Source of the DNA: Acidobacteriota bacterium
Lineage (GTDB): Bacteria > Acidobacteriota > UBA6911 > RPQK01 > JADFOI01
DNA: 64,000 bases
Direction of reading: 5' to 3'
Assembly (NCBI GenBank): GCA_963663035.1
Contig: OY760074.1
Location: forward strand, 640,001 to 704,000
Numbering within the stretch: position 1 is the first letter of the stretch; every line of letters begins with the position of its first letter. Position numbers and translations under genes: made by a program. The notes beneath the pieces are model-generated. The model worked only from the letters and a program-made list of their open reading frames with translations, searched no databases and had not been told where the DNA came from. Below, piece by piece: positions 1 through 64,000 of this stretch.

Positions 1-2
1 AG

Positions 3-737
3 CTCTCCGCGGCCGGGCACCTCAACGAGAGTGCGGTTTCCACCCGACTCGGGGTGCCAGGGATCAGCCGAGCAGCTGAAGAACTGGATGTGGCTCGGGA
101 CACTATTTTGAGCCGCATCACCGGTGGACGTGTCCACATCGCCCACCTTTCGACTCAAGAATCTCTTTCTTGGGTACGTCAGGCCAAGAAGCAGGGAATT
201 CGGGTGACCTGTGAAGTCACTCCCCACCACTTCACCCTGAGCGATGAGGATATCAAAGACTATGACACCAACTACAAAATGTATCCCCCATTGCGTACGC
301 CATCCGATGTCAAAGCTATTTTAAAAGGGTTGTCCGACGGCTCCATTGACTGCATCGCCAGCGATCACGCACCCCATACACGTCTGGAAAAGGAACTGAC
401 CTTTGAGGAAGCGGCCAATGGCATCATTGGACTGGAGACAGCAGTTCCGCTGGCCTGGGAATTCTTGATCCGGCGCAAGATTGTCTCTGTCTCGCGTCTG
501 GTTGAGCTTTTCAGTACGAATCCCAACCGAATTCTCAATCTGGGTCGGGGTACATTGAAGGAAGGAGCGATTGCTGATATTACAGTGATTGATCCTGACT
601 GTGAGATAATTGTGGATGTTAAGAAATTTAAATCCAAGAGCCGAAATTGTCCATTTCACGATTGGCGACTCCGCGGGTTACCGGTCATGACAATCGTGAA
701 AGGTAAGATCATCTTTCGCCGAGACACTAAAGTCTGA
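3..737 (+). CDS. pyrC: Dihydroorotase (5'-truncated by window edge)
   Basis: Frame is open from the window start. Motifs HIAHLST, EVTPHH, KMYPPLR, ASDHAPH, GIIGLET and KSKSRNCPF are typical of multifunctional-complex-type dihydroorotases. Confidence 0.93.
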   Translation, partial: LSAAGHLNESAVSTRLGVPGISRAAEELDVARDTILSRITGGRVHIAHLSTQESLSWVRQAKKQGIRVTCEVTPHHFTLSDEDIKDYDTNYKMYPPLRTPSDVKAILKGLSDGSIDCIASDHAPHTRLEKELTFEEAANGIIGLETAVPLAWEFLIRRKIVSVSRLVELFSTNPNRILNLGRGTLKEGAIADITVIDPDCEIIVDVKKFKSKSRNCPFHDWRLRGLPVMTIVKGKIIFRRDTKV

Positions 738-757
738 CCTCTCGGGGTGGAAAGGCC

Positions 758-2572
758 ATGAAGATTCGACCAGTCTATAGGACCCTGTTGATGGGTCTTC
801 TCTTAGTGGGGACAGCTCAGGCCCAGTTGATGAGCGGTGAGCAGCTTGTCAAGATCCAGACCGCACTGTCGGTGGATACTGTTCATCCGGGCAGCAGCTT
901 TCAAGTGGCTGTGATTGGGGATCTGGAAGAAGGCTGGCACGTCAACGCTCACCAACCCACACTGGAGTACTTGATTCCCACGGAGTTAAAGCTGGAACCG
1001 GTTGAGGGTCTCACTTTCGGTGAGATCCAATATCCGGAGGCCGTCCGCCTCACCTTTGCCTTTGCTGCCGAAGAGCTGGATGTCTATGAAGGGCGTGTCA
1101 TCATCCGTTTCCCGGTGAGCATCGCAGGGAATGATTTGCCCGGTGAGAGGGTCGTTCGAGGTACTTTCCGATACCAGGCCTGCAACGATCAGGTTTGCTT
1201 GGCCCCCGTCAGCCAAGACGTTACCATCCCGATTCGCGTTTCCAGCCTGGAGCAACCGAGCCGACCGATCAACCCGGATCTCTTCGGGTCGGTCGCGTCT
1301 CCCGCCTTCTTGGGTCAGAGTGGGGGAGGAGTCCTGGATTCAGCTCAAACGAATCTCGCGCTCCTCATTGAGGAGCAGGGACTGTTGGTGGCTCTGTCCG
1401 CTCTGTTTGTTCTGGGCCTGGCCTTGAATCTGACACCCTGTGTGTATCCCATGATCCCGGTCACTATCGGCTATTTCAGCCGGCAAGCTGAGGGCAAGAC
1501 AGCCCGCGTCTTTGGGCTGGCGCTCATGTATCTGCTCGGCATCGCCGTCACCTATTCCAGTTTGGGAGTCGTGGCTGCCTTGACTGGGCAGATGTTTGGC
1601 GCACTCCTTCAGAATCCCTGGGTCCTGGTGGGCATTGCTTTGATCATGGTGGCTTTGGCGTTGAGTCTGTTTGGCGTTTACCAGATCCAGGCACCCAATT
1701 TCATTCGGCAGAAAGTCTCTTCCAACTCAGGGGGCGGACTACTGGGTGCGCTGAGTATGGGACTCATCGTCGGTATTGTTGCTGCGCCTTGTGTGGGGCC
1801 AGTGACGATCGGCCTGTTGACCTATGTGGGCTCAACCGGCAGTCCCTGGCTTGGGTTCTGGATGTTCTTCACCCTGTCCCTGGGTTTAGGGGCACCCTAT
1901 GTGGTACTGGGGACGTTTTCAGGCGGGCTCAGGAAGTTGCCCAAGTCCGGCCTTTGGATGATTTGGGTTGAGAAGCTCTTCGGCTTTGCCATGCTTGGCC
2001 TGGCCCTGTACTTCACCGCTCCCTTGTTTCCGGATTGGATAGTTCCCTGGATGGTGTTGGCTTTGGCCCTCGTCAGCGGCGTGTGGCTGGGCTGGCTGGA
2101 TAAAAGCAGCAGTGACAGTAAGAGTTTTTACTGGCTGAAGAAAGCCACGGCATTTTGCCTCCTGGCAATCGGTCTTTTTGCCATCATCCCCGAGACACCG
2201 GGTTCCTCAGTCGCCTGGCAAGCCTATGACCCGGCTCTTTTTCAGCGAGCCAGGGAAGCAGGCCGCCCCATCCTTCTCGATTTTACTGCGGACTGGTGTA
2301 TCCCCTGCCGTGAGCTGGACCGGTTTACCTTCAGCGATGAAGAGGTGATCGCTGCTGTGGATCCATTCATGACGCTCAAGGTTGACTTGACACACTTCGA
2401 GTCACCAGAGCTCGTGCCGCTGCGGGAACAATTCAGGGTCGTTGGTGTTCCCACCATTGTCTTCATTGATGCTCAAGGAACTGAGGTCGAGGCAGCGCGT
2501 GTGATTGGGTACCTCAGTCCCGACAACTTTCTTCAACAGGTCAAGCGCGCACTAGACCCCGGAATCCTGTAA
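758..2572 (+). CDS. dsbD: Thiol:disulfide interchange protein DsbD (N-terminal Ig-like, TM and thioredoxin domains)
   Basis: Signal peptide; YQACNDQVC; TM region with LTPCVYPM and APCVGP; C-terminal DFTADWCIPC thioredoxin motif. Confidence 0.9.
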   Translation: MKIRPVYRTLLMGLLLVGTAQAQLMSGEQLVKIQTALSVDTVHPGSSFQVAVIGDLEEGWHVNAHQPTLEYLIPTELKLEPVEGLTFGEIQYPEAVRLTFAFAAEELDVYEGRVIIRFPVSIAGNDLPGERVVRGTFRYQACNDQVCLAPVSQDVTIPIRVSSLEQPSRPINPDLFGSVASPAFLGQSGGGVLDSAQTNLALLIEEQGLLVALSALFVLGLALNLTPCVYPMIPVTIGYFSRQAEGKTARVFGLALMYLLGIAVTYSSLGVVAALTGQMFGALLQNPWVLVGIALIMVALALSLFGVYQIQAPNFIRQKVSSNSGGGLLGALSMGLIVGIVAAPCVGPVTIGLLTYVGSTGSPWLGFWMFFTLSLGLGAPYVVLGTFSGGLRKLPKSGLWMIWVEKLFGFAMLGLALYFTAPLFPDWIVPWMVLALALVSGVWLGWLDKSSSDSKSFYWLKKATAFCLLAIGLFAIIPETPGSSVAWQAYDPALFQRAREAGRPILLDFTADWCIPCRELDRFTFSDEEVIAAVDPFMTLKVDLTHFESPELVPLREQFRVVGVPTIVFIDAQGTEVEAARVIGYLSPDNFLQQVKRALDPGIL

Positions 2573-2579
2573 AGGAAGT

Positions 2580-3081
2580 GCGGGTGTCCAGGAAGGCCAA
2601 GCTCTTCGTTCTCCGCGCCCTTCGATCCTCGACGTAGTTAGTGCCTCGCTTCATAGATACGGTAACATTTGTGGCGAGCGCGACGGCGTCGAGTTCGCGA
2701 AGCGACGACGACGCGATGCCAGAGTGAATCGCGGAGGAGGAGCGACAAAGAAATCGATGCCGTACCGCCGCCACCCTTTGGGCTGATGGGGGTTGCGGGC
2801 GATCTCTGTGTCCCTCGTCGTCGCCGATGTCCCTGACATCGCCTCCTCCCCGCTCCTTGACCTGCCCCATCAGCAAATGTCATCGTATCTATGAAACGAG
2901 GCACTGAGGCTACGCCTGCGGTCGAAGGGCTTGTGCGGCCTCGATCTTGATCGCCTCCTCCCCGCTCCGCCTCGCAAGCCCCATCAGCAAATGTCATCGT
3001 ATCTATGAAACGAGGCACTGAGGCTACGCCTGCGGTCGAAGGGCTTGTGCGGCCTCGATCTTGACCTTCCTGGACACCCGC
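2580..3081. mobile_element. Palindromic MITE-like element family A, carrying a nested family B element and a partial duplication
   Basis: Perfect 17-bp terminal inverted repeat GCGGGTGTCCAGGAAGG (2580-2596) / CCTTCCTGGACACCCGC (3065-3081). The same element forms the 168-bp array unit at 22819-23490. Confidence 0.75.
2641..2904. mobile_element. MITE-like element family B (~264 bp)
   Basis: ~31-bp imperfect TIR GTGCCTCGCTTCATAGATACGGTAACATTTG / CAAATGTCATCGTATCTATGAAACGAGGCAC. The body is homologous to 41659-41931 in reverse orientation. Confidence 0.75.
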
Positions 3082-3088
3082 CACGAAT

Positions 3089-3382
3089 CTAGTCCTGGAG
3101 GTTGACGATAATGTCACCCGGGCGAGCGAGGTTGTATCGTTCTCGAGCAATTCGCTCGATCTCGTAGGGGTCGGTCTTGAGCTTGTTGATGGTCTGGAGG
3201 TATTCGCTGTGTCTCTGTCTCAGACGGTGATTTTCCATTTGCAATCCCTGTAGCTGTGCCCGATACTTGCGCAGTTGTATCAAACCCCCGTCCCCAAAAA
3301 GCAGGAGGCACATTAACAGGAGACAACTCGTGAAGAGTAGAATCCAGGAGAGTTCCCGTCTGGCTTTCCGACTAAAGTTCAT
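3089..3382 (-). CDS. ftsB: Septum formation initiator (FtsB/DivIC family)
   Basis: Single TM helix, then FGDGG, a coiled coil and DPYEIERIARERYNLARPGDII. Confidence 0.85.
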   Translation of the reverse strand: MNFSRKARRELSWILLFTSCLLLMCLLLFGDGGLIQLRKYRAQLQGLQMENHRLRQRHSEYLQTINKLKTDPYEIERIARERYNLARPGDIIVNLQD

Positions 3383-3393
3383 CCCCAATTCCA

Positions 3394-3726
3394 ATGTCTA
3401 AAAGCTATCTTTTGCTCTCGACCATTGACAGCAGCGAGGGGGCTGAGCGAATCGCTCAGCATCTGGTAGAGGAACAACTCGCAGCCTGCGTCAATATTAT
3501 TCCGAAAATCACGTCGGTATACAAGTGGAAGGGGGCTTTGGAGCGTGCTACTGAGTACCTGATGATCCTCAAGACCAGCGAGGATCGATTGCCACAACTG
3601 ATCCATCGGATCAAAGAACTCCATCCTTATGAGGTGCCAGAGGTTATTGCTTTTGCCATCGAGCATGGCTATCCACCCTACCTGGAGTGGATCGTCTCGC
3701 AAACGAGAGAAGTGGACAAGCCGTGA
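3394..3726 (+). CDS. cutA: Divalent-cation tolerance protein CutA
   Basis: LVEEQLAACVNI, SVYKWKG and LHPYEVPEVI motifs. Confidence 0.93.
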   Translation: MSKSYLLLSTIDSSEGAERIAQHLVEEQLAACVNIIPKITSVYKWKGALERATEYLMILKTSEDRLPQLIHRIKELHPYEVPEVIAFAIEHGYPPYLEWIVSQTREVDKP

Positions 3727-3763
3727 CGCCTGTATCGGCTTTAACCTGAACTGGAAGAGAGAG

Positions 3764-3937
3764 CTAGGACTCGGATTCCTCTTTGGTCTTTTCTTCGTGA
3801 CCGCTTTTGAGAGAGTTTTTGAAGTTCTTAATGCCCTCTCCTAAGCCCTTTCCGAGTTGTGGAAGACGACTGGCTCCGAAGATCACAATCACAATCAGGA
3901 GAATTATGACTAATTCTGACATTCCAAGGCCACCCAT
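3764..3937 (-). CDS. tatA: Twin-arginine translocase TatA/E (57 aa, absent from the ORF track)
   Basis: Manual translation gives [44 protein letters not shown]...; GAGGT SD upstream. Confidence 0.9.
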
Positions 3938-3993
3938 ATTTTTATACCTCGACTGTGTTTCTTATCCTATACCTAAACTGGCTTACCTGTCAA

Positions 3994-5928
3994 TCACAGC
4001 ACAACTCGCTTGTCACCCATACGTCGCGTGATTCGTTTGCGGTCCAGGAACTCCAGGAAGGGAATCGCGTATTTGCGGCTGATCTTAAAGAGGTCTTTGA
4101 ACTCGGGTACTGTGAAGGTTTGGCCACTGGGAAAGGACTCTTTCAGCTGGGTTGTGAGAGACGTGATCTGGTCGGGTGAAAGAACGATATTTTCGCTTAC
4201 CCGGACCAGCTCCCCTTGCTGTAAGAGGAAGAAATACACATCGCGCACCAGGCCCGGTTCATAGGGGAGTTTTCGCAGGAGCTCATCTAACCTGGGTGCT
4301 TGCAGACCCGTTTTTCTGATCAGCTCTAAAATGTGTTCTCTCGCCTTGTCCTGCTCCGGGCTCAGCACGACCTGTTGGTCCTGCTGTGACACAGAGCTGC
4401 CCTTGATCTGAAGCTTTCCCTCATCTTCCAGCTGTTTGAGGACGAAAGTACAATAGGAACTCTTGGTTTTCCCGAAGAATCGCTCCTTGAGTTCCTCTCG
4501 AGGGACACCCGCAATCAAGGGATTTCTCGAGTGAAAGTTGGCCAGGAACTCGATGATCTGTACCTTGAGCTTGTCGAGCGCCTGTCGGAACACGGCTAGT
4601 CGCGGCTCTTGAGAGATCAAGACCACGGAGTCCAGTCCCTTTAAGAGATCGAACAGGTAATCTTCCAGAAAACCGGTGCGGGATACCAGTTCGGGCAGGT
4701 TTATACCTGAGGAATGGCGCAATTTGACAAAGTATTCGACCAAGGCCCTATCGAGGTGTGGATCCTTGGTTTTGAGCATTGACCACAGCTTTCTTAGCTC
4801 CACAACGTCACGGGCCATGTCCTTCTTCCGATGTTTCTGGGGAAAAGCGTCCAGAATGACACCACCGCCCATGGTTGTCATTGGTGAGTAACGACGTAAG
4901 ATGAAGTGATCTTTGGGGCAACACACTGTAGGACTTTGCAGTCGCAGTTGAGCCAGGACTGCGTCACCCGGGCGAAGTTGGTTGCTTTCAAGCAGGTAGA
5001 GTCGACCAAGCAGTTCAGCACTTCCGTGGTGGAAGCGGATGGCACTGCGGTGTTTGAGTACCTTGGAAGCATTTGGTAGTAAGTGGACGATGACATCAAG
5101 CATGGAGGAAGGCGCAAAAGTGTTGGAGGGAGAAATCAACATTCCTCTTTGCAGCTCTTCTGTTTCCAGTCCGCTCAGGTTCAATGCGGTCCTCTGACCG
5201 GCGCTGGCCAGGTCGGCCTTCTGGTTAAAAATCTCGATACCTCGGACTTTTCCTGCCTTTTGGGTGGGATGCACGGTCACTGTATCTCCCTTCTTCAAAA
5301 CTCCGCAGTAAGGGGTGCCAGTGACCACAGTTCCAAATCCTTTGATCGTGAAAACACGGTCCACGGGAAGACGGAAAACCTGCTGGGCACTTTGGGCCGC
5401 AGTGACGGCCTGCTTTGATTTCTCGATTTCTTCAAGCAGGGTCTCCCTGAGAGCTTCCATGCCCTCCCCCGACAGGCTATCAACGGTTACGATGGGAGAC
5501 TTCTCAAACTGGCTGCCCTGAACGAGTTCCCGAACTTCAGCTTCAACCAGGTCAAGCAGCTCTGCTTCAACCAGATTTTTTTTCGTGATGGCGATGATCC
5601 CTCTGGGAATTTCAAGAAGTTTGCAAATCTGGAAATGCTCGATGGTTTGAGGCATCACCGATTCATCGGCCGCCACCACCAGAAGCACCAGGTGAACCCC
5701 GCCGATCCCTGCCAGCATATTCTTGACAAACTTTTCGTGTCCCGGGACGTCTATGAAACCCACGCGCGAAGGGCCCAGTTCCATGTGAGCAAAGCCGATG
5801 TCGATGCTAATACCACGACGCTTTTCTTCTTCCAGCCGGTCGGTATCAATGCCGGTCAAAGCTTTCAGCAGCGTGGTTTTACCATGGTCAATATGGCCTG
5901 CTGTCCCGACGATCACGTCCTTCATCAA
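3994..5928 (-). CDS. selB: Selenocysteine-specific elongation factor SelB
   Basis: [25 protein letters not shown] and [12 protein letters not shown]; C-terminal winged-helix [13 protein letters not shown]...TRRMGDKR. Confidence 0.95.
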
Positions 5929-5991
5929 TTGTCTCTAGAATTCATCTTGAATATCTCGGTACAATGTTAATGGTTGGAGTGTTTTACAGGA

Positions 5992-7323
5992 ATGTTAGGT
6001 AACTTATCAACCAAATTACAGAGAATTCTCCGCGACCTCAAGGGCGAGGGACGCGTTGCTGAACGCCACATCCAGGTGGCGATGCGAGAAATTCGCATTG
6101 CACTCCTGGAGGCAGACGTTCACTTCAAGGTGGTCAAGGAGTTCGTGTCGCGGGTCAAGGAGAGAGCCCTTGGGCAAGAGGTGCTTCGCAACCTGATGCC
6201 AGGCCAGCAGGTGGTCAAGATTGTTCTAGACGAACTTGTGGAACTCTTCGGACGGGAAGAGGCCGACCTGAGCTTTTCCAAGCTTTCCCCCAGCGTAATA
6301 TTGTTGGTTGGTTTGCACGGAAGTGGCAAAACGACGACCACCGGTAAGTTGGCTCTCTGGCTGAAGAAGAAAGGACACCAACCACTTATGGTCTCGACCG
6401 ACGTGCACCGTCCTGCCGCCATAGAGCAACTGTCGGTTATCGCAAGTGAAATCGAGATAGGGGTGTACGAGGACAAAGGTAGTGACGCTGTGGAACGGGC
6501 CAAAAAGGCTCTAGAGCACACTCGCAACACGGGTTTCGACATTCTCCTCATTGACACAGCTGGACGGCTGCACAGTGACGCGGATCTGATGACGGAGTTG
6601 GGCCGGATGGCCGAAGCAGTCAATCCAACAGAAGTTTTACTGGTTGCCGATGCCATGACCGGGCAGGATGCAGTGAACTCCGCCAGGGAGTTTAACCAGT
6701 GCCTGAATCTCTCTGGAGTGGTCTTGACAAAGATGGACGGAGATGCACGTGGTGGAGCTGCACTTTCAATCAAGACGGTGACGGGGACGCCCATCAAGTT
6801 TATCGGTGTGGGCGAGAAGTACGAGGCATTGGAAGTCTTTCATCCGGAAGGAATGGCTAGTCGCATCCTGGGGATGGGTGATGTGCTCAGCTTGATCGAT
6901 AAGGCTCAAGAGGTTGTGGATGAAGATCATGCTCGAGACATGCTCAAAAAGTTGCAACGAAACGACTTCACCCTGGAGGACTTCCGTGAACAGCTGAAGC
7001 AGTTGAGGCGGTTAGGTCCGCTGGAGCAGGTGTTAGGGATGCTTCCCCAGGTTGGTTTCCTAAAGGGAGTCAAGAATATGCAGCTGGATGAGAAGCAACT
7101 GGCGCATCTAGAAGCAATTATTAGCTCTATGACAGCGAAGGAAAGGGCCGCTCACAAGATCATCAACTCGTCACGGCGTAAGAGAATTGCCAAGGGTAGT
7201 GGTAGACCTGTTTCTGAGGTGAATCGTTTACTGAGGCAATATGTTCAGACAAAAAAAATGCTTACCAAGGTGGGTAAGAGCTTTTCTTCCAAAGGGTTAT
7301 CAAAACTAGGCTTTCCCATCTAG
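5992..7323 (+). CDS. ffh: Signal recognition particle protein Ffh
   Basis: ALLEADV, GSGKTTT, DTAGRL, DAMTGQDA, TKMDGDARGG and an M-domain with SRRKRIAKGSG. ATG at 5992 preferred over TTG at 5974. Confidence 0.96.
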   Translation: MLGNLSTKLQRILRDLKGEGRVAERHIQVAMREIRIALLEADVHFKVVKEFVSRVKERALGQEVLRNLMPGQQVVKIVLDELVELFGREEADLSFSKLSPSVILLVGLHGSGKTTTTGKLALWLKKKGHQPLMVSTDVHRPAAIEQLSVIASEIEIGVYEDKGSDAVERAKKALEHTRNTGFDILLIDTAGRLHSDADLMTELGRMAEAVNPTEVLLVADAMTGQDAVNSAREFNQCLNLSGVVLTKMDGDARGGAALSIKTVTGTPIKFIGVGEKYEALEVFHPEGMASRILGMGDVLSLIDKAQEVVDEDHARDMLKKLQRNDFTLEDFREQLKQLRRLGPLEQVLGMLPQVGFLKGVKNMQLDEKQLAHLEAIISSMTAKERAAHKIINSSRRKRIAKGSGRPVSEVNRLLRQYVQTKKMLTKVGKSFSSKGLSKLGFPI

Positions 7324-7369
7324 AGGCTCTCTGATAGAATACTGTCGCATTAGCAAGGAGGAATAGTAG

Positions 7370-7612
7370 GTGTTAAGAATTCGTTTGAGTCGGCACGGAA
7401 GAAAAAAGAAGCCTCATTATCGAGTCGTGGTTGCTGAAAAGCACAAACCGAAAGAGGGGCGATTTGTTGAAATAGTTGGTTATTACACGCCAACTCCGAA
7501 ACCGGTTCAACTCAAGTTGGACCTTGACAGGATTGATTATTGGGTCAAACAAGGTGCACAACCCTCCGACACAGTCAGAATCTTGATCAGGAAGGTCAGA
7601 CAGGCTCCATGA
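7370..7612 (+). CDS. rpsP: 30S ribosomal protein S16
   Basis: IRLSRHGRKKKPHYRVVV...GAQPSDTV; conserved position after ffh. Confidence 0.96.
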   Translation: MLRIRLSRHGRKKKPHYRVVVAEKHKPKEGRFVEIVGYYTPTPKPVQLKLDLDRIDYWVKQGAQPSDTVRILIRKVRQAP

Positions 7613-7714
7613 TTTAGGGAGATCTGGTGTTTTCGCGCGTCATTCATTTTTGAGCTTGATGAGGGAACTCTCCGAATTCCCTCGTTGGATACTCTCAACT
7701 TCACAGGAGGAGAA

Positions 7715-7945
7715 ATGAAAGAGCTTGTTGAAATGATCGCGAAAGCTTTGGTGGACAGTCCTGATGAGGTCAAGGTGACGGAGGTTTCGGGTGAACAGAC
7801 CACGGTTCTTGAGCTGAAGGTAGCTCAGTCGGATCTTGGTAAAGTGATTGGGAAAAAGGGGCGGACGGCCAGCTCTATTCGAACCCTTCTGGGAGCTGCA
7901 GGAATGAAGCTCCGAAAAAGATTCGTCTTGGAGATTCTGGAGTAG
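7715..7945 (+). CDS. khpA: KH-domain RNA-binding protein KhpA/YlqC
   Basis: [14 protein letters not shown]...[13 protein letters not shown]; AGGAGG SD; lies between rpsP and rimM. Confidence 0.92.
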
Positions 7946-8461
7946 TTGGTTCTGTTTGCCAGCATTGCCCGAATCGTCAAACGACGCGGCGTTCGAGGCG
8001 AAGTCGCGGCGGAACTTTTGACCGATTTCCCCGAGCGTTTTTCCTCCCTGAATGAGATTCGTATTTCCAATGAGGGGAGGGAGTACTGGGAGGAGATCGA
8101 GAAACACTGGTTCCACAAGAACCGGGTCATTCTCAAGTTCCGTGGGCGTGATCGTCCTGAAGACATTGAGGAGCTCATAGGTGGTGAGCTTCAGATTCCC
8201 GACGATCAACGTGTTTCGCTCCCGAAAGGCAGCTACTATCACTCCGATCTCATTGGATGCAGAATCCTGGAGAGGGGAGAATTGATGGGTAGTGTGACCG
8301 GGATTTTGGAAACGGGAGCTGCAGGTTGCAATTTGGTGGTGACAAAGCCTGATGGAGGGGAATTTATGGTCCCCATGGTGCGAGAGTTAGTGTTGGATAT
8401 CGATGTCAGCGAGAAAGAGATCCAGGTGGATCTCCCGACGGGACTAGCGGCCGATTTGTAA
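7946..8461 (+). CDS. rimM: 16S rRNA processing protein RimM
   Basis: GVRGEV...LTDFPERF and YYHSDLIGC; operon position. Confidence 0.92.
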   Translation: MVLFASIARIVKRRGVRGEVAAELLTDFPERFSSLNEIRISNEGREYWEEIEKHWFHKNRVILKFRGRDRPEDIEELIGGELQIPDDQRVSLPKGSYYHSDLIGCRILERGELMGSVTGILETGAAGCNLVVTKPDGGEFMVPMVRELVLDIDVSEKEIQVDLPTGLAADL

Positions 8462-8494
8462 GCGCGGATTCATGAGCTTGTGGCGGGTGCCATT

Positions 8495-9175
8495 ATGTTG
8501 ATCAACATCGTGACGATTTTTCCCGATTTCTTCGGTGGAGTTTTTGATTTCGGCATGATCCAGCAGGCCCGGAAAAAGGGGCTTCTTGAGACGAAAATGG
8601 TGGATCTGCGAGAGTTTGCAACGGATAAAAGAGGAACAGTTGATGATCGTCCCTACGGCGGAGGTGAGGGGATGGTGCTCAAGCCGGAGTTGATTTTTAG
8701 GGCCGTGGAGAAATGTCAGCAGGAATCCGGTCACAGAGGGCACACTATCTTACTCTCGCCGCAGGGGAAGCGATTTGATCAGCAGAAGGCAAAGGAGTTA
8801 TCTTTGAAGGCCGATCTGACACTGATCTGCGGTCGTTACGAGGGCGTGGATCAACGGGTGGCTGACAATTTGGCCGACGAAGAGATTTCGGTGGGCGATT
8901 TTGTTCTCTCAGGAGGGGAGTTTGCAGCTTGTCTGATTGTTGATGCAGTTTGCCGCCTGATTCCGGGCGTGGTGGGGAAAGGAACTTCTGTTTTGGAAGA
9001 ATCTTTTATGGATGGACTTCTTGATTGTTCCCACTATACCCGGCCCGCAGCCTTTCGAGGATGGGAAGTGCCTGAGGTGCTTCTCTCCGGTGATCATGAG
9101 CGAATCCAGCAATGGAGGCGTCAACAGGCCCTGAAGCAAACTCAAGAAAAAAGACCGGATCTGTTGAGAAAATAG
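8495..9175 (+). CDS. trmD: tRNA (guanine37-N1)-methyltransferase
   Basis: VDDRPYGGGEGMVLK, LICGRYEGVDQRV, SVGDFVLSGGE and HYTRP. Confidence 0.96.
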   Translation: MLINIVTIFPDFFGGVFDFGMIQQARKKGLLETKMVDLREFATDKRGTVDDRPYGGGEGMVLKPELIFRAVEKCQQESGHRGHTILLSPQGKRFDQQKAKELSLKADLTLICGRYEGVDQRVADNLADEEISVGDFVLSGGEFAACLIVDAVCRLIPGVVGKGTSVLEESFMDGLLDCSHYTRPAAFRGWEVPEVLLSGDHERIQQWRRQQALKQTQEKRPDLLRK

Positions 9176-9207
9176 ACACGTGAGTTGGAAAAAACCTAAG
9201 GAGCGAT

Positions 9208-9552
9208 ATGAACTTGGTGGATAAAGTTGAGCAGAAACATATGAACCGGGAGATTCCTGATTTCAAGTCAGGAGACACGGTTCGAGTGAATGTGAAGATC
9301 AAGGAGGGAGACAAGGTTCGAATTCAGGTATTCGAAGGGGTGGTCATAGCCATCAAGAGAAAAGCCTTGAGCTCCACTTTCACTGTCCGGAAGGTTTCTT
9401 TCGGGTACGGAGTTGAGAGGATTTTTCCCCAATACTCTCCGATGATCGAAAGTATCGAGGTGGTCAAAAGAGGGCGGGTACGACGCGCGAAACTGTACTA
9501 TTTGCGAGAGCGCAAAGGGAAGGCAGCTCGGATAAGAGAACTCAGACGGTGA
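9208..9552 (+). CDS. rplS: 50S ribosomal protein L19
   Basis: GDTVRV...[10 protein letters not shown]...GVERIFP...[12 protein letters not shown]. Confidence 0.97.
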
Positions 9553-9674
9553 CCGATCAGTGGCTATTAGCCCTTCCCATCAAGCGGGTTCCGACTCATC
9601 TCCTAGTTATCCGCTGTCGCCGGTGATTTCCTCAAGACCGTCTAACCGAACCTTGCCCATTTTTCTCCAGTAGC

Positions 9675-9917
9675 ATGGTCAACAAAGTCCTGTTTGTCGT
9701 TTATGTTCTTTACTGTCTTGAAGTAGGGATCTTCCTCCTCGTCTTTCCTTGGATGCGTCTGTGGGACCAGAATCTTCTCCTGCAATATTCTTCGTATGTC
9801 AGATTTCTTTTCCTCAATGACTTTTTCCGAGGCGCAGTCTCCGGGCTGGGTATTGCCAACCTTATTCTAGGGATTTGGGAAATTGCTCACTTTCAGGGAT
9901 ATTTTAAAAAGGCATAA
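9675..9917 (+). CDS. Small hypothetical membrane protein
   Basis: Two hydrophobic segments (CLEVGIFLLVFPW...RGAVSGLGIANL); co-oriented and overlapping the next gene. Confidence 0.65.
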   Translation: MVNKVLFVVYVLYCLEVGIFLLVFPWMRLWDQNLLLQYSSYVRFLFLNDFFRGAVSGLGIANLILGIWEIAHFQGYFKKA

Positions 9918-10515
9918 CCTCCAGTCTCCCATCTTCTATGGCATCTCCAATCGGCTGGCCTTTCCCCATCTTGATCCGTTGAATTACCTGGAGTTGCTTT
10001 TTCAAACGCGAGCTCACATTCTGCAGTGGCGTGAGAAGGATCTGTCAGCTGAAGAGAACAAAGTGTTTATTCGACATGGAATGCGGCTGGCCAAACAGAC
10101 CGGCAAGCTGTTCTTGGTGAATTCTCTCTTTGAAATGGCTCTAGATGAGGGGGCTGATGGTGCTCACCTCACCTCCAGCCAGGACGTTGGGGAGGCCCGA
10201 CGGAGTAGGGAACGTCTCGGAGCCAGGCAATCCCTGTTGGGACAGTCAGTTCATACACTGCGTGAGGCAGAAATAGTTGAGGCACAGGAAGTGGACTACC
10301 TTCTGCTGGGACCGATCTTTGCCCCCCTCTCCAAGGAATCGGCTCGTCCTCCTTTAGGAATCTCAACTCTTCGGAAAGCTGTGCAGAGACTATCCACCCC
10401 GGTGATCGCTGTTGGAGGCATCGATGAATCCAATTTCGAGAAAGTCTTCGAGACTGGAGCCAGCGGAGCAGCCGGAATAAGCTGGTTGCAGCGGGAGGTG
10501 GAGAGAATCCGCTGA
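9883..10515 (+). CDS. thiE: Thiamine-phosphate synthase (ThiE/TenI-like)
   Basis: LQWREKDL, GADGAHL, GQSVHT, YLLLGPIF...SK and AVGGI. Start is uncertain. Confidence 0.8.
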   Translation: MLTFRDILKRHNLQSPIFYGISNRLAFPHLDPLNYLELLFQTRAHILQWREKDLSAEENKVFIRHGMRLAKQTGKLFLVNSLFEMALDEGADGAHLTSSQDVGEARRSRERLGARQSLLGQSVHTLREAEIVEAQEVDYLLLGPIFAPLSKESARPPLGISTLRKAVQRLSTPVIAVGGIDESNFEKVFETGASGAAGISWLQREVERIR

Positions 10516-10522
10516 CAGCTGA

Positions 10523-10543
10523 CTTCCTGACTCCTGACTCCTT
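10523..10543. repeat. Short heptamer array (CTCCTGA-type)
   Basis: CTTCCTGACTCCTGACTCCT between the convergent thiE and PKS stops. Confidence 0.55.
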
Positions 10544-10548
10544 CTTCA

Positions 10549-11601
10549 TTACCATCTCAACAGAATGAGCTCAGAACTAAAGCCCGGGCCAAAAGCTGCA
10601 CACAGGCCCCAGTCGCTTTTCTGTGGAGACCTTTCAGCGATGATATGGTCCAGGACAAAGAGTAGGGTTGGACTGGACATGTTGCCGTAGTTTTCCAGAA
10701 CAAAACGACTGGGCTCGAGCATTCCCTCGCTGAGGTCAAGCGATTTCCTGAAAGCATTAAGAATCTTGGCTCCCCCTGGATGAATGACAAAGTGAGAAAG
10801 GTCCTTCAGTTTGAGTTGGTTGCGCTTCAGGAATTGGTGGATGTTGTCCTTGAGGTGTTTTTTAAGCAGGCGAGGAACACCCGTTGAGAGAATGACGCTG
10901 AGCCCTTTTTGGGTGAATTCCCATCCCATGAGATCGAGTGTGTCGGGCCACAGGGTGCTCAGGTTGTCCACCATGTGGATTCCGTCCTCTGGACAGGCAT
11001 CGCCACAGACCAGAACTGCAGCGGCTCCGTCTGCAAAGAGGGCCGAGGCCACAAAGTTGCTTTTGCCATAATCTGTGAATTGGAAGGTGAGGGATGACAG
11101 TTCCACTGAGACCAAGAGCACTCGCTGCTCTGGTGCCCCCTTTGCCAGGTCATTGCAGCGTGCAAGTCCAGAGGCTCCGCCGGCACATCCCAGACCAAAG
11201 ATGGGCGTCCGTTTGATATGGGTGTCAAATCCCATCCGGTTGATAATACGAGCATCGATACTGGGTGTTGACATCCCGCTGGTGGAGACAAAAATCAGAT
11301 GATCCACGTGCTGGGGACCAAGACCAGCCTTCTCCAAACAGCGCTCAATGGCTTCAACGCTCAAGCGCTCCGACCAGCGGATGTATTCTTCGTTCTTTGC
11401 CGAAAAAGTGTGATCACGCCCAAACCACTCCTGAGGGACACAGAAGAATCGCCTGCTGACGTTAACGTTCTCGAAAACGTCCATGAGGCTGGGAGTACAC
11501 TCGAGCTGCTCTTGGAAATGCTGGCGGGCCACTTCCCGGATATCTTGCTGGGTAGAGCAGAAGGGAGGCACAGCAGTGCCGACGGCGACGACGTGTGGCA
11601 T
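10549..11601 (-). CDS. Type III polyketide synthase (chalcone synthase-like; alkylresorcinol/alkylpyrone type)
   Basis: Cys-His-Asn triad motifs GLGCAGG, HPGG and YGNMSS; ALFADGAAA; AFGPGFS. Confidence 0.92.
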   Translation of the reverse strand: MPHVVAVGTAVPPFCSTQQDIREVARQHFQEQLECTPSLMDVFENVNVSRRFFCVPQEWFGRDHTFSAKNEEYIRWSERLSVEAIERCLEKAGLGPQHVDHLIFVSTSGMSTPSIDARIINRMGFDTHIKRTPIFGLGCAGGASGLARCNDLAKGAPEQRVLLVSVELSSLTFQFTDYGKSNFVASALFADGAAAVLVCGDACPEDGIHMVDNLSTLWPDTLDLMGWEFTQKGLSVILSTGVPRLLKKHLKDNIHQFLKRNQLKLKDLSHFVIHPGGAKILNAFRKSLDLSEGMLEPSRFVLENYGNMSSPTLLFVLDHIIAERSPQKSDWGLCAAFGPGFSSELILLRW

Positions 11602-11605
11602 GAAC

Positions 11606-12655
11606 CTATTGTACCGGAGCGCCCAGGCCTAGGAGAGAACCTTTTTCGGCGACGATGGAGACCTCTTCGGCTTCCATGACCTCCTGATACAAGGCTTCAT
11701 CCTGCAGTTCGATGACAAGTTGGTTGAGTGGTTCTAACTGAGGGATAAACTCTTGGATTTTCTTATTGAGTTTTTTGAGAGAATTTTGAATTTCCTCTGC
11801 AGAGGCTGTTTTATTGATGGCCTTTTCATCAATGTTGATCATAATGCCATTAATCGCCTGCCGGTAAGCATGAACCATATCCCTATAGGTGTGGAATTCC
11901 AATGGGTTTGCTTCCTCTTCCTTCCACTCCCTCCCTTCCATTCTTCGCCGGATGACCTTGAGCCGAGTCTCAGCAATTTCCAGAAAGACATCTACTCGAT
12001 TTTCCAAGTCTTGATGCAGCTGGATTTTTGCGTACTCTTCCTCTGTGAAACCATCTCTCACTTGGAGGCGCACAGACGCGAACCCAACCGGAGTCCCGAC
12101 GGCCCGAGATGCCAGCGGCAGGAGGTTGCCGATCAGTGTGCCTCGGGCTTTGCTACCGGTAGTTTCCTGTACCCCCACCGTGTCGCCCAGCAGTTGTCTC
12201 AACAAAGCTTTTCTCAAGTCTTCCAAATCCTGGATTGTGGTTTCGAAAGCCTCCAGGTACTCAAAAGGGACTGTGGTTCTCAAGTCCTTGATTGATTCGA
12301 TCTGTTGGCGAAGACGAATCTCCAGTTTTTTGACCTGAGTTGAGTGTAGATCTTTTACGTTTTTTACGCTGGAAGATTCTTCGGTGATGTATTGAGAGAG
12401 GGTCTGAATCTTTCCCAATAAGTCAGAGGCTAGTTCCAGTTCCCCTCGCTGGAGGTATCTGCGCAAAAGATCGGAACGACGATCCAGAACCTTTCTGAAA
12501 AGGTCAATTCGATCGCGATATCTCGACTTTCTCTGATATTCCCGAAACTCTGTCTCCATCAACAGATCCTTCAACGGAAGCACGACTTCCTGTCCCAGTG
12601 AAAGGGAATTCACAAGATTTCCCGCCAGAAGTAACGCTGCAAAGAGGAGTTTCAT
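11606..12655 (-). CDS. Exported helical hypothetical protein with an apparent internal domain duplication
   Basis: N-terminal signal peptide; two similar helical halves; 3 bp from argS and 4 bp from the PKS. Confidence 0.7.
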   Translation of the reverse strand: MKLLFAALLLAGNLVNSLSLGQEVVLPLKDLLMETEFREYQRKSRYRDRIDLFRKVLDRRSDLLRRYLQRGELELASDLLGKIQTLSQYITEESSSVKNVKDLHSTQVKKLEIRLRQQIESIKDLRTTVPFEYLEAFETTIQDLEDLRKALLRQLLGDTVGVQETTGSKARGTLIGNLLPLASRAVGTPVGFASVRLQVRDGFTEEEYAKIQLHQDLENRVDVFLEIAETRLKVIRRRMEGREWKEEEANPLEFHTYRDMVHAYRQAINGIMINIDEKAINKTASAEEIQNSLKKLNKKIQEFIPQLEPLNQLVIELQDEALYQEVMEAEEVSIVAEKGSLLGLGAPVQ

Positions 12656-12658
12656 TAA

Positions 12659-14656
12659 TTACATTCTCTCAGGTACTGGTATACCAAGTAAATCGAGGCT
12701 CTTCAAAAGCCCCTGGCGCGCCGTATCGGCGACGGTTAGGTAAAAGCATCTCTTCGTCGTATCCCTTTCAGAGAGGATGTGGTACCTATGATAGAAGAAG
12801 TTAAATTTTTGGGCCAGGGTAAAAGCATGTTTCGCCAAATGGGAAATCTCCATGGTACCAATGGTCTGCTCAATGGCTTCATCAAGACGCGCCGTCTGAA
12901 GCAAAAGACTCCACAGTTCATCGTCGTCGATGAGCTCGGTGATTGAATGTGGTTCTTCCCACATCTTCTCACGTTCTTCTTTCCAGATTGAAGGGTTCCA
13001 ATTCCCATCGAGTGCTTCCAGCTTGCGAAAGATGTTGTTGGCACGCACCACCGAATACTGCAAATACGGTCCTGTTTCGCCCTCGAAACTGAGGGCTTCG
13101 GCAAAGTCAAAAGCGATCACCGCATTGCGAGTGTACTTCAGAACAAAGTAACGCAGTGCTCCAATGGAGATCTTCTGTGCGATCTCTTTTCGCTTCTCCA
13201 AAGTAAGATCTTTAGCCCGTGCGTTGACTTCCTCCAGCGATTTCTCGATCAGCTTGTCAATGAGATCGTCGGCTTTGACCCCCAGCCCCTTACGTCCCGA
13301 GACTTCCACATAGGGCTTTTTCTTCTCATCCTCTGACAACTGAAGGCCTAGTTCCGAACAGCATGCCGGGGAGAGAGCTACCATTTCATAGGAGAAGTGC
13401 ACGGAACGATCCGCTTGCTGGGTGAATCCGAGTCTTCTTAGGCCCTCCACCACCACCCGCTGAAGATAAGCTTGACGGACGTCGATGACGTTGAAGACGC
13501 TCTGGGCTTGCCCGAAATCGGGCTCGCTGTCGGAAGAAGGTTCCGTGGCGGTCAGCCACACCGTGTCTTCATCCGGCCCATCAGGGTTGTGTGTGGATAG
13601 TTGGCCGTCTTTGTATTGGCAAAGTGGGCGATAGTGAAAGGTCCTTTTCAAAAGCCCAAACTTCCAGAGCTGGTAGGCGATGTCCTTTCCCACATACGTC
13701 ACAGTACCATTGCTCCGGACGATGATCTTTTCCTCGTCAGGTTGGCCCTTTTTTCCTGGCATCTGCATGGTCCAACAGCCTTGGTAAGGACCATCCTTCC
13801 GAAAGGTGAGAGCTTTCTTCTCTTTTAGGCGCTGGAAGGCTTCTTCCCAGAACTTGAGGTGCAAGATCTCACTTTCCCGGGGTAAGACCTGGTATCGTAC
13901 GCCGATGCGGAGCATTGTTTTCAAGTGGGCCATGACGATCCGCATGGATAGGTGCTCGGAGAGCTGCCGGGTGGGTTCTTGAGCATTTTCGATTTCTTTG
14001 AGTGCTTGCTCGCGGTATTGAAGGCGAGATTCCCGCTCCTTATACCACTCAGAGACCTCAGCGTAGAGATCCCAGCAGTAGTAATCGAAAGGTTCCTCTA
14101 TGGATTTGACCTGTTCGAGCGACATCCTGCGCAAGTGCTGAAAACCGACAAGGACGTCGGCCACCTGGACACCTGTATTGTCGATGTAGTTTTGAACCTC
14201 AACCGTGTAGCCGCGAACCCGCAGGAGTCTGGCAAAGGTGTCTCCCAGAGCCGCATTTCTCAAATGCCCGATGTGTGCGGCCTTGTTGGGGTTGATATTG
14301 GTGTGCTCTACAATGACCTTGGTGCCCGAGGGCTCAAGAGGAGGGCTGTGAAGCCAGCTGTGGAGATCTCTAAAGAACGAAACCCGCTTGAAGAAAACAT
14401 TCAGGTAGCCGTTGCCAGCCGCTACGAAACGCTCCACATGGGGAGGGGTGCCGATGTTTTCCTCTACCTCTGAGGCGATTTCACGTGGAGATCTATGAAG
14501 AGTTTTCGCCAGTTCGAAAGAAAAGGGAAAGGCCAGATCTCCGAATTCAATTCGCGGAGGCGTCTCCACCGTAAGCTGCTCCAGTTCCACTCCGAAATGC
14601 TGTGCAATGAACTGCTTTAGATGTCCCTCCGTCTCTTCTATTCGCTTCAGTAGCAT
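12659..14656 (-). CDS. argS: Arginine--tRNA ligase
   Basis: EHTNINPNKAAHIGHLRNA, RSNGTVTYVGKDIAY and FEGETGPYLQY; ends in ERM. Start chosen at ATG 14656. Confidence 0.95.
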   Translation of the reverse strand: MLLKRIEETEGHLKQFIAQHFGVELEQLTVETPPRIEFGDLAFPFSFELAKTLHRSPREIASEVEENIGTPPHVERFVAAGNGYLNVFFKRVSFFRDLHSWLHSPPLEPSGTKVIVEHTNINPNKAAHIGHLRNAALGDTFARLLRVRGYTVEVQNYIDNTGVQVADVLVGFQHLRRMSLEQVKSIEEPFDYYCWDLYAEVSEWYKERESRLQYREQALKEIENAQEPTRQLSEHLSMRIVMAHLKTMLRIGVRYQVLPRESEILHLKFWEEAFQRLKEKKALTFRKDGPYQGCWTMQMPGKKGQPDEEKIIVRSNGTVTYVGKDIAYQLWKFGLLKRTFHYRPLCQYKDGQLSTHNPDGPDEDTVWLTATEPSSDSEPDFGQAQSVFNVIDVRQAYLQRVVVEGLRRLGFTQQADRSVHFSYEMVALSPACCSELGLQLSEDEKKKPYVEVSGRKGLGVKADDLIDKLIEKSLEEVNARAKDLTLEKRKEIAQKISIGALRYFVLKYTRNAVIAFDFAEALSFEGETGPYLQYSVVRANNIFRKLEALDGNWNPSIWKEEREKMWEEPHSITELIDDDELWSLLLQTARLDEAIEQTIGTMEISHLAKHAFTLAQKFNFFYHRYHILSERDTTKRCFYLTVADTARQGLLKSLDLLGIPVPERM

Positions 14657-14820
14657 AGGCGCTAATGATAAGCGAACCCCCCCCAGGAGGGCAAAGCACG
14701 ACCGCACGACAGCTCAAGAGCACGAATGCACCAACACACGATCTGCAGTATAGTGGTCCACTCGTAACAGGAAGACGTCACGAAATCACAAGCCCACGAC
14801 GGCCCAGATGCCATAGCCTT

Positions 14821-16044
14821 ATGAGTAAAATACTTCACTTTGACCCCTTTAATGGAGTGAGTGGCGATATGATTCTGGGGGCGCTCATCCATCTGGGGCT
14901 GCCCTTGGAACACTTGAGAAAAGAGCTGGGCAAGCTGAACCTGGAGGAATATGAGCTGGTGGCGGAAGAGACGGTCCGTCAAAGTATTCTAGGGATCAAC
15001 TTCCAAGTCCAAACCAGCGAATCCTCCCACCACCATCACAGAGGGTTGAGAAAGATCCAGAACCTGATTGAGGAGAGCGAGCTTGATTCTTGGGTGAAAC
15101 AGACGGCCGGCTCGATTTTCTGCCGGCTGGGGGAGGCTGAAGCCAAAGTCCATCATACTTCCCTTGACGAGGTTCACTTTCATGAAGTTGGAGCCGTTGA
15201 TGCCATCGTGGATATCGTAGGCGCCTGTATCGGTTTCCATTATTTCGGAGTGGAGTGCTTCGACAGTGCTCCGCTGAATCTGGGTAGTGGAACGGTCACT
15301 TTCTCACACGGGACCTGGCCTGTTCCTGCGCCTGCCACCGCGGAGTTGGTGACAGGTTTCCCGGTCTTTCTGGGCCAGGTGAAGGCCGAGCTCACCACAC
15401 CCACGGGCGCTGCTATCGTGACCACTGTAGCCGAAGAATTCAGCTCTTCGTCTGTGTGCCGGTACGAAAAATGGGGGTTTGGCGCCGGTGACAGGGAATT
15501 TGAAGAGATCCCTAACATGCTAAGATTGGTCCTGGGGCGAAGGATGGAAGCAGATGCCTCTGGAGAGGCCTCGCCGGAGGGCAATGGGGAATTGCAAGAA
15601 GAAGAGATCTGTCTTTTGGAGGCCAACATCGACGACATGGATGGGGAGATGTTTGGTCATTTTCTGGAGTTAGCCCTGAGAGAGAATGCCCTGGACGCCT
15701 ATTTTACTCCCGTGCAAATGAAGAAAAATCGTCCTGGGGTAAAGATTTCTGTTCTTTGCCAACAGCCGGATCGAGAGCGGATGGCAGAATTGATCTTTCG
15801 CGAAACGACCACGCTGGGCGTTCGATGGACTCCGTGGAAGAGATGGATTCTGAGTCGTGAAGTCAAGCCGGTGGAGACTGAATACGGAACAGTGGCGGTG
15901 AAGATCGCCCGTTACAAGGGAGAAATTGTGAGTATGGCACCCGAATATGAAGATCTGAAGGCCATCGCTGAAAGATCGGATATTCCTTTGAAGACACTGC
16001 GACAAAGCATTCTGGAACAGATCATTGATAAAGGCTATGAGTGA
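14821..16044 (+). CDS. larC: Nickel pincer cofactor nickel-insertion protein LarC
   Basis: GVSGDMILGAL, a His-rich patch, HFHEVGAVDAIVDI, ELTTPTGAA, MKKNRPG, ETTTLGVR and PEYED. Confidence 0.92.
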   Translation: MSKILHFDPFNGVSGDMILGALIHLGLPLEHLRKELGKLNLEEYELVAEETVRQSILGINFQVQTSESSHHHHRGLRKIQNLIEESELDSWVKQTAGSIFCRLGEAEAKVHHTSLDEVHFHEVGAVDAIVDIVGACIGFHYFGVECFDSAPLNLGSGTVTFSHGTWPVPAPATAELVTGFPVFLGQVKAELTTPTGAAIVTTVAEEFSSSSVCRYEKWGFGAGDREFEEIPNMLRLVLGRRMEADASGEASPEGNGELQEEEICLLEANIDDMDGEMFGHFLELALRENALDAYFTPVQMKKNRPGVKISVLCQQPDRERMAELIFRETTTLGVRWTPWKRWILSREVKPVETEYGTVAVKIARYKGEIVSMAPEYEDLKAIAERSDIPLKTLRQSILEQIIDKGYE

Positions 16045-17968
16045 CAAATTCTATCTGACTACTCCCCTCTATTACGTCAATGGAGTCCCCCATGTGGGAC
16101 ACATCTATACATCCGTCCTCTCCGATGCGATTGCACGCTACAAGCGTATGTGCGGTCTTGAGGTTTGCTCCCTCACGGGTACGGACGAACACGGGCTCAA
16201 GATTGAGAGAGCTGCCCGCCAACAAGGGATGGCTCCTCAAAAGTTCACCAACACTTACGCGGCCACCTTTCGGCAGGCCTGGAAAAAATTGGGCCTGAGT
16301 TTCGATGAGTTTATCCGAACGACGGAAAAGCGACACCGGGTAGCTGTTGTAGAGATTTTTGAAAGAATTAAAGAGAACAATTTCATTTACCTCGGCGAAT
16401 ACAGTGGAAATTACTGTGTCAATTGTGAAGCCTACACACCTGAAGATGACAAGACTTGCCCCGACTGTGGGCGTGATACCGAGTTTATGACAGAGGAGAG
16501 TTATTTCTTTAAGCTCTCAGCCTTCCAGGAGAAGCTTCTGAACTTTTACGAGTCCAATCCGGACTTTGTTATCCCCACAACCCGGATGAACGAGATTGTC
16601 AGCTTTGTGAAGGGGGGGCTTAAGGATCTGAGCATCAGCCGGACATCCTTCAGTTGGGGAGTCCCAGTGCCCGGAGATGAAAAACACATCTTTTACGTCT
16701 GGTTTGATGCCCTCACGGGCTACCTTGCGGGTATTGGGTTTGCTAGTCAACCCGAGACCTTTGCCGCCTATTGGCCTGCAGATGTCCAACTGATCGGCAA
16801 AGATATTCTGCGCTTTCACGCCGTTTATTGGCCGGCCTTTTTGATTGCAGCTGGGTTAGAGCCACCTCGCCATATCTTAACCCATGGATGGTGGACCGTA
16901 GATGCTGAAAAGATTTCCAAGTCCCGCGGCAATACCATCACCGCAGGTGAGTTGAGCGATTTGCTTCAACCCGATTATGTCAAGTATTTCCTGCTTCGAG
17001 AGATACCTATCGGTGCTGATGGAAACTTTTCCTATGACCTTCTCCTGAAGCGAGTGAACAGTGACCTGGCCAACGACCTGGGAAACCTGTCGAATCGGAC
17101 GCTGACCATGATTAAGAATTATTTTGACGCGAAGATCCCAGAGTGCGGGGAGCTTGAAGCGATGGACCAGGAACTCAGGGAGTTCAGCAGTGAGACGATT
17201 GCTCTTTATCGTGAGAAGTTTGACAGCCTTCAAATCAAAAAGGCCCTTGACACTGTTTGGGAACTGATTTCCCTGGTGAATAAATACATTGTCGCTAACG
17301 AGCCCTGGGCCATGGCGGAGGATTCTTCCAGGACAGCTCGGCTGGGAACCGTGCTCTATCATGCGGCTGAGACCCTGCGGATCATAACTGTTTTGATGGC
17401 TCCCATCGTTCCGACTGGGGCCGCTTCAATCCTCAAACAGCTGGGCATCTCCAAGCCTCTTGAGGACCACAGGATCACCCAGCTGAACTGGGGGGAGTTA
17501 GAGAAGGACTCTCCAATCGGTAAGGTGAAGGCAGTCTACCCACGGATCGATCCAAAGGAATTCATGAGGCTTGTCGAGGAAAGAGAACAGAAGAGGGAAA
17601 CTGCTGCTCGGGAAGAGGAGAAGGCAGGTGTGGCCCCGGAAAAGAACGAGATCAAAATCGAAGACTTTGCCAAGGTGGAGATGAGAGTGGGAAAGATCGT
17701 TTCGGCGGAAAGAGTTCCGAAATCAGACAAGCTGGTAAAGATACAGGTGGACGTTGGATCAGACGTTCGTCAGGTAGTGGCAGGGATCGGTCAAGAGTAT
17801 ACGCCTGAAGAATTACCAGGCCGTCTGGTTGCAGTCGTGACCAATTTGAAGTCTGCCAAACTGATGGGTGTTGAATCGAACGGAATGCTTGTAGCAGCCT
17901 CGAACAAGGGTAAGCCGGTTCTTGTCACTTTCAATGAGCCAGTCACACTCGGCGCTAGATTGCAGTAA
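16037..17968 (+). CDS. metG: Methionine--tRNA ligase with C-terminal tRNA-binding domain
   Basis: PHVGH, GTDEHG, YVWFDAL, GKDILRFH and KISKS; C-terminal OB domain. Confidence 0.96.
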   Translation: MSDKFYLTTPLYYVNGVPHVGHIYTSVLSDAIARYKRMCGLEVCSLTGTDEHGLKIERAARQQGMAPQKFTNTYAATFRQAWKKLGLSFDEFIRTTEKRHRVAVVEIFERIKENNFIYLGEYSGNYCVNCEAYTPEDDKTCPDCGRDTEFMTEESYFFKLSAFQEKLLNFYESNPDFVIPTTRMNEIVSFVKGGLKDLSISRTSFSWGVPVPGDEKHIFYVWFDALTGYLAGIGFASQPETFAAYWPADVQLIGKDILRFHAVYWPAFLIAAGLEPPRHILTHGWWTVDAEKISKSRGNTITAGELSDLLQPDYVKYFLLREIPIGADGNFSYDLLLKRVNSDLANDLGNLSNRTLTMIKNYFDAKIPECGELEAMDQELREFSSETIALYREKFDSLQIKKALDTVWELISLVNKYIVANEPWAMAEDSSRTARLGTVLYHAAETLRIITVLMAPIVPTGAASILKQLGISKPLEDHRITQLNWGELEKDSPIGKVKAVYPRIDPKEFMRLVEEREQKRETAAREEEKAGVAPEKNEIKIEDFAKVEMRVGKIVSAERVPKSDKLVKIQVDVGSDVRQVVAGIGQEYTPEELPGRLVAVVTNLKSAKLMGVESNGMLVAASNKGKPVLVTFNEPVTLGARLQ

Positions 17969-18744
17969 TGTTCATCGACTCTCATGCGCATCTCGATTCC
18001 CCGGATTTTCAACCAGATTTAGAGGACGTCCTCCAGAGAGCGAAGGATGCCGGTGTATCCACTATTTTGACCATCGGCTGTGTCTCGGAGGGAGTGGAGA
18101 GTATTGCCACCTTTCTGCAGCTTCTGGAAGACCATGACTGTTTGTACGGGAGTATCGGTGTTCACCCTCACGATGCCCGCTTTTATGACAATGCACTGGG
18201 ACAGGAGATACAGCGGCTCTCGGAGCACTCCAAGATTGTAGGCTGGGGGGAAATTGGCTTGGATTTTCACTATCACCATTCCCCCCGCTCCCAACAAATC
18301 GAGGCTTTCAGACAGCAGCTAAGATGTGCTCGCGCAGCCGATAAGCCCGTTATCATCCATTGTCGGGAAGCAGAAGCCTTGATGTGTGAGATTCTGGAGG
18401 AAGAGTATTCTCAAGGTCGCGGGGGTGTGCTGCATTGTTTTACAGCTGACCTCGAGACGGCAGAACGCTGCCTCCTTCTCGGTTTCTACATTTCCTTCGG
18501 TGGAATTCTGACCTTTCGGAAAGCAGAGGATCTGCGAGAGATCGCCCGCCAGATCCCATCTGAGCGATTACTCATTGAGACTGACTCCCCCTATCTGGCG
18601 CCAGTCCCCTTTCGAGGCAAACGTAACGAGCCTTCCTTCCTGCCGAAGGTGAGTGAAGTGCTCGGAGAGGTTCGCCGAACAACCTCAGAAGAAATTGGTG
18701 TCCTGACGAGGACAAACTTCCAGCGCCTCTTCCTCCCCACCTGA
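17968..18744 (+). CDS. tatD: TatD family nuclease
   Basis: DSHAHL, GVHPH, GEIGLD, HCR, HCF and ETDSPYLAP...RGKRNEP. Confidence 0.93.
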   Translation: MFIDSHAHLDSPDFQPDLEDVLQRAKDAGVSTILTIGCVSEGVESIATFLQLLEDHDCLYGSIGVHPHDARFYDNALGQEIQRLSEHSKIVGWGEIGLDFHYHHSPRSQQIEAFRQQLRCARAADKPVIIHCREAEALMCEILEEEYSQGRGGVLHCFTADLETAERCLLLGFYISFGGILTFRKAEDLREIARQIPSERLLIETDSPYLAPVPFRGKRNEPSFLPKVSEVLGEVRRTTSEEIGVLTRTNFQRLFLPT

Positions 18745-18750
18745 GAGTGA

Positions 18751-18891
18751 AGAAGTCAGGAGGCAGGAGTCAGGAGTCAGGAGAGAGAATCCAGAAGTCA
18801 GAATCCAGAATATCTTTGGAACCGCGAAGCGCGTCTCCTACCTCCTATCTCCTACCTCCTATCTCCTGCAACTTGGAACTTGGCACTTGGA
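18751..18891. repeat. Inverted heptamer arrays around a CGCGAAGCGCG hairpin
   Basis: AGGAGTC/AGGAGGC/AGAATCC units at 18751-18810, a spacer containing CGCGAAGCGCG, CTCCTAC/CTCCTAT units at 18835-18869, then ACTTGG(N) x3. Confidence 0.8.
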
Positions 18892-18933
18892 TTGGTATAT
18901 TAGCGTGGGCAAAAGGCTAAAAGGGCAAAAAGT

Positions 18934-19932
18934 ATGAAAACCGTTTCCAGTGTTTCCCTGACTTCCAAGGATATCTTCAAACTGCTTGAGAGCGACCTGC
19001 AGGAAGTGGAAGATGCTCTGAAGAGAGAAAGCAGCGCAGCCTTTCCCCTTGTCGATGACATCAATCGATATCTGCACAGCAGTGGAGGCAAGCGCTTCCG
19101 TCCTGTCCTTCTACTGCTCTCCTCGAAGATGTGTGGCTATGAAGGCAGTTCGGCGGTTATCCTGGGCATGGTCGTTGAACTGCTTCATGTGGCGACGCTG
19201 GTTCATGATGACATCATTGACAACGCCGAGATTCGCCGTGGACAGTCCTCTGTGAACGCTCGCTGGGGAAATCAAGTTACGGTGTTGATGGGTGACTGGT
19301 TGTACATGACCTCATTTTATCTGGCGCTGAAACTGCGAGACTTTCGGGTATTGGATCTTTTGATCGACGTCACTCGAAGGCTGGTGGAAGGGGAATTGGT
19401 TCAGTGGGAGCAGCATGGCCGCCTCAACATCTCGGTCGAGGAGCAGTTGGAAATCTGTCGGCGGAAGACGGCTGATCTGTTCTCCAGCTGTGGGCGCCTG
19501 GGCGCCATATTGGCAAACGTGGATGAGGAGAAAGAACAGAACCTGGAGACTTATGGTCGTTCTGTGGGTATGGCTTTCCAGTTGATCGACGACCTGCTCG
19601 ACTACAGTTCCAATGAAGACACGCTGGGGAAACCGGTTCTGAGGGATCTCGAAGAAGGGAAGACCACCTTGCCGATCATCTATCTGATGGAACGTGCGGA
19701 TCTGAAAGAACGAGAGTTCATTCGTGAAGTGGTGCGGACTCAGAACTTCAGCCCAGCAAACAAGAAGCGGATCCTGGAGCTGGTCCGGGCCTACGGGACC
19801 CTGCGTGAGTCACAAGAGCTTGCCGAGGAATACGTGCTGGAGGCCAAAAGGGCTCTGATGGGTTTTCCCGACTCAATTTATCGCGAGGCCTTACTGAAAC
19901 TTGCGGATTTTGTGATCGATCGGGAGCAATAG
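18934..19932 (+). CDS. Polyprenyl diphosphate synthase (IspB/HepT-like)
   Basis: GGKRFRP, LVHDDIID...RRG, FQLIDDLLD and GKPVLRDLEEGKTTLP. Confidence 0.93.
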   Translation: MKTVSSVSLTSKDIFKLLESDLQEVEDALKRESSAAFPLVDDINRYLHSSGGKRFRPVLLLLSSKMCGYEGSSAVILGMVVELLHVATLVHDDIIDNAEIRRGQSSVNARWGNQVTVLMGDWLYMTSFYLALKLRDFRVLDLLIDVTRRLVEGELVQWEQHGRLNISVEEQLEICRRKTADLFSSCGRLGAILANVDEEKEQNLETYGRSVGMAFQLIDDLLDYSSNEDTLGKPVLRDLEEGKTTLPIIYLMERADLKEREFIREVVRTQNFSPANKKRILELVRAYGTLRESQELAEEYVLEAKRALMGFPDSIYREALLKLADFVIDREQ

Positions 19933-19938
19933 AAGGCA

Positions 19939-22194
19939 TTAAGGCGGTGGAATATCTTCCACACTCCAGGGTGGTGGTGCTAATTCTTCCCCATCTTCTC
20001 CTACTTCTTGTCGTTGCGCTATGGTGAGCTCAAAGGGTGTATCTTGAACTTCAAAGTCTTCGATCGGCATCGACTCGGAGATTCCTTCCATAAAATTGAT
20101 CCAGATGGGTAGAGCTAAGGTAGCTCCATAGACTCTTTCTCCGAGGGACTTCTTTTCATCAAAACCGGCCCACACACCTGCCGTGATTTGCGCCGAGAAG
20201 CCGACAAACCAGCTGTCGGTCGAATCGTTCGTGGTGCCCGTCTTTCCTCCCAGCGGTCGCTCCAGGATCTGGGCTCTGCGAGCTGTCCCGTATTCTACGA
20301 CACTCTGCAGCAAATAGATCATTGTCCCAGCCGTTTCAGGAGAAATGACCTGTTCAAATCTGTTTTGATGCTCCATGAGGGTCGTGCCATGATAGTCCTT
20401 CACGTCCTTGATGAAATGGGGTTGCGCCCGTACTCCATTGTTGGGAAATACCGTAAAGGCTGACGTGATCTCCTGCAGTGTCAGTTCTCCTGCACCCAGC
20501 GCAACCGGGAGATAAGGAGGGAGCTCATGCTGAATTCCAAACCGGTAGGCAACCTCAATCACTTTGTCGATTCCAAGCTCGTTGGCTAAACGAATGGTGG
20601 GCACATTTCGGGAGAGGGCGAAAGCATCGCGGATGGAGATCAGTCCCCGAAATTCTTCGTCGGAATTCTCAGGTGCGTAGATGCGTCCCAGCCCGTCACG
20701 ATAACTCACGGGAGCATCCAGAACCGGCTCGAATGGGGAGTAACCCGCTTCCATCAGGGACACGTAGGTAAATGGCTTGAAAAGAGATCCCGGTTGACGC
20801 AAAGCCTGGGTCGCCCGATTAAATTGGCTGTACTGGAAATCGAATCCGCCCACCATTGTCTTGATGGCACCGGTCTTGTTATCGAGGGCGATCAGTGCTC
20901 CCTGCAGTTCAGGAATCCGATCCAAGCTGGCGTGTATGATCTTCTCTGTTTGCTGGATGCTATCAAGGGAGAATATAGCAACATCTCCTGGTTTAAGAAC
21001 CTGATCAACCCGCTCTTGACCAGTCCAGGCCATGTCTTTGGGTTCAATCCGGGCGAGATAACTGCCCAACTTGACTTGGGCCTGCTCGGCATTGGATTCC
21101 AGCACGAGTCCATGAACCATTTGACCTTCGTAAATGATTTGCCTCCACTCGGGGTGAAAATAGGTGTCCAGATCTTGACCCTGATCCAGGATATTTGTGA
21201 TGGAACCAATTCCCTCATTTGTTTCCTTATCGAATTGCTTCAGTCCTTCCCGCAATGCCTTGCGGGCTGCCACTTGCATTTCGTAATCGAGGGTGGTGTG
21301 GATTCTCAGCCCTCCTTCCCAAATTTGCTCGGTCGAGTAGTTCCTCTCCAGGTACTGTCTAACCCACTCGATAAAGAAGGGAGCCGGGCTCTGTTCGTAG
21401 TTTTTCCCACGAACTAACAGGGGCTCCTCGAGAGCCTCCTCTAGAGTGACCGAATCAATGAAATCTTTCTCATACATTTGTCCCAGAACCACATTACGGC
21501 GCCTCAAAGCCTCTTCCGGATAGTTGATGGGAGAGTTTCGTCCGGGAACTTGGATGATTCCGGCCAGCAGAGCGCTTTCCGCCACCGTGCACTCAGCAAA
21601 AGACTTGTTAAAGTAAAAGTCAGCCGCAGAGGCTACCCCATAGGTACCGTGACCCATGTAAATCTGATTGATGTAAAAGGTGAAGATCTGCTCTTTGGAG
21701 TAGTTTTTCTCAATCTCCAGAGCAAAAAGCATGTCCTTGATTTTGCGTTCAATAGTCTTCTCTGATCCGGTAAAGAGGAGTTTACTCAACTGCATTGTGA
21801 GAGTTGAGGCGCCCTTTCTCTCGCCATAGAAAATGTCACGAATGACCGTGACGAAAAGCCGCTGAAAGTCGATCCCGGAATGCTGAAAGAAATCAGCATC
21901 CTCGGCAGCTAGAACCGCGTTCTTCAGGCTTTCTGGAACCTGCTCATAGGCGACCAAAGTCCTTTTTTCTAGGGCGAACTGGCCGATAACTCGACCGTCA
22001 TCCGAGAAAACATAGGACACGATATTGGGCCGCACTTGCTCAAGCTGTTCAACCTGGGGAAAGTCTATGGCGTAACTGAAAAGTAAACCGGCTACCATTC
22101 CCAGGATCGCGACAGCAAGAACTAACAGCGCATAGGAACCCCAAAAGAGGTGATGTTGTTTCTGTTCCAGGTATTGGCGAAGAGTCTTCGTCAT
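19939..22194 (-). CDS. mrcA: Penicillin-binding protein 1A (transglycosylase/transpeptidase)
   Basis: AEDADFFQHSGID, GASTLTMQL, RKIKD, QPGSLFKPF (SxxK), SRN and GKTGTTND. Confidence 0.9.
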   Translation of the reverse strand: MTKTLRQYLEQKQHHLFWGSYALLVLAVAILGMVAGLLFSYAIDFPQVEQLEQVRPNIVSYVFSDDGRVIGQFALEKRTLVAYEQVPESLKNAVLAAEDADFFQHSGIDFQRLFVTVIRDIFYGERKGASTLTMQLSKLLFTGSEKTIERKIKDMLFALEIEKNYSKEQIFTFYINQIYMGHGTYGVASAADFYFNKSFAECTVAESALLAGIIQVPGRNSPINYPEEALRRRNVVLGQMYEKDFIDSVTLEEALEEPLLVRGKNYEQSPAPFFIEWVRQYLERNYSTEQIWEGGLRIHTTLDYEMQVAARKALREGLKQFDKETNEGIGSITNILDQGQDLDTYFHPEWRQIIYEGQMVHGLVLESNAEQAQVKLGSYLARIEPKDMAWTGQERVDQVLKPGDVAIFSLDSIQQTEKIIHASLDRIPELQGALIALDNKTGAIKTMVGGFDFQYSQFNRATQALRQPGSLFKPFTYVSLMEAGYSPFEPVLDAPVSYRDGLGRIYAPENSDEEFRGLISIRDAFALSRNVPTIRLANELGIDKVIEVAYRFGIQHELPPYLPVALGAGELTLQEITSAFTVFPNNGVRAQPHFIKDVKDYHGTTLMEHQNRFEQVISPETAGTMIYLLQSVVEYGTARRAQILERPLGGKTGTTNDSTDSWFVGFSAQITAGVWAGFDEKKSLGERVYGATLALPIWINFMEGISESMPIEDFEVQDTPFELTIAQRQEVGEDGEELAPPPWSVEDIPPP

Positions 22195-22280
22195 TTTATT
22201 TAGTATGTATTTTACACCAAGAGCATGAATCAATCTGCAAAGTCGCCAGGAGTTTCCCCATATTCTCCACGATTCTCCAG

Positions 22281-22450
22281 CCCGTGTTATGCATAGGTTC
22301 TCGTCATGAAGCGCCGAAAACGCCGGAAAACAGAGCCGTGGGCTTTAGCCCACGGGCCCGCAGGCTAAAGCCTGCGGGCCCGACTGGTGCGCAACGCTGG
22401 CAAGGCGGATGATTTCGGCGCTGCAGTAGAGAATTTATGCATAACACGGG
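22281..22450. mobile_element. MITE family C (170 bp) with IS1380-like ends and an internal REP-like palindrome pair
   Basis: Perfect TIR CCCGTGTTATGCATA/TATGCATAACACGGG, flanked by CCAG and CTAG; second copy at 56816-57075. Confidence 0.8.
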
Positions 22451-22492
22451 CTAGAGACTCCTCTCTCTTTTCTTTCAGATCAGTGACGTATT

Positions 22493-22813
22493 ATGGGTCC
22501 CATGAGAAAGTGTTTGTGTCTGTTGTTAGTGCTGGTTGGCCTGAGCGGGGTTTCTCTGTGGGCACAGAGTTGGCAGCATGTAGCGGTCCTCACCAGTGAC
22601 GCCTCGGGGGGTGAAACCCTGTTGAACGTTGATTGGGTGGCCCCCGGAAAGGTGGCCCGCTTGATCCTGATCGAATCGATCGACGGCTCACGAGCGGAAC
22701 TCCGAGTGGTCGAGAACATCTACGGAGGCCGCCTCATCCTCCAGCAACGGCTGCTGAATGACTTTCGGGCTGGGTCGAGGCTGTATCAGCAGAGTTCACA
22801 GCCTCAGCGCTGA
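22493..22813 (+). CDS. Small exported hypothetical protein
   Basis: MRKCLCLLLVLVGLSGVSLWA signal peptide (likely start 22502); no family recognised. Confidence 0.6.
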   Translation: MGPMRKCLCLLLVLVGLSGVSLWAQSWQHVAVLTSDASGGETLLNVDWVAPGKVARLILIESIDGSRAELRVVENIYGGRLILQQRLLNDFRAGSRLYQQSSQPQR

Positions 22814-22818
22814 CTAGC

Positions 22819-23490
22819 GCGGGTGCCCAGGAAGGCCAAGCTCTTCGTTCTCCGCGCCCTTCGATCCTCGACGTAGGTAGTCCTACGCCTGCGGTCGAAG
22901 GGCTTGTGCGGCCTCGATTTTGACCTTCCTGACCATCCGCCACCTGAACCCCGGAGGGTAGCCTTCCAGTAAAACTCGCCTCATGCGCGGGTGCCCAGGA
23001 AGGCCAAGCTCTTCGTTCTCCGCGCCCTTCGATCCTCGACGTAGGTAGTCCTACGCCTGCGGTCGAAGGGCTTGTGCGGCCTCGATTTTGACCTTCCTGA
23101 CCATCCGCCACCTGAACCCCGGAGGGTAGCCTTCCAGTAAAACTCGCCTCATGCGCGGGTGCCCAGGAAGGCCAAGCTCTTCGTTCTCCGCGCCCTTCGT
23201 TCCTCGACGTAGGTAGTCCTACGCCTGCGGTCGAAGGGCTTGTGCGGCCTCGATCTTGACCTTCCTGAACACCCGCCACCAGAACGCCGGAGGGTAGCCT
23301 TCCAGTAAAACTCGCCTCATGCGCGGGTGCCCAGGAAGGCCAAGCTCTTCGTTCTCCGCGCCCTTCGTTCCTCGACGTAGCGAGCGCTATGCCTGCGGTC
23401 GAAGGGCTTGTGCGGCCTCGATCTTGACCTTCCTGAACACCCGCCACCAGAACGCCGGAATGAAGCCTTCCAGTAAAACTTGCCTCATGC
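22819..23490. repeat. Tandem array of 4 x 168-bp units, each a palindromic family A element plus a linker
   Basis: Units start at 22819, 22987, 23155 and 23323. Each is GCGGGTGCCCAGGAAGG...CCTTCCTGA(C/A)CA(T/C)CCGC followed by a ~46-bp linker. Confidence 0.95.
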
Positions 23491-23511
23491 CTAATTAAAT
23501 GGAAGTAAGTA

Positions 23512-23991
23512 CTATTGATCGTGGATGGTGGTGAGCTTGAGGATCTGGAAGTGTTTCTCTCCGCCTGGGGTGTTAATTTGCACCTCATCCTTCTTTTTGT
23601 GTCCCATGAGACTCCGTCCAATCGGAGAGGTGGTTGAGATCAATCCTCCCTTCACATTGGATTCTTCAGTACTGACTAGTCGGTAGCTCACCTTTTTGCC
23701 GGTGTCCAGATCCAAGAGCACCACCTTGGAACCATACGATATCTTATCGGTGGGGACCTTGTTGAGATTAATCAAAGATAGTTTGGCCAGCCGCTCCCGC
23801 AGCGGACCCAGCTGAGCTTGAAGAAAAGATTGTCTGTCCTTGGCAGTCTGATATTCTGCATTCTCACTCAGGTCTCCCATAGCCGCGGCTTTTTTCAAAG
23901 CCTTTGGGAGCTCATCTCGTACTTCTCGATCCAGCTTCCTTATCTCGTCCTCCAGTTTTTTCTTAGCTTCCTTTAAAAGCTCATCCTTCAA
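23512..23991 (-). CDS. greA: Transcription elongation factor GreA/GreB family
   Basis: AAAMGDLSENAEYQTAK and ISTTSPIGRSLMG. The TTG start overlaps the nuoN TGA, with a GGAGG SD. Confidence 0.9.
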   Translation of the reverse strand: MKDELLKEAKKKLEDEIRKLDREVRDELPKALKKAAAMGDLSENAEYQTAKDRQSFLQAQLGPLRERLAKLSLINLNKVPTDKISYGSKVVLLDLDTGKKVSYRLVSTEESNVKGGLISTTSPIGRSLMGHKKKDEVQINTPGGEKHFQILKLTTIHDQ

Positions 23992-25418
23992 AAGCTCACC
24001 GCCTCCCTTGCCAGGCTTAAAAAGGCTCCTGGAAACACTCCCAGGAACAAAGTGCCCAACACCAAAATCGCAATAAGGACGCGCATCGGCGTGGGGATAG
24101 TGATCGGAATCTCTTCTTTCTTCAACTTGCCCATATACATATATACGATGACCCTGAGGTAATAGTAAATACCAACCGCTGAAGCGAGGAGGGCAATGAC
24201 CACCAGCCAGTACATCTGACTCTCCACCGCGGCAGCCAGAAGGAACAGCTTCCCCATAAATCCGGCTGTGACAGGAATTCCCGCCAGGGAAATCAAGAAA
24301 ACTGAAAACGTGATGCCTAGGAAGGGGTTTCGATAGCCCATGCCGCTGTAGTCTTCGATGCTGAGATTTTGTTCCTTTTGACGCCCCACGATCTGTACCA
24401 CGGTGAATGCTCCCAGGGTCATCAGCGCATAGGCCATGAGGTAAAACAGGATGCCTTGTGTGCCCTGAGGACTGTGGGCTGTGAGTCCCACTAGCAGGTA
24501 CCCGGCATGAGCAATGGAAGAGTAAGCCAACATTCGCTTGAGGTTCGGCTGTGTCAACGCAGCAATGTTTCCGATCGCCATGGTCAGAACGGCCGAAACC
24601 CATAGCACGGCTTGCCAGTGTTGGCTGAGGTCAGGCAAGACCTGATAGAGAATGCGGACAAGGGCGAGGAAGGCGGCCGCTTTAGCTCCCACGGCCAGAT
24701 GGGCCGTGATGGGAATGGGAGCACCTTCATACACATCCGGGGTCCAGACGTGGAAGGGAGCCAGGGCGACCTTAAAACCGAAGCCCACCACTATGAGACC
24801 TAATCCCAGCAGGAGGATGAGCGGGTACTCCGATGAGGCTTGGATCACTTCCGCGACCTGCAGATACTTGGTCGATCCGGTTGCGCCGTAAACGAAAGCA
24901 ATCCCGTACAGGAGAAAGGCGGTGGAGAACGCACCCAGTAGGAAATATTTCCAGGCCGCTTCGCTGGATTTTCTCTCCCTTACTTTGAATCCCGTCAGCA
25001 CATAGGTTGAAATGGAGAGAAGCTCCAAGCCCAGAAAGGTCATGACAAGATCAGCGCTGGTGGCCATCAAGAACATGCCTACGGTGGCGAAAAGTAGAAG
25101 AGCAAAGAACTCACCGTGAAACAGCTTCTCCTGTTCCAGATAATTGATCGAGATGAAAAGGATGGTTGAACTCACGAACAGGAAGAACATCTTGCAGAGT
25201 TGCCCGAAAGAATCCTGAAAGATCATTTCAAAGAGAGCCAGGCCGTTCTGGCCCCATTCCATGACAACACAGAGGAAGGCCAGGACCATACCCACCTGGG
25301 CAAGGTATCCGAGACGATTTTGATGAGCCCTGGGGATGAAAGGGGTCAGGAGCATGATCAAGATGCCCATGAGAGAGAGGATGATTTCGGGCAAGAGAGC
25401 CGTGTAGTTAATCTCCAC
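23988..25418 (-). CDS. nuoN: NADH-quinone oxidoreductase subunit N
   Basis: EAAWKYFLLGA, FKVALAPFHVWTPDVYEGAP and KRMLAYSSIAHAGY. Confidence 0.95.
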   Translation of the reverse strand: MEINYTALLPEIILSLMGILIMLLTPFIPRAHQNRLGYLAQVGMVLAFLCVVMEWGQNGLALFEMIFQDSFGQLCKMFFLFVSSTILFISINYLEQEKLFHGEFFALLLFATVGMFLMATSADLVMTFLGLELLSISTYVLTGFKVRERKSSEAAWKYFLLGAFSTAFLLYGIAFVYGATGSTKYLQVAEVIQASSEYPLILLLGLGLIVVGFGFKVALAPFHVWTPDVYEGAPIPITAHLAVGAKAAAFLALVRILYQVLPDLSQHWQAVLWVSAVLTMAIGNIAALTQPNLKRMLAYSSIAHAGYLLVGLTAHSPQGTQGILFYLMAYALMTLGAFTVVQIVGRQKEQNLSIEDYSGMGYRNPFLGITFSVFLISLAGIPVTAGFMGKLFLLAAAVESQMYWLVVIALLASAVGIYYYLRVIVYMYMGKLKKEEIPITIPTPMRVLIAILVLGTLFLGVFPGAFLSLAREAVSF

Positions 25419-26946
25419 GGTACTCCACCCGGAAAGTTTGAGGTGCGCGGACTTGTTCTATCCGATCCACTACCTTTTGAACCGAGGTTTCCATCCTGCC
25501 AAGAAAAGTACTGGAATAAGACCCCATCCACAGCGCCAAAATGACTATGGGCACCAAGATCACGGTTTCCCGTACATTGAGATCCGCCAAAGCGCGGTTG
25601 CTATCGCTTTCTAGAGGTCCCATGAAAACTCGTTGATACATCCACAACATGTAGACCGCAGAGAGCACAAGGCCCGAGGCGGCAAAGGCGGCTCGCCCGG
25701 CATTTTCCAAAAAAGTTCCTTGTAAAATCAGAAACTCCCCGACGAAACCGTTGAGACCTGGAAGTCCGATGCTGCTGAGAGTCATGACCATGAAGAATGC
25801 GGCACAGCGGGGCATGACATGAGCCAGGCCACCGAAATCCTGGATCAAATGGGTATGGCGGCGATCATACAGCATCCCCACCAGCAGAAAGAGAGCGCCT
25901 GTAGAGAGCCCGTGATTCAGCATTTGATAAGTTGCACCTTCAATCGACTGAAGATTGAAAGCGAAAATGCCTAGAACAACAAAGCCCAGGTGGCTAACCG
26001 AGGAGTAGGCAATGAGTTTTTTTACATCTGGTTGCACCATGGCCACCAAGGCACCGTAGAGGATCCCAATGATGGCTAAAAGGGAAATGAGCGGAGCCAG
26101 AGTGAGGGACGCCTGTGGAAACAGCGGCAGGCAGAAACGGAGCAGACCATAGGTACCCATTTTGAGCAGCACCCCGGCAAGAATTACGGAGACCGCCGTG
26201 GGTGCTTCAACGTGTGCATCTGGAAGCCAGGTATGGAAAGGGAAAAGGGGTACCTTGATGGCGAATGCCAAGAAGAAGGCCAGGAAAAGAAGCAGTTCCG
26301 CCACAGGTGACAGTACAATTTCACCCAGGGAAAGCTTCTGGGTGATCTCGACCAGGTCAAAGTTTTGGGCTCCATTGAAGAAGTAAAGCGCGAGAATGGC
26401 AGCCAGCATGAGGGAGGAACCAGCCATGGTGTAAATGAAAAATTTGACTGCGGCGTAGATGCGGCGCTGCCCCCCCCACACGCCGATCAAGAAGTACATG
26501 GGAATGAGCATGACTTCCCAGAAGACGTAGAAGAGGATCAGATCGAGCGAGACAAAAACCCCAATCATGCCCACTTCCAGCAGGAGCATGAAGCACATGT
26601 AGGATTTGACCTTCTCTTCAATGCTCCAGCTTGCCAGTATGGCCAGAGGCATCAGGAAGGTGGTCAGGAGCACCAGGAAGAGACTGATGCCGTCTATTCC
26701 CACGTGGTACTGAAAGTGGAGAACTCCCACATCAAACCAGGGCGCACTTTGGACAAACTGCATTGTGTCGCTTCCGGAATCAAAGTGGGTCACCAGAAGT
26801 AAAGAGCAGAGAAAGGTGATGGAGGTGAAAAACAAAGTGATGCTTCTGAGGAGGAGGATCTTCCTGATGGGAACGAAGAGAAGGACCAAAGCCCCGCTGC
26901 CAGCGATCAATAATAGAGTGGTTAACAGTGACTCAGTTCCAGGCAT
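25408..26946 (-). CDS. nuoM: NADH-quinone oxidoreductase subunit M
   Basis: FWEVMLIPMYFLIG, KVPLFPFHTWLPDAHVEAP and GLPGLNGFVGEF. Confidence 0.95.
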   Translation of the reverse strand: MPGTESLLTTLLLIAGSGALVLLFVPIRKILLLRSITLFFTSITFLCSLLLVTHFDSGSDTMQFVQSAPWFDVGVLHFQYHVGIDGISLFLVLLTTFLMPLAILASWSIEEKVKSYMCFMLLLEVGMIGVFVSLDLILFYVFWEVMLIPMYFLIGVWGGQRRIYAAVKFFIYTMAGSSLMLAAILALYFFNGAQNFDLVEITQKLSLGEIVLSPVAELLLFLAFFLAFAIKVPLFPFHTWLPDAHVEAPTAVSVILAGVLLKMGTYGLLRFCLPLFPQASLTLAPLISLLAIIGILYGALVAMVQPDVKKLIAYSSVSHLGFVVLGIFAFNLQSIEGATYQMLNHGLSTGALFLLVGMLYDRRHTHLIQDFGGLAHVMPRCAAFFMVMTLSSIGLPGLNGFVGEFLILQGTFLENAGRAAFAASGLVLSAVYMLWMYQRVFMGPLESDSNRALADLNVRETVILVPIVILALWMGSYSSTFLGRMETSVQKVVDRIEQVRAPQTFRVEYRGD

Positions 26947-26952
26947 GATTTA

Positions 26953-28899
26953 TCAGGAGGTCAAGTAGAAGTAGGAAGAGATTAAGATCGCTCCACCCAG
27001 GATCCAGATCGCATAGAGGCGCGCATAGCCACTCTGGAGGCTTCTGACTCCCTGACTCCAGGCCTGCATCAGGGATGCGGTTCCATTGACCAGTCTGTCG
27101 ATGACATTCACGTCAAGACCTTTCCAGAGGATCCTGCGAGAAAGTTCGTTGACAGGCCGGACCAGCGTCCAGTCGTACAGCTCGTCTACAAAAAACTTTC
27201 TCTCCATCAGTCGGTGGAGCAAGGAAAAGCGGTCAGCCAGGCGCGCTGTGATTGGAGGGTCCTTGATGTACAGTTGATAGGCTAGGGCAAGACCCAAGAA
27301 GGTCACCAGAAGAGTGCTTAAGGTGAGGATTATCTCCGTCAGGTGGGCGGGTTCCAGGGCCGAACTTACTGGGTGGCCATACTGATAGCGGAAGGCAGGA
27401 GCCAGGAACTCCTCCAGGCGGTTGCTTCCCAGATAGGCCGGTAGACCAATGTAGCCGGCCAAGACGGAGAACAGGGCCAGGATCATCAATGGCGCCTTGA
27501 TAGACCAGGAAGGCTCCTGTGGCAAAGGATCAGGAGTATCGCGGGGTGTACTCTGAAATCGCTCCTCTCCATGGAAGGCAAGAAACATCAAGCGGGAAAT
27601 GTAAAAGGCGGTCACTCCGGCCACCCCTACCCCCACCAACCAGAGGGCTGTATTGCCAGTGCTGAAGACTCTCCAGAGAATCTCATCCTTGGAGAAGAAG
27701 CCCGAAAAGAAAGGCACACCGGCAAGGGCAAGGGTGCCAATCCACATGGTGTAGAAAGTCACGGGTAAATATTTCCTTAAACCTCCCATGTGGAACAGGT
27801 TTTGCTCATGATGAAGCGCCAGGATGACACTTCCAGAGCAGAGAAAAAGCAGCGCCTTGAAGAAAGCGTGGGTCAGTAAATGAAACATTCCTGCACCGAA
27901 TGCGCCCACACCCAGAGCCACAAACATATAGCCCAGCTGGCTGATAGTCGAGTAAGCCAGAACTTTTTTGATGTCACTTTGAGCGGCGGCGATCAGTGCG
28001 GCCAGCAAAGCAGTGCCAATGCCCACCAGTGCAATGATGAAAAGCGTGTCCGGGGCGCGGCTGAAGAGTGGGGCCGAGCGAGCAATCATATACACTCCGG
28101 CCGTGACCATGGTGGCGGCGTGAATCAGGGCACTCACTGGGGTGGGGCCTTCCATGGCGTCAGGGAGCCAGACGTACAAGGGAACTTGAGCACTTTTACC
28201 CGTGGCCCCGATGAACAGTAACAAGGTCATTGCTCCCAGGATTCCAAAGCCCACGGCAGGCTCGGGGAATTGGTTCGCGACTGCCTCAAAGACAGTGAGG
28301 TACCGTACGCTTTCAAAGGTACGAAAGATCAAAAAGATCCCGATGATAAAACCAACGTCACCGATTCGGTTGACGATAAAAGCCTTTTTGGCAGCATCTC
28401 CAGCACTTCTCTTTCCAAAGTAGTATCCAATGAGCAGATAGGAGCACAGGCCTACACCTTCCCAACCAACGAACATCAGCAGATAGTTGTCGGCTAGGAC
28501 GAGCAGACTCATCATAAAGATAAAGAGATTCAAGTAAGCAAAATAGCGGTAGTAGCCCTTCTGGCCTGCCAGGTACTCCAGGGAGTAGAGGTGGATGAGA
28601 AAACCCACAGCTGTGACCACAAGAATCATCAGCATCGAGAGGGGATCCAGGAGAAGAGAAAATTCAGAAACGAACTTGCCCGACTGGATCCAAGTGAAAA
28701 GGTGCAGTGAAAAAATACGTTCGTCGCTGGGAACTTGGATGAAACTGCGGAAGGTCACCAGCGCGACCAGAAAACTCAGGCCTGCAGTTGAGCAGGAGAG
28801 CCAGGCAATCACCCGGTGAGAGAAAGATCGGCCAAAGATGCCATTAACAGCAGCACCGAGCAGTGGGAATAGAATCAGGAGCCAGTAAGTTTCCAGCAC
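26953..28899 (-). CDS. nuoL: NADH-quinone oxidoreductase subunit L
   Basis: GWEGVGLCSYLLIG, KSAQVPLYVWLPDAMEGPTPVSALIHAATMV and THAFFKALLFL. Confidence 0.95.
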   Translation of the reverse strand: MLETYWLLILFPLLGAAVNGIFGRSFSHRVIAWLSCSTAGLSFLVALVTFRSFIQVPSDERIFSLHLFTWIQSGKFVSEFSLLLDPLSMLMILVVTAVGFLIHLYSLEYLAGQKGYYRYFAYLNLFIFMMSLLVLADNYLLMFVGWEGVGLCSYLLIGYYFGKRSAGDAAKKAFIVNRIGDVGFIIGIFLIFRTFESVRYLTVFEAVANQFPEPAVGFGILGAMTLLLFIGATGKSAQVPLYVWLPDAMEGPTPVSALIHAATMVTAGVYMIARSAPLFSRAPDTLFIIALVGIGTALLAALIAAAQSDIKKVLAYSTISQLGYMFVALGVGAFGAGMFHLLTHAFFKALLFLCSGSVILALHHEQNLFHMGGLRKYLPVTFYTMWIGTLALAGVPFFSGFFSKDEILWRVFSTGNTALWLVGVGVAGVTAFYISRLMFLAFHGEERFQSTPRDTPDPLPQEPSWSIKAPLMILALFSVLAGYIGLPAYLGSNRLEEFLAPAFRYQYGHPVSSALEPAHLTEIILTLSTLLVTFLGLALAYQLYIKDPPITARLADRFSLLHRLMERKFFVDELYDWTLVRPVNELSRRILWKGLDVNVIDRLVNGTASLMQAWSQGVRSLQSGYARLYAIWILGGAILISSYFYLTS

Positions 28900-28902
28900 T
28901 TC

Positions 28903-29205
28903 TCACCACTTCATCGTGTCCGCTTGATCCACGTCAAGTGTGCCAGTGTGTCGAGAAAGAACGACAATCAGCGCCAAACCAACCGCTGCCTCTGCTGCGG
29001 CCACAGTCATTACGAAAAAGACAAAAATCTGGCCATCCACCTGGTTGAGAAAATGAGCGAAGGTTAAGAACGTCAAATTGACCGCATTGAGCATCAGCTC
29101 CACACACATGAACATGGTGATTACACTTCTCCTTACAATCACTCCCACGGTTCCGATCACGAACAGTATTGCCGCTAGAGCAAGATAATGGCCTGCTGGT
29201 ATCAT
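28903..29205 (-). CDS. nuoK: NADH-quinone oxidoreductase subunit K
   Basis: ELMLNAVNL and VAAAEAAVGLA. Confidence 0.95.
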   Translation of the reverse strand: MIPAGHYLALAAILFVIGTVGVIVRRSVITMFMCVELMLNAVNLTFLTFAHFLNQVDGQIFVFFVMTVAAAEAAVGLALIVVLSRHTGTLDVDQADTMKW

Positions 29206-29210
29206 GACTT

Positions 29211-29732
29211 TCAGTCGTGCTGCCGGGTTAAAACGATCGCTCCTATAACAGCCACTAATATGAGGATGGAAGTGACTTCAAAGGGCAGCAGATACTCCCG
29301 AAAGAGAGAGCGAGCGAGAGTCACGGTCTCTCCACCGGGCCCGGAGGACCCTTCGGTCTGTGCCATCAAAATGCCTGGAAAACCCTGAGCCACGGACCAC
29401 TGACCTGCTGCCTGCAAAAGCAGGAAGGTGAAGACCAAAGCAGAGGCTAGTGCAAAAAGAGGAATTTTCCTCAGGCGGTCTGGAGGGAAGACTTCCGACT
29501 CAGGATCCGTGAGCATGATGACAAAGAGAAAGAGGACCATGATGGCGCCGGCGTAGACGATCACCTGGATAGCGGCAATAAATTCTGCCCCGAGTTGGAA
29601 AAACAGCCCGGCCATGGCGCCGAAACAAACGATCAGCGCCAGCGCACTGTAGGCAGCCGGGCGCATCGCAACCACCAGAACAGCGGTTGTCACAGCGACT
29701 GCTGCCAGCCCGTAAAAAGCCAAATATGCCAC
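29211..29732 (-). CDS. nuoJ: NADH-quinone oxidoreductase subunit J
   Basis: AEFIAAIQVIVYAGAIMVLFLFVIM and YLLPFEVTSILILVAVIGA. Confidence 0.95.
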   Translation of the reverse strand: MAYLAFYGLAAVAVTTAVLVVAMRPAAYSALALIVCFGAMAGLFFQLGAEFIAAIQVIVYAGAIMVLFLFVIMLTDPESEVFPPDRLRKIPLFALASALVFTFLLLQAAGQWSVAQGFPGILMAQTEGSSGPGGETVTLARSLFREYLLPFEVTSILILVAVIGAIVLTRQHD

Positions 29733-30166
29733 TGCAAAGCCCCCGTCTATGACAGCTTTGACGCTGTGCGAAGAGAGTGGGATCTTATTGAACGCTTCTC
29801 GACGATGTCAAGCGAAGGAGGGATTACCCATTTTTGGTGATGGTCGTCACTGACATTGCCATTGCAATTCCTTTAAAATTTTTAACTTGATAAATGGAGG
29901 AGTCGTCTCAATCTTCCTATTTTGAGCGAGGGTCATAACGATTTTCCATCAACTGAGCAGGTTCTGGGCTCCCGAAAGACTGTGGCTGCAGTGGTTTACT
30001 GGGCTGCTAGTCGGGCCGGGCTTTGTCATATGGCTGTGATAACAAAATGGCCGGTAGATTGTACATTTGAGGGGTTTCTGCAGGTGAAATACATTTTAAA
30101 GACAGCAGGATGTTTCCCTTTGGAAGTTGGCCAGAGGCCGGTGGAATTTTGACCACAGGAGGCGTC

Positions 30167-33100
30167 ATGACTAAGAATTTCGTGTGCTGGAAGACGGCGG
30201 GCTGGGCTCTATCCCTACTGTTGCTTTCATTCGGGGTGCCTCAGCTCTGGGCACAGACAGACACCGGCACCATAATGGGAGTGGTCACAGATACCAGCGG
30301 GGGTCTGCTTCCCGGAGTCAGACTGGTGGTTCGTAATGAAGCTACCAACAATGCCCGAACCGCTATCACCAACGACTCTGGGATCTACCGCGTCCCGGCT
30401 TTGCAGCCCGGTATTTATGAGATTGAAGCCAAGTTGGCAGGGTTCAAGACCCTGGTGAACTCCGGAGTGGTGCTGACCATCGGGGAGATTCACAGTGTCG
30501 CCCTTATATTGTCGCTGGGCGCAGTCAATGAGGTCGTGGTGGTGAGTGGCCGGGCAACCCGGTTAGAAATTGAGGACTCACAGCTCTCTTCGCTGGTGGA
30601 CCACAGGCGCATTCAGGAGCTGCCCCTGAACGGACGAGACGTTTACTTCCTGGCTACATTGCAGCCCGGTGTGATTCCCGCCATGTCCTCCGTTGCCAGC
30701 GCAGAGCAACCGAGCGCCTTTTTCGCTTCGGGAAGCCGATTTCGGGGAAATAATTTCACTCTGGATGGGCAGACCAATAACAACGAAAGCGCGAGCGGAC
30801 TTCCTGCGGTCACACCGACGGTGGAGACGGTCCAGGAATTCCGAGTCATTCGCAATAATTTCTCAGCGGAATTTGGAACTCATTCTGGTTCCGTGGTCAA
30901 TGCGGTGACCAAGTCGGGTAGCAACCAGTTCCACGGCAGTGTGTGGGAATTCCACCGAAACGACGCTCTGGATGCGAGGGAAGTCTTTGATCCTTTCAAC
31001 AATACGACCGGAGAGGATGATAAAGCGCCACTGATTCAAAATCAGTTTGGATTCACCTTCGGTGGACCCATGGTCCAGGATCGTCTTTTCTTTTTTGGCT
31101 CTTACCAAGGCTTCAGGAGAAGAGGTGGTGAGTCCAAATCCATTGTTGTCGAGACTCCTGAGTTTCGCCAGTGGGTGATCGCCAATAACCCCTCCAGCGT
31201 TGCCGCTCAATTGTTTCAAAACTTTCCAGCGCCTGATCCCACAAGTGGTATCCAGACCACGGCCGACCTGGATCCTGCAGCGGTGTCCGCTATGAATCCA
31301 GTGTCTCCTCCGGCCGCCTTACCCGTGCTGGGAACGGTCAACACCTTTGCCAGCTCGGCTGACGACAATGATCAGTTCAGCCTTCGCCTGGACAGTGTGT
31401 TCAATGACGGCAAGGATCTCCTCTTCGGACGTTACTTTGCCACCGATCTGCGCAGGCCAGATGCCACTATCCGAAACGCCTTCGGAGACAGCGAGGAGGG
31501 ACTGACTCAAAGTGCCAATATTACCCTGGTCCATGAATTTTCACCCACGCAGGTCAATGAATCTCGCTTTGGCTATCTCTACCTCAGGTCGGGCTTTGTT
31601 CCCGGCAGCAACCCGGAGGTGCCCACCATCCTGATTGTTGGACCGGCAGGAGTCGAGGGAGCGTCAGGCAGTCAGGGCTTTCCCGGTGCATTTGGATCTC
31701 TCTTCGCTGTCCCTCAGTTTTTCAAGCGCCATACTTTCCAATGGCAGGACATTGTCTCGGTCAGTAGAGGGAACCACTGGATTCGCGCCGGCCTGGATGT
31801 GAGGAGACTCCATGAAAACGGCAATTTTGGCGACAGGTCGCGTCCCTTTTTCATCTATATGGGACTGTTTGACTTTGCCAACGATGCTCCTTTCCAGCTT
31901 GAAGCCGGGGTGGACCCGCTGACAGGAGCCCTGGCCGATACGCCACGTTCCTGGAGAAGCACGGAGGTGGGCTGGTTTGTCCAGGACGACTGGAAGGTTC
32001 ATCCTGGCTTGACACTCAACCTGGGAATTCGCTGGGATTACTTCCAGCCCATCACTGAAGACCAGGGAAGGTTGGCCAACATCATTTTCCCCGATACTGG
32101 AGAATACTTCGAGCGATTGGCCAACGCTTCGGTGGGGGTTGTGGATGAGCTCTACCAGAGTGATTTGAACAACTTCGCTCCTCGGGTCGGATTCGCCTGG
32201 GACTTTCTGGGGGACGGCAAGACCGTTTTGCGGGGCGGCTACGGGGTGGCCTACGAGAAGCTCTTCTTCAATGTGGTTGCCAATGCTCGCTTCAACCCGC
32301 CTTTCTATGCCCGTGCAGTCCTTTCTGGGAACCAAGCCCAGCCCTTCCTGGGAAGCGATCCCAATGATGTCTTTGGGGGATTCATCGGCACCGTCATTCC
32401 CGGGGCTGATCTGGGTCTGGATGCCCGAGGTGGTATTCAGGGTGCAAGAGTAAAACTGCGCGTCCTGGATCCCAACCTCAGAGATTCTTACGTGCAAAAC
32501 CTTTTCCTGGGTGTTCAACGGCAGCTTCCCTGGGATTCAGTTATTGAGATCAATTATCAGGGAACACTGGGACGCAAGCTCCCCTTTTTTGGGGACCCCA
32601 ACCGATTCGCCGGAGATCTTCTGGGAGATGCCGATCCACTGGGACGCTTTGCCGGAGATACCAGCGAAAACAGGCTCAATTCTTCATTTGACACCTTCAA
32701 CCTGAGACAGAATCGCATTACCTCCAACTACCACGGTTTTAATGCTCAACTCAACAAACGTTTCAGCCAGGGATTGGCCTTTCAGATTGCTTACACCGTG
32801 GGAAAGTCTCTGGATTTCGGTTCTGACTTCTTTGGAGCAGGCGAGAACTCGGGAGGCTTACTCGGGCAGGCTTTCCGAACCTATTTTAATGATCCCTTAA
32901 ACATCGGGCTGGATTACGGCCGATCCGCCTTCGACATTCGCCAGCGCTTAGTGGCCAACTTTCTGTTGGATATCCCCTTCATGAAGGATCGGCCGGGAAG
33001 GTTGGGACAGATCCTGGGTGGATGGCAGCTGAGCGGAATCGTCCCGATCCAGAGCGGATTGCCGTTTGGTGTTGTGAACGGCGGCAAATTTGCGGCCGGG

Positions 33101-33493
33101 GGGGATTATAATGCTGATGCTCAAGAGGGGGACCGTCCCGACGCGCCTTCCTTTGGGAGCACCTTCGCGAATACCCCAAGCAGCGCCGAGTTTATGAGCG
33201 GTGTGTTCCAAACAAGTGATTTCCCGACTCCCGCCGCTGGGACCAACGGAAATCTGGGCAAAAACACCTTTACCGGACCCTCCTTCTTTACAGTGGATCT
33301 CGCGCTATTCAAGAATTTTCGACTTCCGGTGTCTGAGGAATCGAGCCTGCAGTTCAGGGCTGAATTCTTCAACCTGCTCAACCGTGTGAACCTCTTTCTT
33401 CCCTCTGTAGACCTGAATAGTTCCAGCTTCGGCAGATCGACCGATGTCTTCGACGCCCGCGAGATTCAGTTCGGGCTAAAGATCCTCTTCTAA
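30167..33493 (+). CDS. TonB-dependent receptor, Oar-like, with N-terminal carboxypeptidase-regulatory-like domain
   Basis: Signal peptide, ELPLNGR, VQEFRV, TKSGSNQFHG, QNQFG, QDDWKV...LNLGIRWD and NNFAPRVGFAWD; ends in QFGLKILF. AGGAGG SD precedes ATG 30167. Confidence 0.92.
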   Translation: MTKNFVCWKTAGWALSLLLLSFGVPQLWAQTDTGTIMGVVTDTSGGLLPGVRLVVRNEATNNARTAITNDSGIYRVPALQPGIYEIEAKLAGFKTLVNSGVVLTIGEIHSVALILSLGAVNEVVVVSGRATRLEIEDSQLSSLVDHRRIQELPLNGRDVYFLATLQPGVIPAMSSVASAEQPSAFFASGSRFRGNNFTLDGQTNNNESASGLPAVTPTVETVQEFRVIRNNFSAEFGTHSGSVVNAVTKSGSNQFHGSVWEFHRNDALDAREVFDPFNNTTGEDDKAPLIQNQFGFTFGGPMVQDRLFFFGSYQGFRRRGGESKSIVVETPEFRQWVIANNPSSVAAQLFQNFPAPDPTSGIQTTADLDPAAVSAMNPVSPPAALPVLGTVNTFASSADDNDQFSLRLDSVFNDGKDLLFGRYFATDLRRPDATIRNAFGDSEEGLTQSANITLVHEFSPTQVNESRFGYLYLRSGFVPGSNPEVPTILIVGPAGVEGASGSQGFPGAFGSLFAVPQFFKRHTFQWQDIVSVSRGNHWIRAGLDVRRLHENGNFGDRSRPFFIYMGLFDFANDAPFQLEAGVDPLTGALADTPRSWRSTEVGWFVQDDWKVHPGLTLNLGIRWDYFQPITEDQGRLANIIFPDTGEYFERLANASVGVVDELYQSDLNNFAPRVGFAWDFLGDGKTVLRGGYGVAYEKLFFNVVANARFNPPFYARAVLSGNQAQPFLGSDPNDVFGGFIGTVIPGADLGLDARGGIQGARVKLRVLDPNLRDSYVQNLFLGVQRQLPWDSVIEINYQGTLGRKLPFFGDPNRFAGDLLGDADPLGRFAGDTSENRLNSSFDTFNLRQNRITSNYHGFNAQLNKRFSQGLAFQIAYTVGKSLDFGSDFFGAGENSGGLLGQAFRTYFNDPLNIGLDYGRSAFDIRQRLVANFLLDIPFMKDRPGRLGQILGGWQLSGIVPIQSGLPFGVVNGGKFAAGGDYNADAQEGDRPDAPSFGSTFANTPSSAEFMSGVFQTSDFPTPAAGTNGNLGKNTFTGPSFFTVDLALFKNFRLPVSEESSLQFRAEFFNLLNRVNLFLPSVDLNSSSFGRSTDVFDAREIQFGLKILF

Positions 33494-33495
33494 AG

Positions 33496-33642
33496 CCCGC
33501 ACTTTTCACACCCAATCTACCGCGGCGGCCGATCTGACCGCGTCTGCGGCGTTGCTGCGACCCGCAAGCGGGTACCCCTCGCGCGCCTTGCAGCCACAGC
33601 CATCTCCACCGCCTCGCTACGATCGCGTGTGAGAAATGCGGG
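33496..33642. mobile_element. MITE family D (147 bp), related to family C
   Basis: TIR CCCGCACTTTTCACAC / GTGTGAGAAATGCGGG followed by CTAG. It shares GCGTTGC..GCGACCCGC..AAGCGGGTACCCCTCG with the reverse strand of 56816-57075. Confidence 0.7.
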
Positions 33643-33693
33643 CTAGCCCCCATTTACGTTTCAGGTTCCAGTGCTATCCTGTCTCCTATCTTC

Positions 33694-36600
33694 TCAGAAA
33701 AGAATTTTGAGAGCGATCTGGATCTGACGAGGATCGAAGGCCGAGGTGGATTGTCCAAAGAAACTGCTATCCACATCCACCTCCGGCAGGAAAAGATTGA
33801 CCCGGTTGAAGAGGTTGAAGAACTCGGCACGGAGCTGTAACTTGGGCTTCTCGTCGATGGGCAATGTAAAGTTCCTGAAGAGCGAGACATCCACTGTCCA
33901 GAAAGAGGGTCCGGTAAAGGTGTTTTTGCCCAGATTTCCGTTGTTCCCAGCGGCGGGAGTCGGGAAATCACTTGCTTGGAAGACACCGCTGGTAAACTCG
34001 GCAGTACTTGGAGTGTGGCTGAATTGGTTTCCGAAGGATGGCGTGTCGACTCGATCATTAGCCGTCCCGTCAGCATTGAAATCTCCACCCGCCAGAAAGG
34101 GGGCTCCGTTTATGACGCTCAAGGGCAGTCCTGTCTGAATGGGGAAGATGGTATTGATTTGCCAGCCTCCCAGGATTCGGGCCAACATGCCCTGGCGGGC
34201 CCGCAGGAATGGAACTTCCCAAAGGAAGTTGGCCACAAACCGGTGGCGGATGTCGAAGTTGGAGCGGCCGTAGTCCAGAGCGCTGTTGAGAGGATCCACC
34301 AAAAGGTTGCCTGAACCGCCGGAATTGGGTCCCTCACCGAACACATCCGAGTTGTAATCAAGTGATTTTCCATAGGTGTAGGCGAGCTGAAAAGCCAGGC
34401 CGTCACGGAAGCGCCTGTTCAGCTGGGTGTTCAACCCGTGGTAGTTGGAGGTGATTCGATTCTGGCGTAGATTAAAAGCGGCAAAAGATGAGTTGATCAA
34501 ATTGAGAGACCTGTCTCCTGCGTTGTTGCCAAGCGGGTCGGGGACTCCCAGCAAGTCGCCTGTAAATCGATTGGGATCCCCGATGAACAAAAGCTTTTTG
34601 CCGAAAGTCCCCTGGTAGTTGACCTCCCAAACTGTGTCCCAGGGCAGCTCGCGCTGGATGCCCAGGAAAGTGCTGTGCACATAGGAATCCCGAATTTTCG
34701 GATCCAGGACGCGCAGCTCCAGCTTTTGAAACAGCAGTCCGCCTCGCTCGTCAAAGGCCAGCTGGGGTAAGATCTCTTCCCCCAGGAAACCGCCAAAGAG
34801 ATCATTGGGATCGTTGCCCACTCGAGGCAGTCCCGAAAGATCATCCCCGAAGAAGATGTTCGAGAGCTCCAGGAGGCCAAAGAAAGGAGGATTGAAGCGA
34901 GAGTTCGTTCCCACATTGAAGAAGATCTTGTCGTAGCTGACTCCGTAGCCGCTCCGCAATGATGTCCTGTCGTCTCCAAAGACGTCCCAGGCAAATCCGA
35001 CGCGAGGAGCGAAGTTGTTGAGATCGTCTTCATAAAGCTGCTCAACCGGTCCAACGGTGGCATTGGAGATCCTCTCGAAGTAGGTCGGTGAATCACTTGG
35101 GAATCGCGTATTGGACAACTTGCCGGAGCTCTCGGTGGCAGGGCCGAAGTAATCCCAGCGAAGTCCCAGGTTTAAGCTCAAGCGAGGATGGGCCTTCCAG
35201 TCGTCCTGGACGAACCAGCCGACCTCCGTGCTTCGAAACTGGCGCGGGGTTCCCACCAAAGCTCCGGTGGTTGGATCAATCCCCGCCGAGTAGAGGAAGG
35301 GTTCATCAAGAGCAAAGTCAAACAGTCCAAAGTAAGTGATCAGGGGTCTGGTTGTGTTGGCAAAGTCACCATCTTCCACTGCTCTTCGCACCTCCAGCCC
35401 GGTTCGCAGGAAATGGCTCCCGATGTTGAAAGAGACGATATCCTGCCACTGAAGGGTGTCAGCCGTGAACAACTGGGGAAAGGAAAAGAAGCCTCCGATG
35501 TTGTCGACCGCGTCCAGACCTGCGGCCACCCCGCTAATCACCGTATGGGGGATATGAGGGTTCGTTGCCAGATTGTCGTTTCGATTGTAAAGAAAGCTGA
35601 ATCGAAATTCATTCAAGAGAGTTGGTGTGTGAGAGTGAGAGAGTGTCATGGTGAGCTGCTGCTGGACGTTTTCGCTGATGTCCGCGAACGCCGGTCTCTG
35701 CTCGAAAGGAGACTTGGCCAGGCCCTCCTGAAGGGTGTAACGTCCAAAGAGCTGTGTTTTTCCCTGGTAGAGAGTGCTATCAATCCGAATGCTGAACTGA
35801 TCGCTGTCATCCCTTTCGTTGGCAAAGGCGGCGACCCTTCCTTTGACAGGAAGGAGGTCTGGAAATGGAGAATAGAAAAAACAAAACACGCAATACAGAT
35901 CGTTTTGTTTCTGCGCGCTGGTGACGATGTCTTGAACCGTGACGATGTCAGCAGTCGGAGTCTTGGCCGGAGCGAGCTGAAAAATCTGCGCTGCAGCGCT
36001 GTCTGGGGAATGATCAATCACATATTGGCGAAACTCAGGTGTTTCCACCGTAAAGGTTCCGCTGCTCCCGAATCTGTTCCGAGAGCCCTGGTAGGATGCG
36101 AACAGAAAAACTCTGTCTTTGATCAAGGGTCCGCCCCAGCTCAGGCCGAACTGATTCTGGATCAGAGGAGCTTTGTCTTTCGCGCCGCTTGTTGTGTCAA
36201 AAGGAGCAAAGGCCCCGGCTGCATCAAGGACAGCGTTTCTGTGGAAAGCGTAAAGGGTGCCGTGAAACTCGTTGGTTCCTGCCTTGGTCACCAGGTTGAC
36301 ATGCGAGCCCGAATGGGTACGAAGCTCTGCTGAGAAGTTGTTGCGAACCAGACGAAATTCCTGGACAGCGTCTACGCTGGGCACAACCACGGGTAGTCCA
36401 CTGATGCTGTCAAAGGTATTGTGTCCACCGTCGAGCGTGAATTGATTACCTCGAAAGCGGGTGCCTGAGGAGAAGAAAGAGGAACTGTTTGGCCCGCCGG
36501 TCTGGAACACGGACATCATGGCTGGCACAACCCCTGGCTGGAGGGTGGCCAGAACATAGACGTTTCGCCCATTGAGGGGAAAATCGAGGACTCGACGGTT

Positions 36601-37062
36601 GTCCACCAGTGATGAAATCTGGGAATCCTCGGTGTCGACGACAGCCGCCTCCGCCCTTACCGTGACAGTCTCGCTGATCTCTCCAACCTCAAGCAGGAGA
36701 TCGACGCTGAGAACCTCCCCCACTGTCAGCTCGACAGCGGCGGTCAGGGCTGTCCTGAATCCGACCGATTGGGCCTTGATCTCATAAGTTCCCGATTGCA
36801 AGCGCGGAATTCGGTAGATTCCGGAGCCATGGGTTACAGTCGATCGCTGAACGTTAGTGGCCTCATGACGGACTGTGACTTCAACACCCGATCTGGCAGC
36901 ACCCGATACGTCCTTTACCGTACCTGTAATGGTCCCGGTCCCCGACTGCCCTGGGACTTGTACGGTGAGGATTAGCCCTAGCACCCATGGGGACATTGAT
37001 AGTGCGGATTTCCACCCAGAAAAGGGCCTCTCGAAGAGGGTTCTCATGGGGTGAGAAGTCAA
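33694..37062 (-). CDS. TonB-dependent receptor, Oar-like; paralogue of 30167-33493
   Basis: Same motif set (FPLNGR, TKAGTNEFHG, QDDWKA, NNFAPRVGFAWD, QIALKILF). Start is uncertain. Confidence 0.92.
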   Translation of the reverse strand: MTSHPMRTLFERPFSGWKSALSMSPWVLGLILTVQVPGQSGTGTITGTVKDVSGAARSGVEVTVRHEATNVQRSTVTHGSGIYRIPRLQSGTYEIKAQSVGFRTALTAAVELTVGEVLSVDLLLEVGEISETVTVRAEAAVVDTEDSQISSLVDNRRVLDFPLNGRNVYVLATLQPGVVPAMMSVFQTGGPNSSSFFSSGTRFRGNQFTLDGGHNTFDSISGLPVVVPSVDAVQEFRLVRNNFSAELRTHSGSHVNLVTKAGTNEFHGTLYAFHRNAVLDAAGAFAPFDTTSGAKDKAPLIQNQFGLSWGGPLIKDRVFLFASYQGSRNRFGSSGTFTVETPEFRQYVIDHSPDSAAAQIFQLAPAKTPTADIVTVQDIVTSAQKQNDLYCVFCFFYSPFPDLLPVKGRVAAFANERDDSDQFSIRIDSTLYQGKTQLFGRYTLQEGLAKSPFEQRPAFADISENVQQQLTMTLSHSHTPTLLNEFRFSFLYNRNDNLATNPHIPHTVISGVAAGLDAVDNIGGFFSFPQLFTADTLQWQDIVSFNIGSHFLRTGLEVRRAVEDGDFANTTRPLITYFGLFDFALDEPFLYSAGIDPTTGALVGTPRQFRSTEVGWFVQDDWKAHPRLSLNLGLRWDYFGPATESSGKLSNTRFPSDSPTYFERISNATVGPVEQLYEDDLNNFAPRVGFAWDVFGDDRTSLRSGYGVSYDKIFFNVGTNSRFNPPFFGLLELSNIFFGDDLSGLPRVGNDPNDLFGGFLGEEILPQLAFDERGGLLFQKLELRVLDPKIRDSYVHSTFLGIQRELPWDTVWEVNYQGTFGKKLLFIGDPNRFTGDLLGVPDPLGNNAGDRSLNLINSSFAAFNLRQNRITSNYHGLNTQLNRRFRDGLAFQLAYTYGKSLDYNSDVFGEGPNSGGSGNLLVDPLNSALDYGRSNFDIRHRFVANFLWEVPFLRARQGMLARILGGWQINTIFPIQTGLPLSVINGAPFLAGGDFNADGTANDRVDTPSFGNQFSHTPSTAEFTSGVFQASDFPTPAAGNNGNLGKNTFTGPSFWTVDVSLFRNFTLPIDEKPKLQLRAEFFNLFNRVNLFLPEVDVDSSFFGQSTSAFDPRQIQIALKILF

Positions 37063-37204
37063 GACGATCTGTGATCACCTCAGTGCCCGGGAGAACCGTA
37101 AGAGTAAAATCTGCTGGCCATGATACATCAACATCCACAGGTTGACCAGACTTTCTCTCTCTTTACGGATATTGCGTATATAATGACTGGTTGAGCATTT
37201 TGGA

Positions 37205-38830
37205 ATGTCCCTAAAAAACGGCTATTTTGCCTTTTACTCTCTCTTTCTGTCTCTCCCACTCTTTCTCTCTTTCTCGGCCGGGCTGGCAGCAGGACAGCAG
37301 CAGGGAGGTGAGGATGCAACTGAAGACTACTACAAGAAGTGGCTGAATGAGGACGTGACTCTAATCATTACCGAAGAGGAGAAGCCAGTCTTCCAAAGCC
37401 TCTCTACGCCGAACGAGAAGGAGCACTTCATTGAGCAGTTCTGGTATCGGCGTGATCCTGATCCCAGGACGGAGTTCAACGAGGTTAAGGAGGAGCATTA
37501 CAGGCGTATCGCCTTTGCCAATGAGCGGTTTCAAAGTGGAATAGCTGGCTGGAAGACTGACCGTGGTCGGATCTACATCATTCATGGGCCTCCGGATGAG
37601 ATCGTCTCCTACCCTTCCGGTGGCCGGTATTTGCGTCAACCTCATGAAGGGGGCGGGTCCACTTCCACCTATCCCTTTGAAGTTTGGCGTTACCACTATC
37701 TGGAAGGGATGGATTCGGAGGTGGAGTTGGAGTTCGTGGATTCCAGCTGGTCAGGTGAATACCATCTGGCTCTTGATCCGAACGAAAAGGATGCCTTAAT
37801 TCGAGTGCCCAATGCTGGATTGACCCTGGCCGAGGAGCTGGGGATGGCCAGAAAGATGGAACGTCCTTTTTTCCAGCCTGGTATGCAGGGTAGGTACCCA
37901 CAGATGTACCAGAGAGCGCAGGACAGTTCCTTTGCTCGGTATGAGAGTCTGACCCAGGCACAACGGGCACCGGATATCAAGTACAAAGACTTACAGGAAA
38001 GGGTCAGAGTGGATATCTCGTTCAATAATTTGAACTTCCATCTTCGACCAGACTATTTCAATTTGAGTGAGCAGCAGGTTTTGGTACCGATTACGGTTGA
38101 AGTGCAGAACCAGGAATTAACCTTTAGGGAAGAAAATGGATTTTACGTTGCCAAAATCGCCATTTACGGCATGGTGACAGCCATTACCAATCGTCTGATT
38201 GAAGAGTTCGAAGAGGAGTTGATTCTCAGCTACAGGGTCCAGGATGTTCAGGAAGCTCTTGCCTCCCGGTCCGTTTACCAAAGAATCGTGACTGTGGACA
38301 AGAAAATGAGGTACAGGCTGGACCTGGTGGTGAAGGATGTGAATAGTGGACATGTTGGGGTCGTCCGGACGTCCATTGCCCCTTCTTCTTATGGCTCACA
38401 GGAGCTCTTGGCCAGTTCTCTGATTCTGTCTGATATGATCATACCGCTCTCGAGGGTAACTGCCCGGGATGAGATGTTTGTTCTGGGAGATATCAAGGTG
38501 CGACCCAGCGTCAGTCATCTTTTCTCGACGGAAAACGACTTGGGGATTTACCTGCAGTTGTACAATCTAGGCATCGATCAGGCCACCCTGACACCCTGGA
38601 TGGAAACCCGCTACCGGATTCTGCGCGATGGCCAGACCGTAATCGAATTGACGGGTGAGACTGGAGAAGGAGTTCGCATCTATTCGGAGCGAAGAGCTGC
38701 CTTGGTGAAGACGCTTCCGGTGAGCGCCCTGGAGCCGGGCGACTATGAGCTGGAGGTCCAGATACAGGATCGCATCCGAGGAGAGAGTTTGAGTCTGAAC
38801 CAGAACTTTCGGCTGGTCGGTGCGCCTTGA
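37205..38830 (+). CDS. GWxTD domain-containing exported protein
   Basis: YYKKWLNEDV, FIEQFWYRRDPDP, EEHYRRIAFANE and GWKTDRGRIYIIHGPPDEI; C-terminal LEPGDYELEV. Confidence 0.9.
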   Translation: MSLKNGYFAFYSLFLSLPLFLSFSAGLAAGQQQGGEDATEDYYKKWLNEDVTLIITEEEKPVFQSLSTPNEKEHFIEQFWYRRDPDPRTEFNEVKEEHYRRIAFANERFQSGIAGWKTDRGRIYIIHGPPDEIVSYPSGGRYLRQPHEGGGSTSTYPFEVWRYHYLEGMDSEVELEFVDSSWSGEYHLALDPNEKDALIRVPNAGLTLAEELGMARKMERPFFQPGMQGRYPQMYQRAQDSSFARYESLTQAQRAPDIKYKDLQERVRVDISFNNLNFHLRPDYFNLSEQQVLVPITVEVQNQELTFREENGFYVAKIAIYGMVTAITNRLIEEFEEELILSYRVQDVQEALASRSVYQRIVTVDKKMRYRLDLVVKDVNSGHVGVVRTSIAPSSYGSQELLASSLILSDMIIPLSRVTARDEMFVLGDIKVRPSVSHLFSTENDLGIYLQLYNLGIDQATLTPWMETRYRILRDGQTVIELTGETGEGVRIYSERRAALVKTLPVSALEPGDYELEVQIQDRIRGESLSLNQNFRLVGAP

Positions 38831-38844
38831 CCCGATGATTCACT

Positions 38845-39081
38845 ATGGCGGAGAAAATTGAGATAATCGTGAATGGAAAGCAAACCAGAATTTCGACGCC
38901 TTGGAGCCTTGAGAACCTGATTCAAGATTTGGATCTTGTAGGGAACCAGGTCGCCGTGGAACTCAATGGGCAAATTATTAGCCGAGATCGATGGACTGAG
39001 CAGTCTTTGGGCTCAGGAGATCGAATTGAAATCGTCCATTTTGTCGGTGGAGGAGAGGAAGGTAGATGTCTGACAAGTTAG
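38845..39081 (+). CDS. thiS: Sulfur carrier ThiS with C-terminal extension after GGG
   Basis: IIVNG...[10 protein letters not shown]...[13 protein letters not shown]; directly upstream of thiG. Confidence 0.88.
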
Positions 39082-39824
39082 TGGTTGCTGGACAGGAGTT
39101 TCGCTCTCGGCTGATTGTTGGAACCGGTAAGTACGAGAGCTTTGAAGTGATGCGCCAGGCATTGGAGAGCAGTGGAGCAGAGGTTGTCACTGTTGCCGTG
39201 AGACGAGTGAACTTGACGGATAAGAGCAAGGAGTCTCTGCTGGACTATATCGATCGCAGCCGCTTTACCTTGTTGCCCAATACCGCTGGTTGTTATACGG
39301 CGGAGGATGCCATTCGCTGTGCTCGCCTGGGGCGGGAAGCGGGGCTCTCAAATCTCGTAAAGCTTGAGGTCATAGGAGATGAGCGCACTCTTTTTCCAGA
39401 CAACGAAGCACTACTGGAGGCCACGCGTGTTTTAGTCAAAGAGGACTTCTTCGTTTTTCCATACACCAATGATGATCCGGTGGTCTGTAAAAAGCTCGAG
39501 GAAGCGGGTGCAGCTGCGGTGATGCCCCTGGGGGCGCCCATTGGCTCAGGTTTGGGAATACAGAATCCGAACAACCTGCGAATTATTGTGGAGACCGTAT
39601 CCGTCCCTGTCATCGTGGATGCGGGTGTGGGAACAGCTTCCGATGCCACCATTACCATGGAATTAGGAGTTGACGGCGTGCTGATGAATACGGGAATTGC
39701 AGGAGCCAAGGATGCACCGAAAATGGCCAAGGCGATGAAACTTGCCGTCGAATCGGGGCGTCTTGCCTATCTGGCAGGACGAATTCCGAAAAAGCTCTAC
39801 GCCACTGCCAGCAGTCCGCTGTAG
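39066..39824 (+). CDS. thiG: Thiazole synthase
   Basis: [36 protein letters not shown] and [11 protein letters not shown]. Confidence 0.96.
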
Positions 39825-39840
39825 GGAGCCTTATCAGGGT

Positions 39841-40941
39841 GTGAAAACTGTTCGTGTTCAACTGGGGGAAAGAAGTTACGACATTCTTATTGGAGAAGGT
39901 CTCCTTGATGAGTGTCACCAAACTTTTGAGCAGCACGGAATTCAGAAGCGGATTTTTCTCATTTCCAACCCATCTGTCTTCCAACTCTTTGGAGAAAGTC
40001 TCCTTCAACGACTCTCAGAGAATGGTTATCAAGTCACCGAGATCTTGATTCCAGACGGTGAAACCCACAAGAATCTCCGCACGGTTGAAAAGATCTATGA
40101 CGAGTTGATCGCTCACAAAGCCGATCGCTCATCCACACTGGCTGCCCTGGGTGGAGGTGTGACCGGAGACATTGTTGGGTTTGTGGCAGCCACCTTCTTG
40201 AGAGGCGTCCCTTATCTTCAAATTCCCACAACCCTGCTCTCCCAGGTCGACAGCTCAGTGGGCGGCAAAACCGGTGTCAATCATCGACTGGGAAAGAACC
40301 TGATCGGGGCGTTCAATCAACCCCGCCTGGTGTGCATAGATACGAATACCCTGGCCAGCCTTCCCCCAAGAGAGTTTCAGTCGGGACTGTATGAGGTCGT
40401 GAAATATGGACTCATCTGTGATTCGAAGTTCTTTGACTTCTTCGAGCATCACCTGGAGGATATTCAGGCGAAAGCCACGGATGTTCTGGAGAAAATCATC
40501 AGCCGCTGTTGTGAGATCAAGGCTGAGATCACCTCAACTGACGAGAGAGAGGGGAACTTGCGGAGAATTCTCAACTTTGGACACACCTTTGGCCATGCCC
40601 TGGAGGCTGCCACGGGTTTTCAGGGACTGACGCACGGTGAGGCCATCGCTTGGGGAATGCTGGCAGAGACTCGTCTTTCCTTGAGAGAAGATCTCCTGGA
40701 TGAGTCCAGCAGCGAGAGGGTCATGCGCTGTATCCGCCGCATTGGAGATCTTCCACCGATTGATTTCGTTCCCACCAAGAGTATTTTGGAGGCCATGAAG
40801 CGCGACAAGAAACGCCAGGATGACCAGGTCGTCTGTGTCCTGCTGGAAGGGATTGGAAAGGCGATTGTCAGCGGGGAGCTTGCAGAGAGTGCTCTCATCC
40901 AGGCATGGGAAGAGACGAAAGGCCCTGTTCCGCGGACATGA
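39841..40941 (+). CDS. aroB: 3-dehydroquinate synthase
   Basis: ALGGGVTGDIVGF, PTTLLSQVDSSVGGKTG, KNLIGAF, LNFGHTFGHA, HGEA and DKK. GTG start at 39841. Confidence 0.95.
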   Translation: MKTVRVQLGERSYDILIGEGLLDECHQTFEQHGIQKRIFLISNPSVFQLFGESLLQRLSENGYQVTEILIPDGETHKNLRTVEKIYDELIAHKADRSSTLAALGGGVTGDIVGFVAATFLRGVPYLQIPTTLLSQVDSSVGGKTGVNHRLGKNLIGAFNQPRLVCIDTNTLASLPPREFQSGLYEVVKYGLICDSKFFDFFEHHLEDIQAKATDVLEKIISRCCEIKAEITSTDEREGNLRRILNFGHTFGHALEAATGFQGLTHGEAIAWGMLAETRLSLREDLLDESSSERVMRCIRRIGDLPPIDFVPTKSILEAMKRDKKRQDDQVVCVLLEGIGKAIVSGELAESALIQAWEETKGPVPRT

Positions 40942-41678
40942 GTGGGTGTGCGGATGGGGTGGGCAAAAAGTCACGCCAAATCAAGCGCATGTTTGCGTCG
41001 ATTGCACATCGCTATGATTTGCTGAATCGATTACTCTCCTTCTCTCTCGATCGACGCTGGCGGCGCTTGGTCGTGCAAAGGCTATCACCTTTCTTACCCA
41101 GCAAAGCGGTGGTTTTGGACTTGTGCACCGGCACTGGAGACCTGGCCATGGAGTTGTCCCTTAAGGCGCGAGTGATAGGATGCGATTTTTGTCATCCTAT
41201 GCTGACTTTGGGAATGGAGAAAGTTGAAGGCAGTGAGCTGGCCGCCCGTGTACGGTTTGTGGAAGGGGATGCTTTGCAACTACCTTTTCCGCCCCGTTCT
41301 TTTGATGCGGTCACGATTGCCTTCGGACTGAGGAATCTGGAAGATTACACCAGCGGATTGAGCGAAATGTTCCGTGTTCTTCGGCCAGGTGGAATGTTAG
41401 TGATTTTGGAACTCTCTCAGCCTCAGATTCCGGTCTTCAAGCAGTTCTACTTCTTCTATGCCACCTGGATATTGCCAAAGGTTGGACAATGGATTTCGGG
41501 CAAGGTGGGACCCTATGCCTATCTTCCCCAATCGGTCAAAGAGTTCCCTGATTCCGAGACCCTGGAGAGCTTGATTCAGCAGATTGGCTTTACTGGCGCG
41601 GGATGCAGTCTTCTCACCGGTGGGATCGTCTCCCTGCACTTGGCTCAGAAACCTGCTAGTGTCTCGTCCCATGAATAG
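40938..41678 (+). CDS. menG: Demethylmenaquinone/ubiquinone C-methyltransferase (MenG/UbiE)
   Basis: MFASIAHRYDLLN, LDLCTGTGD, DALQLPF, AFGLRN, RVLRPGG and YAYLPQSV. ATGA overlap with aroB. Confidence 0.9.
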   Translation: MSGCADGVGKKSRQIKRMFASIAHRYDLLNRLLSFSLDRRWRRLVVQRLSPFLPSKAVVLDLCTGTGDLAMELSLKARVIGCDFCHPMLTLGMEKVEGSELAARVRFVEGDALQLPFPPRSFDAVTIAFGLRNLEDYTSGLSEMFRVLRPGGMLVILELSQPQIPVFKQFYFFYATWILPKVGQWISGKVGPYAYLPQSVKEFPDSETLESLIQQIGFTGAGCSLLTGGIVSLHLAQKPASVSSHE

Positions 41679-41933
41679 CATGACGTTTGTTGAAGGGGCT
41701 TGCGAGGGGAGATCAAGGAGCGAGGAGGAGGTGATGCAGGGACATCGGCGACGACGAGCGACGCAGAGACCGCCCGCAACCCCCATCAGTCCGAAGGGTG
41801 GCGGCGGGACGGCATCAATTTCTTTGTCGCTCCTCTTCCGCGATGCACACAGACATCGCGTCGTCGTCGCTTCGCGAACTCAACGCCGTCGCGCTCGCCA
41901 CAAACGCCAAGGTATTCATGGGACGAGACACTA
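41657..41933. mobile_element. MITE family B, second copy (reverse orientation)
   Basis: Perfect 21-bp TIR TAGTGTCTCGTCCCATGAATA / TATTCATGGGACGAGACACTA; body homologous to 2641-2904. Confidence 0.8.
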
Positions 41934-41936
41934 CAA

Positions 41937-42539
41937 TTATTCCGGTGAGGTGAAGACGGAAGTGTCCTCGGGGAGTCCACCCACAAGGTCTTGAAGGGCT
42001 TCAGGGGATACGCCTTCTGCTTCTGCCTCGCTTCGAAGTGTATCTACCGCCGACCTGGAGTCCCGAACAGCTTGTGAGTTTTTCTCAATTTCCTGCTGGG
42101 TTTCCATCAACTGCTGTTGGATCCTGGCTTGAGTCACACCGTTGTCCTGACGCAGATAGGAGTTTCGCAGCTCATTCATCTTGAGCTGAAGGACGAGATC
42201 GCGATTGACAGCGTTTTTCAGGTTGATCCGAGCTTCACCAAATTTTGACTCCCAGACCACTGGGTCTGTTTCGGTGCTGGCGGGGTCTTCCTCGGCCTCG
42301 GAGTTGCCTTCGGCTCCCTCCTGGCCTTCGGCAGCTGCGGGATCTCCGCTGGTACTGACTAGGCCTCTCGCCTTTCTCAAATCGGTGTTGGTCAGGATGG
42401 GAACTGCCTCCATCTGCGCACGTCGTTCCTTCTCTCTGCGTGCCAGCTCGGCCAGAGATGGCTCCTGCGTCTCTTCGCTCCCCTGTGCCATGCTCCAGGC
42501 AGGGACAAGGAGAAGCATCAGAAGTAGTACTACCATCAT
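41937..42539 (-). CDS. Exported coiled-coil hypothetical protein
   Basis: Signal peptide, SLAELARREKERR...LTNTDL, then a coiled coil. Confidence 0.7.
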   Translation of the reverse strand: MMVVLLLMLLLVPAWSMAQGSEETQEPSLAELARREKERRAQMEAVPILTNTDLRKARGLVSTSGDPAAAEGQEGAEGNSEAEEDPASTETDPVVWESKFGEARINLKNAVNRDLVLQLKMNELRNSYLRQDNGVTQARIQQQLMETQQEIEKNSQAVRDSRSAVDTLRSEAEAEGVSPEALQDLVGGLPEDTSVFTSPE

Positions 42540-42553
42540 CCTTGAAGTATACT

Positions 42554-43771
42554 CTATTTTACGGTCTCGGGGAACAAAACTCGCCAGCCTAGCTGGGTGG
42601 GAGGCAGTAGTGACAGGGCTTTCCGGATGGCAGCTCGGTCATACCGAATGGTAGAGGAACCGGTAACATGAAGGGAAAGTTGCCCTGCTTTCAAGTTGTC
42701 GCCTGTGGAGTCGTGATTGGACATCCACACGCCTCCGATCACTTCAGCCCGGTCCCTCAGAGTCAGTCTTCCCCCTCCCAAGTGCAGTAACAGCCCTTCG
42801 ATCTGAGCTCGATCGCGAAGAATGAGATCCCTTCGGGCGATGAGGATCCCGGAAAAGGGACTATCCAAGACTCCACCATCCGGCAAAAAGGCGATCCCCT
42901 TCATCGGCCGGTCTGTAAATCTTGGCAGCTGAGTCAGGAAATGATCCCAAAATTCAGAATTGAACAGGCCGCGGTAAATCTGTTCGGTAAGGTAAAGCGG
43001 GCTGGCATCTCGAATGGAGGGAGTGCCTGCTAGACCCTGAATGGACTGCTGCTGTGACTCAGAAAGGGAGCCCATGAGGTCTTGCAAGAGAGTGGAGGGG
43101 GAGGGAGAAACGAGAGAGATGGCAAATTCCTGTCCTCCTTCAACCATGAAGCTCTCACCCTCCCACTGGAAGGCTCCCGAATCGCCGAAGAGTGTGAGAG
43201 GGCTGGGTAGAGAAAAAGCCCGTTCCTGTCGAAAGCGGGCTTCAAGCAGGGCTACGCTGTTCTTGACATTGGGGAACAAGGGATTCTGTACCTGACCCGG
43301 AACAATGCCCATGCTTCTCACCAGTACGATTTGGTCTTCATCGTGCTCAGGGTCTTCTTCAGGATTATTGGAGAATTTCAAGAAAAAGTGCCCCCTTCCT
43401 TCGGCATGATAACCCTGTGGGAGCAACTGTTGACCCTGGTAAGTGGGCAGACCATCATCATCAGGAGGTAACCAGGTGGATGGGTCAACACGGAGGGACT
43501 CGGCGAATGACATGGGACTGCGCCATTCGGGAGAGTTACCTCCAGAGTAGGTCCCATCGGTACCTGCAAAGAGAGAATCGAGCTCAAGATGGGGGAGTAA
43601 AGTCCGAGCGTACTCGATTCCATTCTCTGCCAGGACCAGGCTGTAGAGTTGGGATTCCACGTTGGCGGCCAGCCTCCATCGGGTTCTGATCCTCAGGTGC
43701 AGAAATAGTGAAAAAGTGATCATCAGCAGGACAAGCATCATGGCTGTCAGAAGATTAAAGCCGCGAGACAC
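42554..43771 (-). CDS. PilX-like minor pilin/assembly protein
   Basis: RGFNLLTAMMLVLLM N-terminus, LAENGIEYAR and IRYDRAAI; last gene of the minor-pilin cluster. Confidence 0.65.
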   Translation of the reverse strand: MSRGFNLLTAMMLVLLMITFSLFLHLRIRTRWRLAANVESQLYSLVLAENGIEYARTLLPHLELDSLFAGTDGTYSGGNSPEWRSPMSFAESLRVDPSTWLPPDDDGLPTYQGQQLLPQGYHAEGRGHFFLKFSNNPEEDPEHDEDQIVLVRSMGIVPGQVQNPLFPNVKNSVALLEARFRQERAFSLPSPLTLFGDSGAFQWEGESFMVEGGQEFAISLVSPSPSTLLQDLMGSLSESQQQSIQGLAGTPSIRDASPLYLTEQIYRGLFNSEFWDHFLTQLPRFTDRPMKGIAFLPDGGVLDSPFSGILIARRDLILRDRAQIEGLLLHLGGGRLTLRDRAEVIGGVWMSNHDSTGDNLKAGQLSLHVTGSSTIRYDRAAIRKALSLLPPTQLGWRVLFPETVK

Positions 43772-44331
43772 TAGAGATTCTCCAGGAAAAGATTGGACCG
43801 GTAGTTGCGGAGGAAAAACAGGAAGCGAGTGGACTGAAGCAGATTCTCCTGGGTGGCCAGGAGGGGGCGATCGGTTGCTGTACTGAGGAGGATGGAAATC
43901 AGCGGTAGATCTCTTGAATCGACCTGGAAGTCAGCAATGTTCTTTATCACGGGTTGAAAGGAGCCGGTGCCACTTTTTACCTGTAAATTGAACCTTGAGG
44001 ATCGAAGCACCAGTGTTTCAAAACTGCTGGAGAGTTGCGAGTCAGGGAACCCACCAGGGCCGTGGATATCACTGTTGAGCTCGATACTGTCGGCCTGAAC
44101 CGTTACACCCGACCAGGCTGAATCCCACCGATTATTCCCTGTTGGTGTGATCCAGCGGGGAAAAAGCAGTGGGGCCAGCCAAAGGTTTTCATCTCGTTCC
44201 AATAGGAGATTGAGGTTCGAAGACCAGGTTTGAAATTGTCCAAAGATCGAAAAGAAGCCCGCAAATACGATGATGGAGATGGTTGAGACAACCATCGTTT
44301 CCAGGAGGCTAAAGCCTTCATTTTTCAGCAC
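43771..44331 (-). CDS. Prepilin-type N-terminal cleavage/methylation protein (PilW-like)
   Basis: EGFSLLETMVV class III signal peptide. Confidence 0.75.
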   Translation of the reverse strand: MLKNEGFSLLETMVVSTISIIVFAGFFSIFGQFQTWSSNLNLLLERDENLWLAPLLFPRWITPTGNNRWDSAWSGVTVQADSIELNSDIHGPGGFPDSQLSSSFETLVLRSSRFNLQVKSGTGSFQPVIKNIADFQVDSRDLPLISILLSTATDRPLLATQENLLQSTRFLFFLRNYRSNLFLENL

Positions 44332-44647
44332 TCAGCACCTCCCAGCCGGATTGCTCCCCCAGCCTTGGATCGCTAAAGACAGTGCGATAGAGAGGTCGGG
44401 AGTCAGGGATGATTTGGATGGCCTCTCCTTGACTTGAAGAAGTTGCTCGAGACTGTTCGATCTGATTCCAGAGCTCTACAATCGCTTCCCAGCGGGTCTG
44501 AGCCAGAGAATATTGACGAAATGCCAGATCTAAGCCCTGCAGCAGCGCCATGGCAGCGATTGTGAGAAAGAAAAGGGACACCATGACTTCAATGAGAGTA
44601 AAGCCATTTATAGTGATGCCCGGACTGCTTAACGGTTCCTTTGCCAC
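44318..44647 (-). CDS. Prepilin-type protein (PilV-like)
   Basis: NGFTLIEVMVSL class III signal peptide. Confidence 0.75.
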   Translation of the reverse strand: MAKEPLSSPGITINGFTLIEVMVSLFFLTIAAMALLQGLDLAFRQYSLAQTRWEAIVELWNQIEQSRATSSSQGEAIQIIPDSRPLYRTVFSDPRLGEQSGWEVLSAEK

Positions 44648-45069
44648 CGCACCCTCCCGCTGAGGGAAACAATCACTCGGATCTGACCGCGGCTGTTCTC
44701 CAGTATGAATGTCCCCGCCGGAGATGCGTAGGACCGAGAGTAGAACGTGGGTGGCCTACGGGGTACTGTGGAGAACTCCACTCCAGAGGGAAGATCTTGC
44801 CAAACTTGCGGGTCGGCATCTTTCAGCGCGACACCGAATTTTCTCCGGCTGGGATGAACCCGTATCTGGATGGCGAGGTTTTTGGCGACGGCCTGAATTC
44901 GTGCTGCGGTCACAGCGGAGAGGAGAGCTTCTCCGGCCATATGAAGCTTGTGTTGCTCGGCTGTTCCTTGAAACATGAGGAGTCCCCAGGTGGAGACAGA
45001 GCCGATGAACCCACACACTAGAATCAACTCCAAAAGACTATAACCTCGAACTTTGTCCATACTCATCAC
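44629..45069 (-). CDS. FimT/GspH-like minor pilin
   Basis: RGYSLLELILV, ARIQAVAKN and C-terminal VIVSLSGRVR. Confidence 0.8.
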   Translation of the reverse strand: MMSMDKVRGYSLLELILVCGFIGSVSTWGLLMFQGTAEQHKLHMAGEALLSAVTAARIQAVAKNLAIQIRVHPSRRKFGVALKDADPQVWQDLPSGVEFSTVPRRPPTFYSRSYASPAGTFILENSRGQIRVIVSLSGRVRWQRNR

Positions 45070-45113
45070 CGCCTCTTGCTATAACGCCCGGGCAGAAAAA
45101 TCTGCGAGAAAAA

Positions 45114-45140
45114 AGGAGAGAGGAGTCAGGAGTCAGGAGT
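45114..45140. repeat. Short heptamer array (AGGAGTC-type)
   Basis: AGGAGAGAGGAGTCAGGAGTCAGGAGT. Confidence 0.55.
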
Positions 45141-45517
45141 TCAACTGATCTTTGGTCAGTTGTGAATTAGTGATTTACTTTTGGATGTGGACCTGTTAAA
45201 AAGAGTGACGGGCCTGCTGCCGGACACAGCCAACAGGCCCTGACCATCTACCACCAAACAGGGTGAAAGGTAAGTAATGGCTAAAGAAAGTGTACTAGAG
45301 CAGTCTGTCGTCAAGTGCTCACTGCCAGTCGTTTATTGGACAGACTAGGGTCTTCCCTTCTTTTCGTGGAGAGCCTGCCTCTGGAAGCGGAATGGAGGGA
45401 GAAAGCCCCAAAGCTTACCAAAGCTCTAGGATTTCTGTTGCGCCTGCCACACCTGGAGGTTTACTATCATAATAATCAGTCGGATGTTTTCCATCTAAAA
45501 GGGGGGAGGAAAAACCC

Positions 45518-46294
45518 ATGTTAGCGAAACGACTTTCTCTAATGGTGTTTGTGGTGGTCCTTGTAGGTGTCAGTGGCTGCCAACAAGGAGGACCTCCAGC
45601 TGGGTCTGCTGGGCTCCGTGTCGGTGTGCCGGAACGGGATGGGCTTCATGAGTCTATGACCATAATGGTTACCGTCAGTGGGCCTCCGGATAGCGAGGTC
45701 TCACTGACAGTCGACCCGGAAGAGTGTGGTACGGTTGGCGTTTCTTCGGTAACCATAACTGAGTTCGGTACTGTCACTACACTGTTTACGGCCGGCACGG
45801 TGGCGGCAAACTGCGAGGCTACCGTCACAGGAGTGTCCGGAAGTGAGAGTGCCAGCCGTAATATCTTGGTCCATCCTCCCAAAGCACAGGCTCAGGTCAG
45901 CCCGTGGAGCGGTGCAGACACCGCCCCGAGTGTAACGATTGCCCCCAGAGTTTCAGCTGACGAGTCAGCCCCGGGCACCAACCGGTATGAGTACTTTGTT
46001 TCCCAGGGTACCCAAACACCCATCGAGTCAATGGAGATGACCCTGGCCGCGGATAGTACAGTCGAAGTGCTTTCTGCCCTGGGAGCGGATTTTGCCTTCC
46101 TGGATCCTTTGCCCGCTGCCACCAGTTCAGACATGAAGAACTGGACCATCTCCGGGGACGCAGCCTGGAATACAATGACCCTGTCGGCGAGCTCGGAGAG
46201 TAACACCGGAGGCACCGCGACCTTTGATATCACCATTACTCATCCAGAAGGGAGCTCAACCCTGACTCTCACTCCCACCGGCCCCATGCCATAA
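45518..46294 (+). CDS. Putative lipoprotein, Thr/Ser/Val-rich beta-sandwich type
   Basis: Lipobox-like VSGC after a hydrophobic stretch; GGGAGG SD; no family recognised. Confidence 0.7.
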   Translation: MLAKRLSLMVFVVVLVGVSGCQQGGPPAGSAGLRVGVPERDGLHESMTIMVTVSGPPDSEVSLTVDPEECGTVGVSSVTITEFGTVTTLFTAGTVAANCEATVTGVSGSESASRNILVHPPKAQAQVSPWSGADTAPSVTIAPRVSADESAPGTNRYEYFVSQGTQTPIESMEMTLAADSTVEVLSALGADFAFLDPLPAATSSDMKNWTISGDAAWNTMTLSASSESNTGGTATFDITITHPEGSSTLTLTPTGPMP

Positions 46295-46376
46295 GGGTTG
46301 AACTTTTCGGACCCGGCTACTTCCTTGACCGATCCTTTCCAGGATCTTGTCATGGGGGTGGTCTGTCTGACAGACG

Positions 46377-47174
46377 GTGAGAAACATGCAGATTTCCCCA
46401 CCACACCTTGAAGAACTCCGCTACGCAAAGTATCTTTTGGAAAAACCCAGCCTGGCTGCCAGATTGACGGATAAGGTGGGAACACCGATCGAGAAGGGTT
46501 TCGCCTTACTTCCGGGAAACTGGACTGAGACCATCCGGGAGACCGTGAACAGCTCGTTGCAGAAGGCCCTTGAAGTGGCTGTGAAATCACTGGGAAAAAC
46601 CGGCGGCCCAACTCAGGAGCGCTTTCACACATTAGCTGCCATCACCGCAGGGGCGACCGGAGGTGCTTTCGGTTTGCCCGGGGTACTGATCGAACTGCCT
46701 ATTTCCACCACCATCATCTTTCGCTCCATTGCCGACATTGCCCGCAGTGAAGGCGAAGATATCAGCTCAATTGAAACAAGATTGGCTTGCCTGGAAGTGT
46801 TTGCCCTGGGAGGGAAATCGGGCTCGGATGACGCTGTTGAAACAGGTTACTTCGCGGTTCGGTCTGCTTTGGCAAAATCGGTCAGTGAAGCTGCTGGCCA
46901 TATCGCCGAGAAAGGGCTGGTTGAAAAAGGAGCACCTGCCTTAGTTCGATTGATCTCGGCAGTCACTTCCCGATTTGGCATTGCCGTCTCCGAAAAGGTC
47001 GCCGCCATGGCTGTTCCAGCCATTGGAGCGGTGGGTGGGGCCCTCATCAATTCAGTTTTCATCAATCATTTTCAAAACATGGCCCGGGGACACTTCATCG
47101 TTCGACGCCTGGAAGGGGAATACGACAAGGAGTCAGTCCAGGAAGCATATGAAGCGCTGACCACTGACAACTGA
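46377..47174 (+). CDS. EcsC family protein
   Basis: GATGGAFGL...ELPISTTIIFRSIADIARSEGED...CLEVFALGG...FQNMARGHFIVRRLE. Confidence 0.8.
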   Translation: MRNMQISPPHLEELRYAKYLLEKPSLAARLTDKVGTPIEKGFALLPGNWTETIRETVNSSLQKALEVAVKSLGKTGGPTQERFHTLAAITAGATGGAFGLPGVLIELPISTTIIFRSIADIARSEGEDISSIETRLACLEVFALGGKSGSDDAVETGYFAVRSALAKSVSEAAGHIAEKGLVEKGAPALVRLISAVTSRFGIAVSEKVAAMAVPAIGAVGGALINSVFINHFQNMARGHFIVRRLEGEYDKESVQEAYEALTTDN

Positions 47175-47258
47175 CCACTGACAACTGACCACTGACAACT
47201 GACAACTGACAATAGAACAGCTGACCTCCTGACTCCTGCCTCCTGACTCCTGCCTCCT
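47157..47258. repeat. Two adjoining heptamer arrays: CTGAC(C/A)A x~8, then CTCCTG(A/C) x~5
   Basis: Read directly; the first array overlaps the EcsC stop codon. Confidence 0.85.
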
Positions 47259-47342
47259 AATTATTCTTCTAATAAAACACGGAGCTGCATCGTTATTTAT
47301 TATGGTAAGAGCAGTGAATCTGAAGCAGAGGCCGGGACTCAC

Positions 47343-47885
47343 ATGAACTCATCAAGTCAAGGCGAATGGATTCGATCGGTGCTGGTTCAATACGAAGCCT
47401 CTCTGACTCGCTATGCTGCACACATTACGGGCGACATCGAAAGGGCCCGCGATGTGGTCCAGGACACTTTTCTGCGACTCTGCTCGCAAAAGCGTTCCTG
47501 GGTTGGCGATCACATAGCTCAGTGGCTGTTTACCGTCTGTCGCAACCGGGCCCTGGACGTGCGGAGAAAGGAAAACCGTATGAGTTCCACATTTGAAGTC
47601 GAGCTGGAGGCTCAACCAGCTCCACAACCGGAGTTCTCCACGGTTCTGGAGCAGAAAGAACAGCTGAGTCGGGTCCTTCGCGTCGTAGCCACCCTGCCTC
47701 CCAACCAGCAGGAAGTGATCCGTCTGAAATTTCAAAACGGTTTAAGCTATCGGGAAATCAGTGAAGTAACCAACCTTTCGGTCAGCAACGTGGGCTTCTT
47801 GATCCATTCTGGCTTGAAGACCGTTCGCCAAAAGATCAACGCCTGGTCGCAGGAGAGTCCCACACCCATGAGGAGGATCAAATGA
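47343..47885 (+). CDS. ECF RNA polymerase sigma factor
   Basis: ARDVVQDTFLRL, WLFTVCRNRALD and LPPNQQEVIRLKFQNGLSYREISEV. Confidence 0.92.
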   Translation: MNSSSQGEWIRSVLVQYEASLTRYAAHITGDIERARDVVQDTFLRLCSQKRSWVGDHIAQWLFTVCRNRALDVRRKENRMSSTFEVELEAQPAPQPEFSTVLEQKEQLSRVLRVVATLPPNQQEVIRLKFQNGLSYREISEVTNLSVSNVGFLIHSGLKTVRQKINAWSQESPTPMRRIK

Positions 47886-50089
47886 GAATCGATCCCAATG
47901 ATCCGAGATTAACCGCCTACGCCTTAGGTGAGCTGGAGAACGAGGACGATCGTCTTGAGATAGAAAAGGCTGTGCAGCAGTCTGAAGAGCTCACCCTGGT
48001 GGTAGCGCAGATTCGTCAAACGGCTGATTTGGTGGTGGAAGAGCTGCAAAAGGAGCCTTCTCCCGGTCTTTCCAGAGAGCATCAGCAGAGAATTGAAAGC
48101 AAACTGGGAGCGCCATCTGGCTCTTTCTCTTTTCAGAGCAAGTGGGTAAAGATCGGTGGGCTCTCGGCCGCTGCCGGTCTGATCCTTGCCGCTATTCTGA
48201 CTCCGAACATGCTTCAATCTCGTTCTGGTCCTGCCACCATGGCTGAGCTTCGCCGCCCAGAGGTGGATTCCGTTGCCTCACAGTCGCGCGACCAGGATCA
48301 GCTACAGGCTCAGGAGCCCGCACTGGGTGTGAGCCGATACCAAGCTGCCTTGCCCGAGGAGGCAAGTCCCGAGGTTGAAAACGAAGCCTCGGATTTGGCC
48401 CGGCTAGAGGAGGCACCAGCCCCCATGAGTGAGCCGAACAAGGTGGCCGAGCCTGAATCCCAGCCTGCTTCAACTGTTTCAGGTGCCTCCCCTACCGTGG
48501 CTGTGGGAGGAGAGCTCGAGAATCTTGCCCAGTCCGAAGAGTCCGCTGAAGGCAATAGGGGTCGGGCAGAAATGCACTATAGTTCCGAGCAGGATGCCGG
48601 CTCGTACTTTTCTTCTTCTGCAAGGTCCCTGGATGCTCCTTCGCCGGATTTCAACACGGAAGCCTATGACCGGATCGTAGACAGTCGCTTCCTGGAGGTC
48701 TCTGAGAATCCTCTTTCCACATTCTCTATTGATGTGGATACGGCTTCCTATGCCAATATTCGCCGTTTTCTGGTGGGCGGAACGCTTCCCCCAAAAGATG
48801 CGATTCGCATTGAGGAAATGCTGAACTACTTCTCCTATGACTACCCTGTACCATCGGGGCAAGAGCCCTTTTTGGCGAGTGTGGAAGTGGCCGAGACGCC
48901 CTGGGAGCCGGAGCACCGATTGGTCCGCATCGGGCTCAAGGGCAAAGAGATCGAACTCGAAGAGCGACCCTCCAGCAACCTGGTTTTTCTGCTGGACGTC
49001 TCCGGATCGATGCAGCCCTCAAACAAGCTTCCGCTGCTCAAGAAGGCGATGCGATTGTTAGTGGAAAGACTGAGTGAGAATGACCGGGTCGCCATTGTGG
49101 TTTATGCGGGTGCCTCGGGACTGGTTCTGCCCTCCACTTCCTGTGACCAGAAGGAGAAAATCCTGGCGGCGCTGGAAAATCTGGAGGCCGGGGGCTCCAC
49201 CAATGGAGGATCCGGAATTCGGCTTGCCTATCAAACAGCTGTATCCAGCTTCATCTCAGGAGGGCTCAACAGAGTGATCCTGGCCACTGACGGGGACTTC
49301 AATGTGGGCACCACCAATCAGGGAGATTTAACCCGGCTCATTGAAGAAAATGCCAGGAGTGGGGTCTTTCTCAGCGTGCTGGGCTTTGGAATGGGCAACT
49401 ACCAGGACTCGACCCTGGAAAAACTGGCAGATATGGGTAACGGAAATTACGCCTACATCGACGATATCAACGAAGTCCGCAAGGTCCTGGTGGATCAGAT
49501 CAACTCGACTCTGGTCACCATCGCAAAGGATGTCAAGATCCAGATCGAGTTCAATCCGCTCCAGGTCAGTGCTTACCGGTTGATCGGCTATGAAAATCGG
49601 CTCCTCAGCAAAGAAGATTTCAATGACGACACCAAGGACGCTGGTGAGATCGGTGCCGGCCATACCGTCACCGCTCTCTATGAAATCGTACCCGCCGGAA
49701 AGGGCATCCAGGTTCCAGGCGTCGACCCGCTGAGGTATCAAGCGGCCATCCAGACCACTCAGCTGGCTGAAAGCGGCGAGCTTCTGACGCTAAAACTGCG
49801 CTACAAGCAGCCCGATGGACAGACCAGTCAGCTCTTGGAGTTTCCAGTCCGAGACAGCGGCAAGGTCTACAGCCAGGCTTCTCAGGACTTCAAGTTCGCA
49901 GCTGCAGTCGCTTCCTTTGGCATGATTCTTCGCGAATCTCCCTACAGAGGCAATGCCACATTGAGCGGGGTCCTGGAGTTAGCGGAAGAAGGCAAAGGGA
50001 GCGACCCGCATGGCTATCGTGGGCAGTTCCTGGAGCTGGTGAACAAGGCCCGAGCATTGGCTGGCCCTGACTCAAGGCCCGAGCAGTAA
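47882..50089 (+). CDS. Membrane-anchored anti-sigma-like N-terminus fused to a YfbK-type vWA domain
   Basis: N-terminal LTAYALGELE, a TM helix, PLSTFSIDVDTASY, MIDAS DVSGS, LATDGDFNVG, LIGYENR and DAGEIGAGH. ATGA coupling to the sigma gene. Confidence 0.88.
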   Translation: MRIDPNDPRLTAYALGELENEDDRLEIEKAVQQSEELTLVVAQIRQTADLVVEELQKEPSPGLSREHQQRIESKLGAPSGSFSFQSKWVKIGGLSAAAGLILAAILTPNMLQSRSGPATMAELRRPEVDSVASQSRDQDQLQAQEPALGVSRYQAALPEEASPEVENEASDLARLEEAPAPMSEPNKVAEPESQPASTVSGASPTVAVGGELENLAQSEESAEGNRGRAEMHYSSEQDAGSYFSSSARSLDAPSPDFNTEAYDRIVDSRFLEVSENPLSTFSIDVDTASYANIRRFLVGGTLPPKDAIRIEEMLNYFSYDYPVPSGQEPFLASVEVAETPWEPEHRLVRIGLKGKEIELEERPSSNLVFLLDVSGSMQPSNKLPLLKKAMRLLVERLSENDRVAIVVYAGASGLVLPSTSCDQKEKILAALENLEAGGSTNGGSGIRLAYQTAVSSFISGGLNRVILATDGDFNVGTTNQGDLTRLIEENARSGVFLSVLGFGMGNYQDSTLEKLADMGNGNYAYIDDINEVRKVLVDQINSTLVTIAKDVKIQIEFNPLQVSAYRLIGYENRLLSKEDFNDDTKDAGEIGAGHTVTALYEIVPAGKGIQVPGVDPLRYQAAIQTTQLAESGELLTLKLRYKQPDGQTSQLLEFPVRDSGKVYSQASQDFKFAAAVASFGMILRESPYRGNATLSGVLELAEEGKGSDPHGYRGQFLELVNKARALAGPDSRPEQ

Positions 50090-50153
50090 CCGCCCATAGC
50101 AACTACCTTCTCCTTCAGGAGTCTAAGGAAGAGAATGATTATGAAGAAACTAG

Positions 50154-51792
50154 CCCGGATTATTCATAAATTCTGAAGAAGGGGTCTGATCGAGGGCACA
50201 AAAAGATGCCGTACCTCTTTGATATAAAAGGGTTTATGAAACAACTCCAAACCAAAAAGGTACGGCCCAGCGATGCATCAGTCTGCCAGATCAACTTGCC
50301 ATCTCACCCTGACAGAAAAGTGGTGGCTCGATTCGATGGAGGCCGGCTCTCCTCCGATGCCGGGCTGCTGTGTCTGTACGCCCTGGATCAACAGCACGGA
50401 CTGACGGCTGGCTTTGCCTCCTGCCTGAAGGACGCTCGAGATAGCCGCTACGTCCGCCACCAGATTCGCGAACTGCTCACCCAGCGCAGCTTTCAGATCG
50501 TGGCCGGCTATGAGGACTGCAACGATGCCGACAGCTTGCGCTCGGATCCCATCTTCAAGACCGTGTGTGATCGGCTGCCGGAAAGCGATCCGGATCTGGC
50601 TTCTCAACCCACGCTGTCGCGACTGGAGAACTCGGTGGACTCGAAGGATCTCACTCGCCTGGGACAGTGGCTGCTGGAGACCTACTTGAAGCACCGCAAG
50701 AAGAGCCGGCCCGAGAAGATCATCCTGGACATCGACAGCACGGATGACGTCACGCATGGGCAGCAGGAGTTCAGCTTTTACCACGGCTATTATCGCGAGC
50801 ACATGTATCATCCGCTGTTGCTATTCGATGGCGAGACGGGCGATCTGGTATGTGCGCTACTGCGGCCCGGCAACCAGGGGGCGGCCGCCCACGCGGTGGC
50901 GGTTCTCAAACGGGTGGTGGCCCGGATGCGCCAGGTTCTGGGATCCGATGTTCCGATCGAAGTGCGAGCCGACAGTGGCTTTGCGACGCCGGCACTGTAC
51001 GAGTTCTGTGAGGAGGAAAAACTGCAGTATGTGGTGGGCTTTGCCCGCAACTCCCGGCTGGCGGCCACCGTCGAGCCCTTGGTTGAGCAGGTGCAAGCAG
51101 ACTATGACGACTCAGGAGAAAAGCAACGCCAGTTCACCGAGCTCGTCTATCAGGCCGACAGTTGGGACCGGGAGCGGCGCATGGTGGCCAAGGTGGAAGT
51201 GAGCGAGCGCGGGTTCAACCGTCGCTTTGTGGTCACCAACCGCCAGGATCTCACGGCCGGGCAGCTGTATGACCACTACATCGGACGGGGCCAGTGCGAG
51301 AACTTCGTGAAAGCTTTCAAAAAAGATCTGGCCATGGATCGCTTGAGCTGCCACCGTTTCCTGGCCAACCAGTTCCGACTCTTCATCCACGCCCTGGCCT
51401 ATGTCTTAATCCTGCGCCTGCGGGATTACCTGTGCGGGACTCCCTGGCACAACCTGGAGATTGAGACGCTCCGCCGCCGCCTGTTCAAAATCGGTGCCCG
51501 GGTTCGGGAAACTTCTCGTCGCATCTGGGTGCACCTGGCATCGTCTTATCCCGAACAAAAGCTCTTCGCATTACTGATGCACCGTCTGTGTCCCACCTGA
51601 CGGTCCCCTGACTCCCTGCGCCAACACAGATATACAGCCCCCTGCGGGCCGAGCTGTTTCCGGAAGGGGCTCTCGCTTCATCTCTATTCGGCTCAACAAG
51701 CTTGGACGCCTTGTAATCGCACCTGAACACACTCTCAGCCCTGAACTTCCGCAGAAAATCGACACTCACCCCAAACTTATGAATAATTGCGG
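50154..51792 (+). mobile_element. IS1380-family insertion sequence (1639 bp) with CTAG flanks
   Basis: TIR CCCGGATTATTCATAA / TTATGAATAATTGCGG; CTAG at 50150-50153 and 51793-51796; single transposase ORF. Confidence 0.92.
50206..51600 (+). CDS. IS1380-family DDE transposase
   Basis: FDGGRLSSDAGL, GYEDCND, LASQPTLSRLEN, LDIDSTDD..HGQQE, LRPGN, RADSGF, Y..RG..EN..K and ANQFRL. Confidence 0.93.
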   Translation: MPYLFDIKGFMKQLQTKKVRPSDASVCQINLPSHPDRKVVARFDGGRLSSDAGLLCLYALDQQHGLTAGFASCLKDARDSRYVRHQIRELLTQRSFQIVAGYEDCNDADSLRSDPIFKTVCDRLPESDPDLASQPTLSRLENSVDSKDLTRLGQWLLETYLKHRKKSRPEKIILDIDSTDDVTHGQQEFSFYHGYYREHMYHPLLLFDGETGDLVCALLRPGNQGAAAHAVAVLKRVVARMRQVLGSDVPIEVRADSGFATPALYEFCEEEKLQYVVGFARNSRLAATVEPLVEQVQADYDDSGEKQRQFTELVYQADSWDRERRMVAKVEVSERGFNRRFVVTNRQDLTAGQLYDHYIGRGQCENFVKAFKKDLAMDRLSCHRFLANQFRLFIHALAYVLILRLRDYLCGTPWHNLEIETLRRRLFKIGARVRETSRRIWVHLASSYPEQKLFALLMHRLCPT

Positions 51793-54700
51793 CTAGCCGT
51801 CTCGAACATCTTTCTTCCCGACTCTGAAGTTCAGTTCCACCTGGGTTGGCGCAATGTGAGGCAGGTCGATTACACTCTCTACAAGGTAAATCTCACTGAC
51901 CATATTCGTTTCCAAGCGGAGGGTAGAGGGTGGCTGGATGCCATCACTGCACCCCGACAGGCGCTCACCCGGTCCTGGTCCTATCAGACTGAAGATAGCG
52001 GGAACCACAAACCGGGGAACAGGTCATTGGAGGTGGAAGAGAAACTGCCGGTGGGTGCCTACTTGCTGGTTGCCTCCGCCAACGGGAAGACGGCCAGGGA
52101 GGTGATTCTGGTCACCGATACTTCTCTGGTTCTGAAAACGCAGGGCACACAAGCCCTGGTCTATTACTGCAACGCTCTGGACGGATCACCCATCGCCAGG
52201 GCAAGGGTCCATCTCTGGCAATACTCCAGCCAGAGGGAGATCTGGCAAAGCTGGGAGATGACAACCAATGCAGAGGGGATCGCCGTTTTCGATCTGGCTG
52301 AAACCTCAGCCGGATGGCAGGCCTTCGCTTTCGCCGCCTTGGGTGACCGTCAGGCTTTCAGTGTTGGCCACACTCCCTACTACTCCAGTGATCAGCAATG
52401 GCGTATCTACGCCTTTACCGACCGGCCGGCCTACCGGCCCGGGGAGACGATGGACTGGAAGATGGTGGCCCGCCGCGAAAAGGACTTTCGCCTCTCGACC
52501 CCTTCTCAAGAGGTCGTTGAATTCCAAATCAACGATCCCCAGGGGGCAGAGGTGCAAAAGTCGACGATCACTCTCAATGCTTTCGGCAGTGCCTGGGGGT
52601 CGCTTGAATTGACCGAAGCGATGCCTCTTGGGGAATACAACATTCAATTTTGGGAAGAGGGCAGAGGGAAGTGGATCGGCAGTGCCAAGCTGTTTCGCCT
52701 GGAAGAATACAAGTTACCCGAATTTCAGGTCAGCATTGAGACGCCGGAAGAGAATGGCAAAAAGAGAGTCTTTCGCTTGGGAGAGACGGTAGAAGTCGCT
52801 CTCCAGGTGGACTACTATTTTGGATCCCCGGTGGCCCAGGCTGAGGTGGAAGTCCTGATTTATCAGAGACCCTTTTACCAGCAGTGGCGACCCCAGCGAG
52901 AGTACCCCTGGTTCTATGGCGAATCCTCACTGGCTGGGGGCTACTATGGCGGTGGGAGAGGACAAGTTATTCGCCGTGAGCAGATCCAAACGGATGTTGA
53001 TGGCAGGGCATTGCTCTCCTTTGAAACCCCCACCAATAGTAATCAGAATCAGGAATATGAAATCGAGGCTCGTGTCCGGGACTCCTCCCGTCGTGAGGTC
53101 ATGGGGAGAGGCACGGTGCGGGTCACCCGCCAAGCCTACTTCGCCTATTTGCACCCGCTCCACAGTCTCTACCGTCCTCAGGACACTGTTGAGGTCGATA
53201 TCAAGTCCCTGGATGCCAATAATCAGCCGGTCCAGGCCCAGGGTTCCGTCCAAGTACAGCGCAGCTTCTGGGAGGAGATATGGATTGACCCGAATGGGCG
53301 CCAGGTGGAAGGAGAGAGACTCAGAAACCTTCAAGCTGAGTTGGCTGTCTTTCCGCCGCCGGTTTCCTCTGGCCAAGGCTGGCAACTCAAGCATCGGGGC
53401 TATGAATACGAAGATATCCTGACACGAACGGTGAGCACCGACCCGCAGGGAGAGGCCCAACTCCGTTTCTCTCCCCAACAGGAAGGGTACTACCGGATCT
53501 TGTGGACGAGCGACGAAAGATCTAACGGTTCCATACGTGCCGAGACCAGTGTATGGGTGGCAACCGGTGGAACGACGGAACTGGGATACCGTCACGGGGG
53601 ATTGGAGATTATTCTGGACAAGGATACTTTCCGCGTCGGCCAGAGCGCTCCCGTGATGCTGACCAGTTCAACCAGCAACCGATACGTCCTCTTTAGTCTG
53701 GAGGCGGAAGATCTCTACAGCTACCAGCTGGTCCATGTGAGCGGGACGGCCAAGCTCATTGAAGTGCCCATTGAGGAGGAACATGTCCCCAACCTCTTTC
53801 TCAGCGCCGTGATGGTCAGTGATCGACAGATTTTCATGGACATCAAGGAGGTCATCGTTCCTCCGGTGGAACACTTTCTCCAGGTGAGCGTCCAGACAGA
53901 CAGGGAGGAGTATGGGCCGCGCCAGCCGGGACGGATCACCATCACAACGACCGACAGCCAGGGCAATCCTGTATCGACGGAAGTGGCTGTTGGAACAGTG
54001 GATGAATCCGTTTACGCCATCCAGGGCGAGTATGCTTCCGATCCTCGCCAGTTCTTCTATGGCAGAAAGCACCAGCGCCTGGTTCAGACCACCAGTTCCT
54101 TTCAACAAAAGAGTTATTTGCGCCTGGTGAAGGGACCCGAGGACGGGCTCATTGACGAAAGAGCGGAAGGGAACCGAGATGACGCGCCTGCAGGTGATGT
54201 TGCGGGAGGTTTTAGAGGCGGTGTGATGAGGAATCGTCTTCAAGCGGAAAGTTCTATGGACTTCGCCGAAAATTCTGTTGGAATGGAAGCGCCGATGGCG
54301 AGCAAGTCCATGGCAGCTCCCTCGGAGGCCTTAGCTCAAGGGCAGAGTGGGGACAGCTCTAACGTACAAGTCCGGAGCGACTTTCGGGCCACGGCCTTGT
54401 GGCGATCCCATCTTCTGACCGGTCCCGACGGCAAGGTCGAGGTGAACATGAAGTTTCCCGACTCCTTGACCAGCTGGCGCACCACGGTGCGTGCTGTTGG
54501 GCGGGACAGCACTTTTGGTTTGGCCACAACCGAAGTCCGGACCAACCAGCCGCTGATTGCGCGTCTACAGGCCCCTCGCTTCTTTGTGGTGGGCGATCAG
54601 GTCACCCTTTCGGCCGTGATCCATAACAATACCAAAGAGCCTCTGGAGACCCGGACCCGCCTGGAGGCGGAGGGACTTCAGATCCTGGGTCTGCTGCGTG

Positions 54701-56709
54701 ACGGCCGGATCGTCGAGGACCAGACCGCTTCCCTTCGGGTGGAAGCCGGAGGCCAGGAGCGACTGAACTGGATTGCTTCGGTTCGGGAGGCAGGCGAGGC
54801 CCGGCTCAGTGTGGTGGCGCGCGCTGACCAATATGCCGATGCCATGGAGAAAACCTATCTTGTGCACGAACATGGGATTGAGAAGTTCCTGTCACGAGCC
54901 GGTAAAATGCGCTCACAGGACTTGACCGTCCATCTGAGCCTCCCCGACCAGCGCAAGACAGAAACAACCTCTGTGAGCGTTCAATTGACACCCAGTCTGG
55001 CTGTGACCATGCTCGATGCTCTTCCCTATTTGATCGACTACCCGTATGGGTGCACCGAGCAGACCATGAGCCGCTTTCTGCCCGCTGCCATTACCGCCCG
55101 GACCTTACAGAATCTGGGGCTGGAACGCGATGCTATTCTCAACAGAAGCTTCGGTGGAATCGTCCAGGAGCACGCCTCCGAAACTCATCCTGGGGGTGCC
55201 AGAAACCTCCTGGAATTGGACGATATGATCCAACAGGGTCTCACACGACTCTACGACTTCCAGCACCCGGATGGAGGCTGGGGCTGGTGGAAAGAGGGCG
55301 ACACCGATCACTTCATGACCGCTTATGTGGTCTGGGGGTTGTCGTTGGGTCAGGAGGCCGGAATTGAGGTCAGATCCGATGTGCTCAGCCGTGGGGTGGA
55401 GTACCTGGACAAGGAGATCGTGGAAGCCGAAACCCAGTCTGACCTGCAAGCCTGGATGTTGCACGCCCTGTCCACCTCTCATCAAATCATGCAAACAGGC
55501 AGACCAAGCCCCTTTCAAGTCAGAGCCTTCGACAATCTCTGGAACAAACGGGATGGTCTCAACGCCTACACGCGTGCGTTGCTGGCGCTGAGTGCTCACC
55601 ATTACGGCTATCAGGAGCGGGCCCTGATTTTGGTTCGGAATCTCGAAAATGGAGTGAAAATCGACGACTCTCCGGAGAGTTCGGTGCTGATACCCCAGCA
55701 AGGACAGGCAGGGGAAGAAAGCCTTTCCACCGCCCACTGGGGAGAAGATGGGATCTTCTGGCGCTGGTCTGAAGGGGGCGTGGAAGCAACCGCCTTTGCG
55801 TTGAAGGCCCTGCTGAAGATTGACCCGGCAAACAAGCTGATCGAGCCGGTGACCCATTGGCTCATCAAGAACCGCCGCGGAGCCCAGTGGACGAATACTC
55901 GGGATACCGCCATCGTGATTCTAGCCATGAATGACTACCTGCGCGAGAGCGGGGAGTTAGAGGCCGAGGTGGAGTACGAAGTGCTTGTCAATGACCAGCT
56001 TGTGGCCAGCAGAAGAGTAACACCCGAGAATGTTCTCAGTGCTCCCAGCCGATTCACCATTGATCCGGAGTTCATTCACAGCGGAGACAACGAAATTCGC
56101 ATCCTGAAGACATCCGGGCAGTCCCCCCTCTACTTTGCCGTACAGGCCCAGTTTTTTAGTCTCGAGGAACCCGTGGCAGCGGCAGGCAATGAAATTTTTG
56201 TCGATCGGCGTTACTACAAGCTGGTTCCTCAGCAAACCCTGCTCAACGGCTACATCCACGAAAAACAGCCTCTGGAGGATGGAGAACACGTTGTCAGTGG
56301 GGAACGCGTCGAGGTGGTGATGACCATTGAGGCCAAAAACAACTTCGAGTATCTGGTCTTCGAAGATCTGAAGCCGGCTGGTCTGGAAGCCGTGGCAGTC
56401 AAGAGTGGCGGACCTCTTTATGCGAAGGAACTCAAATCGGGCGCAGTGAAAACCCTCTCTGAGGCCCAGGAGAGGGATGCCTCTGATTACACGGGTCGAA
56501 ATCGCTGGGTCTACCAGGAACTTCGCGATCGCAAGGTGGCGTTTTTTATCGACAAGCTTCCCCAGAGGGTGTGGGAGATTCGCTACCAGCTTCGGGCCGA
56601 GGTTCCGGGTCACTTCCATGCCTTGCCGGTGCTTGGGCATGCCATGTATGTCCCCGAGATTCGGTGCAGTGGCGAGGAAATCCGGATCGATGTGCTTGAC
56701 CAAGAGTGA
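51787..56709 (+). CDS. Alpha-2-macroglobulin family protein; N-terminus cut off by IS1380 (probable pseudogene)
   Basis: FTDRPAYRPGE, EEYKLPEF, VRSDFRATALW, FPDSLTSW, thioester motif YPYGCTEQ, QHPDGGWGWW and MYVPE. The ORF's TTG start lies inside the IS end; the native start is probably ATG 50135/50141. Confidence 0.88.
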   Translation: MRLAVSNIFLPDSEVQFHLGWRNVRQVDYTLYKVNLTDHIRFQAEGRGWLDAITAPRQALTRSWSYQTEDSGNHKPGNRSLEVEEKLPVGAYLLVASANGKTAREVILVTDTSLVLKTQGTQALVYYCNALDGSPIARARVHLWQYSSQREIWQSWEMTTNAEGIAVFDLAETSAGWQAFAFAALGDRQAFSVGHTPYYSSDQQWRIYAFTDRPAYRPGETMDWKMVARREKDFRLSTPSQEVVEFQINDPQGAEVQKSTITLNAFGSAWGSLELTEAMPLGEYNIQFWEEGRGKWIGSAKLFRLEEYKLPEFQVSIETPEENGKKRVFRLGETVEVALQVDYYFGSPVAQAEVEVLIYQRPFYQQWRPQREYPWFYGESSLAGGYYGGGRGQVIRREQIQTDVDGRALLSFETPTNSNQNQEYEIEARVRDSSRREVMGRGTVRVTRQAYFAYLHPLHSLYRPQDTVEVDIKSLDANNQPVQAQGSVQVQRSFWEEIWIDPNGRQVEGERLRNLQAELAVFPPPVSSGQGWQLKHRGYEYEDILTRTVSTDPQGEAQLRFSPQQEGYYRILWTSDERSNGSIRAETSVWVATGGTTELGYRHGGLEIILDKDTFRVGQSAPVMLTSSTSNRYVLFSLEAEDLYSYQLVHVSGTAKLIEVPIEEEHVPNLFLSAVMVSDRQIFMDIKEVIVPPVEHFLQVSVQTDREEYGPRQPGRITITTTDSQGNPVSTEVAVGTVDESVYAIQGEYASDPRQFFYGRKHQRLVQTTSSFQQKSYLRLVKGPEDGLIDERAEGNRDDAPAGDVAGGFRGGVMRNRLQAESSMDFAENSVGMEAPMASKSMAAPSEALAQGQSGDSSNVQVRSDFRATALWRSHLLTGPDGKVEVNMKFPDSLTSWRTTVRAVGRDSTFGLATTEVRTNQPLIARLQAPRFFVVGDQVTLSAVIHNNTKEPLETRTRLEAEGLQILGLLRDGRIVEDQTASLRVEAGGQERLNWIASVREAGEARLSVVARADQYADAMEKTYLVHEHGIEKFLSRAGKMRSQDLTVHLSLPDQRKTETTSVSVQLTPSLAVTMLDALPYLIDYPYGCTEQTMSRFLPAAITARTLQNLGLERDAILNRSFGGIVQEHASETHPGGARNLLELDDMIQQGLTRLYDFQHPDGGWGWWKEGDTDHFMTAYVVWGLSLGQEAGIEVRSDVLSRGVEYLDKEIVEAETQSDLQAWMLHALSTSHQIMQTGRPSPFQVRAFDNLWNKRDGLNAYTRALLALSAHHYGYQERALILVRNLENGVKIDDSPESSVLIPQQGQAGEESLSTAHWGEDGIFWRWSEGGVEATAFALKALLKIDPANKLIEPVTHWLIKNRRGAQWTNTRDTAIVILAMNDYLRESGELEAEVEYEVLVNDQLVASRRVTPENVLSAPSRFTIDPEFIHSGDNEIRILKTSGQSPLYFAVQAQFFSLEEPVAAAGNEIFVDRRYYKLVPQQTLLNGYIHEKQPLEDGEHVVSGERVEVVMTIEAKNNFEYLVFEDLKPAGLEAVAVKSGGPLYAKELKSGAVKTLSEAQERDASDYTGRNRWVYQELRDRKVAFFIDKLPQRVWEIRYQLRAEVPGHFHALPVLGHAMYVPEIRCSGEEIRIDVLDQE

Positions 56710-56815
56710 TAGACATCACCGCAACTGCCTGGAGAAATTGCCACAATACTGATCAAATCTCCGAGCTTTTTGGCTACAGCCTAAAACGTTGATGAAAGGG
56801 TGCATCATGGACAAG

Positions 56816-57075
56816 CCCGAATTATGCATAGGTTCTTGTCACGAAGCGACGAAAGCGCCGGAAAACAGAGCCGTGGGCTTTAGCCCACGGGGCCCGCAGG
56901 CTAAAGCCTGCGGCTCCGACTGGCGCTCGAGGGGTACCCGTCACGGGTCGGCCCCCGCAAACGTACTCTTGAGTACGTTGAGGATGGCCGAGGGGTACCC
57001 GCTTGTGCGGGTCGCGCAACGCTGGCAGGGCGGATGATTTCGTCGCTGCAGTAGAGAATTTATGCATAATCCGGG
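56816..57075. mobile_element. MITE family C, second copy (260 bp) with an extra ~90-bp hairpin module
   Basis: TIR CCCGAATTATGCATA / TATGCATAATCCGGG. The right end matches the IS1380 left end at 20/21 nt. Confidence 0.82.
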
Positions 57076-57096
57076 CTAAAGGGGGTATGGTGTCCT

Positions 57097-57531
57097 ATGA
57101 AAGATAAAAGAGGGTTTAGTTTAGTCGAATTGTTGATAGTGGTTGCGGTCATCGGGATAATCGCTGCCTTCGCTGTTCCCAATCTTGTTCGATCCAAAAG
57201 TGCAGCCCGTGAAGCGGCAGCAATCAGTGCCGTGCGCAGCCTGGTGAACGCTCAAGCGACCTATATCTCAACCAAGAACTCCGGCACTTTTGCCGCCGAC
57301 CTGAGCATACTCGAGGCAACTGGATTGATCGACAGCGTCCTGGCATCAGGAACCATAGATGCTTATTCGCTTTCGGTTTCTGGGGATAACAGTGGATACG
57401 AGATCAATGCCAGACCTCTGGGTTACGGTTCTTCGGCTACTCGTAGTTTCTACAGTGATGAGTCCGGCGTGATCCGCTATAACACAGCCGATGCTGCGGC
57501 AACCGCAGGTAGTCCAGGTTTGGGCCAGTAG
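57097..57531 (+). CDS. Type IV pilin-like protein
   Basis: KRGFSLVELLIVVAVIGIIAAFAVPNL...EAAAISAVR...RSFYSDESGVIRY. Confidence 0.88.
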   Translation: MKDKRGFSLVELLIVVAVIGIIAAFAVPNLVRSKSAAREAAAISAVRSLVNAQATYISTKNSGTFAADLSILEATGLIDSVLASGTIDAYSLSVSGDNSGYEINARPLGYGSSATRSFYSDESGVIRYNTADAAATAGSPGLGQ

Positions 57532-57546
57532 TTAGACAGTAGACAC

Positions 57547-57966
57547 TCAGCTGATTTCAAAGCGACGGGTGTCCGCCTTCGAATTCAGGAAGATCCGAAT
57601 CTTCACGGGATTTTCCGCTTCCAGCAACAACTTCTCCGCCCACTCGATAATGACAATGGAATGGCTGCCAAGGATCTCCTCCAGACCAAGGGAATAGAGA
57701 TCCCGTAGACCTTCAAGCCGGAAGAAATCGAGGTGGTAAATGGTGCCTTCTTTGCCAACATATTGATTGACGAGGGTAAAGGAAGGACTGTGCACCGCAT
57801 TGGGATCCTGTACCCCCAGGCCCTGGGCCAACCCTCGCACAAGAACTGTCTTGCCCGACCCGAGTTCACCGTACAGTAAGATCACCTGAGGTGGATGAAG
57901 CTCTCTGCCAATCTTTTCGCCAATCTGAAGAGTCTCCTGCTCACTGTGGGAGTATTCGATCTCCAT
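57547..57966 (-). CDS. tsaE: tRNA threonylcarbamoyladenosine biosynthesis ATPase TsaE
   Basis: GELGSGKT, VHSPSFTLVNQY, HLDFFRL and IIEWAE. Confidence 0.93.
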   Translation of the reverse strand: MEIEYSHSEQETLQIGEKIGRELHPPQVILLYGELGSGKTVLVRGLAQGLGVQDPNAVHSPSFTLVNQYVGKEGTIYHLDFFRLEGLRDLYSLGLEEILGSHSIVIIEWAEKLLLEAENPVKIRIFLNSKADTRRFEIS

Positions 57967-59552
57967 CAGGAGCTTTCTTCGGCCAGCTCTTGGTAAGCCT
58001 GGCCGAAATGAGCCGTCACATCACCAGCCGTCAGGGCTTGAGAACCGACGCGCTCAGCTGCCAGGTCGCCCGCTAGGGAGTGCAGATAGACCCCCACCTG
58101 GACCGCCCTGGAGATCTCATCGGGTGCAGTCATACCTCGAGCCGCAAACATCCCTAACAGGGAGGTAATGGCACCTGTTAAGACGTCGCCCATACCTGCG
58201 GTGGCCATGCCAGGATTACCCAGTGGACAGACAAAGACCTGTCCAGCCGGTTCTGCGATGAGTGTTCGAAAACTCTTCAGGACCACCCAAACCCCTCTCT
58301 CCTGGGCGAACTGGCGGGCAAGCTCTACCTTTTGCGAGAGAATTTCCTTGATGGGGCGACCAATGAGACGGGCGAACTCTCCAGTGTGAGGAGTGAGAAT
58401 CAGCGGCTGGTCGGTGTCGTTTTTCAACTTTTCCGTATCATTCTCGAAGGCGTTCAAGGCATCGGCATCCAGCAGTAGTGGAACGGTGGCCTGGCGCACC
58501 ACCTCATGAACAAATTGGACCGTTTCCTTTTCTCGGCCGAGTCCTGGTCCGATTCCGGCTGCGTCTTTATCCTGAAGAAGCTCGAGTAAAGGATCTGCAG
58601 CTGTGGATGCAAAGGTCCCTTGTGGCGTTGAAGGAAGACCCTTTGTCATGAGTTCGGCCTGGAATGATGCGACCACATCTTGGATGACCTCTGGTGTGCA
58701 GATGGTGATCAGGCCGGAACCAGTCCGAAGGGCAGCTCTTCCACTGAGGACCGCTGCTCCGGACATCCCACGACTTCCTGAAACGATCACGACATGTCCA
58801 AAATGCCCCTTATGCGAGCTGATCTCCCGTCGAGGAAGGTGAGAACGAATCTGCTCGCGGGTGATGAGGTTAAGATAGTATTCCGGTTTCTCGAGGAGTT
58901 CTGAGGGGCTGCCTATGGGGACGATATGCAGTTCGCCGATAGCCGCCTGATCTTCATTGAGAATGTGTGCCAGCTTAGGAGCGGTGAAGGTGACTGTGGC
59001 CTTGGATTGAACTGTTTGCGTCCCTCCTGTCAATGAGTCGGAAAACATCCCTGACGGAATGTCCACCGAGAGGACAAAGGCATTGCTGCTGTTGATTGTT
59101 GAAACGACCTTTGAGTAGAGGCCAGAGAGCGGTTTGGAGATCCCGGTTCCCAGAAGAGCATCCACGACGATGTGATAGCCGCTGAAGTTCTCGCTGATCC
59201 TCTCCCAGCTTTTTGAATCAGTGATTTCGATGACCGATTTCCCCGATTTCAAGTAGGCATCCAGGTTGACCCGTGCGTCGCCGGAAACATCCGTCACCTG
59301 GCTGAGCAGGTAAACGTCCGGGTCGATTTTGCGCTTGACGAGGTGACGAGCGAGGACGATTCCATCTCCGCCATTGTTTCCCTTTCCGCAGATAATGGCG
59401 ATGAGGCGGGAGTCCAGATCGTCGAAATACTGCTCCAGTGTCCTATAGAGCTTCAGGCCTGCGTTTTCCATCAGCGACAAACTGGGAATGTCGTACTGTT
59501 CGCTGGTGAACTGGTCTACCTGATTTATCTGTTTGGCGGTGAGGATCTTCAT
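57966..59552 (-). CDS. nnr: Bifunctional NAD(P)H-hydrate epimerase/dehydratase
   Basis: LMENAG, CGKGNNGGDG, DALLGTG, DIPSG, SHKGHFG, GPGLG, DADAL, TPH and ATAGMGDVLTG. Confidence 0.93.
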   Translation of the reverse strand: MKILTAKQINQVDQFTSEQYDIPSLSLMENAGLKLYRTLEQYFDDLDSRLIAIICGKGNNGGDGIVLARHLVKRKIDPDVYLLSQVTDVSGDARVNLDAYLKSGKSVIEITDSKSWERISENFSGYHIVVDALLGTGISKPLSGLYSKVVSTINSSNAFVLSVDIPSGMFSDSLTGGTQTVQSKATVTFTAPKLAHILNEDQAAIGELHIVPIGSPSELLEKPEYYLNLITREQIRSHLPRREISSHKGHFGHVVIVSGSRGMSGAAVLSGRAALRTGSGLITICTPEVIQDVVASFQAELMTKGLPSTPQGTFASTAADPLLELLQDKDAAGIGPGLGREKETVQFVHEVVRQATVPLLLDADALNAFENDTEKLKNDTDQPLILTPHTGEFARLIGRPIKEILSQKVELARQFAQERGVWVVLKSFRTLIAEPAGQVFVCPLGNPGMATAGMGDVLTGAITSLLGMFAARGMTAPDEISRAVQVGVYLHSLAGDLAAERVGSQALTAGDVTAHFGQAYQELAEESS

Positions 59553-59694
59553 TGTGAGAAGTGGGTGTGGGTCGATTAGCTTATGTGTGTTGATTTTCCA
59601 ACGATATCACCGAAAAGATTATCAGACAGTAGACGTGAAGAAAAGATTGAGGTACGGTATACTGAATATTGTAGCCAACCGGGAGAAAGGCCAA

Positions 59695-60714
59695 ATGAAG
59701 CGAAAAGCAATGGGGGCAGTCAGCTTCCTACTTCTTCTGCTGTTTCTATTTCCACTCGACGTCTTGGGCGAACGGAAACACGGCGACGTGGAGGATATCG
59801 GCAATCGCGAAATCAACGGCAGGGTGGCCTGGATTTTCCCCAATTTCGTCTCCCTGGAAAAGGAAATTCAGCTGGGAGCTCAGCTGGCTATGGAAATGGA
59901 CCGGACGGCCCGTTTTGTTGAGGATCCTGTCGTGGTGGAGTACATCGAGCAACTCTCTCAGGAGATCGTCAAGCACTCGGATGCCAAGGTTCCATTTGTG
60001 GTGAAGGTGGTTGACACGGATGAAGTCAATGCCTTTGCGTTCCCCGGAGGGTATTTCTACGTCAACAAGGGGCTGATCCTGGAAGCTGAAAGTGAGTCAG
60101 AATTGGCAGGGGTCCTGGCTCATGAGATTGCACATGTGACCGCCCGTCACTATGCGGAAGCCGCTACCAAGAGTCAGTTGCTGCAGTATGCGACGATTCC
60201 TGTGCTTTTCGTCGGTGGCGGTTGGGCCCAGTATGGACTTTACACGGGATTGGGACTGGGAATGGACCTGGCGTTGCTCGGAGTCACTCGAAAATCGGAG
60301 GCGGAAGCCGATCAGCTGGGCACCCAGTACCTGTGGAATACTGACTATGATCCCAATGCCTTCATCACTTTCTTTGAGAAATTGCAGGCCAAGGAAAAAG
60401 AGAAACCAGGAAAGTTCGCAGGCTTCTGGAGGACTCATCCCAGCCTTGAAGATCGAATTGAGAAGGTCCAGGAGGAAATCTCCTACCTTCCTGGTAAGGA
60501 CGAATATATTCTCAATGGATCTCAGTTCGAGCGTGCCAAGGCCCGCCTCATTGAAATCGATAACGGTTTACTCCTTTCCGGTTCATCTTCCGGTAGCGGT
60601 GCAGCCAAAAGACCCACACTCAAGCGCAGGACCAATCGGGACAGCCAAGATGAAGGGGAAGAACCGACTCTGGAGAAAGATCGACCCACTCTCAAGCGAC
60701 CAGAGGAAGGGTAA
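59695..60714 (+). CDS. M48 family metallopeptidase (exported)
   Basis: VNAFAFPGG, ELAGVLAHEIAH (HExxH), EAEAD and RTHP...RI. ATG 59695 begins a signal peptide. Confidence 0.9.
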   Translation: MKRKAMGAVSFLLLLLFLFPLDVLGERKHGDVEDIGNREINGRVAWIFPNFVSLEKEIQLGAQLAMEMDRTARFVEDPVVVEYIEQLSQEIVKHSDAKVPFVVKVVDTDEVNAFAFPGGYFYVNKGLILEAESESELAGVLAHEIAHVTARHYAEAATKSQLLQYATIPVLFVGGGWAQYGLYTGLGLGMDLALLGVTRKSEAEADQLGTQYLWNTDYDPNAFITFFEKLQAKEKEKPGKFAGFWRTHPSLEDRIEKVQEEISYLPGKDEYILNGSQFERAKARLIEIDNGLLLSGSSSGSGAAKRPTLKRRTNRDSQDEGEEPTLEKDRPTLKRPEEG

Positions 60715-60764
60715 ACGCTGACCGCCGCCGGCCGAAGGCCGACGGAAATTCCAAACCTGGATCC

Positions 60765-60816
60765 TGGAACGCGCGCGAAGCGCGCCTCCTGACTCCTGTC
60801 TCCTGCCCCCTGCCTT
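60765..60816. repeat. GCGAAGC hairpin followed by a heptamer array
   Basis: TGGAACGCGCGCGAAGCGCGC then CTCCTGA CTCCTGT CTCCTGC CCCCTGC. Confidence 0.7.
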
Positions 60817-60835
60817 CTCAAGGTATAATCTTACG

Positions 60836-61648
60836 ATGTTTCTTGTTGAGGGGTTTTTCATCGCCTTCGGGTTGGCTGTGGGCAGCTTCCTCAATGTTTG
60901 TATCTACCGAATTCCTCGGGGTCAGTCAGTGCTTTTCCCCAGGTCGAACTGCCGAAAGTGCGATCATCCCATCAGACCCTGGGAGAATATCCCCCTCCTC
61001 AGTTATCTTCTCTTGCGTGGAAAATGCAGCCAGTGCGGTTGTCGCATTTCCTGGGTTTATCCGACCGTGGAAGTCATTACCGGTCTACTCTTTTACCTTT
61101 TACTTTTGAAGTACGGATTTCACACTCCGCTATTCATCAACATGGTCTTTTTTAGCCTTCTTTTGATCTTACTCTTCGTGGACCTCTTTGAAAGGCTGCT
61201 CCCCAATGTCATAACTCTGGGTGGTCTGGCCTTTGGACTGGTAGTGGCCCCTCTGCAGTCCGAGGAGTTCTTGGGCGCCTTTCGCTTGCTGGATCTCCCC
61301 AATGTGGTGTGGTTTCAATATATCGATTCAATACTCGGTATCTTAGTGGGAGGAGGCTTCCTTTGGCTGGTCGCGGAGCTGTACTTTAGAGTCAAGAAAG
61401 TGGAAGGGATGGGCTTTGGTGATATCAAGATGATGGCTATGGTGGGGGCCTTTCTGGGATGGGCTTATACCTGGCTAACGATACTCCTGGGGTCGCTGCT
61501 GGGAGCATTGATCGGATCACTCTACATGTTTGTTTTTCGAAAAGGGCGCAAGTATCAGCTGCCCTTCGGAAGCTTTCTGGCCGTGGGTGCTATTGCCAGC
61601 ACCCTTTGGGGGCGGAAACTGCTCACTTTCTACCTCACGCAGTTTTAA
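60836..61648 (+). CDS. pilD: Prepilin peptidase PilD
   Basis: GSFLNVCIYRIP, two CxxC pairs, ENIPLLSY, GMGFGDIKM and LPFGSFL. Confidence 0.93.
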   Translation: MFLVEGFFIAFGLAVGSFLNVCIYRIPRGQSVLFPRSNCRKCDHPIRPWENIPLLSYLLLRGKCSQCGCRISWVYPTVEVITGLLFYLLLLKYGFHTPLFINMVFFSLLLILLFVDLFERLLPNVITLGGLAFGLVVAPLQSEEFLGAFRLLDLPNVVWFQYIDSILGILVGGGFLWLVAELYFRVKKVEGMGFGDIKMMAMVGAFLGWAYTWLTILLGSLLGALIGSLYMFVFRKGRKYQLPFGSFLAVGAIASTLWGRKLLTFYLTQF

Positions 61649-61651
61649 GAG

Positions 61652-61683
61652 AGGAGTCAGGAGTCAGGAGTCAGGAGGCAGAA
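61652..61683. repeat. Heptamer array AGGAGTC x3 + AGGAGGC (downstream flank of the four-helix-bundle gene)
   Basis: Read directly; overlaps the stop codon of 61664-62032. Confidence 0.85.
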
Positions 61684-62032
61684 TTCCTCGTCGGTAGCCC
61701 TCCAGGAGTCGGCTGACTTCCTCCAGCTGGATCAACAGATCTTCGCCAGGCAAATAAGTTAGGTTTGTCGCTAAGATCAGATAATAGCGAGTTTCTTGAA
61801 GAGAGCCCTGTGCAATGTTCATGAAACGAGCTTTGTCAGCCTTGCTCCTTCGTTTAAAGTCTTCCGCAATATTTGCCGGAATTGATATGGCAGCACGACG
61901 CAATTGTGTGGTGAGTCCGTAAATCTCTCGTTTAGGAAAGCCCTGCGAGTAGCGATAGACCTGCAGCACAAAGGTGTGAGCCTTCTGCCAAACAACCAGA
62001 TCCTCAAACGTTTTTGCCGCCTCCCTCTTCAT
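61664..62032 (-). CDS. Four-helix-bundle protein (TIGR02436 / '23S rRNA IVS protein' / bAvd-like)
   Basis: FEDLVVWQKA, FPKREIYGLTTQLRRAAISIPANIAE and FMNIAQGSLQET. Confidence 0.9.
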   Translation of the reverse strand: MKREAAKTFEDLVVWQKAHTFVLQVYRYSQGFPKREIYGLTTQLRRAAISIPANIAEDFKRRSKADKARFMNIAQGSLQETRYYLILATNLTYLPGEDLLIQLEEVSRLLEGYRRGILPPDS

Positions 62033-62186
62033 CCTACTTCCTACCTCCTGCCTCCTACCTCCTGCCTCCTACCTCCTGCCTCCTACCTCCTGCCTCCTGC
62101 CTCCTACCTCCTGCCTCCTGCCTCCTACCTCCTACCTCCTGCCTCCTGCCTCCTACCTCCTACCTCCTATCTTCAACCTCCTGACT
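62033..62186. repeat. Heptamer array of ~22 units, 18 of them perfect CCT(A/G)CCT
   Basis: Counted by eye; perfect units span 62040-62165. Confidence 0.95.
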
Positions 62187-62477
62187 CCCCTCTTCCTTTA
62201 CCGAAATAAGATCCTGCAGCTTTAAGAACTTTTTTTCACCGATTCCCCGGATATTCAGCAAATCCTCAATCCGTTGGAAAGGACCGCTCCTCTCGCGAAG
62301 CTCCAGGATGCGTTCAGCAATCACAGGCCCGATGCCCGGCAGACTGTCAAGCTGTGAGAAAGTGGCTGTGTTGAGATTGATCTTTGGTGTCTGTTCGCCC
62401 TCTGTCGCCGAAACGCACAGAAGGAGTACCAGAACTCCCATGGACACCTGCCAAGTAGATCCTTTTGCTTTCATCAT
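62160..62477 (-). CDS. comEA: ComEA-like helix-hairpin-helix DNA-binding protein
   Basis: Signal peptide, KINLNTAT...LPGIGPVIAERI...GPFQRIEDLLNIRGIGEKKF. Confidence 0.9.
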   Translation of the reverse strand: MMKAKGSTWQVSMGVLVLLLCVSATEGEQTPKINLNTATFSQLDSLPGIGPVIAERILELRERSGPFQRIEDLLNIRGIGEKKFLKLQDLISVKEEGSQEVEDRR

Positions 62478-62583
62478 ATTTATCCTCCTTCTTACTACAA
62501 CGCTCCACCCGGAGAATCTACGAATAAATCTTCGCCACCTCTGTCTTCTGTCTTCTTCCTCTAAAGGGGAGTAAACTGAAGCG

Positions 62584-64000
62584 ATGAAGACGGAGTGTCT
62601 CGATTATCGACAGCTTCCCGGACTGAATCCTCTTTTTCTGGAATATCTGTATCACTACGATAGACTTGAGTCCCTCTACTCCTCTCCAGTGCATCTCAGC
62701 CTTGATGCTCTCAAGGAACGAGCCGACTCCGTGTTGAAAGACCCGCCACCTTTTCCCCGTGATCAACTCGTGGAGGTGACGACCGCTTTCAACCAAAGAG
62801 TTGGAGCCGGTGAGAAGGTTTTCCAGAATCTGGAAAAGCTGAAGTCCCCCAGGACATTAGCTGTGGTCACAGGACAACAGCCAGGTTTCTTCGGGGGGCC
62901 GGCGTATACAGTTTACAAGGCGCTCACGGCCATTCGCTTGGCCCAGATGTTGGATGAAGAAGGCTACCCTGCGGTTCCTGTTTTCTGGTTGGCATCCGAT
63001 GACTCCGATTTCCAGGAGGTCCGACTCACATCGTTCTTCGATGGCAATGGAGATCTGTTTTCGGTGAGTTATCAGGGTCCCCAGCAGAATGATTCACGAA
63101 TGGTGGGGACGATCCCTTTGAACACTGTCGAGGAGTGTTTCAGCCGTTTGCAGCAAGAGGGTCCCAAAGGAGAGTTTCATGAAGATGTCCTCCAGCTGCT
63201 CCAGGAAACTTTTCCTCCTGCAAAAACTCTCAGCGAAGCCGCGGGCTCATGGTTAAGCCACCTCTTTCGTCCCTACGGTCTCGTTCTCTTTGATGCGCTT
63301 CTTCCTGAATACAAGCAAGGGGTGGGATCCTTGTTTGCTCGGGCCATAGAGAACCGCCAGGAGATTGTCCAAGCTCTGAAAGGCAGAGCCGAAGTGTTGA
63401 GAGAAAAGGGATTCGATTCCCAGGTTCGGGTCCAGGATTCGGAGAGTTTCCTTTTCTGGACAGAGGATGAGAAGCGCTACAAGTTGGAGTATGAAGGAGA
63501 GCGATTTCGGAAGAAAGCACTGGACTCTCCGAAGTTAAGTGAACGGGATCTGTTGAGGGAGCTTGACCAGCAGGCAGAAAAGTTTGCTCCTAACGTGCTC
63601 CTGAGGCCCATAGTCCAAGACCATCTGTTTCCCACTGTGGCCTATGTGGGAGGTCCTTCAGAAGTTGCCTACTTTGCTCAGGTTAGTGCCATTAGTCGGT
63701 TTTGGGACAAGGAAATGGCTGTGTTTCCGCGAGTCGGGGTCACCCTGGTGGATCGAAAAGCTCAGCGCTTGTTGAGGAAGTATGGGCTGAAGGTCTTGGA
63801 TGTTTTGCAACTGACTCCACAAGAGATCTCGCGTAGGATTGTGAAGGGCAAGGACCCGGAGAATATTCTGGAAAGGCTTGAGCATGTGCAGGAGGAACTC
63901 CAGTCTGAACTGGGAGCACTGAAGGATGATATTGCCAAGATTGACCCGACCGTAGCGGAGATGCTGGGGGGAACAGAGAAGAAGGTTCTATACCAGATCG
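62584..64000 (+). CDS. bshC: Bacillithiol biosynthesis cysteine-adding enzyme BshC (3'-truncated by window edge; absent from the ORF track)
   Basis: Manual translation gives AVVTGQQPGFFGGPAYTVYKA, VPVFWLASDDSDFQEV and PNVLLRPIVQDHLFPTVAYVGGPSEVAYFAQ. Confidence 0.88.
   Translation, partial: MKTECLDYRQLPGLNPLFLEYLYHYDRLESLYSSPVHLSLDALKERADSVLKDPPPFPRDQLVEVTTAFNQRVGAGEKVFQNLEKLKSPRTLAVVTGQQPGFFGGPAYTVYKALTAIRLAQMLDEEGYPAVPVFWLASDDSDFQEVRLTSFFDGNGDLFSVSYQGPQQNDSRMVGTIPLNTVEECFSRLQQEGPKGEFHEDVLQLLQETFPPAKTLSEAAGSWLSHLFRPYGLVLFDALLPEYKQGVGSLFARAIENRQEIVQALKGRAEVLREKGFDSQVRVQDSESFLFWTEDEKRYKLEYEGERFRKKALDSPKLSERDLLRELDQQAEKFAPNVLLRPIVQDHLFPTVAYVGGPSEVAYFAQVSAISRFWDKEMAVFPRVGVTLVDRKAQRLLRKYGLKVLDVLQLTPQEISRRIVKGKDPENILERLEHVQEELQSELGALKDDIAKIDPTVAEMLGGTEKKVLYQI

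Follow-up and report, generated by a model that had tools for sequence, protein, structure and literature searches.

Intervening sequences (IVSs) of bacterial 23S rRNA that carry an open reading frame (ORF) are the closest described counterparts of the element considered here. According to the Coxiella paper (PMC4990558), the IVS in helix 45 of the Coxiella burnetii 23S rRNA is bounded by a terminal stem of 28 bp, in the middle of which RNase III cuts, and the ATG of its gene, S23p, directly follows tandem heptamers (GACAGAT). ORF-bearing IVSs are also found in Leptospira, and the Coxiella authors report that S23p is in all likelihood not produced in vivo and that IVS RNA, once excised, undergoes rapid degradation. 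Heptamer microsatellites of the STRR type have been described in cyanobacteria, as GGGAATC in Xanthomonas (PMC4692102), where 70-75 convergent inverted pairs are given, and as TAACTGA in Beggiatoaceae (PMC4679880); the terms ‘intervening sequence’, ‘S23’ and ‘four helix’ do not occur in the latter two papers. As to the S23p family itself (PF05635), 18 such genes have been reported between cas genes (PMC3936711), and the family is listed among CRISPR-associated modules in a figure legend (PMC10910872). No paper linking PF05635 genes outside rRNA with heptamer arrays was found in the literature covered, most subscription journals lying outside that coverage.

The locus under study lies near the end of the window, i.e. 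the whole 64,000-nucleotide stretch of an Acidobacteriota genome (G000) that was analysed. An intact ORF of 122 codons on the minus strand (61664..62032) is preceded, up to its ATG, by a purine-rich array of 22 heptamers on the same strand, which contains the likely ribosome-binding site (RBS) and will be called the 5′ arm (62033..62186; in Tandem Repeats Finder, TRF, 62032-62182, period 7, 21.6 copies, 86% matches). At its other end the gene runs into the 3′ arm (61652..61681, minus strand), an array complementary in type to the first, with CTCCTGA units, or (GACTCCT)x4.3, on the coding strand (AGGAGTC x4.3 on the plus strand in TRF), which encodes the last residues (..LPPDS) and the TGA stop. 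A comEA-like gene (HHH_3; 62160..62477, minus strand) precedes the cassette in the same orientation, and its last codons and stop (62160-62162) fall inside the outer, degenerate part of the 5′ arm; pilD, encoding a prepilin peptidase (A24 peptidase; 60836..61648, plus strand), is convergent with both and stops 3 nt before the 3′ arm. The ORF calls and profile matches thus bear out the first-pass annotation, which had described a 122-residue gene between convergent pilD and comEA, with downstream heptamers complementary to those upstream and both stop codons supplied by the arrays. Its count of about 22 heptamers, including 18 that read AGG[TC]AGG without a mismatch, proved exact. The array holds 19 AGGAGG words; the suggested reading of the arrays as stacked Shine-Dalgarno sequences is, however, peculiar to the unit type of this host, the arms of relatives being built of AGAATCC, AGAAGCA, AGAAGAC-type and other units.

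No promoter-like site was found on the minus strand at the locus, the sole one lying on the plus strand inside the span of the ORF, and there is no terminator-like site within the cassette. The cassette is best seen as a promoterless PF05635 gene with its RBS and start in a purine-rich array and its last codons and stop in a complementary one. Between 60500 and 62700, known RNA families, including rRNA, gave no match above chance; PADLOC gave no defence match and the phage comparison (E 1e-10) no match. The earlier remark that no transposase or reverse transcriptase is nearby holds for the immediate surroundings and, as regards reverse transcriptases, for the whole genome (96.6% complete, no RVT_1 match), but a DDE_Tnp_1_4 transposase of the IS1380 type, the nearest one, is found about 10 kb from the cassette (50206-51600). 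Heptamer arrays occupy four successive spacers at this locus, among them a GCCTCCT x4.6 array upstream of pilD (60784..60815, no strand assigned), a dispersed host array outside the cassette. TRF also recovered the other related heptamers indicated beforehand, at 10519-10542, 45114-45140 and 47157-47258, and a cargo-less inverted pair (18751..18867, no strand assigned; AGTCAGG.. then CTCCTAC..).

The encoded four-helix-bundle protein matches PF05635 (E 1.7e-35, 121.9 bits against a cut-off of 33.8) and TIGR02436 (115.2 bits against 24), as well as PHROG 3206 (E 3.5e-7), and reaches only 22.2 bits with bAvd (PF22296, cut-off 40). Its relatives in the PDB, 2gsc and 2rld, have five chains in each entry. 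The family is widespread, with matches in 119 of the 201 Acidobacteriota genomes sampled (1-22 each), and in relatives the protein proves to be under purifying selection, as judged from dN/dS values of 0.02-0.26 in all 12 computable pairs. In this copy the frame is intact, and three near-invariant residues are changed: the usual NIAEG motif reads NIAED, as had been noticed, with D58 in place of the G of 75/76 aligned sequences, Q79 in place of E (75/76) and N90 in place of D (74/76). With these changes the copy may be decaying; since, in addition, its arms are made of the commonest units of the host, it is probably an old resident in decay.

Whether gene and arrays belong together can be judged from the 80 closest relatives, which share 61-76% identity and represent 13 phyla and about 51 contexts, and the flanks of which fall into 52 upstream and 51 downstream clusters. 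An arm was scored when at least two AGRA..AGRA pairs at lag 7 were found within 140 nt before the start, or TYCT..TYCT pairs at or after the stop, a measure that replaced an earlier TRF-based count of 52/80 flanked loci, in which short arrays and loci with mis-set starts had been undercounted. The purine-type array precedes the start in 70/80 relatives, the complementary type is found at or after the stop in 71/80 and both, in the expected orientation, in 64/80, as compared with 6/2074 background windows for each motif; arrays in the wrong orientation occur in 2-3/80. Furthermore, their register is fixed, with the arms directly adjoining the start and running across the stop. Exceptions are two loci with a same-sense array downstream (L025, L029), one with pyrimidine-type arrays on both sides (L055) and two that fail the motif test (L077, L069); five copies are broken (L012, L020, L038, L052, L062). 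More distant family members (35-52% identity) have arms of other units (e.g. AGGGATC, GGCAGTA, GGCATTA) or of period 8, and the two arms of a locus score at least 15 against each other in 18/28 loci, as compared with 14/754 cross-locus pairs. The gaps are short (medians 54 and 39 nt over the 80 loci), and the gene upstream has the same orientation in 67 loci and the opposite one in 10, with co-orientation on both sides in 52/80. The inspection of family genes' flanks in other genomes that had been proposed is, thus, strongly positive: comparison of the loci establishes gene plus inverted heptamer arrays as one conserved unit across phyla rather than a local accident.

The comparison likewise establishes, in keeping with the initial suggestion that the flanks could pair, that the two arms are able to do so and that they co-vary. 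The two arms of a locus resemble each other in unit make-up (cosine 0.487; permuted 0.259 +/- 0.024, with 0/5000 permutations attaining the observed value). In a 35-pair stem that includes the start codon, anchored by protein homology and examined in 25 sequences, the share of pairing cells is 76.2%, as compared with 34-46% with the partner slid; 19/35 pairs change on both sides, and cells with double changes number 52, against 28 +/- 5 in shuffles, 0/500 of which reach that figure. The median complementary stretch of the arms is 30 nt, i.e. about 4-5 units. Duplex folds of complete 130-nt windows told little, since nearly every position paired (median 77 pairs). In the present copy the 5′ arm (154 nt) far exceeds the 3′ arm (30 nt), the best ungapped complementary stretch is also 30 nt and the minimum-free-energy fold contains 43 arm-to-arm pairs. 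The RBS may not be hidden here, because the best pairing uses distal 5′-arm units, about 95 nt before the ATG.

The pairing could, alternatively, act on DNA. The arms would then function as single-stranded DNA hairpins or cruciforms, recognised or created by an enzyme acting in trans (e.g. an IS200-like or REP-associated Y1/HUH transposase) or through palindrome replication and repair, with pairing in RNA being incidental. Indeed, the arms are near-perfect Watson-Crick complements (2024/2286 positions), the departures show no excess of G.U over A.C types (78 against 69) and duplex energies are equal in sense and antisense, so that the pairing bears no apparent sign of selection on the sense RNA and would fit DNA equally well. 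The two Y1_Tnp matches in the genome and the frequency of empty inverted pairs, of which there are 25 with the G-rich arm first, point in the same direction. However, both Y1_Tnp genes lie far from the cassette, the arms have no conserved unique end and their units differ between lineages, even between copies that are 63-73% identical, while the bias towards a co-oriented upstream gene points to a role for transcription. An element acting through DNA hairpins is an unlikely explanation overall.

Pairing aside, the cassette comes and goes. The proposed comparison of the pilD-comEA locus reveals a polymorphism: in a genome of the same genus (G002, pilD 90% identical) the same site consists of 54 bp with one short array, (CTGTCAG)x3.7, and no gene, a difference that gain or loss would fit alike, and a member of the same family (G008) has a 73% identical copy, likewise just downstream of comEA. 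A second site, at a kinase/response-regulator junction, is occupied by the cassette in 13-14 of the 80 loci. The junction was also compared at 15 orthologous loci, where it contains a spacer of 13 nt, plain spacers, a pair of inverted arrays with nothing between them or another PF05635 gene, the arms of which are built of ATTTGGC. Presence and absence of the cassette at the same spacer in close relatives is evident from these alignments. Target-site duplications are unreadable because the cassette boundaries fall inside arrays. Relatives are also found on 20 cyanobacterial plasmids, among them pNPUN02 of Nostoc punctiforme PCC 73102, which has the cassette (NPUN_RS35280) in its classic form, so that in cyanobacteria it demonstrably rides on plasmids, 11 of which are predicted to be conjugative. 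Further candidates for a cultured carrier are Calothrix sp. PCC 7716 and Thermincola ferriacetica. The phylum labels change 28 times on the protein tree (minimum 12; 36.8 with shuffled labels), which would be compatible with many transfers but is to be taken as a hint only, given that a tree of 122 columns has little power and that bins may in some cases be mislabelled.

The arrays, on the other hand, also exist without a PF05635 gene, as a genome-wide repeat class. Period-7 rows account for 366 of the 1549 TRF rows of the host genome, against 51 in a first-order Markov genome of the same size, and only 35% of their bases lie in crude ORFs, against 89% for the genome; there are about 334 heptamer arrays for two PF05635 genes, both enclosed by arrays, and inverted pairs with the G-rich arm first outnumber the opposite ones 25 to 3, the cargo-less pair of the window being among the 25. 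Arrays flank 16-23 of 3074 crude genes on both sides, and FolD, trigger factor, CoaE, SecG, YebC and others are flanked by inverted arrays too; with so many arrays and with housekeeping genes among the flanked, flanking arrays in this genome alone prove little. Another reading makes the pentameric protein a binder of nucleic acid with a 7-nt period, which would promote, stabilise or regulate the arrays of its own unit type that are scattered over the genome, those flanking the gene being simply the nearest. The arms do use the commonest unit type of the host (AGGAGGY in G000, AGAATYC in G077), the PDB relatives have five chains per entry and Avd, a related protein of diversity-generating retroelements (DGRs), is a nucleic-acid binder. 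The motif (AGRAKNN)x3 occurs 548, 168, 64, 40 and 24 times in five genomes with the subfamily and 126, 34, 9, 4 and 2 times in five genomes of the same three families without it, although these ten genomes are all kin and those without the subfamily hold other PF05635 subfamilies. Against this reading stand the large number of arrays for two genes and a genome of the same genus (G005, 93% complete) that gave no PF05635 match and yet shows 22 period-7 rows in 240 kb, a number within the 10-39 of G000; we consider it a quite improbable account. That a small accessory gene merely sits among microsatellite-filled spacers is hardly credible: the arrays in successive spacers and around housekeeping genes of this host would agree with it, but it is already contradicted by the motif counts across phyla, the fixed register of the arms at start and stop, the enclosure of both PF05635 genes of the host, the co-variation of the stem and the arm scores of distant members.

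We are, thus, left with an element that is very probably an IVS-type hairpin gene cassette, i.e. a non-ribosomal form of the ORF-bearing 23S rRNA IVS. The cassette would be transcribed by read-through from the upstream gene, here probably comEA, and its arms would pair in the transcript to give a long stem hiding the RBS and the start codon. By analogy with the rRNA IVSs of the same family, the stem may then be cut by RNase III, of which the host has one gene, with chances that we put at about even; the cut would detach the cassette RNA from that of its neighbours and make insertion in tight spacers or rRNA helices nearly harmless. Excision may silence the gene rather than express it, since, according to the Coxiella authors, S23p is probably not produced and the IVS RNA is degraded. 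At the DNA level, the cassette would enter, replace another or be lost where a spacer contains heptamer arrays or an empty array hairpin beforehand, most likely by recombination or gene conversion within arrays and without a recombinase of its own, and the pentameric protein would probably bind nucleic acid, perhaps its own arms. RNA excision, array recombination and repeat binding are steps that we infer, and the whole account, from identity to excision, array recombination and binding, appears to us somewhat probable.

A wider reading, which is speculative and rather doubtful as a whole, would unite all hairpins of inverted heptamer arrays, whether or not they enclose a PF05635 gene, as a single class of spacer elements that need no recombinase and are self-excising in RNA, with the classical rRNA IVSs as the special case inside rRNA. 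The arrays would then be portable homology arms enabling gene capture across phyla; the protein, as a ring of five protomers, would read the arms with their period of 7 nt, at about one unit per protomer, and control their cutting or copying; and the G-rich-arm-first bias would reflect avoidance of exposed C-rich RNA that could be loaded by Rho. To our knowledge, neither an origin nor a function has found acceptance for ribosomal IVSs since the 1990s, the heptamer microsatellites of numerous bacteria are a genomic peculiarity that lacks an explanation and PF05635/TIGR02436 is a large family of small genes without an explanation. If S23p-type genes, rRNA IVSs and heptamer microsatellites are, indeed, faces of one hairpin-cassette system, the purpose of S23p, the tolerance of IVSs and the reason for a period of 7 become questions that can be tested at the bench, for which Nostoc punctiforme, with the cassette on pNPUN02, is one example of a tractable organism. 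For annotation, cassettes inside operons supply stop codons and C-terminal tails to their neighbours.

Among known systems, integron cassettes and MITE-like small elements are likewise small, promoterless single-gene units bounded by fold-back sequences, which sit in tight spacers and rely on outside transcription. The present element would differ from them in having two variable-microsatellite arms, changing in unit and length, instead of one attC site or fixed terminal repeats, and in the lack of a definable target-site duplication and of an integrase beside it, the two Y1_Tnp genes and the one DDE gene lying elsewhere. Avd of DGRs is a distantly related four-helix-bundle protein, the related structure 2gsc having five chains, but the score with the Avd equivalog model (NF033474) is 28.6 bits against a cut-off of 80, RVT_1 gave no match in the whole genome, and template or variable repeats were not noticed near the gene. 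With STRR-type microsatellites the host shares tandem 7-nt units that are mostly intergenic and abundant at many loci genome-wide, inverted pairs included, whereas at the cassette the arrays are the two ends of a conserved gene unit. From the rRNA IVS the cassette differs in its position between protein-coding genes (comEA and pilD) instead of inside a 23S rRNA helix, in its arms, which are long microsatellite arrays of up to 22 units, and in that RNase III cutting, demonstrated for the IVS, would here follow by analogy. The initial proposal of an undescribed system stands only for the form outside rRNA, of which no description was found in the literature covered, and the cassette is not wholly undescribed because its build is that of the ORF-bearing IVS (PMC4990558). 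Both have a PF05635 (‘S23p’) gene in the loop of a terminal-inverted-repeat stem, which measures 28 bp in Coxiella and has a median of 30 nt in the present case. In both, the start codon directly follows tandem heptamers, GACAGAT in Coxiella and AGAAGAC-type units in relatives of the present gene, whose copy number differs between strains, and both lack a recombinase of their own and have a horizontal mode of acquisition.

The cassette in the comEA-pilD spacer lies in a closed genome (G000, 3.59 Mb, 54% G+C), whose C1:640001-704000 is the window, and is built around a four-helix-bundle ORF of 122 residues (61664..62032, minus strand), which matches PF05635 (E 1.7e-35) and TIGR02436 (115.2 bits), the bAvd and DGR Avd equivalog matches both falling under cut-off in the profile search. 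On the coding (i.e. minus) strand, the 5' arm consists of 22 in-register heptamers, 18 of which are perfect AGG(T/C)AGG, and the 3' arm, (GACTCCT)x4.3, stands at the end of the ORF and supplies its TGA. The comEA-like gene, 5' of the ORF, has its end inside the outermost, degenerate part of the long array, with pilD convergent on the far side from comEA. One arm is far longer than the other, the distal units give the best pairing, and the minimum-free-energy fold of a 601-nt transcript contains 43 pairs between the two. No promoter-like site was found on the gene's strand at the cassette. The protein carries D58, Q79 and N90 where the aligned sequences have G (75/76), E (75/76) and D (74/76), departures that are consistent with decay in place. 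The other heptamer arrays named in the first-pass annotation were all recovered in the window by the tandem-repeat search. The window also holds longer tandem repeats at 2838-3064 (114 bp, 2 copies) and 22817-23490 (168 bp, 4 copies, 97% matches), with a core of ~40 bp (..CTACGCCTGCGGTCGAAGGGCTTGTGCGGCCTCGATCTTG..) in common. The transposase gene closest to the cassette, ~10 kb off, is of the DDE_Tnp_1_4 type (50206-51600, plus strand, E 7.7e-152) and has a VWA/YfbK-like gene on one side and an alpha-2-macroglobulin gene on the other.

When one genome per species was scanned, 358 relatives of the protein emerged, and the top 80 (61-76% identity; Acidobacteriota, Cyanobacteriota, Nitrospirota, Chloroflexota, Planctomycetota, Verrucomicrobiota, Bacillota and other phyla) were compared. 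At least two AGRA..AGRA lag-7 pairs are present in the 140 nt 5' of the start in 70/80, at least two TYCT..TYCT pairs between -45 and +100 nt around the stop in 71/80, and both motifs in 64/80, as against 2-3 of 80 in reverse orientation and, for each motif, 6/2074 windows drawn from the same loci. Typically, the array abuts the start codon directly (..CAGGAGTCAGAATG) and its units form the last 5-6 codons and the stop (..ATTCTGACTCCTGA). The gene is broken in 5/80 loci. In two Calothrix loci (L025 and L029), the post-stop array is purine-rich (GGCAGAATTCAGGA units), so that it shares the sense of the upstream arm and is direct rather than inverted; in L055, both flanking arrays are of the pyrimidine type. 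The flanks fall into 52 upstream and 51 downstream clusters, the largest being a kinase/response-regulator junction (13-14 loci). Over all loci, the median gaps to neighbour genes are 54 and 39 nt. The cassette points the same way as its upstream gene in 67 loci and the opposite way in 10, and 52/80 cassettes are co-oriented with both neighbours, the '+,-' arrangement of the window recurring in 10/80. As judged from codon substitutions, the protein is demonstrably under purifying selection in the relatives (dN/dS 0.02-0.26 in all 12 computable pairs, a thirteenth being lost to a frame offset). Array-coded tails (..GVRSQESEARSQNG) end the histidine kinases at L008, L017, L026, L070, L074 and similar loci, and the C-terminus of comEA in the window (62160-62195, ..KEEGSQEVEDRR) is likewise array-coded. 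Host genes read into the arrays, so that the neighbours acquire variable C-terminal tails and stop codons from them.

The layout extends to distant family members. Among the 30 best-scoring PF05635 loci of other Acidobacteriota (35-52% identity to the window protein), the arm units differ widely (AGGGATC, GGGACCT, GGCAGTA, GCAGTGG, GGCATTA, GGAGACG, or period 8); an arm score of at least 15 is reached in 18/28 evaluable own-locus pairs vs 14/754 cross-locus pairs, the coding-strand arm 5' of the gene being G-rich in 17 of these 18 loci (the exception is L115). The structure of the cassette is conserved and the sequence of its arms is not. Period-8 arms, with units like GGGGACTA, mark the PF05635 subfamilies at L121, L134 and L135. 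In a tally of 201 Acidobacteriota genomes, three of them unpublished, the whole PF05635/TIGR02436 family is matched in 119 (1-22 matches each), and the window's own subfamily is rare and patchy (5/201 at E <= 1e-30). Relatives are also carried by 20 cyanobacterial plasmids, 11 of which are predicted to be conjugative; on Nostoc punctiforme pNPUN02, NPUN_RS35280 stands between co-oriented genes with (AGGAGTC)-type units 5' of its start and TTCTGAC-type units across its stop. Phage records gave no match.

The same junctions occur with and without a cassette. In G002, a genome of the same genus (pilD 90% identical), the convergent pilD/comEA pair is kept with only 54 bp between the stops, filled by (CTGTCAG)x3.7, the first bases past the pilD stop being common to G000. 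Five same-genus genomes (88-96% complete) gave no member of the window's subfamily; they hold orthologues of the second PF05635 copy of G000 and a third PF05635 subfamily with GGTTCCA-type arms (GGTTCCA/TGGAACC at L171-L173, in G002-G004); this third subfamily was not found in G000, although a few arrays of its unit family are present there. A copy 73% identical occurs in another genus of the same family (G008), likewise directly 3' of comEA. The comEA cassette may therefore either be old and have been lost later from G002 and others, or have been gained twice. At the kinase/response-regulator junction, the window's subfamily is found in 0/15 orthologous loci of other genomes (in four of these, no kinase end was located); the spacer is 13 nt in one, plain and of 150-300 bp in several, and occupied by an empty inverted array pair in L142. 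In L144 (G061:C9, ~960-1500, regulator-gene orientation) it holds a PF05635 gene of a different, distant kind (133 aa, E 1.5e-14), with ATTTGGC arrays on one side and GCCAAAT arrays on the other. Since this junction may hold a cassette, an empty array pair or a different PF05635 gene, the same spacer has been used repeatedly.

Heptamer arrays are abundant throughout G000. No other tandem period comes near period 7 in frequency (366/1549 TRF rows, 12.5 kb covered, vs 51 rows expected from a first-order Markov genome of equal size), and merging leaves 334 arrays of a few unit families (CTGACAA, CTGACTC, AGGAGGC, AGGAGGT, CTGACAG and others), with 35% of array bases within a crude ORF model that spans 89% of the genome. 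The longest, outside the window (C1:924984-925667, 684 bp), has ~98 copies of CCTCCTA with 88% matches, and another, at 461527-461847, covers 321 bp. Neighbouring array pairs no more than 120 bp apart are cargo-less hairpins, with the G-rich arm first in 25 and the C-rich arm first in 3. Arrays bound only 16 to 23 of the 3074 crude genes on both sides, and the two PF05635 genes are among these; (CTGACAA)n and (TTGTCAG)n enclose the second (C1:3068743-3069060). Judged within G000 alone, such enclosure is suggestive but not specific, because, besides the PF05635 loci, 11 further inverted pairs 150-1500 bp apart enclose ordinary genes in nine cases (FolD, trigger factor, CoaE, SecG, YebC, phosphoribosyltransferase, HemN-like, molybdopterin-binding protein and aminotransferase), a PIN-domain gene in one, and no ORF of at least 50 aa in one.

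That the two arms of a locus change together is seen in their unit composition (cosine 0.487 for own arms vs 0.259 +/- 0.024 when permuted between loci, 0/5000 permutations reaching the observed value) and in the best ungapped complementary stretch, with a median of 30 nt over 79 loci and 30 nt in the window. A stem test was carried out on 25 sequences, namely the window and 24 loci with the same 122-codon frame, in a register set by protein homology alone (anchored at the start and at codon 116). In the resulting 35-pair stem, which includes the start codon, 76.2% of cells pair vs 34-46% after shifting the partner by 1-3 columns, and 19/35 pairs are altered on both sides; double-change cells number 52 vs 28 +/- 5, a count that 0/500 shuffles reach, these shuffle figures not being probabilities because the 25 sequences are related to each other and the register was picked from their own consensus. 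Pairing of the arms at the DNA level fits these data equally well: among the non-Watson-Crick positions, G.U is not in excess over A.C (78 vs 69), the duplex energies of sense and antisense arms are equal, and two Y1_Tnp genes are present in G000.

A less likely account of the arrays themselves is that they depend on the gene. The window arms belong to the unit families commonest in G000, and in G077 AGAATYC forms both the cassette arms and the dominant dispersed arrays; furthermore, (AGRAKNN)x3 counts in ten related genomes give at most a hint that array load tracks the subfamily (548, 168, 64, 40 and 24 with it; 126, 34, 9, 4 and 2 without it, in the same three families). Against such dependence, the same-genus genome G005 gave no PF05635 match, yet 240 kb of it contain 22 period-7 rows, where G000 ranges from 10 to 39 over that length.

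The architecture, arm co-variation, purifying selection and patchy, plasmid-borne distribution are demonstrated by these comparisons. As to mechanism, the cassette would be transcribed by read-through from comEA, its arms would fold together in the transcript, with 43 predicted arm-to-arm pairs, and host RNase III, whose gene is present in G000, might cut the paired arms; gain and loss of the cassette may proceed via the heptamer arrays. Points on the other side are the unequal arms of the window copy, with their best pairing in distal units, and the equally good fit of pairing in DNA. The G-rich-first bias could reflect Rho, also present in G000, as the opposite order would leave long unpaired C-rich RNA for its loading.

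Full-text searches retrieved no paper that treats PF05635 genes outside rRNA as cassettes with heptamer arms. Already in print are the intervening sequences (IVS) of rRNA (PMC4990558), heptamer microsatellites, including convergent pairs in Xanthomonas (PMC4692102), and PF05635-family genes wedged between cas genes (PMC3936711). New here are the same-genus empty site at comEA-pilD, a single junction re-used by different subfamilies as well as by an empty hairpin, the stem test anchored by homology, the agreement of the cassette arms with the arrays of the host, the array-bearing relative without a detected family gene, the plasmid carriage of cassette relatives and the signs of decay in the window copy. 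The closest precedent is the Coxiella IVS (PMC4990558), a 428-nt element with an ORF for S23p and a 28-bp terminal stem that RNase III cuts. In it, three tandem GACAGAT heptamers, differing in copy number among strains, stand directly 5' of the start codon and come after a purine-rich site. The authors of that study concluded that S23p is probably not produced in vivo and that the IVS RNA, once excised, is short-lived, which counts against the present reading. Because the anatomy of the Coxiella IVS is that of the window cassette, and its GACAGAT unit is similar to the AGAAGAC-type units found in the window's subfamily, the window element is most likely a non-ribosomal form of an ORF-bearing intervening sequence.
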